The notes under the pieces are model-generated. The model was not told the DNA's origin and did no database searches. It saw only the letters and a list, made by a program, of their open reading frames with translations. Positions 1 through 64,000 of a DNA stretch of 64,000 bases are shown here, one piece after another. Positions within the stretch are counted from its first letter, which is position 1. Each line of letters starts with the position of its first letter. This DNA comes from Chlorokybus atmophyticus (Eukaryota; Plantae; Mesostigma and Chlorokybus algae), in contig RHPI01002262.1 in the NCBI GenBank assembly GCA_009103225.1, forward strand, positions 124,001 through 188,000, written 5' to 3'. The translations under genes were made by a program, and so were the position numbers.

Positions 1-109
1 ATAGTTGTGGTAGTCGAAGTCGCCATCTTGCCGTCGTTGTCGTCGTCGGCATTGTCGTCGTCGAGGTTGGTGCCGCGAAGCTTTTTATCTTCAGCGAAGG
101 CACGCCGCA

Positions 110-157
110 ATGGCGCCCTCACAGGTAAAAGGCAAGTAGCAGAGCAGAACGACACGC

Positions 158-189
<32 letters not shown>

Positions 190-1278
190 ATGATAACGGT
201 GCATTGCCATCCTTGTTATATAACAAAGTTTGTATTGCTGCCGCAGTCCATACCAGTGGTAAAGAACATACTGCTGCTGGACAGCGAGGGCAAGCGGGTG
301 GCTGTGCGGTACTATGGCTCAGACTGGCCCACTAACGCCTCTCAGCTCAGCTTTGAGAAATCCCTTTTTGCAAAGACTCAGCGCACCAACGCTCGTGGGG
401 AAGGTAAGCCAGCATTCTTCTTGTTGTTGTTAGACCTGTCAGTGTCAGTGTTGTTCATGTGCTGGTTATTTGTATTGTTGATTATTGTTGTTGTTGCTGG
501 TGGTGGTGGTGGTGTTCAGTACTTGTAACGACGAAGTGCATGTTGGGTGCGTGTGCAGCGGAGATTATCATGTTGGACAACGTGCTGTCGGTGTACAAGT
601 TTGCCAGCGATCTGCATTTCTACGTGACGGGCGGCGAGGATGAAAATGAGCTTTTACTTGTCACTGTCTTGCAGTGCCTCTTTGACGCTGTCTCCCTGCT
701 ATTAAGGTGAGAGGGAGAGAAGAGACGAGGAGAGAGACTTCAAGTGGCTTTGTAATGATGTATGATGGATATCGGAAAAGCCGCTCCCTCAAAATGTGTT
801 CAATGTATAGGAATGCAGTGGAGAAGAAGACTGCCTTAGAAAACTTGGACTTGGTGCTATTGACTCTAGATGAGCTGGTGGATGGCGGGTGAGTACTACA
901 CACTCTAACACAAACTAATAGAGGGGTGCAACCTGCACATGCGTTGTTGAGGCAGTGCGTGATGCATGAGTGTCTGCGATGATAGGATCATTTTGGAGAC
1001 GGAGCCGACAGTTGTGGCTTCACGTGTCGCCATGCGCAGCTCTGATGCTGCGGACATCCCCCTATCGGAGCAAGTCAGCCAACTCAAGGACATGGTAGGT
1101 GCCCCAACCAACCAATGCCATGCGCTCGCGGGTATTGTTTGTTCAGCTATTCTGCCATCTCATGCACATGCTTTTGCATGCATCAAACGAACAAAGCACT
1201 GACTTGTGGCAACTGCAGACTTTGTCACAAGCCTTTGCATCCGCCAAGGAGCAGCTTGCAAGGTCTTTGTTGAAGTAG
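110..1278 (+). CDS. COPZ1: Coatomer subunit zeta (zeta-COP), 6 exons: 110-124, 247-403, 559-706, 811-888, 986-1073, 1219-1278 (181 aa)
   Basis: Spliced ORF with GT-AG introns and consistent phases. Contains [60 protein letters not shown] and C-terminal EQLARSLLK, all typical of zeta-COP. Confidence 0.95.
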
Positions 1279-3326
1279 CAGACAGGTTTTTGTTCGAGTG
1301 GCAGACAGGTTTTTGTCGAACCCGTGGTTTGTTCAGGTCAGCAATTATGTGTTGAAAGTGATCTGCCATTCTCAGGTGAACATCAGCTGAGTCAAAAATA
1401 TTGCATGTTGGCGAGGACAGGCACTCTTCTATCGTTGCATAGTGCACACGCTAGTGACCGCCTGCTACTGGTGGGCTGCAACTGTTAACAAACCAAGAGA
1501 ACATGTGACGGTCATGCATTTGTCTCAAGCTAATTTGGTTGCGATGGATCACTGTGACGACACTGATATTATTCGCAGAACGTCTGCCTGTCATTTATGT
1601 GGCATAGTGACAGCAACAGCTATGTGGCACAGTGACAGTGGCGCGAGGTGGATGGCTGCGTTATGCTTCTATGGGATATGGGAAGATTGCAAAGTTATGT
1701 GCATTGTGGTCCGCTGCAGTCAGTGCATGAGTCACTTTAGCAGGCCCTTTCAGAAAGGCTTCCATCGTGGTTGTAGTCTTAATAGCTCAAAGTAGCCACC
1801 GCTGCTGTAAGCGCCCCATGATGCACTTGTCTTTGTGTCAGAGTAGATATACAAACTTATGTTTGGTTGGCTTGCACGCTCATGTTCGCACTTTCACCTT
1901 GATTTGCCAGGTACACATTATGGTGAACACTTTCCACAAGTCAAGCTTGTTATACGAGGATAGTACAGCGCCCGTGTGGGCATGTAATGCATTATCAATA
2001 CGCATGTATGCATGTTTAACGCGGAGGTTCAGACTAGTGTAGTGTAACGAGCTGGGAACAAGTAGTGTGTATAGCCCGGTGGTTGGGTTACAATGTGCTT
2101 GCATGCTGTTTGGCATGCTGTGAGTGATGTCATGCATGTCTACAGCTGCTGGCAGCATATCATGTACACACTAATCGTCAGAGCTGCAATCTTTGATTGT
2201 GCAAGCAGGTTGCTTTCATATTCAAATAGTTAATAGTTGCTGATGATAATGCTTTTTATCTTAATTCACAAGTTATACGGTATGTCCTGTATACATACGT
2301 CTTTGTCATTGGTATTGTACGTATTGAGATATTGAGATAAATCCAAGTTAAATTGAGGTCGAAATAAGTTGTTGGCACCAGCAAAACGTTCAGCTTGTTT
2401 ATGTGACGGTGGCAACCATCACCCCATGATGATGATCGTAACAATTGTAACGAAGCGTGCTAGTCAGATCTTTTGCAAAGAAGTGTGAATGCGGGTGACT
2501 TTATAATTGCAGCTACAACACGTCGGCCGGCTATGCAGGGGAAAAAATGAGAGGGGCTTGTCGAAACGGCTCAAACTCCCGTTCATGCTAGTACAAGATG
2601 CGTGAGATTCCAATAATCACATAATCTACTGAATATGAAGAAGAGTGTAGCCGTGTTGTAGATTTGCATGCTTTAACTGCTGTAGTTTACATGTTGTGCG
2701 CGTGCTAGCGCACTTATTACACACTTTCTATTTTAAGGCCGTTATCGATCTGCAAAAAGGTTTTCAAAGGTTTTAAAGGTTTTAAAGCACTTGAAGGAGA
2801 GATGAGTGTGTACATGATAATCGCAAGGATGTTGTAAGCATGCAGTTCCATGCCATACATCACATGCAGCAAGCCTTATGCACGTCCATGCAACCGTATG
2901 CATGTGTGACACATGCATACGACCTTCGAGCCAAATCTACCCTACACGCTGCTCATACACGTATAGCTACCGCCCCCATGTTACTTTGTCATGCATGCAT
3001 GCATTAACGGCAGTAACAATGGTAGTCACAACGAATCTTTATTGTCTTTATAGTCTTTATGAACACGATGGTATCATGAGTGACCTGTTGCTTGCTACAT
3101 ATGCAATTTGTAGCATGCAGTGCAACTAAAAAGACATTTGCTATGGCAATACATAACAACGCGTGGGTAATATGGCGTGCGACACTTGCTTACATACTTA
3201 TAACTTTCACACTTGTGTACAAGCACAAGAACCTTATTACAACACGTTACGTAATGTGATGAAGTATAAGGTGCAGCTTTGTAAAGCAATAATCAGCACC
3301 GCAGCGGGAAGGAGAGTATGCACTGC

Positions 3327-3382
3327 AGCCCCTCCACTCACCTCATACACACGCAAGTGTGTATGAGGTGAGTGGAGGGGCT
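3327..3382. repeat. Perfect 26-bp inverted repeat with GCAA loop
   Basis: agcccctccactcacctcatacacac (3327-3352), GCAA, then its exact reverse complement (3357-3382). Confidence 0.95.
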
Positions 3383-3755
3383 AAGCACACCCCACTCGCG
3401 TGCAAGGCTGCCACGGACAATACATCATACAAGGTTTTGGAGGAGCCCGTTGAACAATAAAAACAAAGCCCCACACACAAGTCGAGTGTACATGCGGAGT
3501 TGCCTCATCACTTGTTGGCCGTTTATGTACTCCCGCTTTGCTGCTGTTCGACCTGGACGATGTACGTACAAGGCTACTTGCCTTGCCATGGCTGTGTTAA
3601 CTATAATTCATGCCTCAAAGCTGCCACAGCGGCCATTGGACATCCTGTGAATGTTTCGCACAGATCACACATCAGCCTCGAACATTGTAAACGCCTAGGG
3701 TTGGTCACATCAGCCTGAGACATCACACATACCGTAAGTCATCAAATACCGCTCC

Positions 3756-4032
3756 NNNNNNNNNNNNNNNNNNNNNNNNNNNNNNNNNNNNNNNNNNNNN
3801 NNNNNNNNNNNNNNNNNNNNNNNNNNNNNNNNNNNNNNNNNNNNNNNNNNNNNNNNNNNNNNNNNNNNNNNNNNNNNNNNNNNNNNNNNNNNNNNNNNNN
3901 NNNNNNNNNNNNNNNNNNNNNNNNNNNNNNNNNNNNNNNNNNNNNNNNNNNNNNNNNNNNNNNNNNNNNNNNNNNNNNNNNNNNNNNNNNNNNNNNNNNN
4001 NNNNNNNNNNNNNNNNNNNNNNNNNNNNNNNN
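3756..4032. other. Assembly gap (N run)
   Basis: Run of N, followed by C-rich and G-rich tracts. Confidence 0.99.
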
Positions 4033-7000
4033 CTCCTCCCCCCTCCGCCCCCCTCTATTACAACATCCCCATTTAGCGCATTGAATATGAAAAGGAGGGG
4101 GGGAAGCGGGAGGGGGGAGCTTCATATGACAACGCCCTTTCACACTTATCTTTAACCCCTTACACATTACTCCCCATTCATATTAGCAAGAGAGCTTAAC
4201 TTGTAAGGGGGAGGGGGATTGCATTCCGAATGCATTAAGTCAATGAGATACGGTATGCATACATACGCATACGTACTATATATCCACGCATTTCGACCCA
4301 TATGCACACATATGCATACACATGCAAACATATGACACCGACTAGCCCTGCGCTTGGTAGTAGAGTGCATATGTGTAGCTACAGTGCCTTTGCACATTAA
4401 GTGCACATCAACCAACTTCACTAGCACGCATGCCAAGTACCACACAATTTGACTTTACGAAATCCTTACTCTGGAAGTAAGAAGCCCAAAGGCTTATTCC
4501 GCCTTACTTACCACATAAGTAAGGAATTTAGTAACTTTTGCTAGCTCATAGGGTGTGACATGTAACGCAATGTTTGCGACTACCATTATAAAATCACAAC
4601 CTTGTATATAAGCCAGTGTTTATAGGTTGGCTACAATACTGAAAAGTAAGCTTAATATATATGTTAATGTTGTACTAGTTTTGTACAAGTGCAACGGCAA
4701 CATCATTACATAATGTTGTAGTGCAAGTCTTGAAATTGGTATTATATTAATCTTTTTAGCCACGGAGTAAAGATTACGTGGTATTGGTAGGATGTAAGTT
4801 AATAAGAGTTCTCTCGCAGCATCACAATGGCATGCAATCAACTGTTGTAACGGTACCGCCAGCAACCGTGTCGCTCATCCTTTACTTGTCAACAAGTTCA
4901 TGGCAAGGTGTTATAAACATTGCATTTACGGACGTGCACACCTCAAGCTCATCATACCCAGACAAGAAAGTTATAGTTTTTTGCACGGCATCACATGTGG
5001 GCCATATGTATAAGAGTGTCATAATGCTCTAGCAAGCATGCTTGACGGCCTATAGCCAAAAATAGTATATCACCCTCACATGTGCAAAATCATATTATAC
5101 AGCAGCACAGCATGACCCAATGGGTAACGATGAAGTAACACATGATATATATGCTATATATATGAAGCATAGCATGTCAAATAACCTTTGTCTCAATTAC
5201 CACTCCAACCGAGTGCACAAATGCAATAGCCCGGTAGCGTCGTCGCCAGAAACAAACCACAAGTAGGGGGGTCAAGCCATTTTCCAACCTGCAGTCGTCA
5301 AATCTGCAACTGCGCTAATAATGGCTCACACAACGCGTGAACATGCAGTATGCATAGAAGAATGCAATTATACATGCACAACCATGTGCAAGGCTATTTT
5401 GCATGCACACATGCCATGCACACCCTCAGCATGCAAGGCATGCACACATGCACATGCATGCACACATAGCAATGCACAAGGGCAGAACCAGCAAGGCAGG
5501 GGTTGTCCACAACAATAGGTAGCCAAGAAAGACTACGAACACCGCCAACATGAGTTACAGGAAGTGGGAGGCGCTTGTTCTTTAGCACATGCGTCATTTC
5601 AGGACACACACACCTCAAGCCCTGGGTAGAACACCCCGTAACGCCCCCACATAGCAGGGTCAGAAAGGCCCCTTTAACAACTAAGCCAAGCACCCAATAC
5701 ACGCAGCAAGTGAGCACCAGGATGAGTCCAATTGAACCCCCAACACCATGCTGGCCTAGCCTGTTATACTCCTCCGTGTTGCCTTCCCACAAAGCCACCA
5801 GCGAATTGAAAAGCCATCAACGCCTTTTCGCCCACACTGTGCTGACATCTCAAGTTTTCTTGGCCACACAGGACCCCTAGATGTACTAACTTATGCCACT
5901 TGCATATGCCATGGTGTGATGGCATGTACATGTACACTGATCAACTCTATGCAAGCTGCTTATCTGTGTACGGTTCATCTTGCTTAAGGCTCATAAGCAC
6001 AAGGATTGACTGTATGAGCGAATTGTTTAGGTACTGCACACACCTAAGCAGTTGAACTCCCATACATGCATGGTAAGCATAGCACTGCTATGATAGCTAG
6101 AGCCATGTGCCTAACTTGATAAGCGCAACAACTTTGCAAAAATATCTACACATGTCATATTCACTCTCGCACATATAGTACAGTTGGAATGTTGTTCGCG
6201 ACATGGCAGTATAGTGCAGCGCGCAGTCGCAGGTATGACCATAAGCAGTTTAAGATTTCGCAAACTCGTATCGCGATGAAACCAACGAGTATCGTTTTGG
6301 AACAACACACGTTATGAGGAATGATTAATGTAATTCTTCAACTTGCAGGAGTTTGCAGTGTGGCATATGACATATATTGCAATATCAAAATGATGTTAAA
6401 TAAAGCTACCGATCAGCACGGCCATAATGTTGCATTAGCTTTGCGCATTTCTGCACTTTCCACTGTACGTATTGTTTCCTCACCATTTGCATTACATATA
6501 CGTCCGTTCAACAGAGATAAGGATGGCTATACCATAATAGTCTGATAACAAACCGTTCTTAAAGACTCTGTTTACACGATATTAATCTGACACATGTGAG
6601 ACACGCGTTACAGTACTTCGTTGATAATGACCCCAAGTTGGGGTCGCTCTAAGATACCCATCAAGCAGCTTAATCATCATTAAGCAAATTAATCATTATC
6701 GTGTGCACTGTTGATGTAGAACTGCATTAAACACGTATGGTCTAACCTTGTTACGTGCTTGTTGAATATGTGTATATTCGCGCATGCATCTGGCCGTCAT
6801 CAATGTTTTCATAGGTAATGCATGTGCATTAAAAGCATATTGCTAAGTACATATTATAAATTGCTTAATGTGATGTGCATATGTACTTATTAAAGTTACA
6901 ACTTAATTTGCACATAAGTCATCACTTATGTGTATCTTATTGAGGTTGATGATAACCACGAAATACAAGGTTACGGTCACTAAATAAGTAGTATACAATA

Positions 7001-8031
7001 TGCGCTTATGCCAAGTGCATGTGCATAATACATGCACTTCAAGCGGGTGTTTAACTTATGCACTCAACGAGTGTGCACAACAGCTATGAGTGCTGACATA
7101 GGCACGTTTCCGATGGTATGCACTTATCGAGGCTAGACTGTAGTCCTCAATGAGGACTCCTCATCATGAAATTGGGCACATTCGCATAGCGGGGCGCAGC
7201 GACCTGCCAACGTGGGCACCGTCGATACTGACGCGGACACCGTCACATCAATGGACCCGCCAGTACCTACGCGAACTGCGAGGAAAGACGACAAAGTTTC
7301 GACAAAGGGATTGGATTCTGTCATGAATAGCGACACGGGCGCAAAAAGCCCCGCTGAGCCAGCAGGCCACACAGCGCAAAATTTCATCAACTCACAATGA
7401 AAAGAGCACGTCCGTCTTGAAACTTTTCCCCAAGCCAGTGTACTTTTCGCCGGCAGCGGCCTTTAACCGCGCATCTTGAACCGTGTTCGGCCGCGTACCA
7501 GGGCGTAACCCGCTCTCGGCGCGTAGCTTTGTCCGTTAGCGCGCAGTGCAGCAGGCAGCGTTGCGTCGCGTCGCGGTCCACCGCGCTGCACATGCGGGCG
7601 CGTAACCCCTACAGCGCCGCCGTTCTGCCGTCCGGTACATCAGTTAGCGGTACTAACCGGGAACTGTCTCTACTTGATATCGCACTACAGTACACGGATA
7701 CTCTTCTTGTCAACAGGGGGCACCAGCAAACCCACGACGAGGACACCGATATCGGTGGTGCCCGTGGCTACTGGCCAGTGTCAACAAAGAGTTTGTGTCG
7801 AAAGTCCCGTGCCTTCAGGGGCGTGCGCGCGTGCGGGGTGCCAAAGGGGGCGGTTTCGGACGGCAACTCCGGAGGTCCGGGCCAGTGCCCGGAGCCGGTA
7901 GCGGCGGAGAGACTCAGCTGGGCAGTGGCAGGCAGGCAGGGGGAGTAAGTAAGGTGTGTGATGAGGGTGAGCGAGGGTTTTCGGGGGTTAAAGTGAGTGA
8001 GAGAGGGTTTTGGGTTGGGTTGGGTTGGCCA

Positions 8032-8176
8032 ACGTGGCCGTGATGGAGTCCGCCGTGCGCATGTGCCACCGCCGCCGCACTGACGCTGCCACGGCAACGT
8101 GGCCATACTGCCCTGGCACGTTGCTCCCCTGCTCCTCCGCCGCCGCCCCCGCCTCCTCCGTGGAACGTGGCCACGT
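8032..8176. promoter_or_regulatory. Cluster of four ACGTGGC (ABRE/G-box type) motifs upstream of the IDD gene
   Basis: ACGTGGC at 8032 (+), 8097 (+), 8165 (+) and 8170-8176 (-). Function is inferred from the motif only. Confidence 0.4.
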
Positions 8177-8890
8177 TGCTCCGTTGCCCTCCCGCTCCCA
8201 CCTCCACCTACTAACGCCGCCGCCGCCACTGCTACTGCTGCTTCTCCCCCTAGTCCTCCTCCTAGCTTGCTTGGACAAGACCGCTAGCAGTAGCAGTTTT
8301 AGAACTAGCTGCCTGCACAACTACTCTACTTTGGAGCTGTCTAGGAGCTGTCTTGTCTTAAGCTCCGTCGCTGGTAGCGCCGGCATCCTCGGCAACACTG
8401 TGCTCGCCGCTGCTGCGACTAGTACTGGCTCCAGCAACAGTAGCAGCGGGAGTCTAAGCTTGTCCGTAGCAGTGCTAGCAGCTGCTGTAGTTGGCCACTT
8501 CGCCCGTGACCCTCGGCCTGGCCCGGTGCTGCTGGCGCTGCTCCATCGGCCTGTCGCCCCGAGCATTGCTGCTCCTGCTCCTGCCCATGCTAGTCTTGCT
8601 CCTGCTGCAGCTGGTGCTTGTTCGTTGCGAATTTCAGGTTGGTGGTGACGCTTGAAGCTGCGGCCTGGAGTAGTGGGTGTAGGAGTTAGCAGTACTGTTT
8701 GTTGCGTGCTGTTCAGATTTGAGAGCAACGCTACAGTTGCTCTTCTTGTTGCATGCCAGTGGTAGAGTTGGGTCTGGCACACATTGACGCCAGCTGAAGG
8801 GAGGCAGTTTGGAGGCGCTGTTAAGTGGCCACCTCATGAGAACATGGTGTGGTGGGCAGCAGAGCACTTGTTGCTGAGCCAGGGGACGGT

Positions 8891-11800
8891 ATGGCAGCGG
8901 CCGCCACGGCCATTCCCATAGCCTCTCCTGCTACTGCCTCCGCTGCTGACGCTATCCTTCTGCCGGACGCTATAGCAGCCTTCGACTCAGGTACAGGGTG
9001 AATACGCCTCGCTCAGTTGCATGTGATTTTGATTGACCAGTACAGTACAATACAGTGATTATTTTGACAAGCTGTCAAGCCGTCCACAGCACACAGCATG
9101 TACAAGCACTGTTGCATGACGTGCAGTACTGTTGGTGTTACACGCACATGCAAGCTGCAGTTGTTCAGGCATGCAGTGACTTGTTACTCGTTACATGTGC
9201 AAGGTCTACACTTGCATGTCGCATGCAGATGAGTACTTTCATGCCTATTACCTGCATGTAAGACAGTGGTCATGTGTTGAAGAATGTTCACAGTGACGCC
9301 TGCCGGAGGGTGCTTTGTTGTTGTCGATATGGAGTAGCCATGCCAGCAGTTGATCCCGTATGCAGAACCTTCAAAGCCCAGTACAATGAGTCATGCGCTA
9401 ACTACGGAATTTACGTTGCTGAGGTTGATGTGTACAATCCGGCAGTTAGTGGTTGTGGTTGTGCTTATGTGCAATGCTAATTGTCTTTGCACGTTGTGTT
9501 TTGTTGGGTGCAGTAGTAGATCGCAACTGCAGAGGCGGTGCGTACTTCAACCCCCCTCTGACCGCCATCCCCTTGGACATGTCCTCGCCCCCTCGGCCGG
9601 AGGATCCCTCGCCTTCGTCTTATCTATCAACATATGGTGCCACGAGCACGGGTGCAACTTCCACTTCTTCGGGGCGAGCTGTGACAGCGGCGGACCCGCC
9701 TGCCGGACCCGCCCAGCAGCAGGACAGCCCTACCCGGCCGGGCGCCCGCAGGCGCAATGCACCGGGAAACCCCGACCCCACCGCTGAGGTCATTGCGCTC
9801 ACGCCCGAGGAGCTCCTCGCCAGTAACCGCTTTTACTGTGAGGTCTGTGGCAAGGGCTTCCAGCGTGACCAGAACCTGCAGCTCCACCGACGTGGGCACA
9901 ACCTGCCCTGGCAACTCACCCCGCGCTCCACCGCAGAGCCCCGCAAACGAGTGGTATGCGCTGCAGTCAATTTTGCTTTGTGCGTCGTACTGCCATTAGC
10001 ATAGCACCTTGTTATGTAGTTTTTGTCGTTTTGTACATCGGTTGTGACGTTACTGCAATCCTTGTCATGCGTCCATATACCGAAGCGAGTCCACGATTGT
10101 ACTCACTGTATATGTGCAATCTACACTGTATATACACTGTATATGTGCAATACACTGAAGCGAGTCCACAACTGTACTCAAACATTGTCTGTTTGTCAGT
10201 ACATATGCCCGGAGCCTACATGCGTGCACCATCAAGCAAACAGAGCCCTTGGCGACTTGACCGGCATAAAGAAACACTACAGGTATGGACCTACTCGTGT
10301 GTACTTGTGCGAAAACATCGTATCAACCCTAAACCATTACGGTATTGCAGCCGCAAGCATGGCGAAAAGAAGTATGAGTGCGAAAAGTGCCATAAGAAGT
10401 ACGCAGTGCCGAGCGACTGGAAGGCTCATGTTAAGAGCTGTGGAGCGCGGGAATGGCTCTGCACTTGCGGCACTCAATTTACAAGGTCTGTCAACGCCTC
10501 AGGTTGTTGCTGTGACAAGGAGTGCAGCTCCCTGTTAACACTTGTGCTGCGCAGGAAGGACTCTCTCATCATGCATTGCAAGTCATACCACCATCAGCCG
10601 GCTTCGGACACCACGCCAGGGCGGCCGTCAAAGCGTCCTCTTGAGGTAAGCGTGTGCACGTACGGTGCTTGCGCAAGCTACTGCCACTCAACTGCTGATA
10701 CACTTTTTACCTCGATTGCAGTTGGAAGAAGGGCCTTCAGAAGCGGGGCCTTCTGGCACAAGTGATGAGCCTCAGCGCGCGGCCGCCTTGCGCGAGTTCA
10801 ACATGTTGGGCGGTCGCATGTTCAGAGTAGGAGAGCAGGTGCTGGGAGCTGGCGCCACTCGGCGCTCTGACGGCACCACAGATTTCCTTTCAAACTTGCA
10901 GCAAGTGAGTTCCATGTTAAGAGTTCCAATTTATGATCATCGCCCATGTCCTTCAACCATTACAACGTCACTCACGGTTTGCCTTCGGCATAGCAGGCGG
11001 GTGCTACACAATTGCTGAGCTCTCCAGGCCAGGCCAGCTTGAACCTGCTGCTTTCCCCTTACGCAGGGACCCAAGGCGGGTCCTCCTCGCTACACGCTGA
11101 TCCCACATGGGCTGCGCTGCAGCAGCTCCAGCGGACAGGTGAGCCTACACCTTCTGTTCAGTCGTCAGCTTCTCAAGCGCTGCTTACCCACCAACACACG
11201 TGACACTTGCAGCGACAAGCCCTTTCGAGTCCCCACGTGTGTTTGTGGGCACGCCATTGGCGACAGCGTTGCGTACAGGTGTTGAAGAAGAGCATCTGTC
11301 ACACTTTGTCGACCGCGCGCGCTTGACAACCGGTGATGCGGCTCTCGCTTCGGCCAGTGAGATGCCATCGACAGAGCTGAGCATCACCAACAGGTTGCAG
11401 CAGGGCACGGGTCTCTCAAGCCCACAGGGCCGCAGTGCCATGGCAGCGTACCAGGCTTCCCTTGACCGCGCTCAGCGACAGGGCGGTCTGACTCCCTTTG
11501 GCGCTCTCGACACAAGAACAGGTGGACCTTTGCTCACACCCGGCCAGCCCGCATCAATGCAGCCGTTCAGGTTTCAAACCCATCCCTCTCTGTTCTGGTC
11601 ATTGTCCGTTTTTATGCATGTTGTCTGTTTGCAGTTTTCTGAACACATAGCGGTCATTTGCAGGACGGGGCTGGAGAGCTCAGCGCTGTACACGCAGCCG
11701 ATGTTATCCGCGCGCGCCTTTGCTGAGCAACAGCAGTCTTACAGGGCACAGCAGCAGCAGCAACAACAACAAACCCAGCAACAGCAGCAGCACGAGGCGC

Positions 11801-12021
11801 TCACGCCGACAGACTACCTTGCTTCTGCTCAGTACGGGTTTGGCACGCTGTTCCCAACATCCATCTACCCGTCGTTCACCGAGACAGGCGCCCGTGCTGC
11901 AGCCAGCAGCAGCGCAAGCCCACTGCAGACCACTAGCGCACCCAGCAGATACACAGGCCCAACTGGCGAGCTCGGGACCGGCGGCATGCAGTACAGTGAT
12001 TCGCACAGCGAGTACAAGTAG
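8891..12021 (+). CDS. IDD: INDETERMINATE DOMAIN (IDD/BIRD)-type C2H2 zinc-finger transcription factor; exons 8891-8990, 9514-9953, 10200-10282, 10351-10485, 10555-10645, 10722-10904, 10997-11138, 11213-11570, 11664-12021 (about 629 aa; first exon tentative)
   Basis: Spliced ID domain: FYCEVCGKGFQRDQNLQLHRRGHNLPW...YICPEPTCVHHQANRALGDLTGIKKHYSRKHGEKKYECEKCHKKYAVPSDWKAHVKSCGAREWLCTCGTQFTRKDS. All introns are GT-AG with matching phases. Confidence 0.9.
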
Positions 12022-13450
12022 TTGTTGTCCCAGCTCCCATTCCCACCTCATCAGCAGCAGAAACTTTGATGATGTTGCTAATCATCATAGCTGGGGGTAA
12101 AGGTTGGGATTGGGGGCTGTCAGATGCGTTGAAGACAAGTTGAAGCAGGATGCTCGCGTAGACTTAGGATGGCTTGCACACCACACCACAGCTGCTGCAT
12201 GACACCACAAGCCACGCCGCGTGGCTTGTACATGCAGAACTGGTGTTGTGTGCTGAGGGTTAGGTTATGGAGGCAGTTTTTCCTTTCCTCTCTTCCGTTG
12301 GTAGCGCTATTCCAACCTGGCTGTCTGCCTTAGGAGTAGAACTATTCCCTTCGACATTCCCTAATATATGGGCAATTGAATAAGCGTCCAGCATCACTTG
12401 ATGCCAGCAATTTGCGACTGGTGTATGGAGGCGAGGCTGGCGCTGTGTTTAACCAGTCATACACATCTGCAATGTTGGTGTTGTCCGTCGTGCCATTGAT
12501 GCGCGTCACGCATGCCAGCTAACACTACGCCTCACCATATTGCCAGCACATTTGTGTTGTATCGGCAATAGAGCCTGCAATCTAGTTGCCAGTAGTGTGT
12601 TGCACTGTACGACATGTTGGAAGAGGGTGGCAGACCAAGATAGTTATTCGTAAAAAAGCAGCCTTTGCTATATATTGCACTGAGTTGCTACATTTCGCAT
12701 AATGGCGTATAGTGTTTTCGACGATCAGAATTGGATCATACAGCACAAGCACTAAGATCAAAATTTCGAGCGTGAAGCATATGTCTTTTCATTGTACACG
12801 CAATATGCCGTATAGATGCTTGTCATCATGACACTATAGGAAAGGATGTTTTCCATATGTGTGGAGGCAAATATACAACATGTTGTTCACAATAAGCTGC
12901 TTGTCGTAAAATTTTAAAGGTACATTATACCATTTAAAGGTATAATATACCATTCAAATTGCAACAATTGGGTAATGTTGCAAGTATGCATGCACTTGTT
13001 AACCATTGTGATGTCCTTGATTTTGCACACCACAAACACAATCTCGTCTTTACGGGCGCACACAACCACTATCCATTACATTTTACTACATGCATGCGTG
13101 CTAATTATTGATACGCAATACTTAGTTGTGCATGAAATGGCCATAACAGTGTGACCTCTTCGGTATGGATATACCAATTTTGGTTTACCCATACCAGATT
13201 TTAGTATATCCATACACTACTTGGGTAACCAGATTAGTGTATGGCGTTACGAGATACGGCTTTGTTACTGTCTCGTCATTACCAACATCATCATCATAAG
13301 TAACAACGACAACAACAACACTACTCGTGTCGCCACCACCACCACCACTACTAATAATAATATTGTTGTCGTCATCATCACCATCACTACCATGATGTGT
13401 GGTAGTTCGTGAGTGTAGTCTACACTTATAAGCTACTTTTGCGTGCTGTT

Positions 13451-14434
13451 TAGGGATGCGTCTGAACAAGTATGTTTAACAACATAACAAGAACAAAGAA
13501 TATTCTTTATTTGTTCGGGCTATCTTTCCAGTAAAAACGAACAAGCAACTTGTTGAACATATGCAATGAATTTAATATCTTTAAATGCTTTATTGTACAT
13601 TGCTCTCAATACTACTGCCGTGTACGAGTGTCATTTTGTGTGTAATGCAGCCGGTCATGTATACTTGCTTGTTCATGCGTTAAGTATTTTTTCGCTCACG
13701 TAAAAGTATAAGAATCTGCTTAATTCTTCAAGTAAGCACTTAATTTCTATTGGCCGACCCCAGGCGGGCCTAAAACCAGTAATTGCGGCTGACGGTGCTC
13801 ACGGGAGCCTGCAAGGTTGATTACGCACCACTTAAGCGCTGGGTCCCTATCACCCAATTCGGAGGGCGTATAGGCCTTTAGGCGCTCATAGGAGCCGTTT
13901 TCACACGAGAGTCTTAGGTATTCCCGCAAACGAGTTTCTAGTGGCGATAACTTTTCGTGCCCGTGCAGATCTAACCAGACTTGTTTTAATGAAGAGTAAG
14001 AACGAACCGCTGCTTTACAGAGCACTTCGTTATCTAATACCTCGTCCCATGTCTTGCATGCTTTAAGCTGGTAAACTAAATTTACACTCTTCTTACCTGC
14101 TGCACGGGACGATCGAGTGCTACACTCCTCTTTGGTAGTCCCCCAACAGTAGGGATTCTTATCTTGCTTTAAAAGATAAGCGCAAATAGTGTTCCAGGAC
14201 TTGTGGAAGGAAACGTTTAATTGCCGGCCTTCAAACTCTGAAAACGCAAACAGACACATAAATTTTTTCCACTGTTGTTCGTCATGACTGGTTCGTTCGT
14301 GAACCGCAGCAAACTGGAGACGAAACCATCAGCATGAACAAAACTTTAATACTCGAACAAAACAAAAGCATTGTTGTTCTTCGTTATGTTCTTTCGTTCT
14401 TGGATGCGCAAGTTCATGTTCGACCCCAACCCTA
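13451..14434. mobile_element. Non-autonomous hAT-family element (984 bp) with internal cargo
   Basis: Termini TAGGGATG... and ...CAACCCTA, imperfect subterminal inverted repeats of about 60 bp, and an exact 8-bp flanking duplication GTGCTGTT (13443-13450 and 14435-14442). Confidence 0.9.
13673..14339 (-). pseudogene. Decayed rolling-circle replication protein fragment (HUH endonuclease C-terminal part plus SF3 helicase Walker A)
   Basis: ORF 13747-14259 has a motif-III-like SWNTICAYLLKQDKNP and ends in a Walker A-like LVLGPPGVG. A frameshift then continues as IKCLLEELSRFLYFYV. An HADG remnant lies upstream in another frame. Confidence 0.65.
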
Positions 14435-14608
14435 GTGCTGTTCGCCCCGCAAGAGTGACGTCACAGACGTCACAGGCCAATCCATGAATTACGAACTGTG
14501 ACACTCAGTTCATATCTTGCGAGTCGCACTTGATAAAGTGCTAAAAACAGGGGTGTGCTTCCACACAGCGGCGGCGGCGGAAGGGCGGTGGACGTCGTTG
14601 TTGCCATC

Positions 14609-17600
14609 ATGGCGCTGGCGGGGGCTCTGGCCGGTGCGGCGTTGGTGTCGTCACCGCGCACACTAGCCGCATCCAGGCCGGCTGCAGCTGCTCGGTGTCG
14701 CCGCCGCCTCCTACAGAGGCAATGCTGCTCCGCTAGCCTGGCTGTGGAGGCTCCCAGCAAGGAGGTGTGTATGTGTGCATGTGCTTGAGTTCTGGGTTAG
14801 GGTTTCAGATGTAAGCTGGGGAATTGCTCAAGCCATTCAACAGGTGACGTCTGAAAAGGGTCAGGAGAAGCTCAACAGGTACAGCTCCCGCATCACGCAG
14901 CCGCCCAGCCAGGGCGCCTCCCAGGCCATGCTTTATGGCGTCGGTCTCACCGAAGACGACATGCACAAACCTCAGGCAAGTGTTGGTGTCTTTACAGCGT
15001 TCCTAGCAATGTGACAATGCAGCAACTCTTTGGTGTGCTCTTCTTGGAAATGCAGCAAGCATGTCTTGCTTATTCGCTTCATCCATGCGCGCTCCACCAT
15101 TAACGTTTCACTGATCTTAGCATGCCATTGCACAGCTGACGCTTATCTCTGTCAAATAGCAAAATTCAAAGTCTACAAGCCTACAGTTGCATGAGCTTGC
15201 AAGCAAGTGATGTTTTCTTGTGGTGCAATCAGGTTGGCATTTCCAGTGTTTGGTATGAAGGCAATCCCTGCAACATGCACTTGCTGAAGCTCGCCGAGGC
15301 AGTCAAGGAGGGTGTGCGTGCAGCAAACATGGTTGGATTTAGGTCAGTGCAACTGACATCAACGCCGTTGCACGGTGTGTTTATGTGCGTGCTGGTGTGC
15401 GCGTACGCGTGCATGTGCGTTCGCATACATGTCATTGTACAATGTTCAAGTTTGTACATGTCTTTGTGCGCGCGTGTTGTGTGATCTATACAATCTTCTG
15501 TAACTTGCACCCACATGCAGGTTCAACACTGTGGGGGTGTCGGATGCCATCTCCATGGGCACAGAGGGCATGTGTTACAGCCTGCAGTCGCGCGACCTCA
15601 TTGCCGACAGCATTGAGACGGTCATGGGCGGCCAGTGGTATGACGCAAACATCTCCCTTCCCGGTTGTGATAAGAATGTATGTTGTCATATCCCTCGGTC
15701 CATCTCACAACTGCTATCCCCTTGCAGCTCTCGTGCATGGCTGTCTGACACTTTGAATATTCCTGAATTGAATACGCAGATGCCCGGCACGTTGATAGCG
15801 ATGGGACGATTGAACAGGCCTAGCATCATGGTTTATGGCGGCACTATCAAGGTACAGCCAAGCGCGCGCGTGAGTGTCCGCATGTGTTCTTGTTCATGCT
15901 TTGGTGTGCCGTACGCATGTGAGAGTGGGTGTTCGTGTATGCCCAACAAGTCGATGGTTCCGACCTGTTTTGGCATGACTGCAGCCTGGCTATGGAGAAG
16001 CCAAGACACCGCTCGACATTGTCTCGGCGTTTCAGGCAAGCACGCATCTACGAATTTGTGTGCTGTATGCTGCAACAGTGAGTACTCAGATGATTACACA
16101 GTAACCAACATATCTGCGCACAGAGCTATGGTGAGGCGGTGGCGGGAAAGATTACTGAGGAGCAGCGCCAGGACATCGTGCGCAACGCGTGTCCGGGTGC
16201 GGGCGCGTGCGGGGGGATGTACACGGCCAACACAATGGCAGTGGCAATCGAGGCCCTGGGCATGACCCTCCCTTACAGCTCATCCATCCCCGCCGAGGAC
16301 CCGCTCAAGCTCGACGAGTGCCGCTTGGCCGGCAAGTATGTCCTCGAGCTGTTGAAGAAAGACCTCAAGCCCCGCGACATCATGACACGCGCCGCCTTTG
16401 AGAACGCTATGGTTTCTGTCATGGCGTTGGGCGGGTCCACCAACGCTGTCCTGCATTTGATAGCTATGGCGAGGTGAGGAAGGAGGTTTTACTCCAGTTT
16501 AGGCCCTCACTCTGGTGTATAGTGGGTTTATGGTCAAATGTGCACGTGTGTCTTTTCGCCAGGTCTGTGGATGTGACTCTCACGCTCGACGACTTCCAGA
16601 AGTGCAGCGACCGCGTGCCCTTCCTCGGCGATCTCAAGCCTAGCGGCAGATATGTCATGGAAGACGTGCACAAGGTGAGTGTTAATGTTGCATGCGTGGT
16701 CGCTTCGAATGTTGTGTGTGAGACTTGTAGAAAATTAACCTGCTTTGAGCAGGTTGGTGGCACGCCCGCTGTGCTCAAGTACCTGTTGGAGAAAGGCTTT
16801 ATTGACGGGTCGTGTATGACAGGTGGGCAAAGAGACAATGTGGGTTTGCTGTCTCACAAATAACACAATAAACACAGTTGCCCGCAACCTCCAACACCAT
16901 GTGCACATTGCGTGTTGCAGTCACTGGCAAGACTATGGCGGAGAACTTGAAAGATGTCCCGTCGTTGAAAGAGGGTCAGACAGTCATACAGCCTTTGGAA
17001 ACGCCCATCAAGTCCACAGGGCACTTGCAGATGCTGTATGGCAATCTTGCACCCGGGGGCTCCGTTGCCAAAATCACTGGCAAGGAGGGCCTTTTCTTCG
17101 AAGGTTAGCTGTTGCGTTGGTATCAGCGTTGACATAAGTGTTGTCGTGGATGATGCGTGATGAACAAAGGTGGTGGGCGGGTGTGGCACAGGCAAGGCGC
17201 GCGTGTTTGATGGTGAAGAGGCGATGCTCGCTGCCCTTGCCGAAAACCCCGAAAGCTTCAAGCAAAGCGTTGTGGTCATTCGGTACGAGGGTCCCAAGGG
17301 AGGCCCAGGTATGCATTTGTAGGTTACGGTTGTTGATGATGTTGACGCACACATGCACAGTTCCTTTGTTATGCATCTATTTGTGCCTTCACCTCACAAC
17401 TTCTATGCTTCAGGCATGCCTGAGATGTTGACGCCTACGAGCGCCATCATTGGTGCCGGCCTTGGCAAGGTAATACATGTCCATCTTCCCATACACACAA
17501 CATTGCTTGCTTTGCGCCTCAGTCACTTCAACAGTTTGATTGCATGCAGGAGGTTGCTCTGATCACAGATGGGAGGTTCTCTGGCGGTTCACATGGGTTT

Positions 17601-18064
17601 GTTGTTGGCCATGTCACGCCTGAGGCTCAGGTGTGTATGTGTATGTAGAGTAGTTTACGAGTTGAGTTCACAATAGATGTGTTGCCTCTTGCACTGTGTG
17701 TCACCACGCATTCATATACTCAGGTTGGGGGACCGATTGGACTGCTGCGCAATGGTGACATGATCACCATCGATGTTGGCAAGCACACGATGGACGTGAA
17801 AATCAGCGATGACGAGATGGCAAAGAGGAAAGCTGAGTGGAAGCCGCGTCCATATAAAGCCACGCGCGGCACTCTGTACAAGGTATGTGTCGTTGTACCG
17901 ACCACGCATATGCGCATGTGTATGCGGGCGAATGAGTGGGTCATTTGCTGGTGATTGAGCAGGATTGGTGCGCGTGTTAATTCTTGAGCTGAGGTTCTGC
18001 CATGCTTGTGCAGTATATCAAGAATGTCAAGAGCGCATCAGAGGGTTGTGTGACGGACGAGTGA
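14609..18064 (+). CDS. ilvD: Dihydroxy-acid dehydratase with plastid transit peptide, 15 exons (618 aa): 14609-14764, 14844-14975, 15233-15342, 15521-15677, 15780-15851, 15985-16035, 16124-16473, 16563-16674, 16753-16822, 16921-17103, 17192-17308, 17414-17469, 17550-17630, 17724-17882, 18014-18064
   Basis: IlvD motifs [63 protein letters not shown] and [11 protein letters not shown]. Ala/Arg/Ser-rich N-terminus. The frame is open when two GC-AG introns are allowed. Confidence 0.97.
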
Positions 18065-18994
18065 CAAAGCGGCGGCTGCGGGTTGATTGCATAGCAAACC
18101 TTCTCCCTTGCTGGCACATTGCCAAGCGAAAATGACACCAGTTTTGCGCAGCAGAATACATCCCCTGCTTAACACCTTAGCAGCTTTGTTGGTCACAAGT
18201 TGTCAGGCAGCTGATAGGTGGGTACTAAGAAGTATTCTATACCATTCCACAGTCCTGTTGTTGTGTTACCAATACTGCGGTAACAGAGGTTTGGAGGGTG
18301 TACTACATCATTGAAATGTTACTGTTGGTTTGCAAAGTTGGTTGGGACTGTTGGCTTCACAACAGGTTGAAAATATTCTTAGCAGTAAAGGCAAATAGTA
18401 GTAGGTAGAGCAGTGGTTAGCGTTGTAGTAACTCAGTGTTGATAAAAGCTCAGCTGTGGCATAAGTTGGCAACAATTTTGTTGTGCATTTTTATAGCTGT
18501 TGCTGCCTTTGCCTAGAATTGTTGCAATTCCCTACGAAATCATGCGGACAGTTCCAGCAATGTGCACGCATGTCAATGAAACATGGTGTGCAAGTTATTT
18601 TTATGAACAGCAACAAGCTAGGAGGATAACTGGGAGGGGAGTTGTATGCAAACAAACAATTTCTTAGCTAAGTGTTGTGTACTGTACATCATCACTGGTT
18701 TACACATACATTAGTCGTTGCCATACCTTTGCAACTTTCTCCAGGTGCATGACAACAGCAGTGCACGCACAGAATTGTTTGGCACAAGACACTGAAGCGT
18801 TACACTCAGTTTTCGTGTCTACACAAGCTGTCAAATCACAAAATCTCGCTAACTAACCAACTAACTAACCAGCAGTCCCCACTCAAGAGGTGTTGCCGAC
18901 ACGCACAGCCACAAGCCTACAGAAAGAATAGACCTAAAGAGAAAACTCACACCATCCTTGCCTATATTCACAAGCTATCCCATGCAGCAGTGTT

Positions 18995-20186
18995 TTACTT
19001 GATGTTGCCATTGAGCTTCTTGGGGAAGAAGCCACCGCCCACACCAGGTTCACCACCAAGGTACACAATGCGAAGGACAGCGCTGGTAGAAGCAGAGTAG
19101 GCCACAGAGTTCTTGTCAGCCAATGACAGGTCCGCAATGTAAGTCCTGTTGTGGAACAGAAGCCCACGGTCGGTGTCTGCGGGCCCATTGACGGAGTCAC
19201 GGAGGTCAGAGATGGCCTGGATGACATCCACCACGTACGCGCCATACGGCTCGATCTTGTTCCACCTGTTGTTGTAAAGCAGCGCGCGGATGGCACCGGC
19301 GTGGTATGCCTCAACAGCAAGGATACCCGCAGCGGCCTCCAAGTAGCCCTTGTCCTGGATCAGAGGGGCCGCACCCTGTGATGCAAGTATACGTCAGTCG
19401 AGTATGTGGGTACGTGTCTATTGTTGTATCGCGCAGCGAGCTGCATGCGTGCGTGCGTGTGTGTGTGAGGCACTCTCACCTTGTATGCCTGCACGCCCAC
19501 ATCCTCGAATGTGAAGGCTCCCACGAAGAAAGACCACGAGTTGGCGTAAGGGTTGAACTTGGGGCTGAGGGAGGTGCCGAGGGCAGCATCAGCGGCAGCA
19601 CCGAAGGCTCCGAGGAGGTCAATCTCGGGTGCGGGCACGGCAGCAGAGCCGAGGGCGAGGCGTAGGAAGCGCACGTGGTTCAGCTCATCCCTGGCAATGG
19701 GCCACATGATGGCGTACGTGGACTTCTTCAGGGGAGACTTGCCGCCAAAGTCAGGGGCGGAAGCGCCAGGGCCTCCACCCTTGTCAGCACTGGAGAGGCC
19801 ATGGCCAAAGACTCCGCGGGAGTAGTACTCTCCCTCAAGGTACTCCAGGTTGAGGGCGAAGTTGAGCACATCAATGTCAATCTGGGCTGTGGTCGCGCAC
19901 ACAAGGATATCAGCCTCCAATACGAGCACACACAACCAAGGCAGACCACTGAATTGAGCCCTCTAACGACACTAGCTAACTGTGGCTGCGTGTCAACAAA
20001 GGGGAGGCTTTTCCTCTGAGACAAGCAACTTGGGCATGGAAGCTTACGCATGTCACTGTCACGCACGCAGACACTCAGAGTTCGCTTGAGCAATGTGGCC
20101 ATACCTTCAGCAGCGAACACAGCAGGGGCGGCGGCAGCCAGCAGCACAGCAGCCACCAAGACCGCCAGAGCAGTCGACCTCACCAT
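18995..20186 (-). CDS. Desiccation-related protein PCC13-62 family (ferritin-like domain), with signal peptide; exons 20186-20105, 19886-19480, 19375-18995 (289 aa)
   Basis: DVLNFALNLEYLEGEYY, IARDELNHVRFLR, AFTFEDVGVQAYKGAAPLI, AAGILAVEAYHAGAIR and C-terminal GGFFP..LNG motifs. Hydrophobic N-terminus. A 5' UTR intron is predicted at 20190-20337. Confidence 0.9.
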
Positions 20187-20478
20187 TGTCTGTGAGTGTG
20201 GGTGGGTGGGCAGGTGCGATGTGTCAGCCAACAAAACCAACCTGAACAAGACACCACGTGGTTCAGGCCCCATGGCGCAAAGCAAGAGCACATCAGAGGG
20301 CATGCACAGGCACCACACAGTGTCATGCATGTCCCACCTTGGTGACGACGGCAGCAGCAATGGCGACGATACGCAGCGACAGTGACACACACAGGCTCAC
20401 AACAACAAAGTGGACTAACACACCAGCTCACCAAACAAACACTACAGACTTCCTACCATCACGCTGCCGCGGGGGTGA

Positions 20479-20485
20479 ATATATA
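20479..20485 (-). promoter_or_regulatory. Putative TATA box of the PCC13-62 gene
   Basis: TATATAT on the minus strand in GC-rich context, just upstream of the predicted 5' UTR exon. Confidence 0.45.
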
Positions 20486-21465
20486 GGTGGGGGCTAACAT
20501 GGCCTGATTGCTCAAGCATGTGAGGGCAGCAGCGGAAACAGACACAGGCGCGCAATCTTTTGCTCCTGAATTATACGCTGTTTTTCTGTTGCATGTGGCC
20601 GACGAGTCCCCATGATGAGGCTTTCAAGTACAAAATGATACACGTGTACATGGTACGAACAGTTTTAAGAATGCAGTTCAATGAGCCTCTTGCGGCTTCA
20701 GACTTTGTCAAATCCGCAACCAAGTTATGATTGAGGCGTCTCCGCACAAAGATTCGTGCTCTCTATATGGCGCGTGGTACTGTTTACAACACGCGCCAGT
20801 ACGGCAATAAGCGCGTCTAACGCGCGCCGGTAAACGCAGCCCTCCAGCCACGCGGGCAAGCTGCATAACACTTGGCGCGCTTATTGCGCTCCAATTCATA
20901 GTACTATATGGCGCGCTGTAAGGGCCGCGTTGCACACAGCGCGCTGATTTTCAGCTACCGCGGAGTCATTGGCGCGCAAAGCTGTCAGTGAGGGTAACCG
21001 AGTAAGCAACAGAGCAGCGGGACCATTACGGTTTATGCAAGCACAGACAACAGGCTTAACCCTTAGGGTCGTTTCGCACCGGGAGTTAGCGACCGGAGTT
21101 ACGACAAGCCGGCTAAACTCTCGGGTTAGCCGCCCTGCCATTACAAACCCAGCGAAAATGATAGTTTAGGTAGGTTTAGCTAAGTGCCCGCCAAAGTCAT
21201 GGCGGGAGCAATTAGGTTTGTAGGGTTTAAGGCCGCGGGCAGGGAAGCACACGGCTGTGGCGGCGGCGGCGGAGGCGGAGGAGAAGGTGGTGGCGGCGCT
21301 GAGGTAGCACTGGTCACCATTCTCATTGCCTACCGTACAGGTATAAACCATGCACAGAGGCTTTTAGCTGCAGTAGCGGTAATGCTGGTGATGTTGGTGA
21401 GGGCGTCGCTGCACCTGCAATATGTGCACAGTTGCTTGCCCTAATAGTTGCTTGTGGTGCACAAG

Positions 21466-22915
21466 ATGGACGGCTATGTGCAACCCAACTTGAGCACGCC
21501 ATTGCAGCCTTCAAGCGAGTACTACAATGGCTTTGCTAGTCAAGGTAAGTGAATACAAGCGATGATGTTGTGCATTATGCTTGCATGCGTGCCATGCTGT
21601 TTGTGCATTTACTGGGTGTGTGTTCTGCTTGTTAATCATGTGTGTATGTGAGCAGGGCATGGCGATAGCCAAGGTACTACTACTAGCAACAGCCAGCGCA
21701 ACATCAGCAACAACATGACCCTCAGCAACAGCCACCTTGTGTGCAAGTGCCCGATGCACAACCAAGGATGGCTCCACAGCAGCTATAACTAGTCGAAGTT
21801 CCCATACACCTGTGCCCCATAAAAGTTCTTCGCTGTCCCCCAGAACTCCTGCCAGAAAATAGTAAGTGTAATGGGTGTTGCTTGAAGGTGCAGACCGTGC
21901 AACACTGTCACTAACGTTTATAATACAGTAATTACAAAAAGGAAGCGTATGAGTGAGGCAGCCAAGGCAGCCAAAAAAACCGGAGGTGGAGGTGAAGGGG
22001 GTGTTGATGCTGAGTCAACGCGATGTAGAGATCCCGAGTGAAGTGCTGAGGAGACATTATGCTTAATTGATGCATGGAATGCCATGGATGAAAAGACTCT
22101 GGAGGGTGGCATCTACCAGCAAACCAAGTCGCAGCCTCAGAAGTGGATGGAGGTGCTTGCCATGTGTCAAGAACAGGACGCATGGGTGCGGACTCTACCA
22201 CAATACAAGAACAGGTTTTGCGTGTGTGTCTGCATGTTATACATGTTGCTGATGCTAAGACACTCTGCAGCTCATATACACGCGCACACATGCAGCATGT
22301 GTGCGGAGACAAGCAGGACATGCATGCAGTTAGATGCGTGCACACAAGTTTGATGCGACGTCTACTTAGCAAACCGCCCACACAGCATTCAGCTCATCAA
22401 TCAGCACGCGCACACACAGCTGATCAGCCCTTCGTTCTAACACAGGTGGAAGGCAGTCAAGGCCCAGTTCAACAAGGTCCGTGTCTTCATCACTTCCAGC
22501 GGCAATAACAATTATTTCCGGATGACAGCTGAAGAGAAAAAGGCAGCTAACATGAAGCCCCAATTGTTATTGAATTGTGCGGCATTGTATGACGCCATGT
22601 GGAATGGGCGGAAATTCCCATGCGTTGTGTGTGTTCAACATAGCTGAGTAGGTTGTTGCAGACTCGGATAAAACACTAGCATCGGACAAGTCAAGCGGAC
22701 GCAAGCGTAAAGGTGCGGCTGCGTCAGATGCGGTGGTCACAGCATTTAACAACAACACCGCCAAGCTCCTGGACATGGAACGCGACCGCATGCGGTCGCA
22801 GCAAGCTATGTTCAAAGAGGAGATGGAGTTCACGCGTGAACTCTCTAGGGATAGCAATGCAACATCAAAAAGATCCATTGCACTATTAGCAGCAGTCATG
22901 CGCCCATCCACCTAG
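21466..22915 (+). pseudogene. Harbinger accessory Myb/SANT (trihelix-like) DNA-binding protein, disrupted
   Basis: *SAEETLCLIDAW...KWMEVLAMC...RTLPQYKNR/WKAVKAQFNK across a GT-AG intron at 22215-22445. Several in-frame stops, including the first Trp codon. Confidence 0.8.
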
Positions 22916-22919
22916 CTTC

Positions 22920-24395
22920 TTATACGTCAAATAGTTGAGATAATATGTCTCTAATGTTGTGTGCATCAAAGTCTGCATCTGCTTCTGCGTATGGGTTATC
23001 CTCATCCGCATCTGCAATGACGTCCACCTCGGGCATTTCCTCTTTGCAGTCTAAGAGAAAATTGTGCAAGACTACACATGCCACAACTACTGTGGACACA
23101 TGTTGTAAGTCATTGGTATTCTCCCTCCCAAGAAGCGTCCACCTCTTCTTCAGCACCCCAAATGCATGCTCGACACACATACGTGCAGAACTATGCTTGA
23201 AGTTGAATACACGCTTGTACTCTGGAATGGCCTGGTTGCCTCTCACACGAGGATATGGCGCGACAATGTGCTCAGAATTAGGATAGCCCGCATCACCTGC
23301 ACGCATGTTGTGAGTGAGGTGCACAATAGCACCACAATTAGTATGACACGGGTTATCCACACAAGCTTACCTAACAAATAAGGCTTGATAGTGTCTCCCA
23401 TTGGCAACTCCACTAGTGGTGTTTGCAACAACTCCCCGCGTTGTACACGTGCATAAAACCTAGAGTTACGCCAGATGCGTGTGTCGTGCACACTACCTGG
23501 GAAGCCCATGTTGATGTCCAAGAATCGAGCATCATGGTCCACTATGGCCTGCAATTGTACAATTGCGGGTGTCTGAAAGCAACATGTATAACGTAGGCAT
23601 ATGTTGCACATGCTTAAGCCATTATTGTTACCTGCATAGCGATGCTATAAAACCTCTTGCGGCTCCAGTAATCAGCAAGTCGCACAATCTTGGGCTTGAT
23701 GATGCGCACATGTGTGCAATCAATGGCTCCAGCACAGCCCATAAACCCACTCTCACTCTTAAACTTCACCATGACACGCCATAATATACGGTCCGTAGGC
23801 CAGTACACATGCTGGCTGGCTATCTCTCTTAACTTTGTAACAAATGCAATAATAACTCTGAAATAGTCACATACTTTGCCCCATGAGCCAGCCTATGAAT
23901 TGCTATGCCAACCCGCTTATGCAATGGTATTGCAATCCTAGCGTCTGTATTTACAGCAGCCACACCACTAACCAACTCACACAATTTGTAAAAGGTGCTA
24001 CGCTTCATGCGGAAGTGTCTAACCCACATCTCAGTAGGCCATACAGCAGTCACAAAGTCATCAAATCAAGCTGTTGACCTTGGGAACACATACCAACTGC
24101 CTGTCTCTAAGCGTCTACGCTGCATGACTAATATCTCAGACATTCTGGTAAATGCATCATGTCGTTGTGAACGCATGCGCTGACGGCGACGCAAAGCAGC
24201 TTTTCTCAACACTCTTGCAGTCATCCATTGACGGATGAGTACAACGAGCACCAGTACGATGACCACAGTGAATCCACGAGGTCGCACCATGCCTGCCAGC
24301 AACAGCATTGCATGATGAGGCAATGCTTGACTATGGGACCCATGTGTGCTACTACTATGCACAACGCCCACCACACTCAACCCCATCATGTTCAT
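22920..24395 (-). pseudogene. Harbinger DDE transposase, disrupted
   Basis: FRMKRSTF HTH region, GAIDCTHV, YLLG/DAGYP and VEHAFGVLKKRW. Introns at 23549-23631 and 23297-23370. Premature TGA at 24066-24068 and a deletion/frameshift near 23850. Confidence 0.92.
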
Positions 24396-25007
24396 GAACT
24401 TCTCTCAGTGTGGTTGTAGTACCTGCTGGCCTGCGCTGCCTGTATTCACACGCTGCAACACATTTTTTCTGGTTGAGAGTGAAGTGGTGAGTGTGGTGAT
24501 GACGTGCATGGTAAGAGAAGACTGGTTTGGGCCGGTGACGCTGCGCCGCTTGTTGTTGATACAAGTGAGAGTGCGTGTGCCGCCGCCGCTGCCGCAAACA
24601 ATATGGCCACCCTCGCCACCGCCGTTGCCGTCGTGCAGGCCCACCAGAAGTCAGTCCAAGCCCAGCTGGACGACGCGCAGGACGTCTTACCGCGAAATCT
24701 AACCCACACGCCCTTAACTCCGTAGTGCGAAACGCGGTTAGCACAACGCGGTGTTAGTGTCCTAAACTCCAGGTTTAGCAGCTGTGCTAACCCCACGCCG
24801 CTAACTCTCGGTGCGAAACGACCCTAAAAGTGCCCCGCGGACGTTCCGGCCGCCGTCGAAGCGACCTTGCGGACGCCCGCGGACCACCGTGCGGTTATGT
24901 CGGTGCATCGCGCATCCGACGCGCCACGTGCCCCGCCCCGTCGGCGATGAGTTATTGCGGGGGGCTCACGCGACCCAAGTGATCCATGTATGCGATAGTG
25001 CATACGC

Positions 25008-25260
25008 AAGGGTACCATATATGTGCTTCCATAATGTATGTTTATTTTATGTTTGCACATGAATTGGTTTGTATCAACGTGTACGTGCAAGTGTATATGT
25101 GCAAGCGTACCGTATGTGTGCATATGCAAGGGTACCGTATATGTGCTTTTATAATGTATGCTTTATGTTTGCACATCAATTGATTTGCGGTAATGTATAC
25201 ATGCAAGTGTATATGTGCAAGCGTACCGTATATGTGCTTCTGAAATGTATGTTCATTGTA
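25008..25260. repeat. Degenerate tandem repeat, unit about 120 bp, 2 copies plus a partial third
   Basis: caag(g/c)gtacc(a/g)tatatgtgctt recurs at about 25008, 25128 and 25218 with alignable intervening sequence. Confidence 0.75.
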
Positions 25261-26789
25261 TATTTGCAAACTATATTTGTTTTTTGCCAACGCATAGACA
25301 TGCACTTCTTAAGAGCATTGTCGGGTCGAGGGGAGTCGAGGGTCACGCTGTCTCGGACAGCTGCATGGACAGCCATGCTTGCTGGACATGCTGCTGCGCC
25401 ACCTGTGTAAAGCGCAGCAAAAACAAAAGATGACCCAAACCCTCATGGTGACAAGTGCTTTGTGCAGCTGGTCTGCTGCTGCTGGGTAGTACGGGCAGGT
25501 GGAGTCGGTGTTCTCCCTAGTGTACATGCTGTGCTATAGCACACAAAGTCAACAAGCCACTACTATAGGTAGCGCTGTTTACACAGTGCTTTGCATGAGT
25601 GGAAGAGAAATTACACGGTTAAGTGAGGTGAATGAGCAAGCAACACGTGGATGCTATGCCCTGACTGACGCCAACAAGCACCCCGCGACCAAGTACACCA
25701 AGCTCACAACAAGGACAAGCACAGTGCACAAGAACGTGCACAGGCTCTCACACGATGAGGGGATTCTGGGGAACCGGGACGGCGTGTTTCGTGGTTCAAG
25801 TCGCTTCACAAGCTCTTAGCTTTCTCACTTACAGTGTCACCAGCTGATCCGGTGAACACTGTGCCTACTTATAAAAGTCAACTCATGACTGTCCAGAACA
25901 TAAGCTAACGGTCATATCGAGGCTATTTCCGCAGGAAATCCCCACTCGATATAGAACCCAACTTATAACTGAACTCACAACTGAACAGCTACGCGCGGTG
26001 CCTATGTAGGCTATGGTCATGAGCTACTCTAGAGACATGACCTAGCTACTGGTCAGTGACGCGCGCGGGTCGCCATGCTGGTAAGCCGGGCGAGGGTCTC
26101 GCTGTAGGCATGCCCGATGACGACTGGCATGCCCGGGCGATAGGCATGACAGCATGCATGCATTAAAACGCATTATGCATATAAATATACGCCACATATA
26201 TGCATTATATATATTATATTTTCAAACATCTATGTACTTATTTAAAACACAAACTCATTATAAAAGGTATATATCTATTTCCTTGTGTTATAATCATGTA
26301 CCTGCACGCAAGCACACATTTGCAACATAAATCCATAACATATCTTCTATATATATATATATATGTATATTTATATATATATATCCGTATCATAATCATG
26401 TACACGCATGCACGCACGCACGCACATGCACACGTATATAACGCATGTATGTATGATATGTATATCCATACGCATACATAAAACCTTTCTTTAATGTTAT
26501 GGCCACCATTGAGACACTTAAATTGACTCACCCAACCATGAACACATGCATGTGAGGGGCAGAACTACATGTCATACATTGCAAGAGTAGTTGAAATGAT
26601 GTCACGTGTGACACTCACTTGCATGCTTATGGAGGTTATACACTTGTGCACACACAAAAAAAATTTTTCACATTCCGGTGCAGCCCTTGATGAAGGAATG
26701 CTCAGCGCGGAGAGGATGCACGACAAGCTCTTTACTTAGCTCACACACAACCAAGCACACCCCATACACGTGCAAGGCTGTCATGTCAC

Positions 26790-27560
26790 AATATGGTGGA
26801 AGAGTAGCTATTGTGCAAAGAACCAACCCAGAACCTTTAGACACCTCTCGAGCACTCAGCTTGCCTAATTAATGATGTGCAAAAACCAAACCCAGAACTT
26901 TTGTGACACCTCTCGCGCACTCGGTTTGGCTAACCCACCCTAAAGCACATGTAAGTGAATGGCAGAATAACATGTCATACGGTGGAAGAGTACATATAGT
27001 GCACAAAAACTAACTCAGAACCTTCAGAACACCTCCGAGGAAGAGTCTTGTGCACTTAGCATGACTTACCCACCCTCGGGCATGCAAGTGAGTGGTAGGA
27101 TGACATGTGATATGGTGGAAGAGTCACTGAAGTGCAGTAAAGTGCAAAGAACTACCCAAAACCTAGAACTTTTGGGACACCTCTCGCGCACTCGGCTCGA
27201 CTAACCCACCCTTAAGCACATGTACGTAGATGACAGGATAACATGTTATATGGTGGAGAGGTACCTGAAGTGCAAAAAGTAACTTAGAACCTTCATAACA
27301 CCTCTGAGGAAGAGTCTCGCGCACCAAGCATGACTCACCCACCCTCAGGCATGCAAGTGAGTGGTAGGATGACATGTAGTATAGTGGAAAAGTACTTGAA
27401 GCGCAGATAACTACCTAGAATCTTCGTAACACCTCTCAATCACTCAGCTTGAGTCACCCACCCTTGGGCATATGCAAGTGAGTGGCAAAATAACTTGTAG
27501 TATGATAGAAGACTTCTTGAAGAGCAAAGAATCAATGCGGAACCTGTTTGACACCTGTGG
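26790..27560. repeat. Degenerate tandem array of 120-150 bp units with a dimeric higher-order pattern
   Basis: The anchor acacctc occurs at 26841, 26906, 27029, 27177, 27298 and 27429, with alternating A (acacctctcgcgcactcgg) and B (acacctc.gaggaagagtct) variants. Confidence 0.8.
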
Positions 27561-27976
27561 CACTTAGCGAGACTCGCCCATATGCAAGGCGGTTGATGCG
27601 CAAAACTTTGACATCCTGCATATGGGACGGGAGAGGATGCGTGCTGATGCTGTTTGCTGTGGCGTGACACACAACCCCTCCGACCACTGTGCAGATACTA
27701 CTTTTGTCAAGTGTCTTAATGGCGCACCGTGTAACGTACGGCAGTCAAGTGAAGAACTGGGAGACTCCCAGCTGCTACTTATTGGTGTGAGGGAGTCAAC
27801 GAGTTTCAATTGATGACGGTAAATGCTAGCTGAGTACAACAATATACAAGTGCTTGTGGTTAGCGCAGAAGCTGCAAGCCGAAGTTCAGTGGCGTGCTTA
27901 GTACCAGCAGCCTATCAAGGCTGTCCTCACATATGCTTTGTGCATCTTGCTGCAGTCAATTAACTTGTCACCAGCT

Positions 27977-28008
27977 GCTAGCTTGAGCTAGCGCTAGCTC
28001 AAGCTAGC
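27977..28008. repeat. Perfect 32-bp palindrome without spacer
   Basis: gctagcttgagctagc followed directly by gctagctcaagctagc. Confidence 0.95.
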
Positions 28009-30177
28009 GGATTACTACCATAGCTGTAGATGCACAAAGAGGATATATTAGATACTGGCACTCTGCAAGTGCATTAGCTGTAGCAGCTGCATTGCGAGTT
28101 GTTGAATGTATCCGTCGCGCAATGGTTGTTGATGATTGTGGCATGCCACATTGCCAATTAATGTACATCATGTACAGCGATGATAATCACATTACCGGCA
28201 AACATGTGGACCTGCATGTTGAGACCAGACATGGAATGGCAGACATGGCGTGCCGATCGTGACGGTTTGCATTAAGGGTGGTGTATTGATTATGTCATAC
28301 TAGTAAAAAAAATTAGGGACCACAACAATGCAATTTACCATTTTATACTGCTCATTTTCGTGTTTACGTTGATGTGTGACTGATGTCGCACGTTATGCGA
28401 TTGTTTATCAATTCCAATATCATTATGACATCAGGTTGTTGCAAATAGTTATATGCAAGTTCATGCCGTGACAGAGCCCATACCCTATGGTAGCTACTAG
28501 CTATTAATGATGACTCTCATAGCTTTAAACATTAAAAGTTACTCCCCTACCCCTCCATTTGTATCAATATAACATCCAGCTCTAGCAATTGACCAGCAAG
28601 TTGCTGATAGCAATCAGCATGAATGCGACAGCTATCTATCGCTCAACTTAAATGGTAGCCAATTATTACGGTGTCACTTTATTTAATTTTTAGATAAGTA
28701 CACAAACAAGTGCAAGTCAATGTTCACATGCAATATGATGTGAAATAGGGTTAGTTGTAAACAACAGCACACACATGCACAAGCATATGCAGACACTGCC
28801 TATGAGCCCCGCCCCCACCCTTCACCCTTCACTGGTGTTCGTGTTTGTTGCCGTTGCGATACACGCCCGCTCCCAACCCTCGGCCCCGTGCCAACAGGTC
28901 TGCCTGCTATTTGCTGCCCCGCTACTTGTGGCCCCACCCCCTCGCCCTTACCCCGCTAATGCACTTAGCTACCATCACATTGCGTGCCCTTGTGTCTATA
29001 AGTTAATGGTCTGCTCTTGCCGATTTGCTGGTTGACTGGTGTGTGGGTGTGTGTGAGTGTGTTTGGCTTGTGCTTGAGCTTGCTACTAGTAGTGGGAAGC
29101 GTGACATCAGGTGTGTCACACACCATAGCTAGCTGAGCGCGCCTGTCTTTAAGTTGGGCATGCGTTGTGAGGCTGTGTGTGTGTGTGTGATTGTAAATCC
29201 TAGTGTTTCATCTCTCTTGCTGTGCATGCATGCTTGTTTGTGTCTGCTTGTGCGTGAGCACACTTACATCGGAATCACCGGAAAGCCTACGCACCGTAGC
29301 TGATATACCACAAAACCATTTAACTCAACTCGGTTGGTTGTGCGCAAGCAAGTTCAACAAGTTCATTATCTACAGCGCACATGTGTACAACATGGGTACT
29401 GCACAACGGCATCACAACATGTCATACACTATTCTTTTTTGGGTTGTCCTTGAATAATTTCCTAATGAACGAAGCCACAGGGACTGGCTTTTTCGGCATC
29501 CGGAAGTCTCTCCGCATCCATCAGTCCTGCTACCTTCACTGGGCTTACCACCTTGCTTAAACTTGACATCTGCTGTGCACGCTCTTTCATAATTTCGTAA
29601 GGCCTTTTCGACTCGGACCACCTGTCTCATCCCTTTCCTCGACTCGACTGCCATAACTAAGAATGGGTCTCGACCGCTCATTGTATCACCATGCTCCAGA
29701 AGTTGGCAGAGCCTTTCCATTCTGGTCAACTCGTTAAGTTTAGGAAACGGTCGTACCCCGTTTGAAGACGGCGTTGCTGGTCCTGTGGCTGTCGGCGGCG
29801 TTGATGAAGTTGCAAAAGTGTTTGCTGCGTGGTGGAGAGGCCATGATGTCGTGGAAGCTGCTAGTACGGTTTCCACCTAAGACTTGGGTAATAGCTGTGC
29901 AACTGATCTCAACAACGGGTTCTGGGATGTGTTAATCCGCAATTCCAGCACAAAGCCTGCAAGTACAGACAACAATGCATATTTACATGTGCGCATGCAT
30001 GCCATGTACACATGTATGTGCGAGTGCGTGCGTGCGCTTGCGCGTGCTCAGGTGTGACGGCACACGCATGCATGTGCCGTATGGTACTACCCATATGCAA
30101 CTGTGACCTTGAAAGTTCACACTTGCATGCACACATGCATGTATGCATGCGCTTGCACATGCGCTGGTAGTGCATAC

Positions 30178-31204
30178 CTGCAGCGGTATTATTGGCATCA
30201 GGCTGGCTTTGTCTTTGTGTTCGTCATTGCTTCTATCTTTGCATGATGGTTCCGCCATCGTATGCGGGCCAACCATAAGTTCAGTCGAGAGCGTGCACAC
30301 GCGTGCGTGTTCATGCGCTTGCACATGCGCTGGTAGTGCGTACCTGCAGCGGTATGTTGGCATCATGCCTGCTGGCTTTGTCCTTGTGTTCAACATTGCT
30401 TGTATCCTTGCAAGGTGGTTCCGCCATTGTGTTTGCACCTGTTGTGGGCCAACCGTATGTTTAATCGAGCGCGTGCACGCACCCATGTGCAAGCGCTTGC
30501 GCGTGCGTGTGTACCCGCAGCGGCTTTGTCTGCATCATGGCTGCAGCCTTTGTCCTTGTGTTGGTCGTTGCTGCTATCCTTGCATGGTGGTTCAACGCGC
30601 ACTGTTGAGCTCCTTTTGTGTGCCAACAATGCGTTCAGTCAAGCGCGTGCATGCGCGCGGGTGCGCACTTGCGCGTGCTTGCGTATTGGGTACCTACAAC
30701 GGCGTTATCTGCATCACGACTGCCTTTGTCACGATGTTGATTAGATAGTACTCCTGTTCTTGCATGGGAGTTCAGCCGCTGTGCTTGCGCCTGTTGAGGA
30801 CCAACGGTGTGTTCGATCGCAAGCGAGCGCACACATGCGCGCATGCGCATGTGTGTGACAGGACGTACATGCATGCGCATTGTCCGCGTCATTGTTACTG
30901 TCTCGGCATGGTGGTTGTTCTGCAACGCTAGCACCTGTCGCGGGGTAATCATATGTGTGCATGTTCGCGCGCACACACGCAAACACGTGTGCACGCATGT
31001 GCGCGCATAATGCATGCATGTGTTCAAGTAACAAGTACTTTGAGCAAACGTGTTGTGAGTCATGTCTTATGCTGGTAGCTGATGCGGTCACGTTCGTGTG
31101 GTAGCATGCGATGATGCACATACCTGTAGCTAGGTTGTTGGCGTCGTCGGAACCCTGATTGTCTGCATGCTTGAGTTTTGTTTGCTTTGAGTTGCTCGGA
31201 CCAG
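30178..31204 (-). repeat. Tandemly duplicated exon-plus-intron modules in the 3' part of the Crypton-like gene
   Basis: Five to six alignable units of about 170-190 bp, each with an AG acceptor, a peptide such as EPPCKD.SN..HKDK...DAD and a G|GTAC-type donor. Confidence 0.7.
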
Positions 31205-32366
31205 CTACAGGCCAAGCGCTCCTTAAGGGTTGAGGTCATGCATGCATGCAAGCATGCGCATGTTGCGCGTGTACCTGTAGCGGCGGCATTGTGGTCCATG
31301 TTCAGTTGTGGCGCGGCCTCTAGCATGCGTAGTTGCTCCAGCAGCCTCCTCCCTTGTCTTTCCTTCAAGATGTCTTCCACCCATGATTGCCGCTCTTCCC
31401 GAGTGTGTAGACCCAACGCCACCAAATCTTGCAAGCCTTCACACATGGTGCGAGGACGGAAAGCCTCAAAATACCCTTCAGCATGTTGCGTTTGAAGTTG
31501 ACTTTGCAAAGCCCTGCACGACATGCTTGTTACTGTGAGCTTGCTGCGTGCAATTACGCGTGCACGTGTGCATGATGCACATGAGCGTGTGCGCACATGT
31601 GGGCGTGTACGCGTAAACGTGCGTGTGCTTGTTTGAGTGACTGTGCGTGCCACGCACAGTCACACAAACACAGTGCGTGTGCCTACCTCCAAGCCTGCAT
31701 ATGCGCATGTGATGCTGTGCGCATGTACTCGTGTGCATGCATGTGGGCATATGCGTGCGCATGCATACAAATGTACAAGCGATTGCATGCTTGTGTTTGT
31801 GCCCGCCTGCTGCGGTGCGTGCTAATGACTATGTGCTTGCTTGTGGTTAATGATAGTGTGGGCACGCGTGTCTATGCTTGTGACTGTGTGTGTGAGGTGA
31901 TTGTGTGCGTGTATGTGACTTAACCTATGACTGTGTGTTCTGCTGTGCGCATGCGTGTGCGCGCGTGAAGTCATGCGCACCAAAAAGATGGAAAGGCGGA
32001 TAGCAAGGCGTGAATCGGGTGATGAGGATACTTGGTGGCCATGCCTGCCGCAGCGTCTTGCACAAGGAGCGTTGCAAGGTAATGAAGGACCTTGGGCAAG
32101 CTGCGTACAGACGCCTGCTCCTTGTCTACAATGGTGTTTGCTGTTCCTTGCAATGCCCGCAAGAATGGAAACACCAATCCAATCAGATCCTCGGATACAA
32201 CCACCATGAAACGCGCGCTCCAGAACATGCTGAAATCCTTTTGTGCCGCTCCGGGTCAACCACCAGCTGCTAGAAGCCCTCCTGGTCCGAAAAACTTGAG
32301 GTAGCTCTTGTCCATAACGTCCCAATTCCATTTGCCCATATGCGCTATCACCTGCCATGGCGCGCA

Positions 32367-32369
<3 letters not shown>

Positions 32370-32456
<87 letters not shown>

Positions 32457-32566
32457 NNNNNNNNNNNNNNNNNNNNNNNNNNNNNNNNNNNNNNNNNNNN
32501 NNNNNNNNNNNNNNNNNNNNNNNNNNNNNNNNNNNNNNNNNNNNNNNNNNNNNNNNNNNNNNNNNN

Positions 32567-32655
<89 letters not shown>
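32370..32655. repeat. (GA)n microsatellite containing an assembly gap, inside an intron of the Crypton-like gene
   Basis: Pure GA dinucleotide run on both sides of about 110 N. Confidence 0.98.
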
Positions 32656-32657
<2 letters not shown>

Positions 32658-32789
32658 TACCTGCTTGTCTATGCCTTCAGCATCCATAAACTGAGCACCC
32701 GCAACTCGAAATGCGTGCGTTACTTTCTTGAAGTACTTCTTGCAAGACTCTGCATGTTGCTCGTATGACAGGTTCTTCATGCTCTGCAC

Positions 32790-33860
32790 ATGTCGGCCAT
32801 GCACAAATGAGTTGCACATCAGCGTGTTATGCTGTGCGTGCATGCTTGTGACTGATGCTGTCCGTGTGTGCGTGCATGTGTATGACCAATGTTATGCCTT
32901 TGACTGATGCTGCGTGTGTGCGTGCATGTGAGACTGATGCTGGTGCGTGCGTGCGCATGTGAGGCTAATGATGCGTGAGAGATGTGTGACTGTTACGTGG
33001 TGACTGATGCTGTGTGTGTGTCTGTGTATGTGCGTGCAAGGGCGCATGTGACTGATGCTGCGCGTGCATGCATGTGCGTGCGCATGTGAGAGACTGACGT
33101 TGTGTGTGGAAACTGATGTTGTATTCGTATGCGTGTGTATGATTGTTTGTGCGTGCGTTCGAGTGAGATGACTGATTTACATGCGTACTCACTAAGTACG
33201 CAGGTAAATCAGTATACACATGCAGGCATGTGTGCTTGTGACTGATGCTGTGCGTGCATGCGTGTGCGTGCGCATGTATCAGATTGAAGATGTGTGTGGA
33301 GACCGATATTATGTGTGATGCTCTATTTGTGTGCGCGTGTATGCGTGTGTATGATGGTGTGTGCGTGCGTTCGTGTGAGTGTGAGACTGATGCTGCCTGT
33401 GCGTGCATGTGTAGAACTGATGCTATGCGTACTCATGTGTGCATGTGTGCTTATGACTAATGCTGTGCGTGCATGCATGTGCGTGCGCATGTATCAGACT
33501 GAAGTTGTGTGTGGAGATCGATGTGTGAGTCTAATGTTGTGACTGAAGCTGTATTTGTGTACGTGTGTATGATTGTGTGTGCGTGCGTTCGTGTAAGTGT
33601 GAGACTGATGTTGTGACTTACGCTGTATTTGTGTGCGTGTTTCTGTGCGCGCCGGCGCGCGTGCACATGTGTGCGTGTGCGTGCGCGCGTGCGTGTGTGT
33701 AGGTCAAACACACACAGCACCAGATATGTGCGCCGCACATATCTGCAGAGTCTGCGAGTGCATGCATGTGTTTGACTGATGCTGTGCGTGTTTCAGCGTG
33801 TGTGGGTGCGTGCGTGAGCATGTGTGTGAGTGCGCGTACGTAAGTGTGTATGTCCATGTA
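32790..33860. repeat. GT/GC-rich low-complexity intron with recurring gactgatgctgtg(c/t)gtg units
   Basis: Repeated actgatgctg motif interspersed with (GT)/(GC) runs. Confidence 0.7.
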
Positions 33861-36040
33861 TGCGGTTAACGTGTCATTTGTCACCTTATTGGCGGGCCAA
33901 AGCGCAGTGAGGTTCCAGTCTTTGCTGCGTAGAGGATCGGGGAACGGCTCCGCGTCGACGGTGAACCGTTGTGCAAGATGCCTTGCCAAGGCACTTTGCG
34001 AACACTCCAACGGGTCGCGTGCGTGAATGAAGCCAGCAAAGCTCGTCTTTGGATTCTTCAAGGTCTTACCGCCGGACATAACGGCATACAAGACCATGCA
34101 TGATGATGGGCCTGCCAAATAGCATGAGTAATTTTACAACTCACATGGTTAGATCTGAAAGGCAACATGAAGGAATAAACACGGACAACGGGAATTACCG
34201 ATGTTCTTCTCAGGGCATAGACAGCTCAAATACGTATCGCGCCCTTCATCGGAGCGCCAGAAGCATGCTTTTAATCATGTTGCCATGGAAAAGTCACGCG
34301 TTGCTTCAGTGGTGCCGCGCGCCACATGGTTGCTAAAAGTGTACCACTGCTTCTCTGTATATGTAGCATTACTCACATTGTTCTTTGGGTCAACATGCGC
34401 CGCCCGTTGATGTCAACGCACGTTAATGTTCGATTTTTATGTCTAATAGACGGTGGCATAAGTTGGAAATGCTAGTAGCTTTAGGTTATATTTACTCTGG
34501 CCGGCGATGCTCATCCCTTGCAATCGCACTTGTTGATTCCAGTAGTGCACTTGCAGGGCGGCATGCATGCCATCAAAACCGCTATCCATCTGCAACGCAG
34601 TAATGTCATTACCACCCATACCATAGCTGCAAATTGCTCGTTGAATAAACAAAATACGAGTGTTACTTACCAATGCCTTAAGCTTGCGTGATTAGTCCAG
34701 CCCTGGCATGTTGTGAGCGACCCATCGCATGTATCTGGTTGTCAACGCCAACCCAGCGTCACCAGTAAGGTCGCTAGGTGTTGGTGTCTCTGGTGCGCTG
34801 CCGGTATCGGGGTCGTCGGCAGGAAACCACTAATATTTCTTGTGATGACTTACGTATGATTAGGAAGACTAGTCGCGTCGCAAAGCAACCTTTTTGCAAT
34901 GATTTCAACAAATTCTTCATAAGTAAACCTGCATGAGCAACAGCACAAGTATGTACACGTTACGTCTTGTGACATTTATTATGCGTGCGTGGTTGTAAGT
35001 ACAGTTGTATGCTAATGTTGTGTGATTAAGTGTGTGGGTGGGTGGGTGGGCGTACGTGTGCGAGAGTGTCAGTGTGTAACTGAGTGTGTGAGTGACGACA
35101 GTGCGCGTGCGTGTGTGAGTGTGCTTGTATAATTGACTGATTGCGTGTAAGACTGAGTGCGTGAGTGATTGATTGCGTGTGCGTGTGTGAATGCGTTTAT
35201 TCGAGAGTTACTGAATGTGCCAAGTTGGTGTGTGACTGAGTGAATGAGTGATTGAATGTGAATAAAATTGTGTGCGTGTGTGATCATAAGGTGGATGACT
35301 GACTGTGAGTATGATATCATACAAGTGTGCCATGGTAGATGTTGTGCGCGTGAGTGTGTAAGAAACTGAGAGTATAAGCACGTGAGTGAGTGAGAGGAAA
35401 AAGTTGACAATATACGGCATTGTACCTTGCATGTGGCGGTCGAAATGAATCCTGCATGGCGTGAGGGCGTGAAAAGGGTGTTCACCCTACCATCAACACT
35501 GACAGCGCACTTGCTACAACCGCCGAACGCGTGACAACTCATAATGACAAAAGCGCCCCACCAAACGAAGTCGGTTGTAGCGGCCACCGCCGCCGCCGCC
35601 GCCGCCGTCTCCTCACCGTGAGGGTGACCTACCGTGCTCCAGCTCCTCCTGGAGGCCGCCTCAGCCGTGGCGCCAATGGAGCTGAGCACGGAAGCTTGGC
35701 TTGAGCCAAAAGCTTCCGCGTTTACTACCGCTGGCGCATGACGGCGAGCGCTGTCGGGAGGCGGCGCCGACTGCCCCCTGCGTCGACAGAAAGCAGCCGC
35801 CCCCCAAAAATTACGAGCCTGGCTGCTTGTGTTTACGAGGTCCGTGAGTTAAGTGGGAGGCGGCCATATTAAGTGTCCGACGACGATTAAGCGTCCGCGC
35901 CTGCCGAGTGGCTCACTTAAACGGGCCACTTTACTGGAAATGCGGACGGTCGCCCAGGCAAACAGTTCGCACCCGTCCGCGCTGCGCGCAGCTTCGCGTC
36001 CTCAACTCTCTTTACATAGTGCATTAAGTGGTCATAGTAC

Positions 36041-36317
36041 TGGGGATGGGTCCGAACAATTATGTTCAAAAACATAGCATAGTACACAGATTGGGGCCAA
36101 TCAGTCAAAGCAGCAAGCACACAACACAGCAAACCTTGATATCACTGGCAAGGGCAAATGGCAGCAACGGCTGATGCGTTCAAGATTTATTGTAAAACGG
36201 CGTCAAAACCATTAACTTGAGCAAAACTTTATCGTATGAACAAAATAAAAACATCATTATTCCTCCTTATGTTCGTTAATTGGCCTTGAATGCATATTCA
36301 TGTTTGACCTCAACCCA
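36041..36317. mobile_element. Short MITE-like relative of the hAT element at 13451-14434
   Basis: Left end tggggatgggtccgaacaattatgttc matches tagggatgcgtctgaacaagtatgttt. Region 36221-36317 aligns with 14337-14434. No clean TSD. Confidence 0.65.
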
Positions 36318-38544
36318 ATGTGGTATGGGATCAGATTTCAACTTCTGGAGCGGTACATGCTCACAAATAAATTTGTGGATATCGGTAGTCAATTGGGAGC
36401 TTTATTGCTCGTATCTTTCAAATGTAGAGCCCATACATGTACAAATTTACTCAATAACAGTGACTATTGTGTAAATAATCTAGTTTGAACGCGAGCATCG
36501 TATTGTAAGATTTGCATTATTGTAAAATTGCGTTTCATTTGGTGACGTCCTGACCCCCTAATTTCACTTCATAACAATCTAATTGTTGCTTATTTATATT
36601 GGCTTAGGCTGTTAACACTAGGATGTAGATAAATGTACACTTAAGTGTACATTTTTCTCATCTGCTGGGCATTGCTATAACAATTGTCAACCTTCTCATT
36701 TTAAGCTAAGATTATTTGCACACATTGTTAACATGTAAGCAATTAATGTGCAAAATGTCAGCTGGATTGGTTACTTGTGTTACAAGTTGCACCTTGGTAA
36801 GCGACCAAAATAGCAAAAGTGCAACACTGTACACTTTTGTGCACAGTTATGCAAGGGCCTTCAAATCATCCTTACGGCTGCATTTGTAGGTATTCCACGG
36901 CATTTATGAGCTTTTGGATAGCTCTTGTCGAGTAGAACTAGTGGTGCCATTGTTTGGTCGGGCCGGCCGGCATTCAAGGTCACCTATATTAGACATCCCG
37001 CGCAAGGGCCATCACACTTGGCACCTGCCACTGCCGGGCTGCACGGCAGTCGCGGGCGCGGCCCGCTTGCTTTTCATTTGCTAGGTTGTGAGTACTAGAG
37101 TTGAACCATTCGATCTGCCTATACGATTCTTGGCCGTCCACAGCACATCCAATCATTCAAAACAACGCCAATATATGTAGAATTTAGCATAGTATGCATA
37201 CATGGCCACTTATGGCTGCATGTTGATTTATGTCATGTGTAGTATGATGATAAACGCCGTATAATTGGTGAAATACAGCGGCATTTTAATTGTTTATTTA
37301 TGACACACATATGGCCGCATGTGAATGTATAGGCGATGGTTCAATGCAATTCAAGTACGTCGGATTGGACATGATATGGTTGCTTGACACACAACCAGGC
37401 AACAGCAACTATTCATATCTACCCGTATCGCAATATGTTTAAACAACCATTTCGTGCATTATTGTCCAAAGTCGGTGGAAGGTACTGTGTACAATGAGCA
37501 AAAAATGGAACGCGATGATGTTTCCATTTTATGCAAATTTTGTGCCATACGTTAAAGTCGATATGTTGAATCCGTACCATATACAAAGTGGCGCCGCCAT
37601 TACACCGCAATGTGTGGATTTAATTGCCATATCAATTGCAACATAGCGCCGTTGAATGTGTAGTTACCGAGTACGAGGTCAAAAGCCCAAAGCATCTTCG
37701 GTTGCCACGAGCAACGACTAGCCGGGAACGGCGGATACTATAACGCGTGCATTCGCGGCGCAGCGCCGTAACAGCGCGTTGAAGCGCGGTCTAAAACGCG
37801 CATATCCATTGGTATCAGGTTGGGTGCCCCCCATACACTCAAAGAATCTTTTAACACATCACAAAAACGAACTGCCATTCTACACGGCCCGATACATTGC
37901 GATCTATTGTGATCTTGGCCAATTTTGTTCTGGGCATCAGGCTATGCTTCGGCCAAACAACTTTCATGAATAAGTTGTTACAAGATTCCTTCTCTATAAA
38001 AAGTTATTCCTATATGAGTGACCTGACGGGTCCAATCAGCAAACCCCAATCACTATGTCAGACATAAGATGCATAACTTTTAAACCACAGCGCCAATTGC
38101 GACGCAATTACTTTGCCTCCATAGATTACGCCGAGGGCTATCCAACAATATGTCACATGTTGCATTGTCACATCACCACCGGCCAAGAAGGTCGTGCCAA
38201 GGAAGGCCATTTGCATGTACACTCGAGCGTACATTTACATCCCTAATTTTAAGTTATAGCCCATGTTGAGTAGAATGCGCCATTTAACTTATGTGCAGAT
38301 TGTGGTATTATCAATAAGTATCATATTGGCTCCGGTGAAAGTCCCTCCACTCTTAGGCCCCACCTTGCGCCTATAAGCCCTCTGTAGCAACCATGTGTGG
38401 GGCCCATACTTTTAAGTGCTAATTCTTGCTTTTAGTAGAGTCCGCCACAAAATACGTACGTAACCAAGGGAGCGCTCTTTCAAATCACATTTCGTTACTT
38501 GCGCATGCAATATGGCTTCATTGAGGAGGGTTAACGAGGGGGAA

Positions 38545-38611
38545 GGGGGGGGGGGGGGGGGNNNNNNNNNNNNNNNNNNNNNNNNNNNNNNNNNNNNNNN
38601 NNNNNNNNNNN

Positions 38612-38662
<51 letters not shown>
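38545..38662. repeat. Poly-G tract containing a 50-N assembly gap
   Basis: G homopolymer on both sides of Ns at 38562-38611. Confidence 0.97.
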
Positions 38663-38664
<2 letters not shown>

Positions 38665-40159
38665 ACCTCAACCGGAGGACATGTTACTAAGTTTAAAATA
38701 CATAAGCTATGTATGATATGATATGACATAAAGCTGCTTACATGCAAGTCTCAATACTTGCATGTCAACGCGTATTAACGATGTCAATACACATTGTGTA
38801 TTGATGGCAACAAAGCTTCAACAACATTGTATGCGAAGCGACAGCTTGATGTTACAATGGCCCTAAGAAAGGGGCTTGAAAGCACATAGTAGTGGGTAGC
38901 AAATTAGCATTAGCACATTACATTGAACTACAGTCAATTTTAGTTGGGTTGGGCCTCTCAGCAGCACGCTCGGCAGTGCGGGGGGCAACGTTCAAGAGAG
39001 CGGCGCCTCACCCTAGTCAAGCGGTGCCAACATGTACAACATAAGCTAAGCTACGGCCATACCCTCTGGTGTAATACGTCTTTATCGATGTGTGTTTGCT
39101 TACAACTAGGTAGATATGTTGCATTGATTACCGCACCTCATATGTTTAGCTGTTTGTTAAGCAGCAAGAAGAATAGGCTGGCAGCAATAACAACAACAAA
39201 CCAACCGCCTACTCCCATCCACGCTGCCCTCACATTAGCTCGCTACCTATAGGCCTGGGCCATAAGGCAAAAACAATGCAAATACACGCAGTAGTAGCAA
39301 GAGCAGTAATACTGCTGGCAGCTGTAGAGCATAGGCAAGAACCATGGTATAATAGCACAGCAACCCTATATACGCACATCATACATGGCATCACAAGCAA
39401 CCATGCCAATAGATTCTTGAAGTGAAGTAGGATGGGTGTCAGGTGAGGTTTGTGATGCGCACAAGTCAGCATTGGGCAGTAGGCAAGCGAAGCATAGCAG
39501 TGTGCTAGGCCTCTCAGCAGGATGCGCAATACTTGCAAGGCGGCATCCAAGACACAGCGCCTCAACTGCCATGTAGCGCCACACGTGAGACGTAGCCGAT
39601 AGGGGCGGTGGTCAGTCTCGGGAGTCTTGTATCGTCCAATAGGGCACGTGTCTGCTTGTTAGCACGTACTCGGAAGTAACACGAGTAAGCATGTCACACG
39701 CACTTGGAGGTAACAATATGTGTCAATTGTGCATCTATATCGTTTGTGACAATGTTGTTGCACAATCGAACATGGTGCCATGATTGCATGGCATCTGCCT
39801 GGTAGTGATCCAGCCCATGCACAAAATCGTGTCTGCAATCGCACAGACACCCTCATTGCCTTGCCACTCACACCTTTCAAGTCTGTCGCCAAGCTGCTCT
39901 GTCTATACAACAGAATGGATCACCAATGTACATGTGCTGTCTAATTAAATGCAGCAACCATCAGTTGCTGAACGCTGCCAATTGCGGCTGGCCAATTAAT
40001 CAACCACTGCCTTCATGTGTAGAGGAAAAGATGCCCTAGGTGGGAAGAAGTAGGGCCAGAGTACTTGTGAAGAAGTGGTCTGTACAGAAACTCCTTGCCG
40101 CCGCATCTGATGTTAAGTATAAACTACAAATGCTACACTAACAATTGGCATCACCTGCG

Positions 40160-43100
40160 CTAGAGCGACGGCACAGTGGGCCGTTGAATATACAACACTT
40201 CATCTATGCAAAGCACTTGATCGTCCTCCAGTGGCCACCGGAAAAATGTGAACACCTCCTTCAACCCGGAGTTGTGGAGCAACTCTAGTGTGTAGTCGTA
40301 GATGCGATACCGGCCGACGCCGTTGCCATCCATAGTGACAGGGACACCTGAAACAGTGACCTGGTCGACTGACTGACTGATGCTCAAGCTGCCAAGATTT
40401 CCTCTCCTCGCAAACGATCCATCAGGCCCAAAAGAGACCATCCGTTCATTGGTCAAATCTTGCGCAGCAAAGGTCCCATTGAGTGCCAGATTGGGAGGGG
40501 CTGGTGTGACTTTTTGGTATTGTCTCCCACCAAAAGTGATGCTGTTGCTTGTGACTTCACAAGGCTTTGGCTGCCCGATTTCAAACCCAGGCATAGAGGG
40601 AAAGTTCATGATAATCTGCCCGCCCGCCATGCGATACACTCCGCATCGTTTCAGCAGATCCGCGCCACCAGCCAGAATGGCGTTGAAATTGCTGAGGAGC
40701 CCTCCGTTAGGAAGACCGTAGAAGACATGGCCATCATGCGTGAAGAAGAAGTGTTCTCGAATGAACTTGGACTCAACCATGTTGGACTGGTTGACCTCGT
40801 GTATGAGTTTCTGGAACACGTAGAGACCAGCCAGCGTTTGATTGGCCATGATCGACGAGCTGGGTGCGGCACCAAATGAACCCGCGACCACCGACGGGGG
40901 TATTGAGACAGACGGTGTTACCCAATCAGGATACGGCAGAGCACTTGACATGGGCTGGGGCTGTTGCTGTTGCAGTGCTGATGTGATGCGTGGAGGTGTC
41001 TCTGGGAAGGCACGAGGAACGGCAGGAACGGTGGTTTGTGTTGCAATGGGCGGATAGGGCAGCGCAGCTGACAGTGGCTGGGGTTTGCTAGTCTCGGGGA
41101 AGGTTAGTGCAGTTGACATTGTCCTTGGTGGTGAATCCTCTTCAAACTCCAAAGCAGCGGAGAGGGCTTGCAGATGTGTAGCTGACCCAGTGAAGGCCAA
41201 TGAAGACGTCAGTGCAGCGGGTTCTGTGTCGGCGAAGGAAAGTGCAGCGGCGAGATCAGAAGCTTCTGGCGAGTCAGGGAACAGGGTGGTGGGGCTGAGC
41301 AACTGTGCCGCTTCCGCACCAACGTAAGCAGCAGCAGCAGAAGGAAGTTGCTGTGCAGCAGGGACAGCAGCAGGTGTCGGCAGTACTGGAACTCGTATAG
41401 GAGCTGGTGGCTCGAACTGGGTCTGCAGCTGGCTTTGCAGTTGCTGACTTTGCAATTGCTGAGCTTGCAGTTGATGTGCCTGAAGCTGCTGCTGCTGGGC
41501 GTGAAGCTGCTGTGGGGCCTGGATGTGCTGCGTTTGCAGTTGAGTTTGCAGCTGCTGCGTTTGCAACTGCTGCTGGGCTTGAAGCTGCTGTTGCGCCTGA
41601 AGCTGCTGCTGGGTTTGAAGCTGCTGAGCTGCAGCGAGCTGCGCTTGCAACTGCTGTGTTTGGTACTGCTGCTGAGCCTGCAACTGTTGAGCCTGCAACT
41701 GCTGCTGGACTTGCATCTGCTGCTGGGCCGCTTGCAGCTGCTGCTGCTGCTGGGCTTGCAGTTGCTGTTGCTGCTGTGCGTGTAGTTGTTGATGCTGCTG
41801 TACTTGCAATGCTTGTTGACTCTGCAATTGCTGATTTTCAAACGGCTGACTCTGAAGCGCCTGACTTTGCAATTGCTGAGCTTGAAGTTGAGGCTGGGCC
41901 TGCAGCTGCTGAGCCTGAAGCTGAGGCTGCTCATAGAGGTGCGATTGCAACTGTGATTGCTGTGGTTGAGGCGGGGGTGCTGATGCTGCTCGTCCATGGA
42001 GCAGGGGGCTGGAGCTCAACTGTGATATTTGATGTACATTGGGTATGGTGGCGCTTGCAGGCCTAGGAGCGGTGTCGGGCTCAGGCACAGTCACCATGCA
42101 TGGTGCAGAGCCAGGCACTGGAGCCACAGAGGGTATAGGTATTGGTGGGGTGGGCGCGGTCACTGTGATAGCAGCTGGTGTTGCTGTTTTCGCCAATTCG
42201 GGGCTCAGGTTAACGAAAGTCATGGTCTTTACTAGGTGGTTCACAACGTCCATGCTGTTTTGGTAAAGCTCTTGATCCGAAGAGATGAACCTGCACATAG
42301 TTTTCTTGTACTAAGATGGCGCTTGGCAAAGGCATGCGACAGCGCCAATGTTGTCAAGGTAAATAGGAGCACTTACGCAATCATTTCTGCTCGCCCAGGA
42401 CATGGATTGGACGCCAAGTAGAACCGAAAGCTGTGCTTCTGCTCCTTGTCTTGAAGCATCTCAGACGCGTAAAGTACAGGATAGCCTTCATCGGCCTGTG
42501 CACATTGAGCAGCACCTGCAACAACAGTGCCACATGAAACATCCTTCTCAAAACTACACGCCCTAGGTGTGATGAACACCAAGACATAGCCTCACTCCCC
42601 CCAAGCATGAAGCTAACCTAGATGATGTTAGTGTACCGACCTCTACTTGCGCATGTTACATGCGACAATGCATGAAAGGCAGGCATTCCTGTCCAGCTGC
42701 ATCATTGTTCCAGCAGGCTTTTGCAAGAGCTTGGCGTCTTTCAGCTTACACTAAGCTTGTACGTTACGTTACTTGTATGTCCCACTCAAGTCCGTTCCAG
42801 TGCCATGAAGTATGGCATTGCTCAGTACATGCTGCTCTGCTTGTAATGAGCGGTAATGCCAATCTTCAGCTGCTGTTTAAACAACTCGACAGCGCTGGAG
42901 CACCGCCCAAGTATGACGAACGCTTAACGCGAGGCTTCAATAAAATATGTCAATTGTTCAACGCGCTGCTTGACTTGTGAGCTGTCAGTGTCAAGTTTGT
43001 AGCGATCTTGCCACTGACCAGTAACTTTACCATAAAGCTGTAGCGGAGTTAGTTAGGACAGCACGCAAGTTGACGACGGAGCCAGGCACAGCTGCTTGAA

Positions 43101-43718
43101 AGCGTTTGACAGCGCCTACCGCCTTGCAAACGAGTGCTACATTGGCTGCACAGCAGCCACTCTGGCAATCAATCACAGACAAACGGCATTCAACAAGTTG
43201 ACAGCTTGTCCAGACACGACAGCTGCCACATTGCAGCAGACCACCTGTCACAACGGACGAACGACTGAACAAATACACAGGACTCAGTTACTGATTGCAG
43301 TGAGCTTCACCCACATTGTGCTTGCAGTGTGCATGGTGCAATGCCTCTGAGTGTGATTATCTGCGTGAAGAAAACTCAGCTGCATGCAAGCTAACGTCAA
43401 CACAATGGCGCATTGCGCGGTGTGGTGTGCAGTACCTATGGAGATGGGAGTGAGGTCAGCCCGCAGGGTGGCGCAGGCCGTCCTGAAGTGCTCCATAAAA
43501 TCTCCCTCAAAGTTCTGCCCCGGCAGAAGGCTGAGCATGCAGGCCTTGCCGGGGGGCAGGCCCTGAGGCATGTACATTATGGCGCCTCCCCTGTGCAGCA
43601 TGGTCCAGTCGCCGGGAGGGATGTAGAGGACGTTGCCAAACTGGACGGTGGTGGAGCCGGCGCCATTGCTGAACCCCGTCGGCAACCTGGGCATGCCCCC
43701 GTCGTCGCCGCCGACCAT
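40160..43718 (-). CDS. Uncharacterised multi-exon protein: globular N-terminal domain, long Q/P/A-rich linker, beta-rich C-terminal domain; first exon 43718-43436, terminal exon 42290-40160, internal exons uncertain
   Basis: The uninterrupted 2.1-kb terminal exon follows a CAG acceptor. Upstream exons have GT-AG boundaries, for example ...MIA|FISS across 42374/42290. No premature stops in the confident exons. Confidence 0.75.
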
Positions 43719-43757
43719 AGCTGCGCCTGTCTCCCGCCCCAGCCCATCCCTTTCAAG

Positions 43758-43778
43758 TCAAACCCTATTAGGGTTTGA
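43758..43778. promoter_or_regulatory. Inverted pair of telo-boxes (AAACCCTA / TAGGGTTT) 40 bp upstream of the ATG of the uncharacterised gene
   Basis: tcaaacccta-t-tagggtttga, perfect 10-bp arms. Confidence 0.55.
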
Positions 43779-46530
43779 ACTCCTCAACTCACGAGCTCAC
43801 CACCCTCACCGTCTGCACCGTCTCCGCACAGTGTCTGCCGCTGATTCGCGCTCAACGGGATGCGCGCGGGACTGCCGCAAGCGCCCTGCCTGCGTTGTAA
43901 CAAGCAATGACGCGAGTCACCCAGTGAGTCACCAGTGGCAGGGACACGCGCGCTGCTGCTCTGAGCCTAGCACGTACGTTCAAACAATTCTGTCGTTTTG
44001 TTCATGTGTATAGGCAAAGAGGTTGATGATGTGTAGGATGATAATAGGAAGACAACTTGGGGCATAGCAGCAGAGTTCAATCTTGAAACCACCTTGCTTA
44101 GAGAGTTTTATTGTATGTTTATTGATAATGTAAGCTGTAAGTTTCAATATTTATACTTTTAAATACTTCATTGAGTCATTTTTATATTTATACGTTAAAC
44201 GGACATAACTCATCCTATTAATATTATTGCATCGTTATGGTAACATCAGATCAGATCTGTAACATATATAACATTAAGGCAACACCAGTTTATGGCGTGA
44301 CTTAAGAACACCTGTCAATAATGTAACAATTGAAACGAAGAATACGACATGATAAATGATAACTGAAACGAGGATGCTTGTTGATATAATGTGTTGATGC
44401 TCATCAATAAGCTTATTTAAAGACGAGACGTGCATATTAATATGCGTTACATTAGAATGTACTATGTCATTATATATGAGGTGTGAGATATAATGACATA
44501 CTCTTCATTTGATGGTATAAAGGCGTGACCAAGTTGACTGGGGTTAGGGTACAGTTAATGCATGCGACAATACTTATATTATGTGATTGTAATTGTGTCT
44601 ATTGATAAAAATATAGACCATAGTGCATCTGATTTCATGTGTCAATAGGTAGCGTATACTATGTATAAAATATATTGCCAATATCAAACATCCACAACTA
44701 CGTTACCATAATTGTATTACATGTGTTAAGGCTTGTTGTGAAACAAACCTTGTATTTATAAGGTATATGCATTGAGAATACTATCGTAAACATGAAGTGT
44801 ACACTTAATTATGTAAGAGACTATTGTTGCATGCCGTCATGGCATAAGCTTTAACGCTTATTGGTGTCATTTTTATGCAAGTTGCATAAGAAAGAAATAA
44901 AAAAGGCTGCTAAATATGCTATAAGATCACTTAGTATCAACAATAATCAGCATTACATAAACTTTATGCGCAATTAACAAATTCATCATTGCGTACAACA
45001 ATGATGTACATTCTGCCAACACAAAAATATCACACAAAATGAGGTTGGTATGAACACAACGTTCTTGTGTAGATTTTATATGGTTTAAAGTTAAAGCCTC
45101 TTTTGCTGTACCATCAACATATGCTAATGTAAATATTGGTGTGATGATGAGCGCAACATAAGTTGACAATGTTAACTTTTTAAGAATTGTACGGCTGATG
45201 CGGCGTTGTCAGTAATTCAAGCCATACTATGAGCAGATGCATTGACTTGGTTTCGTTTTTTAAAGCAAATTGCATTTACAAATAAGATTGCTAATCATGT
45301 TATAAGATTACATAATATCAACAACGATCAACATTGCATATTGATTAAAAGCAATCAACACATAAAAAATCTATCGTTGCATACAGCAACAGTTATTATT
45401 TTTGCTTACTTGTAACTTCTTAAAAACAATGAGTCTGTTGTGAACTCTTGACGTTTTTATGTGTCCACAATAAATGCCTCCATTGCTTATGTGAACATTA
45501 CCGTGATGGTGACCGCGATATGAGTTAACCAACAAAATTCTATTCTATGCAAAAAGCATCATATTCATGTTGTGCGTAATTCATAGTTTTAACCAAAGTT
45601 GTGCGGCTCATGCTGCGTTGCAAGTAACCGAATTGTGCCAGCATTGGCCTGTAAGAAGAATGCAACAATTGGACCTGTGCCAATACTAACATAAATAACC
45701 GGTGTCAGCATTCGCAATAAACCTTTTTTGAAAGGCCGTGCCAACGCACATGACTTTCCTATATCAGCACTGGCGCGAGCATTACATTGCAGCTCCAGCT
45801 CCTGTGAACTCCGCAAGCGCGATTAATATTTATGGTTAACAGACTCGCAAACTAGAATAGCTGACCAACCAATAAGTCCAACCCACGTAGGTCGGCGCGG
45901 ATTGGCACATCATTAGGCAACATATAGCAAGCGTTGGTTGGATGAGACGTGCAGGCTATTGTGCTCCTCATTTAGTAGCTCTTCGGCACGGTTCATGCCA
46001 GTACTGGCACCAACCGTCTGTACCAGTACTGTGACACGCCATGTATACTGAACTGCCATGTTATCTCCATGCAGAATTCAACAAAAGTTCACATGCTGCT
46101 ACACATATACAACACTGCAACTCCATGCGATGTGTACTCCTGTTAAAAGTATATGAGTAAATACTCATTTACTCATATACTAGCGAGTCCGGTACATATA
46201 TAGTAAATAGTCTACACGAGGGTGATGATGGTGACCTCGAGCTTCTTGTATATGTACTTGCTAAACAGAGTAGAATGGGATGTGCCCGAGTCACACGCTC
46301 ACAACTACAACAGTCCCAGCTAAATTAAACGGTTGGTGCCTTGAAAACATGAATAGCATACAACACACGAAAATGTATTGCACTAGTATTATGGCAGGAT
46401 GGCAACCATTTGATACGATCCTTTACTGTATCTCATATACACTTCCCCTCACTTAATAGTTGTAAATCCTCATCTACCTTCCCTTCATCAAACCCAACAT
46501 ACATTCAATGTATGTTGGGTTTATTGCAGT

Positions 46531-46600
46531 ATATCTAGATAATGATGGTTTGAATAAGCTTATACATATCTAGATAATGATGGTTTGAATAAGCTTATAC
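46531..46600. repeat. Exact 35-bp tandem duplication
   Basis: atatctagataatgatggtttgaataagcttatac twice. Confidence 0.95.
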
Positions 46601-48616
46601 AAGCATATGTAACTACCTAATGCTTACGACGAGCGGACACTCTGTTACTGTTTTGCATATTATCATATCTCAAGACTATCAAGCTAAGTTCTCCACCAGC
46701 ATGACAACCAGCATGACAACTGACATAAGCCTTTCAGGTCTAGCCCAACCTAGATGATCCCAAATTGTCTAAAACTGCCACAAAACCACTTATGCCAGTT
46801 TCGGTTGTCAACTCAGTAGGTGAGTCACCTACTCGTCGTTAGCATAAGTGATTTTGTGCTAGTACGGGCACATTATCTATAAAGCCATGATTGGCCCACC
46901 TGAACAGTGCCAGCAATGGCTATAAGCAAATTGCAAGCTTCAAATCATGCCAGCACTAGCACATGAAGATTATTGTTATGTGCCAGTGTTGGCATGGGCA
47001 AGAGAGGGTGCCAGTCATGTCACGATTTTAACACAAGCGTTTTGATATGCTCATATAGGTAGTGTAACATGTGTAACATAATGTTACACATGTCTATTGT
47101 ACAAGCATATCAAGGGTTTCCTATTGCTGTAACCACTCAACTACAACATCAGCAATGCTAACAATACAAATCAGCTATAATTCTCGCATCAAGTCTCGTT
47201 CAGCTTCGTGCATTTTCCCAAGCCAACTCCGTAAACTCATGATCTGCCTAGACCCACCTAGACCAAAGAACCGCACCTCTTGCACGCAAGCCCTAAGGTC
47301 CAATTGCAAGTCAACATAGCGCGCAGCAGCAGCGGCGGCATAGTGTGCATAGTTGCAGGCAGCTCACCCACTGCAGCTGTCGGGGAGGTGAACAGGAGAG
47401 TGAAAGATGATGCGGTCGATGTTGGTGTGTAGCAGCGCATTCGCACATTGTGCGGAGCCGGAGCATGCGAATTGTAACGCCACCTTAGGCTTGAGCACTT
47501 AGCTCTCACCTAAGAGGGTCATGCACTCTACTTAGTGCACGCACTCACACACATGTGCAAGCACTCGTACTCCGTGTATACACTCACATAAAAGTGTTAG
47601 CACCGTGCATACACTCACACATGCAAGTGTAAGTACGCCCACTGAGTGTACACACTCACATACAAGTGCTACACAAGCACCGGTAGAAATGGCCCCCCAA
47701 CAATTCGGCCTTGCCCTCAACTTATAAATGGAGATCGAGCTATAATTTAATTAGGGATGCGCATATAAGCAACGTATCGAATTTTGCATTTTTTCCAGCT
47801 GCAGCCACAACTTAGTTTGGTATCTAGCTGCCATTAAGGTTAAGTAGTTGGTGTGCATTAAGTTCGATATCCGTTGTTTCTTGAATTCTATAATGTCTAC
47901 ATCCTGTACTAATTTTTGGTTAGATCATGTATCAAGGGGATTAAACCCAATGCGTAATCCAACCCACAATGTTATGGCCGCAGTTTGCGGCAAAATCTTG
48001 AATTTCATAATGTCCACATCATGTACTTATTTTTTGGTTAGATCATGTATTAAGGGGATTAGACTTAATGCAAGTCCAACCAAAAATGTTATAGCCGCAG
48101 TTTGCGGCAAAAACTTAAAGAGTCGTTACGACATAGTCGCAAATCCTACTGCGTAGCGACTTTTTGTGTCGCCGAGTTTCGATCCTGCGCGATAGAAACT
48201 TGTCGGGATGGTGCCACTCGACCTACGACTCAAACATTGACCGATTAAACTACACTGACAGAAGACACACACAGCGCTGTGTTTGTAATTGATATAATCA
48301 ATAAAGCGGCTGCCTCAATTGTATATGTGTATATATGTATATATATATATATATGTATACATGTATATATATATGCTTATATGTATATACATATATAAGC
48401 CGGTAGCCGTATATAAATACGGCTATCGGTACCAGTGTTTTTACTCTTCATACATAATCGTAAAGGGAATTACGGGGACGTAGGTGACTTGAGGATGAAG
48501 AATGTGTTAGACCTGCCGTCCCGTCCAATCGCAGCGCTTGATTACTGGCAGATGTTAGCATTTAATTCCCCGCGTCACCTGTATGTGCAAGGTTGTTCGC
48601 GGTGAGTTGGGGAAGA

Positions 48617-48996
48617 ATGTTTAAGCATGCCAAACAGCCTGCCCATCGGCTGAGCAGCGCAATGGGCTTACCGCTCAGCTCCTCAGCAGTACTAGCCACT
48701 GAGGAGCTGAGCACGTGCACATGCAGCACAAGAAGTGCGGCGTACTGAAAGACCGCATTAGAGCTTACCTCTCTGCCGCTCAAGGCTAACTCAACGACGA
48801 TGTGACAGCTGCCTCCGCCGCCGCTGAAGAGCCAGCCCGCTGAGCTGGCTCTGGCTGCTTCATGGCAGCTAAAGGCCAGCCTTGTACGACCTCCCTCTCC
48901 TTAACCTCCAGCAGGGCGACCTCCACGCCGTCGTCGTCGTCGTTGTTGTTCTCAGCGCCCCTGGCGCTAACATTTGTTGCTCTGAGCGCTATTTGA
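48617..48996 (+). repeat. Split direct repeat A1 of the DIRS-like element
   Basis: Aligns end to end with 58671-59050. Confidence 0.9.
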
Positions 48997-49908
48997 GAAG
49001 TGAGGAGGAGGGGCGGCATGCAGCAGCCCGGCCTAGCTGAAGGCAACCCGTGGTAGCCGTACAAGTATCCTAACGCCTGGGCAAAAACTTGGCTGCTTCC
49101 ACCATCTGAAGGGTTTGAGCTGCAGCGCCTTGGTGCCAGCACGCGAGCGATGGATTTGCAAGCTTTGGGGCAGCGGTTGGGCGTCGGCGTGATCGTGGAC
49201 AGCGCGTATCGCGTGGACATCTTGCGTTAAGTGGACACACAGGCAGGCCATGGGTGTCCCTTGCATGACCATTTTATTGTTGCTTTGGGCCCTCTGAAGG
49301 GGGAACCCCTTGTACGTGTTGCCTTGGAGACGTCAAAATCCCCAGTCCTGTTGCCGCTCAGCTACCTGCAGCACCGACAACACATGGTGGTGGGACGCTT
49401 TTGACAACGTTGTCTCCCAGCGGCGCATGCGAGCACTTGAGAGAAGGACAAACCCCTCGCGCTTAAAACAGGGAGACATTACTTGGGGGGCGCATTTAGT
49501 GGAGACGAGAGACTCGGCCCGCACATGGCAGGTTCTCGGGACTCTCCCCACCGTCACCAGCCCTTGATGCGCAGATGGTCCCCGCTAAGGGGCCGTACCT
49601 ACCCCCGCTCCCCCTTGCGCAGGCGGTCGCGCAGCCCCAACTATCGCAGCCCCGTGCCTTATCCGTACCAGCGCCGAAGCCCTGATCGGGGTCGCAGCAG
49701 GAGCCGCAGCCCCCTGCACCGATGGCAACGTCGCCAATCAAGCGTAGCTGGAGCCCCCCGGCGCGAAGATTGCATCACCCCCCATCTCCGCGGCTGCAGG
49801 CGGAGCAGTCGGAAGCGCCTCTTCTTCCTCAGCAGGCACCAGTTCCGTCCGTGCCAGCACTGAACGTGTCAGCTCCCCTCCCGCCAGCTCTGGCGGTGCC
49901 TCCTTCGC

Positions 49909-51524
49909 CACCTGTAGAAATGAGTTTCCGCAAATCAGGTTGGATCCGCAACTTTGTAATGGACGGAGCCGGACATTATTTGCAAATTTTACGGCAAATC
50001 CGTATATATGTTGTAGCTGCAGCCGGAGTTTTATTGCGACCTGTCACAAGCGGCAATCCGCCGGTGACGATCGTAAGTACTGGATCCCCAACAACGTTAA
50101 GGGTTTGGTGTTTACGTAATTAAGGGTTGAGGCCGTGAGAAAGACTGATGTAAGTCGCAATTACAGTTGTGACCAATTCGTTAACAATGCGTCTTTACTC
50201 CCAAACGCAATTGAAGACTCGACGATAACATTAGAGTGCACTTAGGTTGCATGTTAAAGCTGTACACATCATCATTAATATTGTGACCTGTTCCATCAAC
50301 GATACGAGACTTCATACTAAACAAACTCGGAACGCTAGGATCGATCCATAATTACAAACCATAACAACTTTGACGACCTCATCATTGCCAATTTGCCGGT
50401 TTAACCCCGCGGCCTATTCATGGCTCGCTTGCCTCGCGGCCTGCTAGTAGAAGGCTGCGACTTGCATGTATAATCATTGGTAAACCGTGGTAGCACATGA
50501 GGTAAACATGTAAAGACTTGACCCCAACTCCGCAAACAACCTTGCGCCAGCAAATGACGCAGTGCGCATAATGCAAACATCTGCCGGTGATTACGCGCTG
50601 TAATTGGGACAAAACGGCAAGTCAAACAAAGTCTCCCTCCCCAATTCGCATTTACAGTGGTAAATTACACCTTTATCTTTTTGATACAAATGGTATATAT
50701 GTACATGTATATAAATATATATATATATGTGAATGTATATATATACATACATGTATGTGTGAATATATGTATGTATGTATATATATGTATACATATACTG
50801 GTATACACATACTAGTAGTGCCATTGTATGCAGCTGTTGGTGCATGCGTGATGCATGCATTGCGGCATGTGAGACAATTGAGGCAGCCGCTGTAAAGTTT
50901 ATACACTTTGGTTTATATACCAAACAATCGCGTCACATGTATGTGTTGTCGTCGTAGTCTAGCTGGTCAATGTTTAGGTCCTGTTGTTGCTTGCTAGCCT
51001 CAAAAGCTATTCCGCCCAGGTTCGAAATTCGGCGATTGAGACAAATACGCTGTACTGTGGCTCGTTTGGTTTTTCGCCGCGAACTGCGGGTGTAACATTT
51101 CTGGTTAGAGCACGCATTCAGATTAATCCCCTAACCTCACAGGTTCTTCCGCGCAGGTTCAAAACTCGGCGATAGAGACAAAAAACCCTGTGCTGTGGCC
51201 TTTTTTGTTTTTTCGCCGCGAACTGCGGCCGTAACATTTCTTGTTAGATCAAGCATTAAGATTAATCCCTTTAATACATGATCTAACCAAAAATTAGTAC
51301 GGGATGTGGCTTTTATTAAGGTTTTAAAAAGACGAATACCGAACTTATTGCACATCAGCTAATTGATCTTAATGGCAGTTCGATATTAAACAAAGTTGTG
51401 GCTGCAGCAGCAAAAAGTGCAAAATGGATATGTTGCTTGCATATGGATCCCTGATTAAGTTATAGCAGGATTTCCATTTGAATTGTGGGCAAGGCCGAAC
51501 TGTTGGGGGGCCATTTCTATCGGT
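49909..51524. mobile_element. Non-autonomous CACTA/CMC-like element, family A, inner copy (1616 bp), opposite orientation to the outer copy
   Basis: Ends CACCTGTAGAAATG and CATTTCTATCGGTG with a 3-bp TSD CGC. Confidence 0.9.
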
Positions 51525-52426
51525 GCGCCCACTTTTGTCATGCCATCGCTAGGCGTCGCACCAGGCGCGCCTTGCGACGCTGGCGGACGAAGCGTGCCAG
51601 CGCCGCTGCCGCCTTCGACAACCTCGCGGCGACCCTCGATGTTGAGTTTGGGCTACATGCATGCTCAGAATCCTCAGGCAGCGACTGATGTGGCTGCGTT
51701 GCTAGCAGCGGGTGGCTTGCAGGCGCTGCTATGATGCATGGTGTATGTAAAGCTAAGCGTGGGCCAATGGACGCTCGCGCGCGTGGAGAGTGTGATCGCT
51801 GCCGCGGGCCTCTTTCTTGTTCGCACGCTACCCGCCAACCAGCCCCTGCAGGTCTTGGCCTCTGCCCTAACCTTGGCGAGTGCCAACCCCTCTACAATTG
51901 CACCACCACTAGCGGCGCAGCCGGCCGCTTTCATACCTCACCCCACCGTGCCTCCAGCTGTGGGAGCTAACCCCTCTGCAATCGCACCCCAGCTGACGAC
52001 GCAACCAGCCCCATGCACACCTCACCCCACAGTGCCTACAGCTGCAACGCCTGGGCGCTCGTTCGCGGAGGCGAAAGGCATGAAGCTGGCAGCTGATGGC
52101 ATACATGTCACCCACTTCACGCCCACCTCACACTTTGTGCATGTCCGCAACAACATTGTTAACCGCTTCACAGGAGATGCGGCGCACAAGGGATTGTTGC
52201 AGCAACTACACAAATCGAAGATGATCACGGACACGGAGTACCCGCTCATGGCGGCGTACGTACATGTGCTGCTTGAAAGGTGTTTGTACAAAGAGTTTGA
52301 GGACGTTCCTCTTCACTGTTCGGGGAGGACTGCGCTCGGGCCCTTGAGGCGAGTAAATTGGACCTGTCCATAGAGTACGCGGAGGCGCATCTCATCACCG
52401 AGCTGCTGGACTTCTACACGGAGGTG

Positions 52427-54296
52427 CACACCGATTGACAACAAAGGACCATAAATGGTCCGTACCCTCGAACCGGGATTTTCCCCTGCTAAGTGAATTC
52501 CGTGGACCATGTCTGGTCGGACTGTCATTGACAGTCCGACCATGCATGGTCCAAAACTCACGTGAACGGTCCCATGTTTTTTTGGGGTCGCACCATGTCT
52601 GGTCCGGCCTGTTTACGGTCGCGTCAGGACCAGGTACGAGCCAGTCAGCGGACCAGGGACTTAACAAAAACATTTATTTCACAATCATTACTGGTCCGGC
52701 CAGCGGACCACCGACCGCAATATTTATTTATAAGCATCAGATGTAATGCAAATGACGGAAAAGTGCTCTATCTTGAGCCGGCAGCACCGGCCACGCCCGA
52801 CCTGCGGGGCCGCAGGCTGCAGCGCACGAGGCCGCGGCGTCTTAGAAATGGTTAGTGACGAGATCATGCATCCACCGAGAGTCGAACCCAAGACCTTTGG
52901 AATACAAACACGACACCCTAACCACTAAGCTACATGTGCACGTACCGGTAGGGACGGTGCAGTACTTGCATAATATACTGTACCTACGGCCGCTTGGCGG
53001 CGGCGGCGGAACTGTCGGCGGCGGAAATTGCACAGGAAGTTGGCGTTGTGAATTGACAGGCCCATAGCCAGTGCATGCGCTATCAATGTGCATAGGCTGT
53101 ACCAGTATTAATCCACGGTATCACATTATTTTACGTCATTATTGATGACACAGGCAGCCGCAACTCGGCGGCTGCCAAGGTGTGTAAACTACAATGCTTT
53201 GTTGGGGGCTGTTCATGAGTATGTAACCTTGTTTGGGGTTGTGAATATCCTGGTTGCGTGCGCATACACACACCTACATGTGTACATATGTAAACATTCG
53301 TGTATAAATACATATACACGTTTACATGATATAATTACGAAACGACGAGCATTGCGGCACTAATGTAGGTATTTAATGGCTGATTGGACACCATGTTTGG
53401 TCGGGGCTGTCAATCATTCTGCGGTCTCATACGAGGCTATTTTAATAAGTGATGTGATTTATGTATACTTCTTAACGTATGTTTACATGAGACATACCTT
53501 GTACACGGCTCACCCCATAATACGGCTGATATAGCCATTTAAAATGCGTATAAGATATAGATCCATTTGTGCACACGCTAATATTCATATATTTGTATTA
53601 AATGATATATATTCAATGTTCATATATACGTAGATACTGAGATAAACGCATAGAACATGTTAATGGTGCATGTTCACAAATTTTTGCAAATACACGTACG
53701 GTGCTATGAAGTATGTTAATTGCATAGACAGCCCCTTACAGCTTAGTTGACAGCCGGCCGGCTGTCAATCAGCCGCCGACCATTTGCGGCTATCCACTTG
53801 CGGCTGTCCACGGTGTATAGCCGACAGTCGGTGCGGCTGTCGGCTATACACGCCGTCAATTAACACGTTAAGTGCTCTTGTGCAATCAGGCAGTTGGGCA
53901 AATCATTGTACCTTAAGTAGGTTGTTGCTACGTACTCATGACAGCGGCAGGGCCGCGGTCACTGGTCCGTGCTGCACCGTACATAGAGCGGCGCGGACCG
54001 TGCGGCACCATGTACGGTGCATGCTAATAGGGCCACAGAACTGCGGGACCGCACCTGGTCCGCATTCAAGGGCCAGCGTACAGTACTGGTTCGTGCCGCA
54101 CCATGGATGGTGCGGCACGGACCATGCGTGGTGCGCGTCGCCGCGCCAGCCATTCACGGGCCGCGGGGCCCCGAACGGACCAGGAACGGTCCGTCCTCTG
54201 CAGACCAGGCAGTCCTGGCCCGCGGGGTACGGACTATGCATGGTCCGCGGGGTCCGTGAAAGGACCATGCATGGTCCTTCAACGTCAAGCCGTGTG
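52427..54296. mobile_element. Non-autonomous CACTA/CMC-like element, family B, copy 1 (1870 bp)
   Basis: Imperfect 25-bp TIRs starting CACAC, 3-bp TSD GTG, dense subterminal GGACC/GGTCC repeats. Aligns to 59709-61681. Confidence 0.92.
52867..52939 (-). pseudogene. tRNA-like sequence (73 nt) inside family B copy 1
   Basis: A-box TAGCTTAGTGG and B-box GGTTCGACT at tRNA spacing. The acceptor and anticodon stems are mismatched, so it is probably not a functional tRNA. Confidence 0.65.
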
Positions 54297-55441
54297 GTGC
54301 GGAAGGAGGCAGCCACTCAGCTTGGACAATACCAACACATGACAAGGTACGCGCGTTTGTTGCAGGGTATGCCTTTGTGTCGCGCCTCTCCATTCCTTTA
54401 TCCAACATTCTACTTCAAGCACTGCCTCGGGCAGCTGCACACCACTCATGAGCCTGCAAGCCTCCTTGTGCTGCCCTCGGGGCAAAGCCGAGGAGAGCTT
54501 GTTGCCGTCCAGGCATGGCCTGTGACGTGCTCTGCATGGCCATGCTTAATGTTTATTCACCGGCACAGGTGTTTCCAAACCAACCTTGCCATAGCCGCTC
54601 CCCAATGGTGGAGACAAGGCCAAAGGAGCTGCACCTGCAAGTGGCGTGGTCAACGCCACCAACAATGGCAGCAACAATAACCACAATAGCAAGGAAGCCG
54701 CTGCCGGCAACAACAGAGGGTGGCGTAGATACCAAGACAGGAAGGCGTGAGTAGTATAGGACGGAACTCCTGTGTATAAACCCGTGTGCAATCAATTTTA
54801 TTGTTGTTGTCTTATAGCATGTGATTGCTTGAGATTGGTGCATGAACTGTGTGTTTGCGCACTTGTTTACTGTTGTGTCTCATCCCAGCGTGCACGAGCC
54901 AGTCGCAAGTGCTGCGCTACCATCAGCTGATTCACCTGGCGATGCCTCCGCGGAATGCATGGTCACCAGCACACACTTCTCACTTCCCTTTCAAGCACAA
55001 AGAAGCACGCAGTCAATGCGCACCCAGCAGCTTGCAAGTGCAAACGCACGAGTGCGTAGTGCTGATTCGCTGGCCCCGCACAGCACCCAAGATGAGCACG
55101 AGGACGAAGCAGACTTTGAGGCGTGCCATCAGTTGAATGCGCAGCCTCATGCACACAACGCTGCATTCTGGCAACCAGCACGCGCGTGGCCTGCGCCGCG
55201 GCAGCACCATCCGTGGTCGGAAGAGCTGCAGACAGCGATTGTGCAAGTTGTGCTGGACAAGCTTGAGAGAGTGGGGGATGAGCCCGAGCTGCCTCTATGT
55301 TGTCGGAGGACAGCTGGCGAGTACAGCTCAGCGCTTTCATGCACGATGCCGGTAACTTCTTAGCTGCAGGGCCACGAGCGCACTCGCATGCATGGCAGCT
55401 ATGGCTGCACGCTACCAAGCACCCAATGGCGTCGCAAGTGA

Positions 55442-57288
55442 TTGAGTTGGCTCAGCTCTGGCTACCCCTTGCATTTTCAAGGGACTGCAACAGCTCCGGA
55501 GCAGAAGTTACGACAGGTGCAGTTGCTGCTGTGCTCAGAAGGTTGGTCGCATGCTCGCATCCGTGCTGCCCTGCGCGCATCAGCGCCTCCGCCTATTGCA
55601 TTGCGCAATCGTGCCTCGTTGGAAGAGCACAAGGAGTTTGTGGTGGAGGAGCTTACCACGCTGGTGCGCACGGGGGTTATCACCCTGGTGCCAACCAATG
55701 CAGCAAAGCAGGTGATCTCGGGCATGGGGGTGATAGTTATGAGCAAGAAACGTTTGGTGGTGGATCTTCGCTACGTCAACCTCTTCCTCGCACACATACC
55801 TTTCCACTACGAGCGCTTAACGGACATGTTACACTACACCCAAGGAGCATGGCAAGCTTTGACTTGAAAAGCGGATAACACCACATTCCCATCCGCGCAC
55901 GTGACACCAATTCCTTGTGCGTCGCATTTGAAGATCAGGTGTTCAAATGGAACGTGCTCCCCTTTGGACTGAATCAAGCACGGTATGCATTTACAATGGT
56001 GCAGCTTGGCATTCACAAGCCATTGCGAAGTGCGGGCATTGGCACCCTCAGCTACATAGACGACATGCACATGGCGCATCGCAACAAAGGGCATCTACTA
56101 TGGCGTATTGAGCTGATCATGCAGCTCTGTGCGGCACTGCGCGAGTTCTTTGGACTGCCTAAGCGCAATGCTTTCCCCACCATGCGCTTGCAGCTGCTGG
56201 GGCTCATTGTGGACTCGCAAGTGGGCGCGTTCTAGGTGCCCAAGGCCAAGCTTGAGGACCTCTACATGCTGCTTAACGACACGCTGGCGCGCCCAATGCT
56301 CACCAACAGAATGCTGGCGCGCGTAGTAGGCAAGCTAATCAGCCTACGCTTGGCCGTTCCTCCGGTGCTGCTATTTGCTAGGTCGCTCATGGAAGTAATA
56401 AACTACGCCAACACTTGGTAAGCACCGTTTGCAGCGCCGGCCATCACAAATGAGTTCATTGCATGTTTGCGATCAGCCTTGCGGACGTACACAGCCAGCG
56501 CTTGGTGGAGACCGCCTAGCTCCATTCTGCTGCGCGCAGATGCATCAGGAGAGAAGGGTTGGGGTGCGGTGACACCATGGGGCCACGTGCAGGGCAACTT
56601 CACGCCAGTTGAGCTGGAGCTGTCCTCGGCAGTCAAGAAAGGGCTGGCGTATGTTACCGTGGTCATAGAGGCAGCTCTCCGCTTCCCAAACCTGCGCCAC
56701 ACAACCGTCATGCTTGAAGGCGACTGTCAACCAGCCCTACAAGCTCTCTCCAAGCTGGTCTCCCCTTCGCCTTACCTAAGTGCCCTGCTCTATAAGCTGT
56801 GGGGAGTGCTCAGAGCCAGGGATCTCCACTTGCGTTGCTTGTGTGTGTGTGTGTGTGTGTGTGAAGCAACGCAAGTGGAGATCCGCGCGAGCGGCTGCAA
56901 TTGGAGGATTGGCTCTCCAAAACCGCGGATGCGGGCGATTGGGCCCTGCGTGCAACAACGTGTGATAGCGCGATGGGGTGCACCGACTGTAGACATGTTT
57001 GCTTTGGAGATCAATACCGTTGCTCCCGCCTTCTTCTCCGCTTGTAACAGCCCGGGCTCGAGTGGCAACGCTCTCACCTCCGGTTTGGACTGCGCCCCGC
57101 GCGGCCTCTTGTGGGTCCTCCCGCCCTTGGCCCTGCTGGGCACGGCAGTACGGTTGGTTGCGCACGCTCAACGTGATTGCGTATTGGTTGTGCCACAATG
57201 GGCACAGAAACCTTGGTGGCCACAAGTTCTGGGGCTACCTATTCATGAGTCCATGCTACTTCATGCACACCCAGCTTTGTTTGTGTAG
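55442..57288 (+). pseudogene. DIRS-type reverse transcriptase, RNase H and DAM-like methyltransferase domains, disrupted
   Basis: KRLVVDLRYVN, DLKSGYHHI, LPFGL and YIDD (RT); LRADAS...LEGDCQ (RH); VDMFA...WVLPP...LVVPQWAQKPWWP (MT-like). Frameshift near 55860 and stops at 56233 and 56419. Confidence 0.92.
56820..56884. repeat. Perfect 21-bp inverted repeat enclosing a (GT)n loop
   Basis: ggatctccacttgcgttgctt, 23 nt of GT repeat, then aagcaacgcaagtggagatcc. Confidence 0.95.
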
Positions 57289-58484
57289 GGTAGGAGAGTG
57301 CCTGCGCACATCCCTAGCCCAGGCAAATACCCGCATATGGCATTCCATTTAGTGTTTACCTGATTGGACGGGCACAAGTAGTGCCGCACCATGGCCTCAG
57401 TTCGCCACAAACCATGTTGTTGTAGCTTTGCCATGGTCATGCCTTGTCTTTGACCATGCTGCACACCGCCTCATCTGAAACTATGCAGCGTCACATGTGG
57501 CTTGTCAATGCCGCTAGCCAGCATGTGTTTGCGTAGCGCCTTGCTGGCCGCGGCAGCTTGTAGAGGTCCGTCCAGCCACCTCCTTTTGCTTCGATGCATG
57601 CCATGGAAAACATAACCCGTGTCAAGCTCCATGTTGTGCTGGCGCGCACACTCTACAAATTGCCCCACCTCCTTGTGCATGTCAAAAGCAATGCCACCAT
57701 GCGTGAGTGTGATGGCCCGGGGCAGCATGTCCTTCCAGTTCTTGAGCACCCCTGTGCGGACTTGTAAGCCCGCTTCTGTTTGATGTAATTGGTTTAGCTG
57801 CAGCTGGCACGCTTCGCCGCCTTTCTGCCAACTACACCACAGATACCTAAACAGTAAGTGGTCCCGCATAGGAAGCAGCACTTCAGGCCCGCTTGTGGCC
57901 TGCACTTGTGCGTCCAAGTGAGTTGAAAGCGTGCGAATGTCGCTCACTATCAGTGGCTCAGCTTGCTGAGGTTGTACACCAGCCTCGACAACCCCTCGTT
58001 GATACGCTTTTACGTATTCTAAAACTTCGGGTGCTCGGCAAGGATTGTCAGCAGCCAGAATGCTATCCCATGCGCTTCCCCTCCCGATTCTAACAAAGCC
58101 GTTGGTCAAGCTGGTCAGCATATTGTGAAGGGACTTAACAGCTGATTGCTGTCTTCCGGTGGCGTTAGCGCATCGGGCACGAACACAGTGCTTGGGCAAC
58201 CAGTACGAATGGACGTACGCCCGCACATAATGTGGGCCCACATTGGTGACGCTCTCGCTGTGCTGCTGCACGTGCTGCGCAAACTCTCGCCACACGGTGC
58301 ACCACGCGCGACGATGCCTCTCGCCAGTACCCGGCTGCCTACATGTGAATAAGCAATCGTATGAAGAAAGCGCTGCTGCATGGCTGTGTTGACAGTCGCA
58401 GGGGCATAATTTGCATGGCCGAGGTCTGCTACTTGCAAGCTGCAACCATAGTGCTCCACTACTTGCCCAAACCCAGCCCTGCAA
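57261..58484 (-). pseudogene. Tyrosine recombinase of the DIRS-like element, antisense to RT
   Basis: NPCRAPEV...AEPL, RDHLLFRYLWCSWQKGGE, TLHSFR*GG, GLW and VRHY. One internal TGA after HSFR; Lys at the usual first catalytic Arg position. Confidence 0.88.
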
Positions 58485-58504
58485 ACAAATTTAGCAGTAA
58501 CATT

Positions 58505-59375
58505 GGGCTGACCGTGCTGTGTTATCCCTCTGAGGATGAGCAGCTCAACGGCTGCTCTGTACTGCCAAATTTGTGTGAGCTGAGCAACGTTGATACACAC
58601 AATAAAAAGCATGCAACAACAAAGTTATTAACGTCTATTGCTAGATGGCTACATCAAGCAGCGACTCTGCATGTTCAAGCATGCTGAACAGCCTGCCCAT
58701 TGGCTGAGCATCGCAATGGGCCTACCGCTTAGCTTCTCAGCAACAATAGCCGTTGAGGAGCTGAGCACGTGCACATGCAGCACTAGAAGTGCGGCGTATT
58801 GAAAGACCGCACAAGAGCTTACCTCTCTACCGCCCAGGGCTGGCTCAACGGCAATGTGACAAATGCCTCCGCCGCCGCTGAAGAGCCAGCCCGCTGAGCT
58901 AGCTCAGGCTGCTTCATGGCAGCCAAAGGCCAGCCTTGTACAACCTCCCTCTCCATAACCTCCAGCAGGGCAATCTCCCCGCCGCCGTCGTTGTTGTTGT
59001 TGTTCACAGCGCCCTTGGCGCTAACATTTGTTGCTTTGAACGCTATTTGACCCACCCACCCAACCCGAAGGGCCTGGGGGGCTCGCGCGAACCAACATGA
59101 TCGCCCATCAGCCGTCCGTTTATGACCACAAACGGACGGCTGTGCGCACGCGACACGTGTCTGGGTGCCACCGTTCGATCAGTTCCGTTGAACTAGTCAC
59201 GGGGCTGACCGTGCTGTATTGTCCCTCTGAGGATGAGCAACTCAACGGCTGCTCTGTACTGCTATATCTGTGTGAGCTGAGCAACGTTGATAAACTCAAT
59301 AAAAAGCATGCAACAATAATGTTATTAACGTCTATTGCTAGATGGCTACATCAAGCAGCGACTCTACATGTTTAA
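58505..59375 (+). repeat. B1-A2-spacer-B2 terminal repeat block of the DIRS-like element
   Basis: B1 58505-58678, A2 58671-59050, B2 59202-59375. B1 and A2 overlap by ATGTTCAA. Confidence 0.9.
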
Positions 59376-59708
59376 CGCATGTGCTAGTACAAATCATAAC
59401 GCATGCAAGTAGCAGCCTTTTCTACATGTACTTGCTTGCTTCGCGGCTTGCTACTAGCAAGCCGCAGGGCAAGCCATAGATAGGCCGCAGGGTTGAACTT
59501 GGCAATGATGAGGTCATACAATCATTAGGGTTTATAACTGTGTGTAAAGTAATAATCGTAACACACACCTTGATAAGCCTTAACAAGGTATGTGTTACTG
59601 AGTATATATGCTCGTACTATTCATGGAACCGATCACAACGTACATGATTATCACAAATTGGGATAAATTGTGACAGACCTCACTCATGGTAGTGTCTTTT
59701 ACTACCAT

Positions 59709-61681
59709 CACACCGATTGACGTCAAAGGACCATAAATGGTCCGTACCCTCGAACCGGGATTTTCCCCTGCTAAGTGAATTCCGTGGACCATGTCTGGTC
59801 GGACTGTCATTGACAGTCCGACCATGCATGGTCCAAAACTCACGTGAACGGTCCCATGTTTTTTTGGGGTCGCATCATGTCTGGTCCGGCCTGTTTACGG
59901 TCGCGTCAGGACCAGGTACGAGCCAGTTAGCGGACCAGGGACTTAACAAAAACATTTAGTTTAAGAATCATTACTGGTCCGGCTAGCGGACCATTGACCG
60001 CAATATTTATTCATAAGCATCAGATGTAATGCAAATGACGGAAAAGTGCTCTATCTTGAGCCGGCAGCACCGGCCACGCCCAACCTGCGGGACCGCAGGC
60101 TGCAGCGCACGAGGCCGCGGCGTCTTAGAAATGATTAATGAAGAACGCATGCATCTACCGAGAGTCGAACCCAAGACCTTTGGAATACAAACACGACACC
60201 CTAACCACTAAGCTACATGTGCACGTACGGTAGGGACGGTGCAGTGTTTGCATCATAGACTGTACCGACGGCCGCTTGGCGACTGTCGGCGGCGGAAACT
60301 GCACAGGAAGTCGGCATTGTGAATTGACAGGCCCATAGGCAGTGCATGTGCTATCAATGTGCATCGGCTGTACCAGTATTAATTAACGGTATTACGTTAT
60401 TTTAGGTTATTATTGATGACACAGACAGCCGCAACTCGGCAGCTGCCAAGGTTTGTAAAATACAATGCTTTGTTGGGGGCTGTCCACGAGTATGTAACCT
60501 TGTTAGGGGTTGTCAACATCCTGCTTGCGTGCGCATACACACATCCACATGTGTATATATGTAAGCATTCGTGTATATAGTATTTATATCATGTAAACGT
60601 ATATATACGTTTACATGATATAAACATTAATTATATTTATATAATGTAAAGATTGATGATATTTATATAATGTAAACGTATATATACGTTTACATGATAT
60701 AAATATCAAAACCGCATTGCGGCACCAACGTAGGTATTTACTAGCTGGTTGGACACAATGCTTGGTCGGGGCTGTCAATCATTCTGCGGTTTCATAAGAG
60801 GCTATTATAATAAGTGACATCATTTATGTATACTTCTTGTACGTATTTTTATATGAGACATACCTTATAGGCGGCTCAACCTAAATACTACTGATATAAC
60901 CATTAACCTGCGCTTCTATGCGTGTAAGATTAGATTCATTTGTGCACACGCTCTCATATACATATATATATATATATATATATGTAGATTGTATGATATA
61001 TACAATGCATTAACGTATATACATGTATAATGTTCATACATACGTAGATACTTAAACTTAGATAAATGCATAAAATTTGTTAATGGTGCGTGTCCACAAA
61101 TTTTTGCAACTACACGTACGGTACTATGAAGTATGTTGATTGCATAGACAGCCCCTTACAGCTTAATTGACAGCCGGCCGGCTGTCAATCAGCCGCCGAC
61201 CATTTGCGGCTATCCACTTGCGGCTGGCCACGGGTGTATAGCCGACAGTCGGTGCGGCTTGTCAATTAACGCGTTAAGTGCACTTGTGCAATCAGGCATT
61301 TAGGCAGTCTATTGTACCTTACGTAGGTTGTTGCTACCTACTCATGATAGCGGCAGGGCCGCGGTCACTGGTCCGTGCCGCACCGCACATGATGCGGCGC
61401 GGAACGTGCGGCACTATGTACGGTGCGTGCTAGTACAATACTGTAGGGCCACAGGACTGCGGGACCGCACCTGGTCCGCATTCCAGGGCCAGCGTACATT
61501 ACTGGTCCGTGCCGCACCATGGATGGTGCGGCACGGACCATGCGTAGTGCGCGTCGCCGCGCCAGCCATTCACGGGCCGCGGGGCCCCGAATGGACCAGG
61601 AACGGTCCGTCCCCTGCGGACCAGGCAGTCCTGGCCCGTGGGATACGGATCATGCATGGTCCTGCAACGTCAAGCCGTGTG
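59709..61681. mobile_element. Non-autonomous CACTA/CMC-like element, family B, copy 2 (1973 bp)
   Basis: CACAC...GTGTG termini and a 3-bp TSD CAT. The empty site is visible in the sister LTR (ttactaccatagcc at about 62090-62103). Confidence 0.93.
60150..60222 (-). pseudogene. tRNA-like sequence (73 nt) inside family B copy 2
   Basis: Near-identical to 52867-52939. Confidence 0.65.
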
Positions 61682-63749
61682 CATAGCCTAGTGGTCGGGC
61701 CCCAATTGTTACAATGGTATCGGAGCTTGACGTCTCAAGTTCAATTCCCGTAGGGGACTGAGGCGGATCCAGGGCAATAACAAAACATTTGGGCGGCTTG
61801 CCCTAGGCTGGGCGCGGGATCACGACCTGCGCGCCGAGCCAGTTCAACCTAAAGTCGCGTGAGCGGTCGCGCTGCGATGGCAGGTCGCGCGGTGAGGCCG
61901 TTCGATCGGTCAGGGCCGTTCGATCGGTCGGATCCAACAGGCCGCGGGCAGACTGATCATGGTACGGTCGAGATTACGGCGACGTGGGCTAGTGCCTCAT
62001 TGGATTATAAGGAATTTTTGAGTTGAATTCGGGAGGAATATCACAAATTGAGATAAATTGTGACAGACCTCACTCATGGTAGTGTTGTTTACTACCATAG
62101 CCTAGTGGTCAAGCCCCAATTGTCACAATGATGATGTGTATAGCTTTAGCATGCAGCGTCTATGCATTTTCAAAATGTCGCCGCGTCCTCAATTGCGTTG
62201 GGGAGTACAGGCGCATTGTTAATGAGTTGGTTACAACTGTTATCACGATTTACACATGCCTTTCTCACGACTTAAACCTTTAATTACGTCAAAGAAAAGA
62301 ATCTTTGACATTGTTCAGGATCTAGTGCTTACAATTGTCACCAGCGGAGTGCCGTTTGTGACAGGTTGTATCAATATTTCGGCTACAGTCATAACATATA
62401 TATGGATCCGCCGTGAAGTTTACAAAATCCGCAAGTTATGTCCAACTTCGTCCATTACAAAGTTGCAGATCCAGCCTGACTTGCCGAAACCCTTTTCTAC
62501 CGATGAAGGACACATGTCCTCACCTTGTGGTTGAAGAGCTTTGGCACCCCCGTGAACGGCCTCTCACCCGAACACCCCACGTGAAGCCCCACACGAGGAA
62601 GCACGGCAAGGCAATGTAGACCCAAGTCTCTAATGCCTTGCCTACTGAGCATACTCACTCATTTATATACCCCTGGTGCCTTATCTAGTCACTTAAGGGT
62701 GGTGGGTGTTTCCACCAATGGTGCCTCGTTCGGACCCTAATGTAATTTAAGGCCAACCATCTTGTGACAAGCACTCTTGCACTTGCCCTTATTAGGCTTA
62801 CACCAATCACCTTGAAGGATATCATACCCCTAAGTATGAGCAAGCAATGAAATTGTACTATAATCTCATGGTATTGGCCACACGGTTTTGTGGCCACAGA
62901 TTGTAGATATCAGTCTTTGTGACATCCGTATTGCAGTCTACAGTATCAGCATACTTCTGTGCGATATCCGCATCTGCCTCTTTTAGCACTTTCTAGTTAA
63001 GTGCACATGTAACATCCACAGTGTCTTCCACAATGTGGACATTTGTTGTGATGGTATCCACACCCTTGTGTGCAATATCAATGCTCGACTCTTCTGATAT
63101 TCTCCAGACATAAGTCTCTGTAATATCAAAATCGCAGCTGTGATATGAACATTCGTGTGTAAGATATCCACAGTCATGTACCAGATGTCAACATACTTGT
63201 CTGCTTAGATGTCTTTGTCTACATAATTGACACATGTGTATAATAAACATTTGTGGCTAACTAGCCCACATCAGTGTCTGTCTCATGGACACCTTCATAC
63301 AAGATGTCAACATCTACAATGTAGAGAGGTGTAGCTAATTGTTCCACACCCATCTCTACCTTGTAGTAGCAAGCATACATGCTTGTTGGTTGTCTATGTC
63401 ACATATGTCCAAGCTCTTAGAGCAAACTGCTAGCCGAGTTACATGAATTGTGTGGATAGGTGGCACCCATCCACACATGTGGGTGGGAAGACCCATTATG
63501 AAGCTTGTAACCACCTCATGCAACATGCCAGTTGTTAAGATACACATGAAAGAGAATGCAGCTGTGAAAAAGAACAAGTGTTGCTATCTGCAAATGGTGG
63601 CAAACCTGGATTGAATTCAGACGATGATGCCATTGAGACACTGCGCTCCCATTCAAATCACTTTCATCTTAGATAAAAGCTTTTGAAAGCAGTGCTTACA
63701 ATAAATACCTCACCTGATTTGGTTAGCTGAGAGAAAAAGAAGACACAGT

Positions 63750-64000
63750 GATCGGTGATGAGGTTGACCTCCGCCTTATATGCACTACACCTTCTTTCAG
63801 ATTTCTTTAGCCAAAGCAGCCTCCTTCGACCAACATGCAAACAACACATGGTAATCAGCAACATCTTTTAGCAGTGAACATTACTGGAATTCTCAAGAGT
63901 ACGTAGGAGTAGAGTACAAAATCTGCCCTTACGATAATGCATATTTTGCCAAACCACTAATACTTGGCGATTTTCCTCCAGAATTCCCTTCCCATCCATC
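63750..64000 (-). pseudogene. Possible degenerate 3' remnant of a LINE ORF2 (zf-RVT-like)
   Basis: Fragments EFWRKIAK and C...DVADYHVLFACW...KEI* in broken frames resemble the Cys/His motif at the end of L1-type ORF2. Evidence is weak. Confidence 0.3.

Follow-up and report, generated by a model that had tools for sequence, protein, structure and literature searches.

How does a piece of a gene for a rolling-circle replication protein (Rep) come to lie inside a cut-and-paste transposon in nuclear DNA, directly upstream of a dihydroxy-acid dehydratase gene? The question is raised by a 984-bp element at positions 13451–14434 of the 64-kb stretch of DNA analysed here (the window, meaning that whole stretch). 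The original prediction, made from the sequence, had read this element as a hAT element holding a Rep fragment, and the analysis supported this overall reading. In our judgement, a hAT-like element probably lost its interior and received filler DNA that includes a dead Rep piece from a family of Rep-only replicons.

Structure of the hAT-like element

The whole element, which is non-autonomous, begins with TAGGGATG and ends with CAACCCTA; no strand was assigned to it, to its arms or to the flanking duplication. The 8-mer GTGCTGTT directly abuts it on both sides, and the left (13443–13450) and right (14435–14442) copies of this target-site duplication agree at 8 of 8 positions. Both copies, as well as the TAGGG...CCCTA ends, were read directly from the sequence, and the predicted hAT-type termini and exact duplication are present. 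The terminal inverted repeats are short and imperfect, matching at 7 of 8 positions and at about 14 of the first 20, with TAGGG at each end, and they have the YARNG form of hAT ends. The usual hAT target consensus is nTnnnnAn; GTGCTGTT has the T at position 2 and lacks the A at position 7, and thus agrees at one of the two fixed positions. We scanned the window for perfect 5-bp inverted ends of the YARNG form flanked by an exact 8-bp duplication, with the two sides 100–3000 bp apart. The configuration occurred once, at the 984-bp element; 100 first-order Markov simulations gave it 0.08 times on average.

The left arm (13451–13575) consists of the imperfect terminal inverted repeat and subterminal GAACAA/TTGTTC hexamers, and the right arm (14270–14434) of subterminal repeats followed by the terminal inverted repeat, with four hexamer copies in each. 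The rate over the whole window would give 0.19 copies in the two arms (290 bp), compared with these 8 (Poisson P ~4e-11, for a motif picked post hoc). The hexamers are putative transposase-binding-type repeats, as in the hAT superfamily. None of the 105 window ORFs of at least 110 codons contained a hAT transposase domain (BED finger, DDE or hAT dimerisation), so the superfamily assignment is made from the ends and the duplication only. The layout is that of Pack-TYPE elements, with terminal inverted repeats and a duplication, no transposase, and captured coding DNA inside. The GC content was 42.5% in the element and 52% in the 5-kb flanks. The predicted AT-richness therefore applies to the element, but the Rep piece (48% GC) is only slightly AT-richer than the flanks, and it is the arms and filler (34–41% GC) that are AT-rich.

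A second member of the element family, found by blastn and by MAFFT alignment of both arms, lies in the same window at 36042–36319 (strand not assigned). It is short (~278 bp) and cargo-less. The right arm of the 984-bp element matched it at 73% identity over 113 bp (E=2.5e-12, blastn), and the two members share the first ~60 bp of the left arm and ~115 bp of the right arm. The ends of the short member are mutated, its duplication is not intact and no Rep sequence lies between its arms; it is older than the 984-bp copy. The two members have only their arms in common; that their interiors are unrelated would be expected if each arose independently by gap repair.

Genomic setting

The window is part of the nuclear DNA of a eukaryote in the green lineage. 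The element is followed on its right by the 5' part of the dihydroxy-acid dehydratase (ILVD) gene (14609–16262, plus strand), which was recognised by ILVD_EDD_N matches on separate ORFs. The gene has several exons, which were scanned apart, and its start codon, inferred from the list of ORFs, lies 174 bp beyond the right end of the element. ILVD and the Rep ORF are divergent, with the Rep ORF facing away from ILVD. The element is situated in the presumed promoter or 5' leader of ILVD, and two closely spaced ACGTCA motifs stand beside it (14443–14608). On the left side there are exons of BIRD-IDD-type zinc-finger character (scanned apart), and low-complexity triplet repeats of the AAC/CAC/ATC type (13221–13412) lie immediately left of the insertion site.

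Elsewhere in the window, two ORFs matched DDE_Tnp_4, one Plant_tran (PIF/Harbinger transposase), one RVT_1 and two Ferritin_2. A 716-codon open frame (40163–42310, minus strand) includes a long, low-complexity stretch rich in glutamine, and its C-terminal part has no Pfam match. A run of N from about position 3764 onward is an assembly gap, and the window therefore comes from a scaffolded draft assembly.

The cargo is an internal piece of a Rep gene

The Rep-derived gene fragment occupies 13657–14247 on the minus strand and corresponds to about residues 75–265 of Reps of ~380 residues. All tblastn matches of family proteins (165 of 165) lay in one frame, with outer bounds of 13657–14328; those of close relatives ran from 14247 downward, and above 14247 there were only 9 weak extensions, from distant-relative matches, that reached 14328. 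The predicted 170-codon minus-strand ORF with its YLLKQD and GPPGVG motifs is present as quoted; it lies within the fragment, starting a few codons before the similarity does. The fragment is truncated at each end, and its distal tail, where similarity is weak, has at most three in-frame stops; no frameshift was detected in the fragment. It retains the motif III tyrosine strand and helix, the helical linker, the strand into the P-loop and the first P-loop residues. HUH motifs I and II are absent, as is nearly all of the helicase, and the fragment therefore cannot code for a working Rep.

The Rep piece is the sole part of the 64-kb window similar to any fetched locus. The left filler of the element, below ~13657, showed no similarity to Rep, and no further Rep-like sequence was found elsewhere in the window. 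A duplication or ends belonging to the Rep piece itself, which would imply its later insertion, were looked for and not found.

The fragment was 83% identical at the nucleotide level to its closest relative, contig L009. The dN/dS ratio between the two, computed on two blocks that were kept separate, was 0.06 (67 codons, dS 1.05) and 0.15 (26 codons, dS 0.60). Because these values are low, nearly all of the divergence must have accrued in working genes under selection. The fragment has thus been dead cargo for a short time, with which the perfect duplication is consistent. A metagenome scan with the window ORF returned 7 loci, all of them distant organelle-like copies and none a second composite of arms and Rep, and an exact-sequence look-up of the ORF returned no record. 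The original prediction spoke of a Rep segment that had been captured and mobilised. Rep DNA does lie inside a hAT-like element; transposition of the composite has not been demonstrated, because one cargo-bearing copy was seen.

The cargo belongs to a divergent family of HUH–SF3 Reps

A word search recovered 15 relatives (E down to 2.4e-44; identity 45–91%), which carry ~77 extra N-terminal residues with motif I-like and H-x-H motifs. A second search, seeded with the 326-residue protein P0018, recovered 17 full-length proteins of 369–405 residues. We aligned 19 sequences, comprising these 17 full-length members, one near-full-length member and the window piece. The alignment of the full-length relatives showed HUH motifs I, II and III together with SF3 Walker A, Walker B and motif C. 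The YLLKQD of the window, earlier called motif III-like, aligned to motif III of the family, in which the K and D columns are invariant and Y occurs in 18 of the 19 sequences, and the GPPGVG described as Walker A-like aligned to the start of the Walker A loop. The interior of the element is, as predicted, a fragment of a rolling-circle Rep, aligning to a family with the HUH–SF3 motifs and fold.

The fold was taken from an AlphaFold model of protein P0020, built on the family alignment (pLDDT 80.2, pTM 0.62). The model matched full-length AAV2 Rep68 (E=4.4e-12), and it also matched a vientovirus Rep, SV40 large T antigen, B19 NS1 and papillomavirus E1. Against a viral structure library, it matched Reps of uncultured CRESS viruses (E=5.7e-19, probability 1.00). 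Whole-chain TM scores were low (~0.35) because the two domains are set at different angles, and the predicted structure has the two-domain fold of HUH–SF3 Reps. Linker helices in CRESS and parvovirus Reps mediate oligomerisation.

Sequence profiles connected the family to curated Reps at a greater distance. An exhaustive search with the family profile gave 1,568 cluster representatives at E<=1e-3, including 82 at E<=1e-30. Among the best 147 of the 1,568, Gemini_AL1 was reached at E<=1e-5 by six (best 1.5e-18), and Parvo_NS1 and REP_ORF2-G2P by one each. Two of these six, found by the family profile at E ~1e-21 to 1e-23, passed the Pfam Gemini_AL1 cut-off of 24 bits, scoring 55.9 and 67.2 bits. 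The close relatives matched Pfam below threshold only (E-values of 0.014 for REP_ORF2-G2P and 0.11 for Gemini_AL1, P0007), and most family members lie below Pfam thresholds. Profile searches of the PDB with the family alignments gave nothing but generic P-loop matches above threshold; papillomavirus E1 and a 'Replication-associated protein' appeared below it (E ~0.1–0.7). The fragment alone gave no meaningful match to Pfam, PHROG or PDB sequences, and the Rep call on it is therefore drawn from its relatives, which link to HUH–SF3 Reps.

From the motifs, the fold matches and the remote Gemini_AL1 links, the family is therefore a divergent clade of HUH–SF3 Reps, and among curated families the geminivirus-type catalytic domain (Gemini_AL1) stands nearest to it. 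The suggested likeness to geminivirus Reps was well founded in this respect, with Gemini_AL1 as the nearest Pfam family, reached through remote sequence links. Assignment to the Geminiviridae was considered and rejected: neither the fragment nor its close relatives passed Gemini_AL1, and the likeness is remote and transitive only.

Relatives occur as one-gene contigs and in organelle-like DNA

Three Logan contigs, each from a different read set, contain one Rep gene apiece and ~200 nt of non-coding DNA: L010 (1387 bp), L022 (1382 bp) and L023 (1420 bp). Their ends overlap exactly, by 26, 30 and 29 nt, respectively. The overlaps suggest that the contigs are circles of ~1361, ~1352 and ~1391 nt; tandem copies of these lengths would fit too. 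In L009 (1–1163; 44% GC), the C-terminal part of a Rep is followed by a 185-nt spacer and then by the N-terminal part, a layout that would correspond to a permuted circle or a tandem array.

The ~1.36-kb contigs carry Rep alone, and no capsid gene, which would mark a virus of the Cressdnaviricota as opposed to a plasmid or satellite, and no second ORF was found on them. No shared nonanucleotide, hairpin or conserved block was found in the non-coding regions of six relatives. One relative, L011, has two palindromes with 11-bp arms (26–49 and 130–153) that contain TGGTATTAC, one base off the nanovirus/circovirus-type nonamer, and a ACTGGTAT motif is repeated between them; the other relatives are without these palindromes. 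No relatives turned up in IMG/VR, whether the scan used a single protein or the alignment.

Other family copies lie in organelle-like DNA. In L025 (449–7367), an intact 376-residue Rep stands beside cob, nad9 and cox1 in mitochondrion-like DNA, and L012 (3330–12893) and L003 (2651–10355) also hold family copies in organelle-like DNA. Decayed copies, split or truncated, adjoin cemA and atpH, or rps10 and tRNA genes, on contigs of 29–33% GC. The contigs with cemA and atpH were fetched over 70–109 kb and measure up to 319 kb on record. The decayed copies are often near tyrosine-recombinase (Phage_integrase) ORFs. Overall, the organelle-like Rep copies had 29–34% GC compared with 48% in the Rep piece of the window. 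Several of the contigs with family members come from metagenomes of Antarctic cryptoendolithic, lichen-dominated rock (PMC7171226).

The further suggestion of a likeness to Rep ORFs of organelle DNA and to algal plasmids was confirmed by these occurrences, in mitochondrion-like and chloroplast-like contigs and in ~1.36-kb one-gene contigs that look circular. No description of the family was found in the literature searched; the donor family may be undescribed.

Proposed origin of the composite element

We propose that a non-autonomous hAT-like transposon lost its own interior, which would have been replaced by filler DNA containing a non-functional internal Rep piece. The donor would be a family of capsid-less, Rep-only replicons of ~1.36 kb, encoding an HUH endonuclease with an SF3 helicase, that also integrates into the mitochondrial and chloroplast DNA of algae. 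The likeliest route would be the one usual for Pack-type elements, a template switch while the double-strand break from excision was being repaired. The template would have been replicon DNA present in the nucleus, whether free or already integrated, and we infer that a free form rather than an integrated copy served as the donor. The composite would then have been inserted 174 bp upstream of the ILVD start codon by hAT transposase supplied in trans, and this insertion would have created the 8-bp duplication. On this account, capture probably preceded insertion at the site upstream of ILVD.

The sequence of events could also have been the reverse, with the element already upstream of ILVD when a replicon piece was end-joined at a break, so that the composite never moved. 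We regard such a nested insertion as unlikely, though it is the strongest of the competing explanations. A single known cargo copy suits late entry of the Rep piece, and an intact duplication is expected under that order too. The Rep piece, however, has neither a duplication nor ends of its own and the filler near it is not Rep-like, and the unrelated interiors of both family members fit filler from excision repair, although neither observation is decisive.

The donor may also have been organelle DNA, in that an integrated mitochondrial or chloroplast Rep copy moved to the nucleus, where the element acquired it. The many relatives in organelle-like contigs, including the intact gene beside cob, nad9 and cox1, are in keeping with this source, but the element contains no organelle gene or tRNA sequence alongside the Rep piece, whose GC content (48%) differs from that of the organelle-like copies (29–34%). 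The closest relative, L009 (44% GC), has a circle or tandem layout. We therefore consider an organelle donor improbable, on balance a weaker candidate than nested insertion.

Retention of the fragment for a function is more doubtful still. A truncated Rep, or a source of small RNA, might be expressed divergently from the ILVD promoter region and interfere with a resident replicon. Its 170-codon frame is still open, it is oriented away from ILVD, and it keeps the tyrosine helix and the linker helices, which by analogy with related Reps may have a role in oligomerisation. An open frame is expected anyway for a recent capture, however, the low dN/dS is accounted for by divergence before capture, and the fragment has in-frame stops in its tail and is present in a single copy; we judge a retained function very improbable. 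Least credible of all is a chance resemblance, with no transposon and coincidental repeats around a stray ORF: the inverted repeat is short and imperfect, and the 0.08 occurrences per window expected for the bare configuration are not negligible, but this reading is untenable because the subterminal hexamers are enriched (P ~4e-11) and both arms recur in the second member (E=2.5e-12), and foreign cargo lies exactly between the arms.

Returning to the capture of replicon DNA by a hAT-like element, the nature of the donor can be stated more specifically, and more tentatively. It is possible that the replicons form an undescribed lineage of capsid-less, Rep-only circles of ~1.36 kb that live in or with green-algal mitochondria and plastids, as a counterpart of the oomycete mitochondrial CRESS virus. 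If this is true, the hAT copy shows replicon DNA reaching the nucleus and then being taken by a cut-and-paste transposon.

Comparison with known systems

Pack-hAT elements are known from maize and rice (PMC8903248). The 984-bp element is like these and other Pack-TYPE elements in being a non-autonomous element with terminal inverted repeats and an 8-nt duplication, in which a captured coding fragment replaces the transposase (PMC8903248). Unlike Pack-TYPE elements, which have host-gene cargo and several copies, it holds a piece of an extrachromosomal or organelle-associated Rep replicon, it is single-copy in the data searched, and its host is apparently an alga or a member of an early-diverging green lineage rather than maize or rice (PMC8903248).

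Tuber melanosporum has a multi-copy transposon with terminal inverted repeats and a geminivirus-like Rep, and Rep-like endogenous sequences occur within transposons (PMC3198968). It is like our locus in that terminal inverted repeats enclose a Rep sequence close to Gemini_AL1 in the nuclear genome of a eukaryote. The Tuber case differs in its 42 Rep genes or remnants, transposase ORFs, 37-bp repeats and lack of a duplication, whereas the element in the window, 984 bp long, contains only an internal fragment of Rep and has ends of the hAT type with an 8-bp duplication around them (PMC3198968).

Rep replicons tied to organelles are known from several lineages. Phytophthora mitochondria contain Rep-like inserts related to red-algal plasmids (PMC3198968), red-algal plasmid DNA also occurs in plastid, mitochondrial and nuclear genomes (PMC3198968, PMC4814812, PMC13499601), and the CRESS virus HthCRESSV1 is associated with, and reportedly replicates in, oomycete mitochondria (PMC13499601). 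These systems share with the window family HUH–SF3 Rep replicons tied to organelles, with copies integrated in organelle DNA. The window family is, unlike them, another Rep lineage, most of whose members fall below every Pfam threshold; its contigs have one gene in ~1.36 kb, and its observed tie to organelles consists of integrated copies. Foreign recombinase, primase and polymerase ORFs have been described in trebouxiophyte plastid genomes, and no Rep is reported in the available part of that account (PMC4524492). A circular plasmid of Ulva mitochondria was considered as a comparator and rejected, since it encodes an RNA polymerase and not a Rep.

Alphasatellites of plant ssDNA viruses are circular, measure ~1.0–1.4 kb and encode Rep only. 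The window family is like them in consisting of small Rep-only molecules that appear to be circular. It differs in having no conserved nonanucleotide hairpin, no Pfam Viral_Rep match, no evident helper virus and no IMG/VR relatives, and in having copies integrated in organelle DNA. The endogenous geminivirus-like sequences of angiosperms are likewise nuclear Rep-derived fragments and often truncated (PMC7758297). In contrast to these, the fragment in the window lies inside a DNA transposon, and its family itself falls short of the Gemini_AL1 cut-off (best E=0.11, for the closest relative P0007).

The Rep family may matter more than the locus, as it has at least 1,568 cluster representatives in public data, is nearly invisible to Pfam and is absent from the viral contig catalogue, and the nuclear fragment would serve as a dated, host-anchored fossil of this family. 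The locus itself combines two known kinds of sequence, a Pack-type transposon and an endogenous Rep sequence. To these it adds a case in which the cargo of a DNA transposon would derive from an extrachromosomal replicon and not from a host gene, placing three mobile systems, the replicon, organelle DNA and a nuclear transposon, in one transfer chain.

What the first reader, a model, noticed from the sequence alone, without database searches (positions are those of the whole stretch)
48617..59375. Split-direct-repeat retroelement exposing its recombinase crossover core (ATGTTTAA)
ATGTTTAA is present at the left end (48617-48624) and the right end (59368-59375), and ATGTTCAA at the internal B1/A2 junction (58671-58678). 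The paralogous empty site in the inner family A copy reads ATGTTTAC (reverse complement of 50502-50509). This is what is expected if a circular intermediate with a B-A junction was integrated by a tyrosine recombinase into a matching target core. It gives a testable target-site preference for a PAT-like element in a streptophyte-type genome.
Basis: partly seen in the sequence, partly recalled or inferred. Interest (0 to 1): 0.75.

Follow-up and report, generated by a model that had tools for sequence, protein, structure and literature searches.

The report
Recombinase retrotransposon ends share eight-base core
A decayed jumping gene of an already known tyrosine-recombinase type in a green alga has the same eight bases at both ends and at its internal repeat junction, while a sister copy of the insertion site has them once; this fits the standard model of recombinase-mediated insertion, but only one copy could be examined.

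Summary
ATGTTTAA lies at 48617-48624 and 59368-59375, and ATGTTCAA at 58671-58678. These are exactly the points where repeat A (380 bp) starts and repeat B (174 bp) ends. An inverted paralogue of the host transposon carries a single ATGTTTAC at the matching place.

The element is a dead PAT-type (DIRS-order) retrotransposon. It has split direct repeats (A1...B1A2-spacer-B2), an RT-RNase H-methyltransferase-like pol on the + strand, and a convergent Cre/XerC-type tyrosine recombinase on the - strand. Two later TIR transposons are nested inside it; without them it measures 7.27 kb.

Target and B/A junction are alike only within the octamer; the 24 bases on each side match at chance level. This fits conservative recombination within a shared core, which is the published model for DIRS1-like elements (3-bp core) and Cryptons (4-6 bp).

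It is n=1. No other copy of the family could be fetched, so neither the 8-bp requirement nor a target preference is shown. A distant relative shares only about 3 nt.

The scan had already noted this kind of element on other DNA of the same genome, once with an "ATG" core. Verdict: a new member of a known kind, with a possibly longer core.

The parts
48617..48624 (+). Left terminal octamer ATGTTTAA (first 8 bases of A1)
48617..48996 (+). Repeat A1 (380 bp), 89% identical to A2
49686..52370 (+). Gag-position ORF, named by position only. With the nested F' removed, 49686-49908 and 51529-51731 join into one frame of about 355 codons running on through 51735-52370, with one in-frame stop. No family match.
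49909..51525 (-). F': later nested copy of the TIR transposon family F, with a 3-bp TSD (CGC at 49906-49908 and 51526-51528). It carries the paralogous empty site.
50502..50509 (-). Paralogous empty site: a single ATGTTTAC
52427..54296 (+). G1: later nested TIR transposon (TIR CACACSGMTTGACGT), with a 3-bp TSD (GTG at 52424-52426 and 54297-54299). Its paralogue G2 is at 59709-61681.
55282..57285 (+). pol with RT (DLKSG, LPFGL, YIDD), RNase H (DAS..GWG) and a DIRS-type methyltransferase-like tail (VDMFA..LPP..PWWP). It has three in-frame stops, at 55876-55878, 56233-56235 and 56419-56421.
57264..58490 (-). Tyrosine recombinase, convergent with pol and overlapping its end by 22 bp. It has an ALOG-type N-terminal domain, GNP-like DNP, K, HSFR and HGLW...RHY motifs. 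It is dead: an in-frame stop at 57471-57473 and Lys in place of catalytic Arg-I (AAA at 57822-57824).
58505..58678 (+). Repeat B1 (174 bp), 93% identical to B2
58671..58678 (+). Internal B1/A2 junction octamer ATGTTCAA, the stand-in for the circle junction
58671..59050 (+). Repeat A2
59051..59201 (+). 151-bp spacer between A2 and B2, with no counterpart after A1
59202..59375 (+). Repeat B2, ending in the right terminal octamer ATGTTTAA (59368-59375)
47677..48616 (+). Left part of the host transposon copy F1 (TIR CACCGGTAGAAATGG; TSD AAG)
59376..62505 (+). Right part of host copy F1, itself interrupted by G2 and a small repeated element

Best explanation
The interval 48617-59375 is one old, dead copy of a PAT-type (DIRS-order) tyrosine-recombinase retrotransposon. 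Its layout is A1, gag-position ORF, RT/RNase H/MT-like pol (+ strand), recombinase (- strand), B1A2, a 151-bp spacer, B2.

Inferred life cycle, following the published DIRS/PAT model: an RNA running from A1 to B2 is reverse-transcribed, and the internal B1/A2 junction serves as the template that restores a closed B-A junction. The element's Cre-like recombinase then carries out conservative strand exchange between the junction octamer ATGTTYAA and an identical genomic octamer. One octamer in the circle plus one in the target give one at each end of the insert. There is no true target-site duplication. Eight bases is the size of a canonical tyrosine-recombinase overlap region.

Shown here: the repeat anatomy, the domains, the 8-bp block of identity, and the single copy in the paralogous empty site.

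Inferred: the circle, the strand exchange, and that all 8 bases are needed.
For: - A starts and B ends with the octamer, so B1 and A2 overlap by exactly 8 bases.
- The host transposon F1 aligns with its paralogue F' across the site, and F' has a single ATGTTTAC.
- Identity between junction and target stops at the octamer: the flanks match at 5-6 of 24 positions, which is chance level.
- A >=7/8 match at a fixed position has p about 4e-4 to 6e-4.
- The recombinase is real. There are 215 relatives at E<=1e-3, the best at 3e-17. Its family profile hits XerC-like (1e-11), Cre (1e-9) and the ALOG protein LSH3 (2.5e-8). The K, H-x-x-R and W...Y motifs are present.
- pol has RVT_1 and YIDD, and its tail aligns with the RH/MT-like part of an intact pol in L001 (2e-14).
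- Published model: in DIRS1-like elements a 3-bp circle junction recombines with an identical genomic sequence and leaves no TSD (PMC3266345, PMC7192593). In Cryptons, 4-6-bp terminal repeats are taken as recombination substrates, and YR sites have 6-8-bp spacers (PMC3212892).
Against: - There is a single copy. No second member of the family was found in the window or in the protein libraries, where the closest relative is at most 35% identical.
- The internal junction differs from the termini at one base (C against T).
- The empty site is a 73-80% paralogue whose eighth base is C, and F1 lacks about 6-8 bases just left of the octamer compared with F'.
- A young distant relative (L005) shares only about 3 nt (TGT) between its ends and junction. 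Another note of this scan reports an 'ATG' core in a different family of this genome.
- For DIRS-1, mainly linear single-stranded cDNA was detected experimentally (PMC7192593).
Confidence: 0.62

Rival explanations
1. The recombinase needs only a short core, such as ATG or ATGT, like the 3-bp junction of DIRS1-like elements. The other 4-5 matching bases at this one site are luck or a weak preference, so the octamer overstates the crossover core.
For: DIRS1-like elements use trinucleotides (PMC3266345). The relative L005 shares only (T/A)TGT. An earlier scan note (s1-190763) describes an 'ATG' core in another family of this genome. This finding was picked out of many such elements in the genome, so selection inflates its apparent significance.
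Against: Five extra matches by chance have p about 1e-3. The block of identity ends sharply at 8 bases, the size of a canonical YR overlap region (PMC3212892).
Confidence: 0.22
2. Integration was not catalysed at the octamer by the recombinase. Instead, a linear cDNA whose ends carried the junction sequence was joined to a chromosomal break by host microhomology-mediated repair, leaving the same 8-bp repeat.
For: DIRS-1 cDNA is predominantly linear and single-stranded (PMC7192593). About 6-8 bases are missing from F1 just left of the octamer compared with F', as can happen with repair-mediated joining.
Against: The element encodes a recombinase with the full catalytic motif set in its family. 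Both element ends are complete to the base and coincide with the repeat boundaries. The missing bases may simply be divergence between paralogues that are about 75% alike.
Confidence: 0.1
3. It is an ordinary 8-bp target-site duplication made by staggered cleavage, and the similar octamer at the B1/A2 junction is a coincidence.
For: Read alone, two identical 8-mers flanking an insert with one in the empty site look like a TSD.
Against: The internal junction holds 8 extra bases that match at 7/8 (p about 4e-4). The A1/A2 and B1/B2 alignments include the octamer. No DDE integrase or endonuclease is encoded.
Confidence: 0.03

Closest known systems
PAT group of the DIRS order (Pat1, TOC3/TOC1, Kangaroo)
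   Same: Split direct repeats A1...B1A2B2, an RT-RNase H-MT-like pol, a tyrosine recombinase in place of an integrase, and no protease or DDE integrase (PMC4157794, PMC3266345).
   Different: Very divergent proteins: the recombinase is at most 35% identical to anything in 1.8 billion representatives. There is a 151-bp spacer between A2 and B2. The shared terminal/junction block is 8 bp.
Kangaroo (Volvox carteri)
   Same: Green-lineage PAT element with the recombinase gene inverted relative to pol (PMC4157794).
   Different: In Kangaroo the internal repeats are described as lying between MT and YR (PMC4157794). Here B1A2 lies beyond the recombinase, next to B2, as in the 'novel' Daphnia pulex PAT form of that paper.
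DIRS1-like elements (3-bp circular junction model)
   Same: The sequence shared by the element ends and the internal junction is also present once in the target, and integration leaves no TSD (PMC3266345, PMC7192593).
   Different: DIRS1-like elements have inverted terminal repeats plus internal complementary regions, and a 3-bp core. Here there are split direct repeats and an 8-bp block.
Crypton DNA transposons
   Same: Tyrosine-recombinase elements flanked by short direct repeats (4-6 bp) that are read as recombination substrates or microhomology, not as TSDs (PMC3212892, PMC13465315).
   Different: Cryptons have no RT and no split repeats.
Phage lambda Int and Cre-type site-specific recombination
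   Same: A Cre/XerC-like catalytic domain. One core in the circle plus one in the target gives one at each junction. An overlap region of 6-8 bp.
   Different: The target shows no recognisable pair of inverted binding arms around the octamer. The only dyad (TGTTCA/TGAACA around AGCATGC, 58672-58690) is short and within chance.

Membership tests
DIRS order (tyrosine-recombinase retrotransposons) | Encodes a reverse transcriptase with RNase H | tested here: met
   RVT_1 at E 9e-6, below the Pfam cut-off because the gene is broken. DLKSG, LPFGL, YIDD and DAS..GWG motifs are present. tblastn to the intact pol of L001 gives 5e-40, and that pol hits RVT_1 at 1.8e-11.
DIRS order (tyrosine-recombinase retrotransposons) | Encodes a tyrosine recombinase instead of a DDE integrase or endonuclease | tested here: met
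   The family profile hits XerC-like at 1e-11 and Cre at 1e-9. K, HxxR and W..Y are present. Arg-I is mutated to Lys and there is one stop, so this copy is dead. No integrase or endonuclease family was found.
PAT group | Split direct repeats A1 ... B1A2B2 | tested here: met
   A1/A2 are 380 bp at 89% and B1/B2 are 174 bp at 93%, in the order A1-internal-B1A2-spacer-B2.
PAT group | Methyltransferase-like domain after RNase H (absent in Ngaro/VIPER) | tested here: inconclusive
   The tail VDMFA...LPP...PWWP aligns with the same region of the L001 pol (2e-14). No Pfam model or solved structure matched it, so the name rests on motif resemblance recalled from the literature.
PAT group | Integration without a true TSD: the terminal sequence is shared with the internal junction | tested here: met
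   One octamer at each end, one at B1/A2 and one in the paralogous empty site. Single copy only.
Kangaroo | Inverted recombinase gene | tested here: met
   The YR runs on the - strand from 58490 to 57264 and pol on the + strand to 57285.
Kangaroo | Internal repeats located between MT and YR (as described in PMC4157794) | tested here: not met
   B1A2 (58505-59050) lies beyond the YR gene, adjacent to B2.
DIRS1-like | Inverted terminal repeats plus internal complementary regions | tested here: not met
   The terminal repeats are direct. No terminal inverted repeats of the element were found.
Ngaro | Split direct repeats, no MT-like domain, and YR in the same orientation as pol | tested here: not met
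   An MT-like tail is present and the YR is inverted.

The most novel reading that the evidence does not exclude
This Chlorokybus PAT-type family really requires identity across a full 8-bp overlap region (ATGTTYAA). If so, it would be a sequence-specific eukaryotic retrotransposon with a defined att-like core, unlike the 3-bp cores reported for DIRS1-like elements. Its intact relatives would then offer a recombinase and site pair from the plant lineage that could be tested directly.
Probability: 0.2. Interest if true: 0.55.

Novelty: new member of a known kind. Interest (0 to 1): 0.3.

Why it matters
How DIRS/PAT retrotransposons choose and enter their targets has hardly been tested by experiment. 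The published evidence is mostly a shared trinucleotide. A copy whose empty site can be read from a paralogue, and whose shared block is 8 bases (the size of a classical tyrosine-recombinase overlap region), gives a concrete hypothesis that can be falsified for this family. As it stands, it is one decayed copy of a known kind of element, so it mainly serves annotation and the design of a genome-wide check.

Tried and rejected
- Other copies in the window: none for A, B, pol or YR.
- Word-based protein search with the recombinase: no hit.
- Full representative search: only distant relatives, at most 35% identity, so there is no same-family copy. Their clusters carry no organism names.
- Scans for related loci: viral contigs gave nothing. 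Metagenome contigs gave 13 distant loci.
  - L001 has the same convergent pol/YR layout but no detectable split repeats.
  - L005 has clean split repeats, but only a ~3-nt shared core and an ambiguous empty site.
  - L007 and L008 belong to other families.
- Recombinase-binding dyad at the junction: only a 6-bp pair, within chance.
- Extended similarity between target and junction (GCATG with a 1-nt shift): not above chance.
- The Kangaroo and PAT primary papers are not held.
- Solved-structure searches with single pol pieces: no hit.
- pol and YR were searched piece by piece, by reference. A read-through with X at the stops was used only in a local script. The nest-free 7.27-kb version was built only in scratch, to obtain ORF coordinates.
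Full report
**Observation.** ATGTTTAA occurs at 48617-48624 and 59368-59375, and ATGTTCAA at 58671-58678. Self-comparison shows two direct-repeat pairs: A1 48617-48996 with A2 58671-59050 (380 bp, 89%), and B1 58505-58678 with B2 59202-59375 (174 bp, 93%). A begins with the octamer and B ends with it, so B1 and A2 overlap by exactly these 8 bases. After A2 comes a 151-bp spacer (59051-59201) that has no counterpart after A1.

**The empty site.** The flanks belong to one copy, F1, of a ~1.7-kb TIR transposon. F1 spans 47677-48616 plus 59376-62505, has the TIR CACCNGTAGAAATG and a 3-bp TSD (AAG). A second, inverted copy, F', lies at 49909-51525 with TSD CGC. F1 with the insert removed aligns with F' along its whole length. 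Where F1 has the insert bracketed by two ATGTTTAA, F' has a single ATGTTTAC (reverse complement of 50502-50509).

F' sits inside the element. It is a later nested insertion and interrupts a gag-position ORF, which closes up when F' is removed. A second TIR element, G1 (52427-54296, TSD GTG), is also nested, and its paralogue G2 (59709-61681, TSD CAT) sits in F1. Without the two nests the element is 7266 bp.

**What it encodes.**
- On the + strand, 55282-57285 is one frame with three stops. It has the RT motifs DLKSG, LPFGL and YIDD, an RNase H DAS..GWG motif, and a tail VDMFA..LPP..PWWP. This tail aligns with the RH/MT-like part of an intact 846-aa pol in metagenome locus L001 (2e-14; overall tblastn 5e-40).
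- On the - strand, 58490-57264 encodes a tyrosine recombinase that converges on pol and overlaps it by 22 bp.
- The word search found no relative of the recombinase. The full representative search found 215 relatives at E<=1e-3, the best at 3e-17 and none above 35% identity.
- A profile of the window's protein with 16 relatives hits XerC-like (1e-11), Cre (1e-9) and the ALOG protein LSH3 (2.5e-8). Eight members match Phage_integrase and five match ALOG. The ESM Atlas neighbours are eukaryotic recombinases of the DUF3504/Phage_integrase kind.
- This copy is dead. It has a stop right after HSFR (57471-57473), and Lys (AAA, 57822-57824) at the column that aligns with catalytic Arg-I of Cre and XerC.

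**Is the octamer a TSD or a shared core?** Under a plain TSD the internal B1/A2 junction should not contain the duplicated sequence, yet it matches at 7 of 8 positions (p = 3.8e-4; 6e-4 empirically). Counting copies also fits a conservative event: one in the junction plus one in the target give the two copies seen at the ends. Identity between the junction and the reconstructed target is confined to the octamer, because the 24 bases on either side match at 5-6 positions, which is chance. A GCATG just right of the octamer recurs with a 1-nt shift, but that is not significant. The single C/T difference at the internal junction is expected from the 7-11% decay of the repeats.

**Mechanism.** The best reading is the published DIRS/PAT model: reverse transcription, restoration of a closed B-A junction using B1/A2 as template, then recombinase-mediated exchange between the junction core and an identical genomic sequence, with no TSD. 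For DIRS1-like elements the literature gives a 3-bp core (PMC3266345, PMC7192593). For Cryptons it gives 4-6-bp terminal repeats, and it notes that YR sites have 6-8-bp spacers (PMC3212892, PMC13465315). The 8-bp block here has the size of a canonical overlap region. The circle and the strand exchange are inferred, not shown.

**Limits.**
- This is one copy.
- L001 shares the convergent pol/YR layout but shows no split repeats.
- L005 is a young 4.2-kb element bounded by split repeats (A 100%, B 99.5% identical). It has a 600-aa YR ORF and no RT was detected. It shares only (T/A)TGT between ends and junction, and its paralogous empty site lacks 7 bases, so it is ambiguous.
- So the rival that only about 3-4 bases are required stays open, as does repair-mediated joining of a linear cDNA.

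**Classification.** This is a PAT group element of the DIRS order. It has the inverted recombinase of Kangaroo, but its internal repeats lie beyond the recombinase, next to B2. PMC4157794 describes that arrangement for a 'novel' Daphnia PAT form, not for Kangaroo. It is not DIRS1-like (no inverted terminal repeats) and not Ngaro (an MT-like tail is present and the YR is inverted).

**Earlier notes of the scan.** These report several PAT/kangaroo-type elements on other pieces of the same genome, one with an 'ATG' core, and name the genome as Chlorokybus. I did not verify the organism. One note covers this same stretch as a nest of transposons, which my junction analysis supports for the four elements I resolved.

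**Verdict.** This is a new member of a known kind, and the only possibly new aspect is a longer core.

Noticed in passing
window 47677-62505 and 49909-51525: Family F is a ~1.6-1.7-kb non-autonomous TIR transposon (TIR CACCNGTAGAAATG, 3-bp TSDs AAG and CGC, so CACTA-like). It has internal tandem duplications (47879-48002/47996-48119 and 50994-51130/51131-51269) and a TA-rich microsatellite. One copy hosts the retroelement and another is nested inside it, so the family was active both before and after the retroelement arrived.
   Followed up: partly
window 52427-54296 and 59709-61681: Family G is a ~1.9-kb TIR element (TIR CACACSGMTTGACGT) with 3-bp TSDs (GTG, CAT). The two copies are 82-93% identical; one lies in the retroelement and one in F1.
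   Followed up: partly
window 59646-59708, 61682-62120: A small palindromic, MITE-like sequence appears twice around G2, including a 63-bp direct repeat (59646-59708 = 62036-62098, 94%). Its exact boundaries were not resolved.
   Followed up: no
window 58672-58690: A dyad TGTTCA / TGAACA flanks AGCATGC at the start of A2. In A1 the arms read TGTTTA / CAAACA, so one C:G pair has become T:A on both arms. It is too short to be significant, but it could be a recombinase-binding dyad.
   Followed up: partly
L005:8864-13086: A metagenome/WGS contig (VFQN01000681.1) carries a young 4.2-kb element with split direct repeats (A 118 bp at 100%, B 191 bp at 99.5%). It has one 600-aa ORF containing a related tyrosine recombinase, and no RT was detected. 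It lies in a ~6.9-kb tandem repeat whose second unit serves as an empty site.
   Followed up: partly
L001:710-4897: A metagenome contig (Ga0316223_1005755) has an intact 846-aa RT-RH-MT-like pol and a 516-aa recombinase ORF in the same tail-to-tail arrangement as the window's element.
   Followed up: partly
window 56870-56900 (within pol): A (TGTG)n microsatellite, translated as CVCVCVCV, sits between the RNase H and MT-like parts of pol. It is probably a post-insertion expansion.
   Followed up: no
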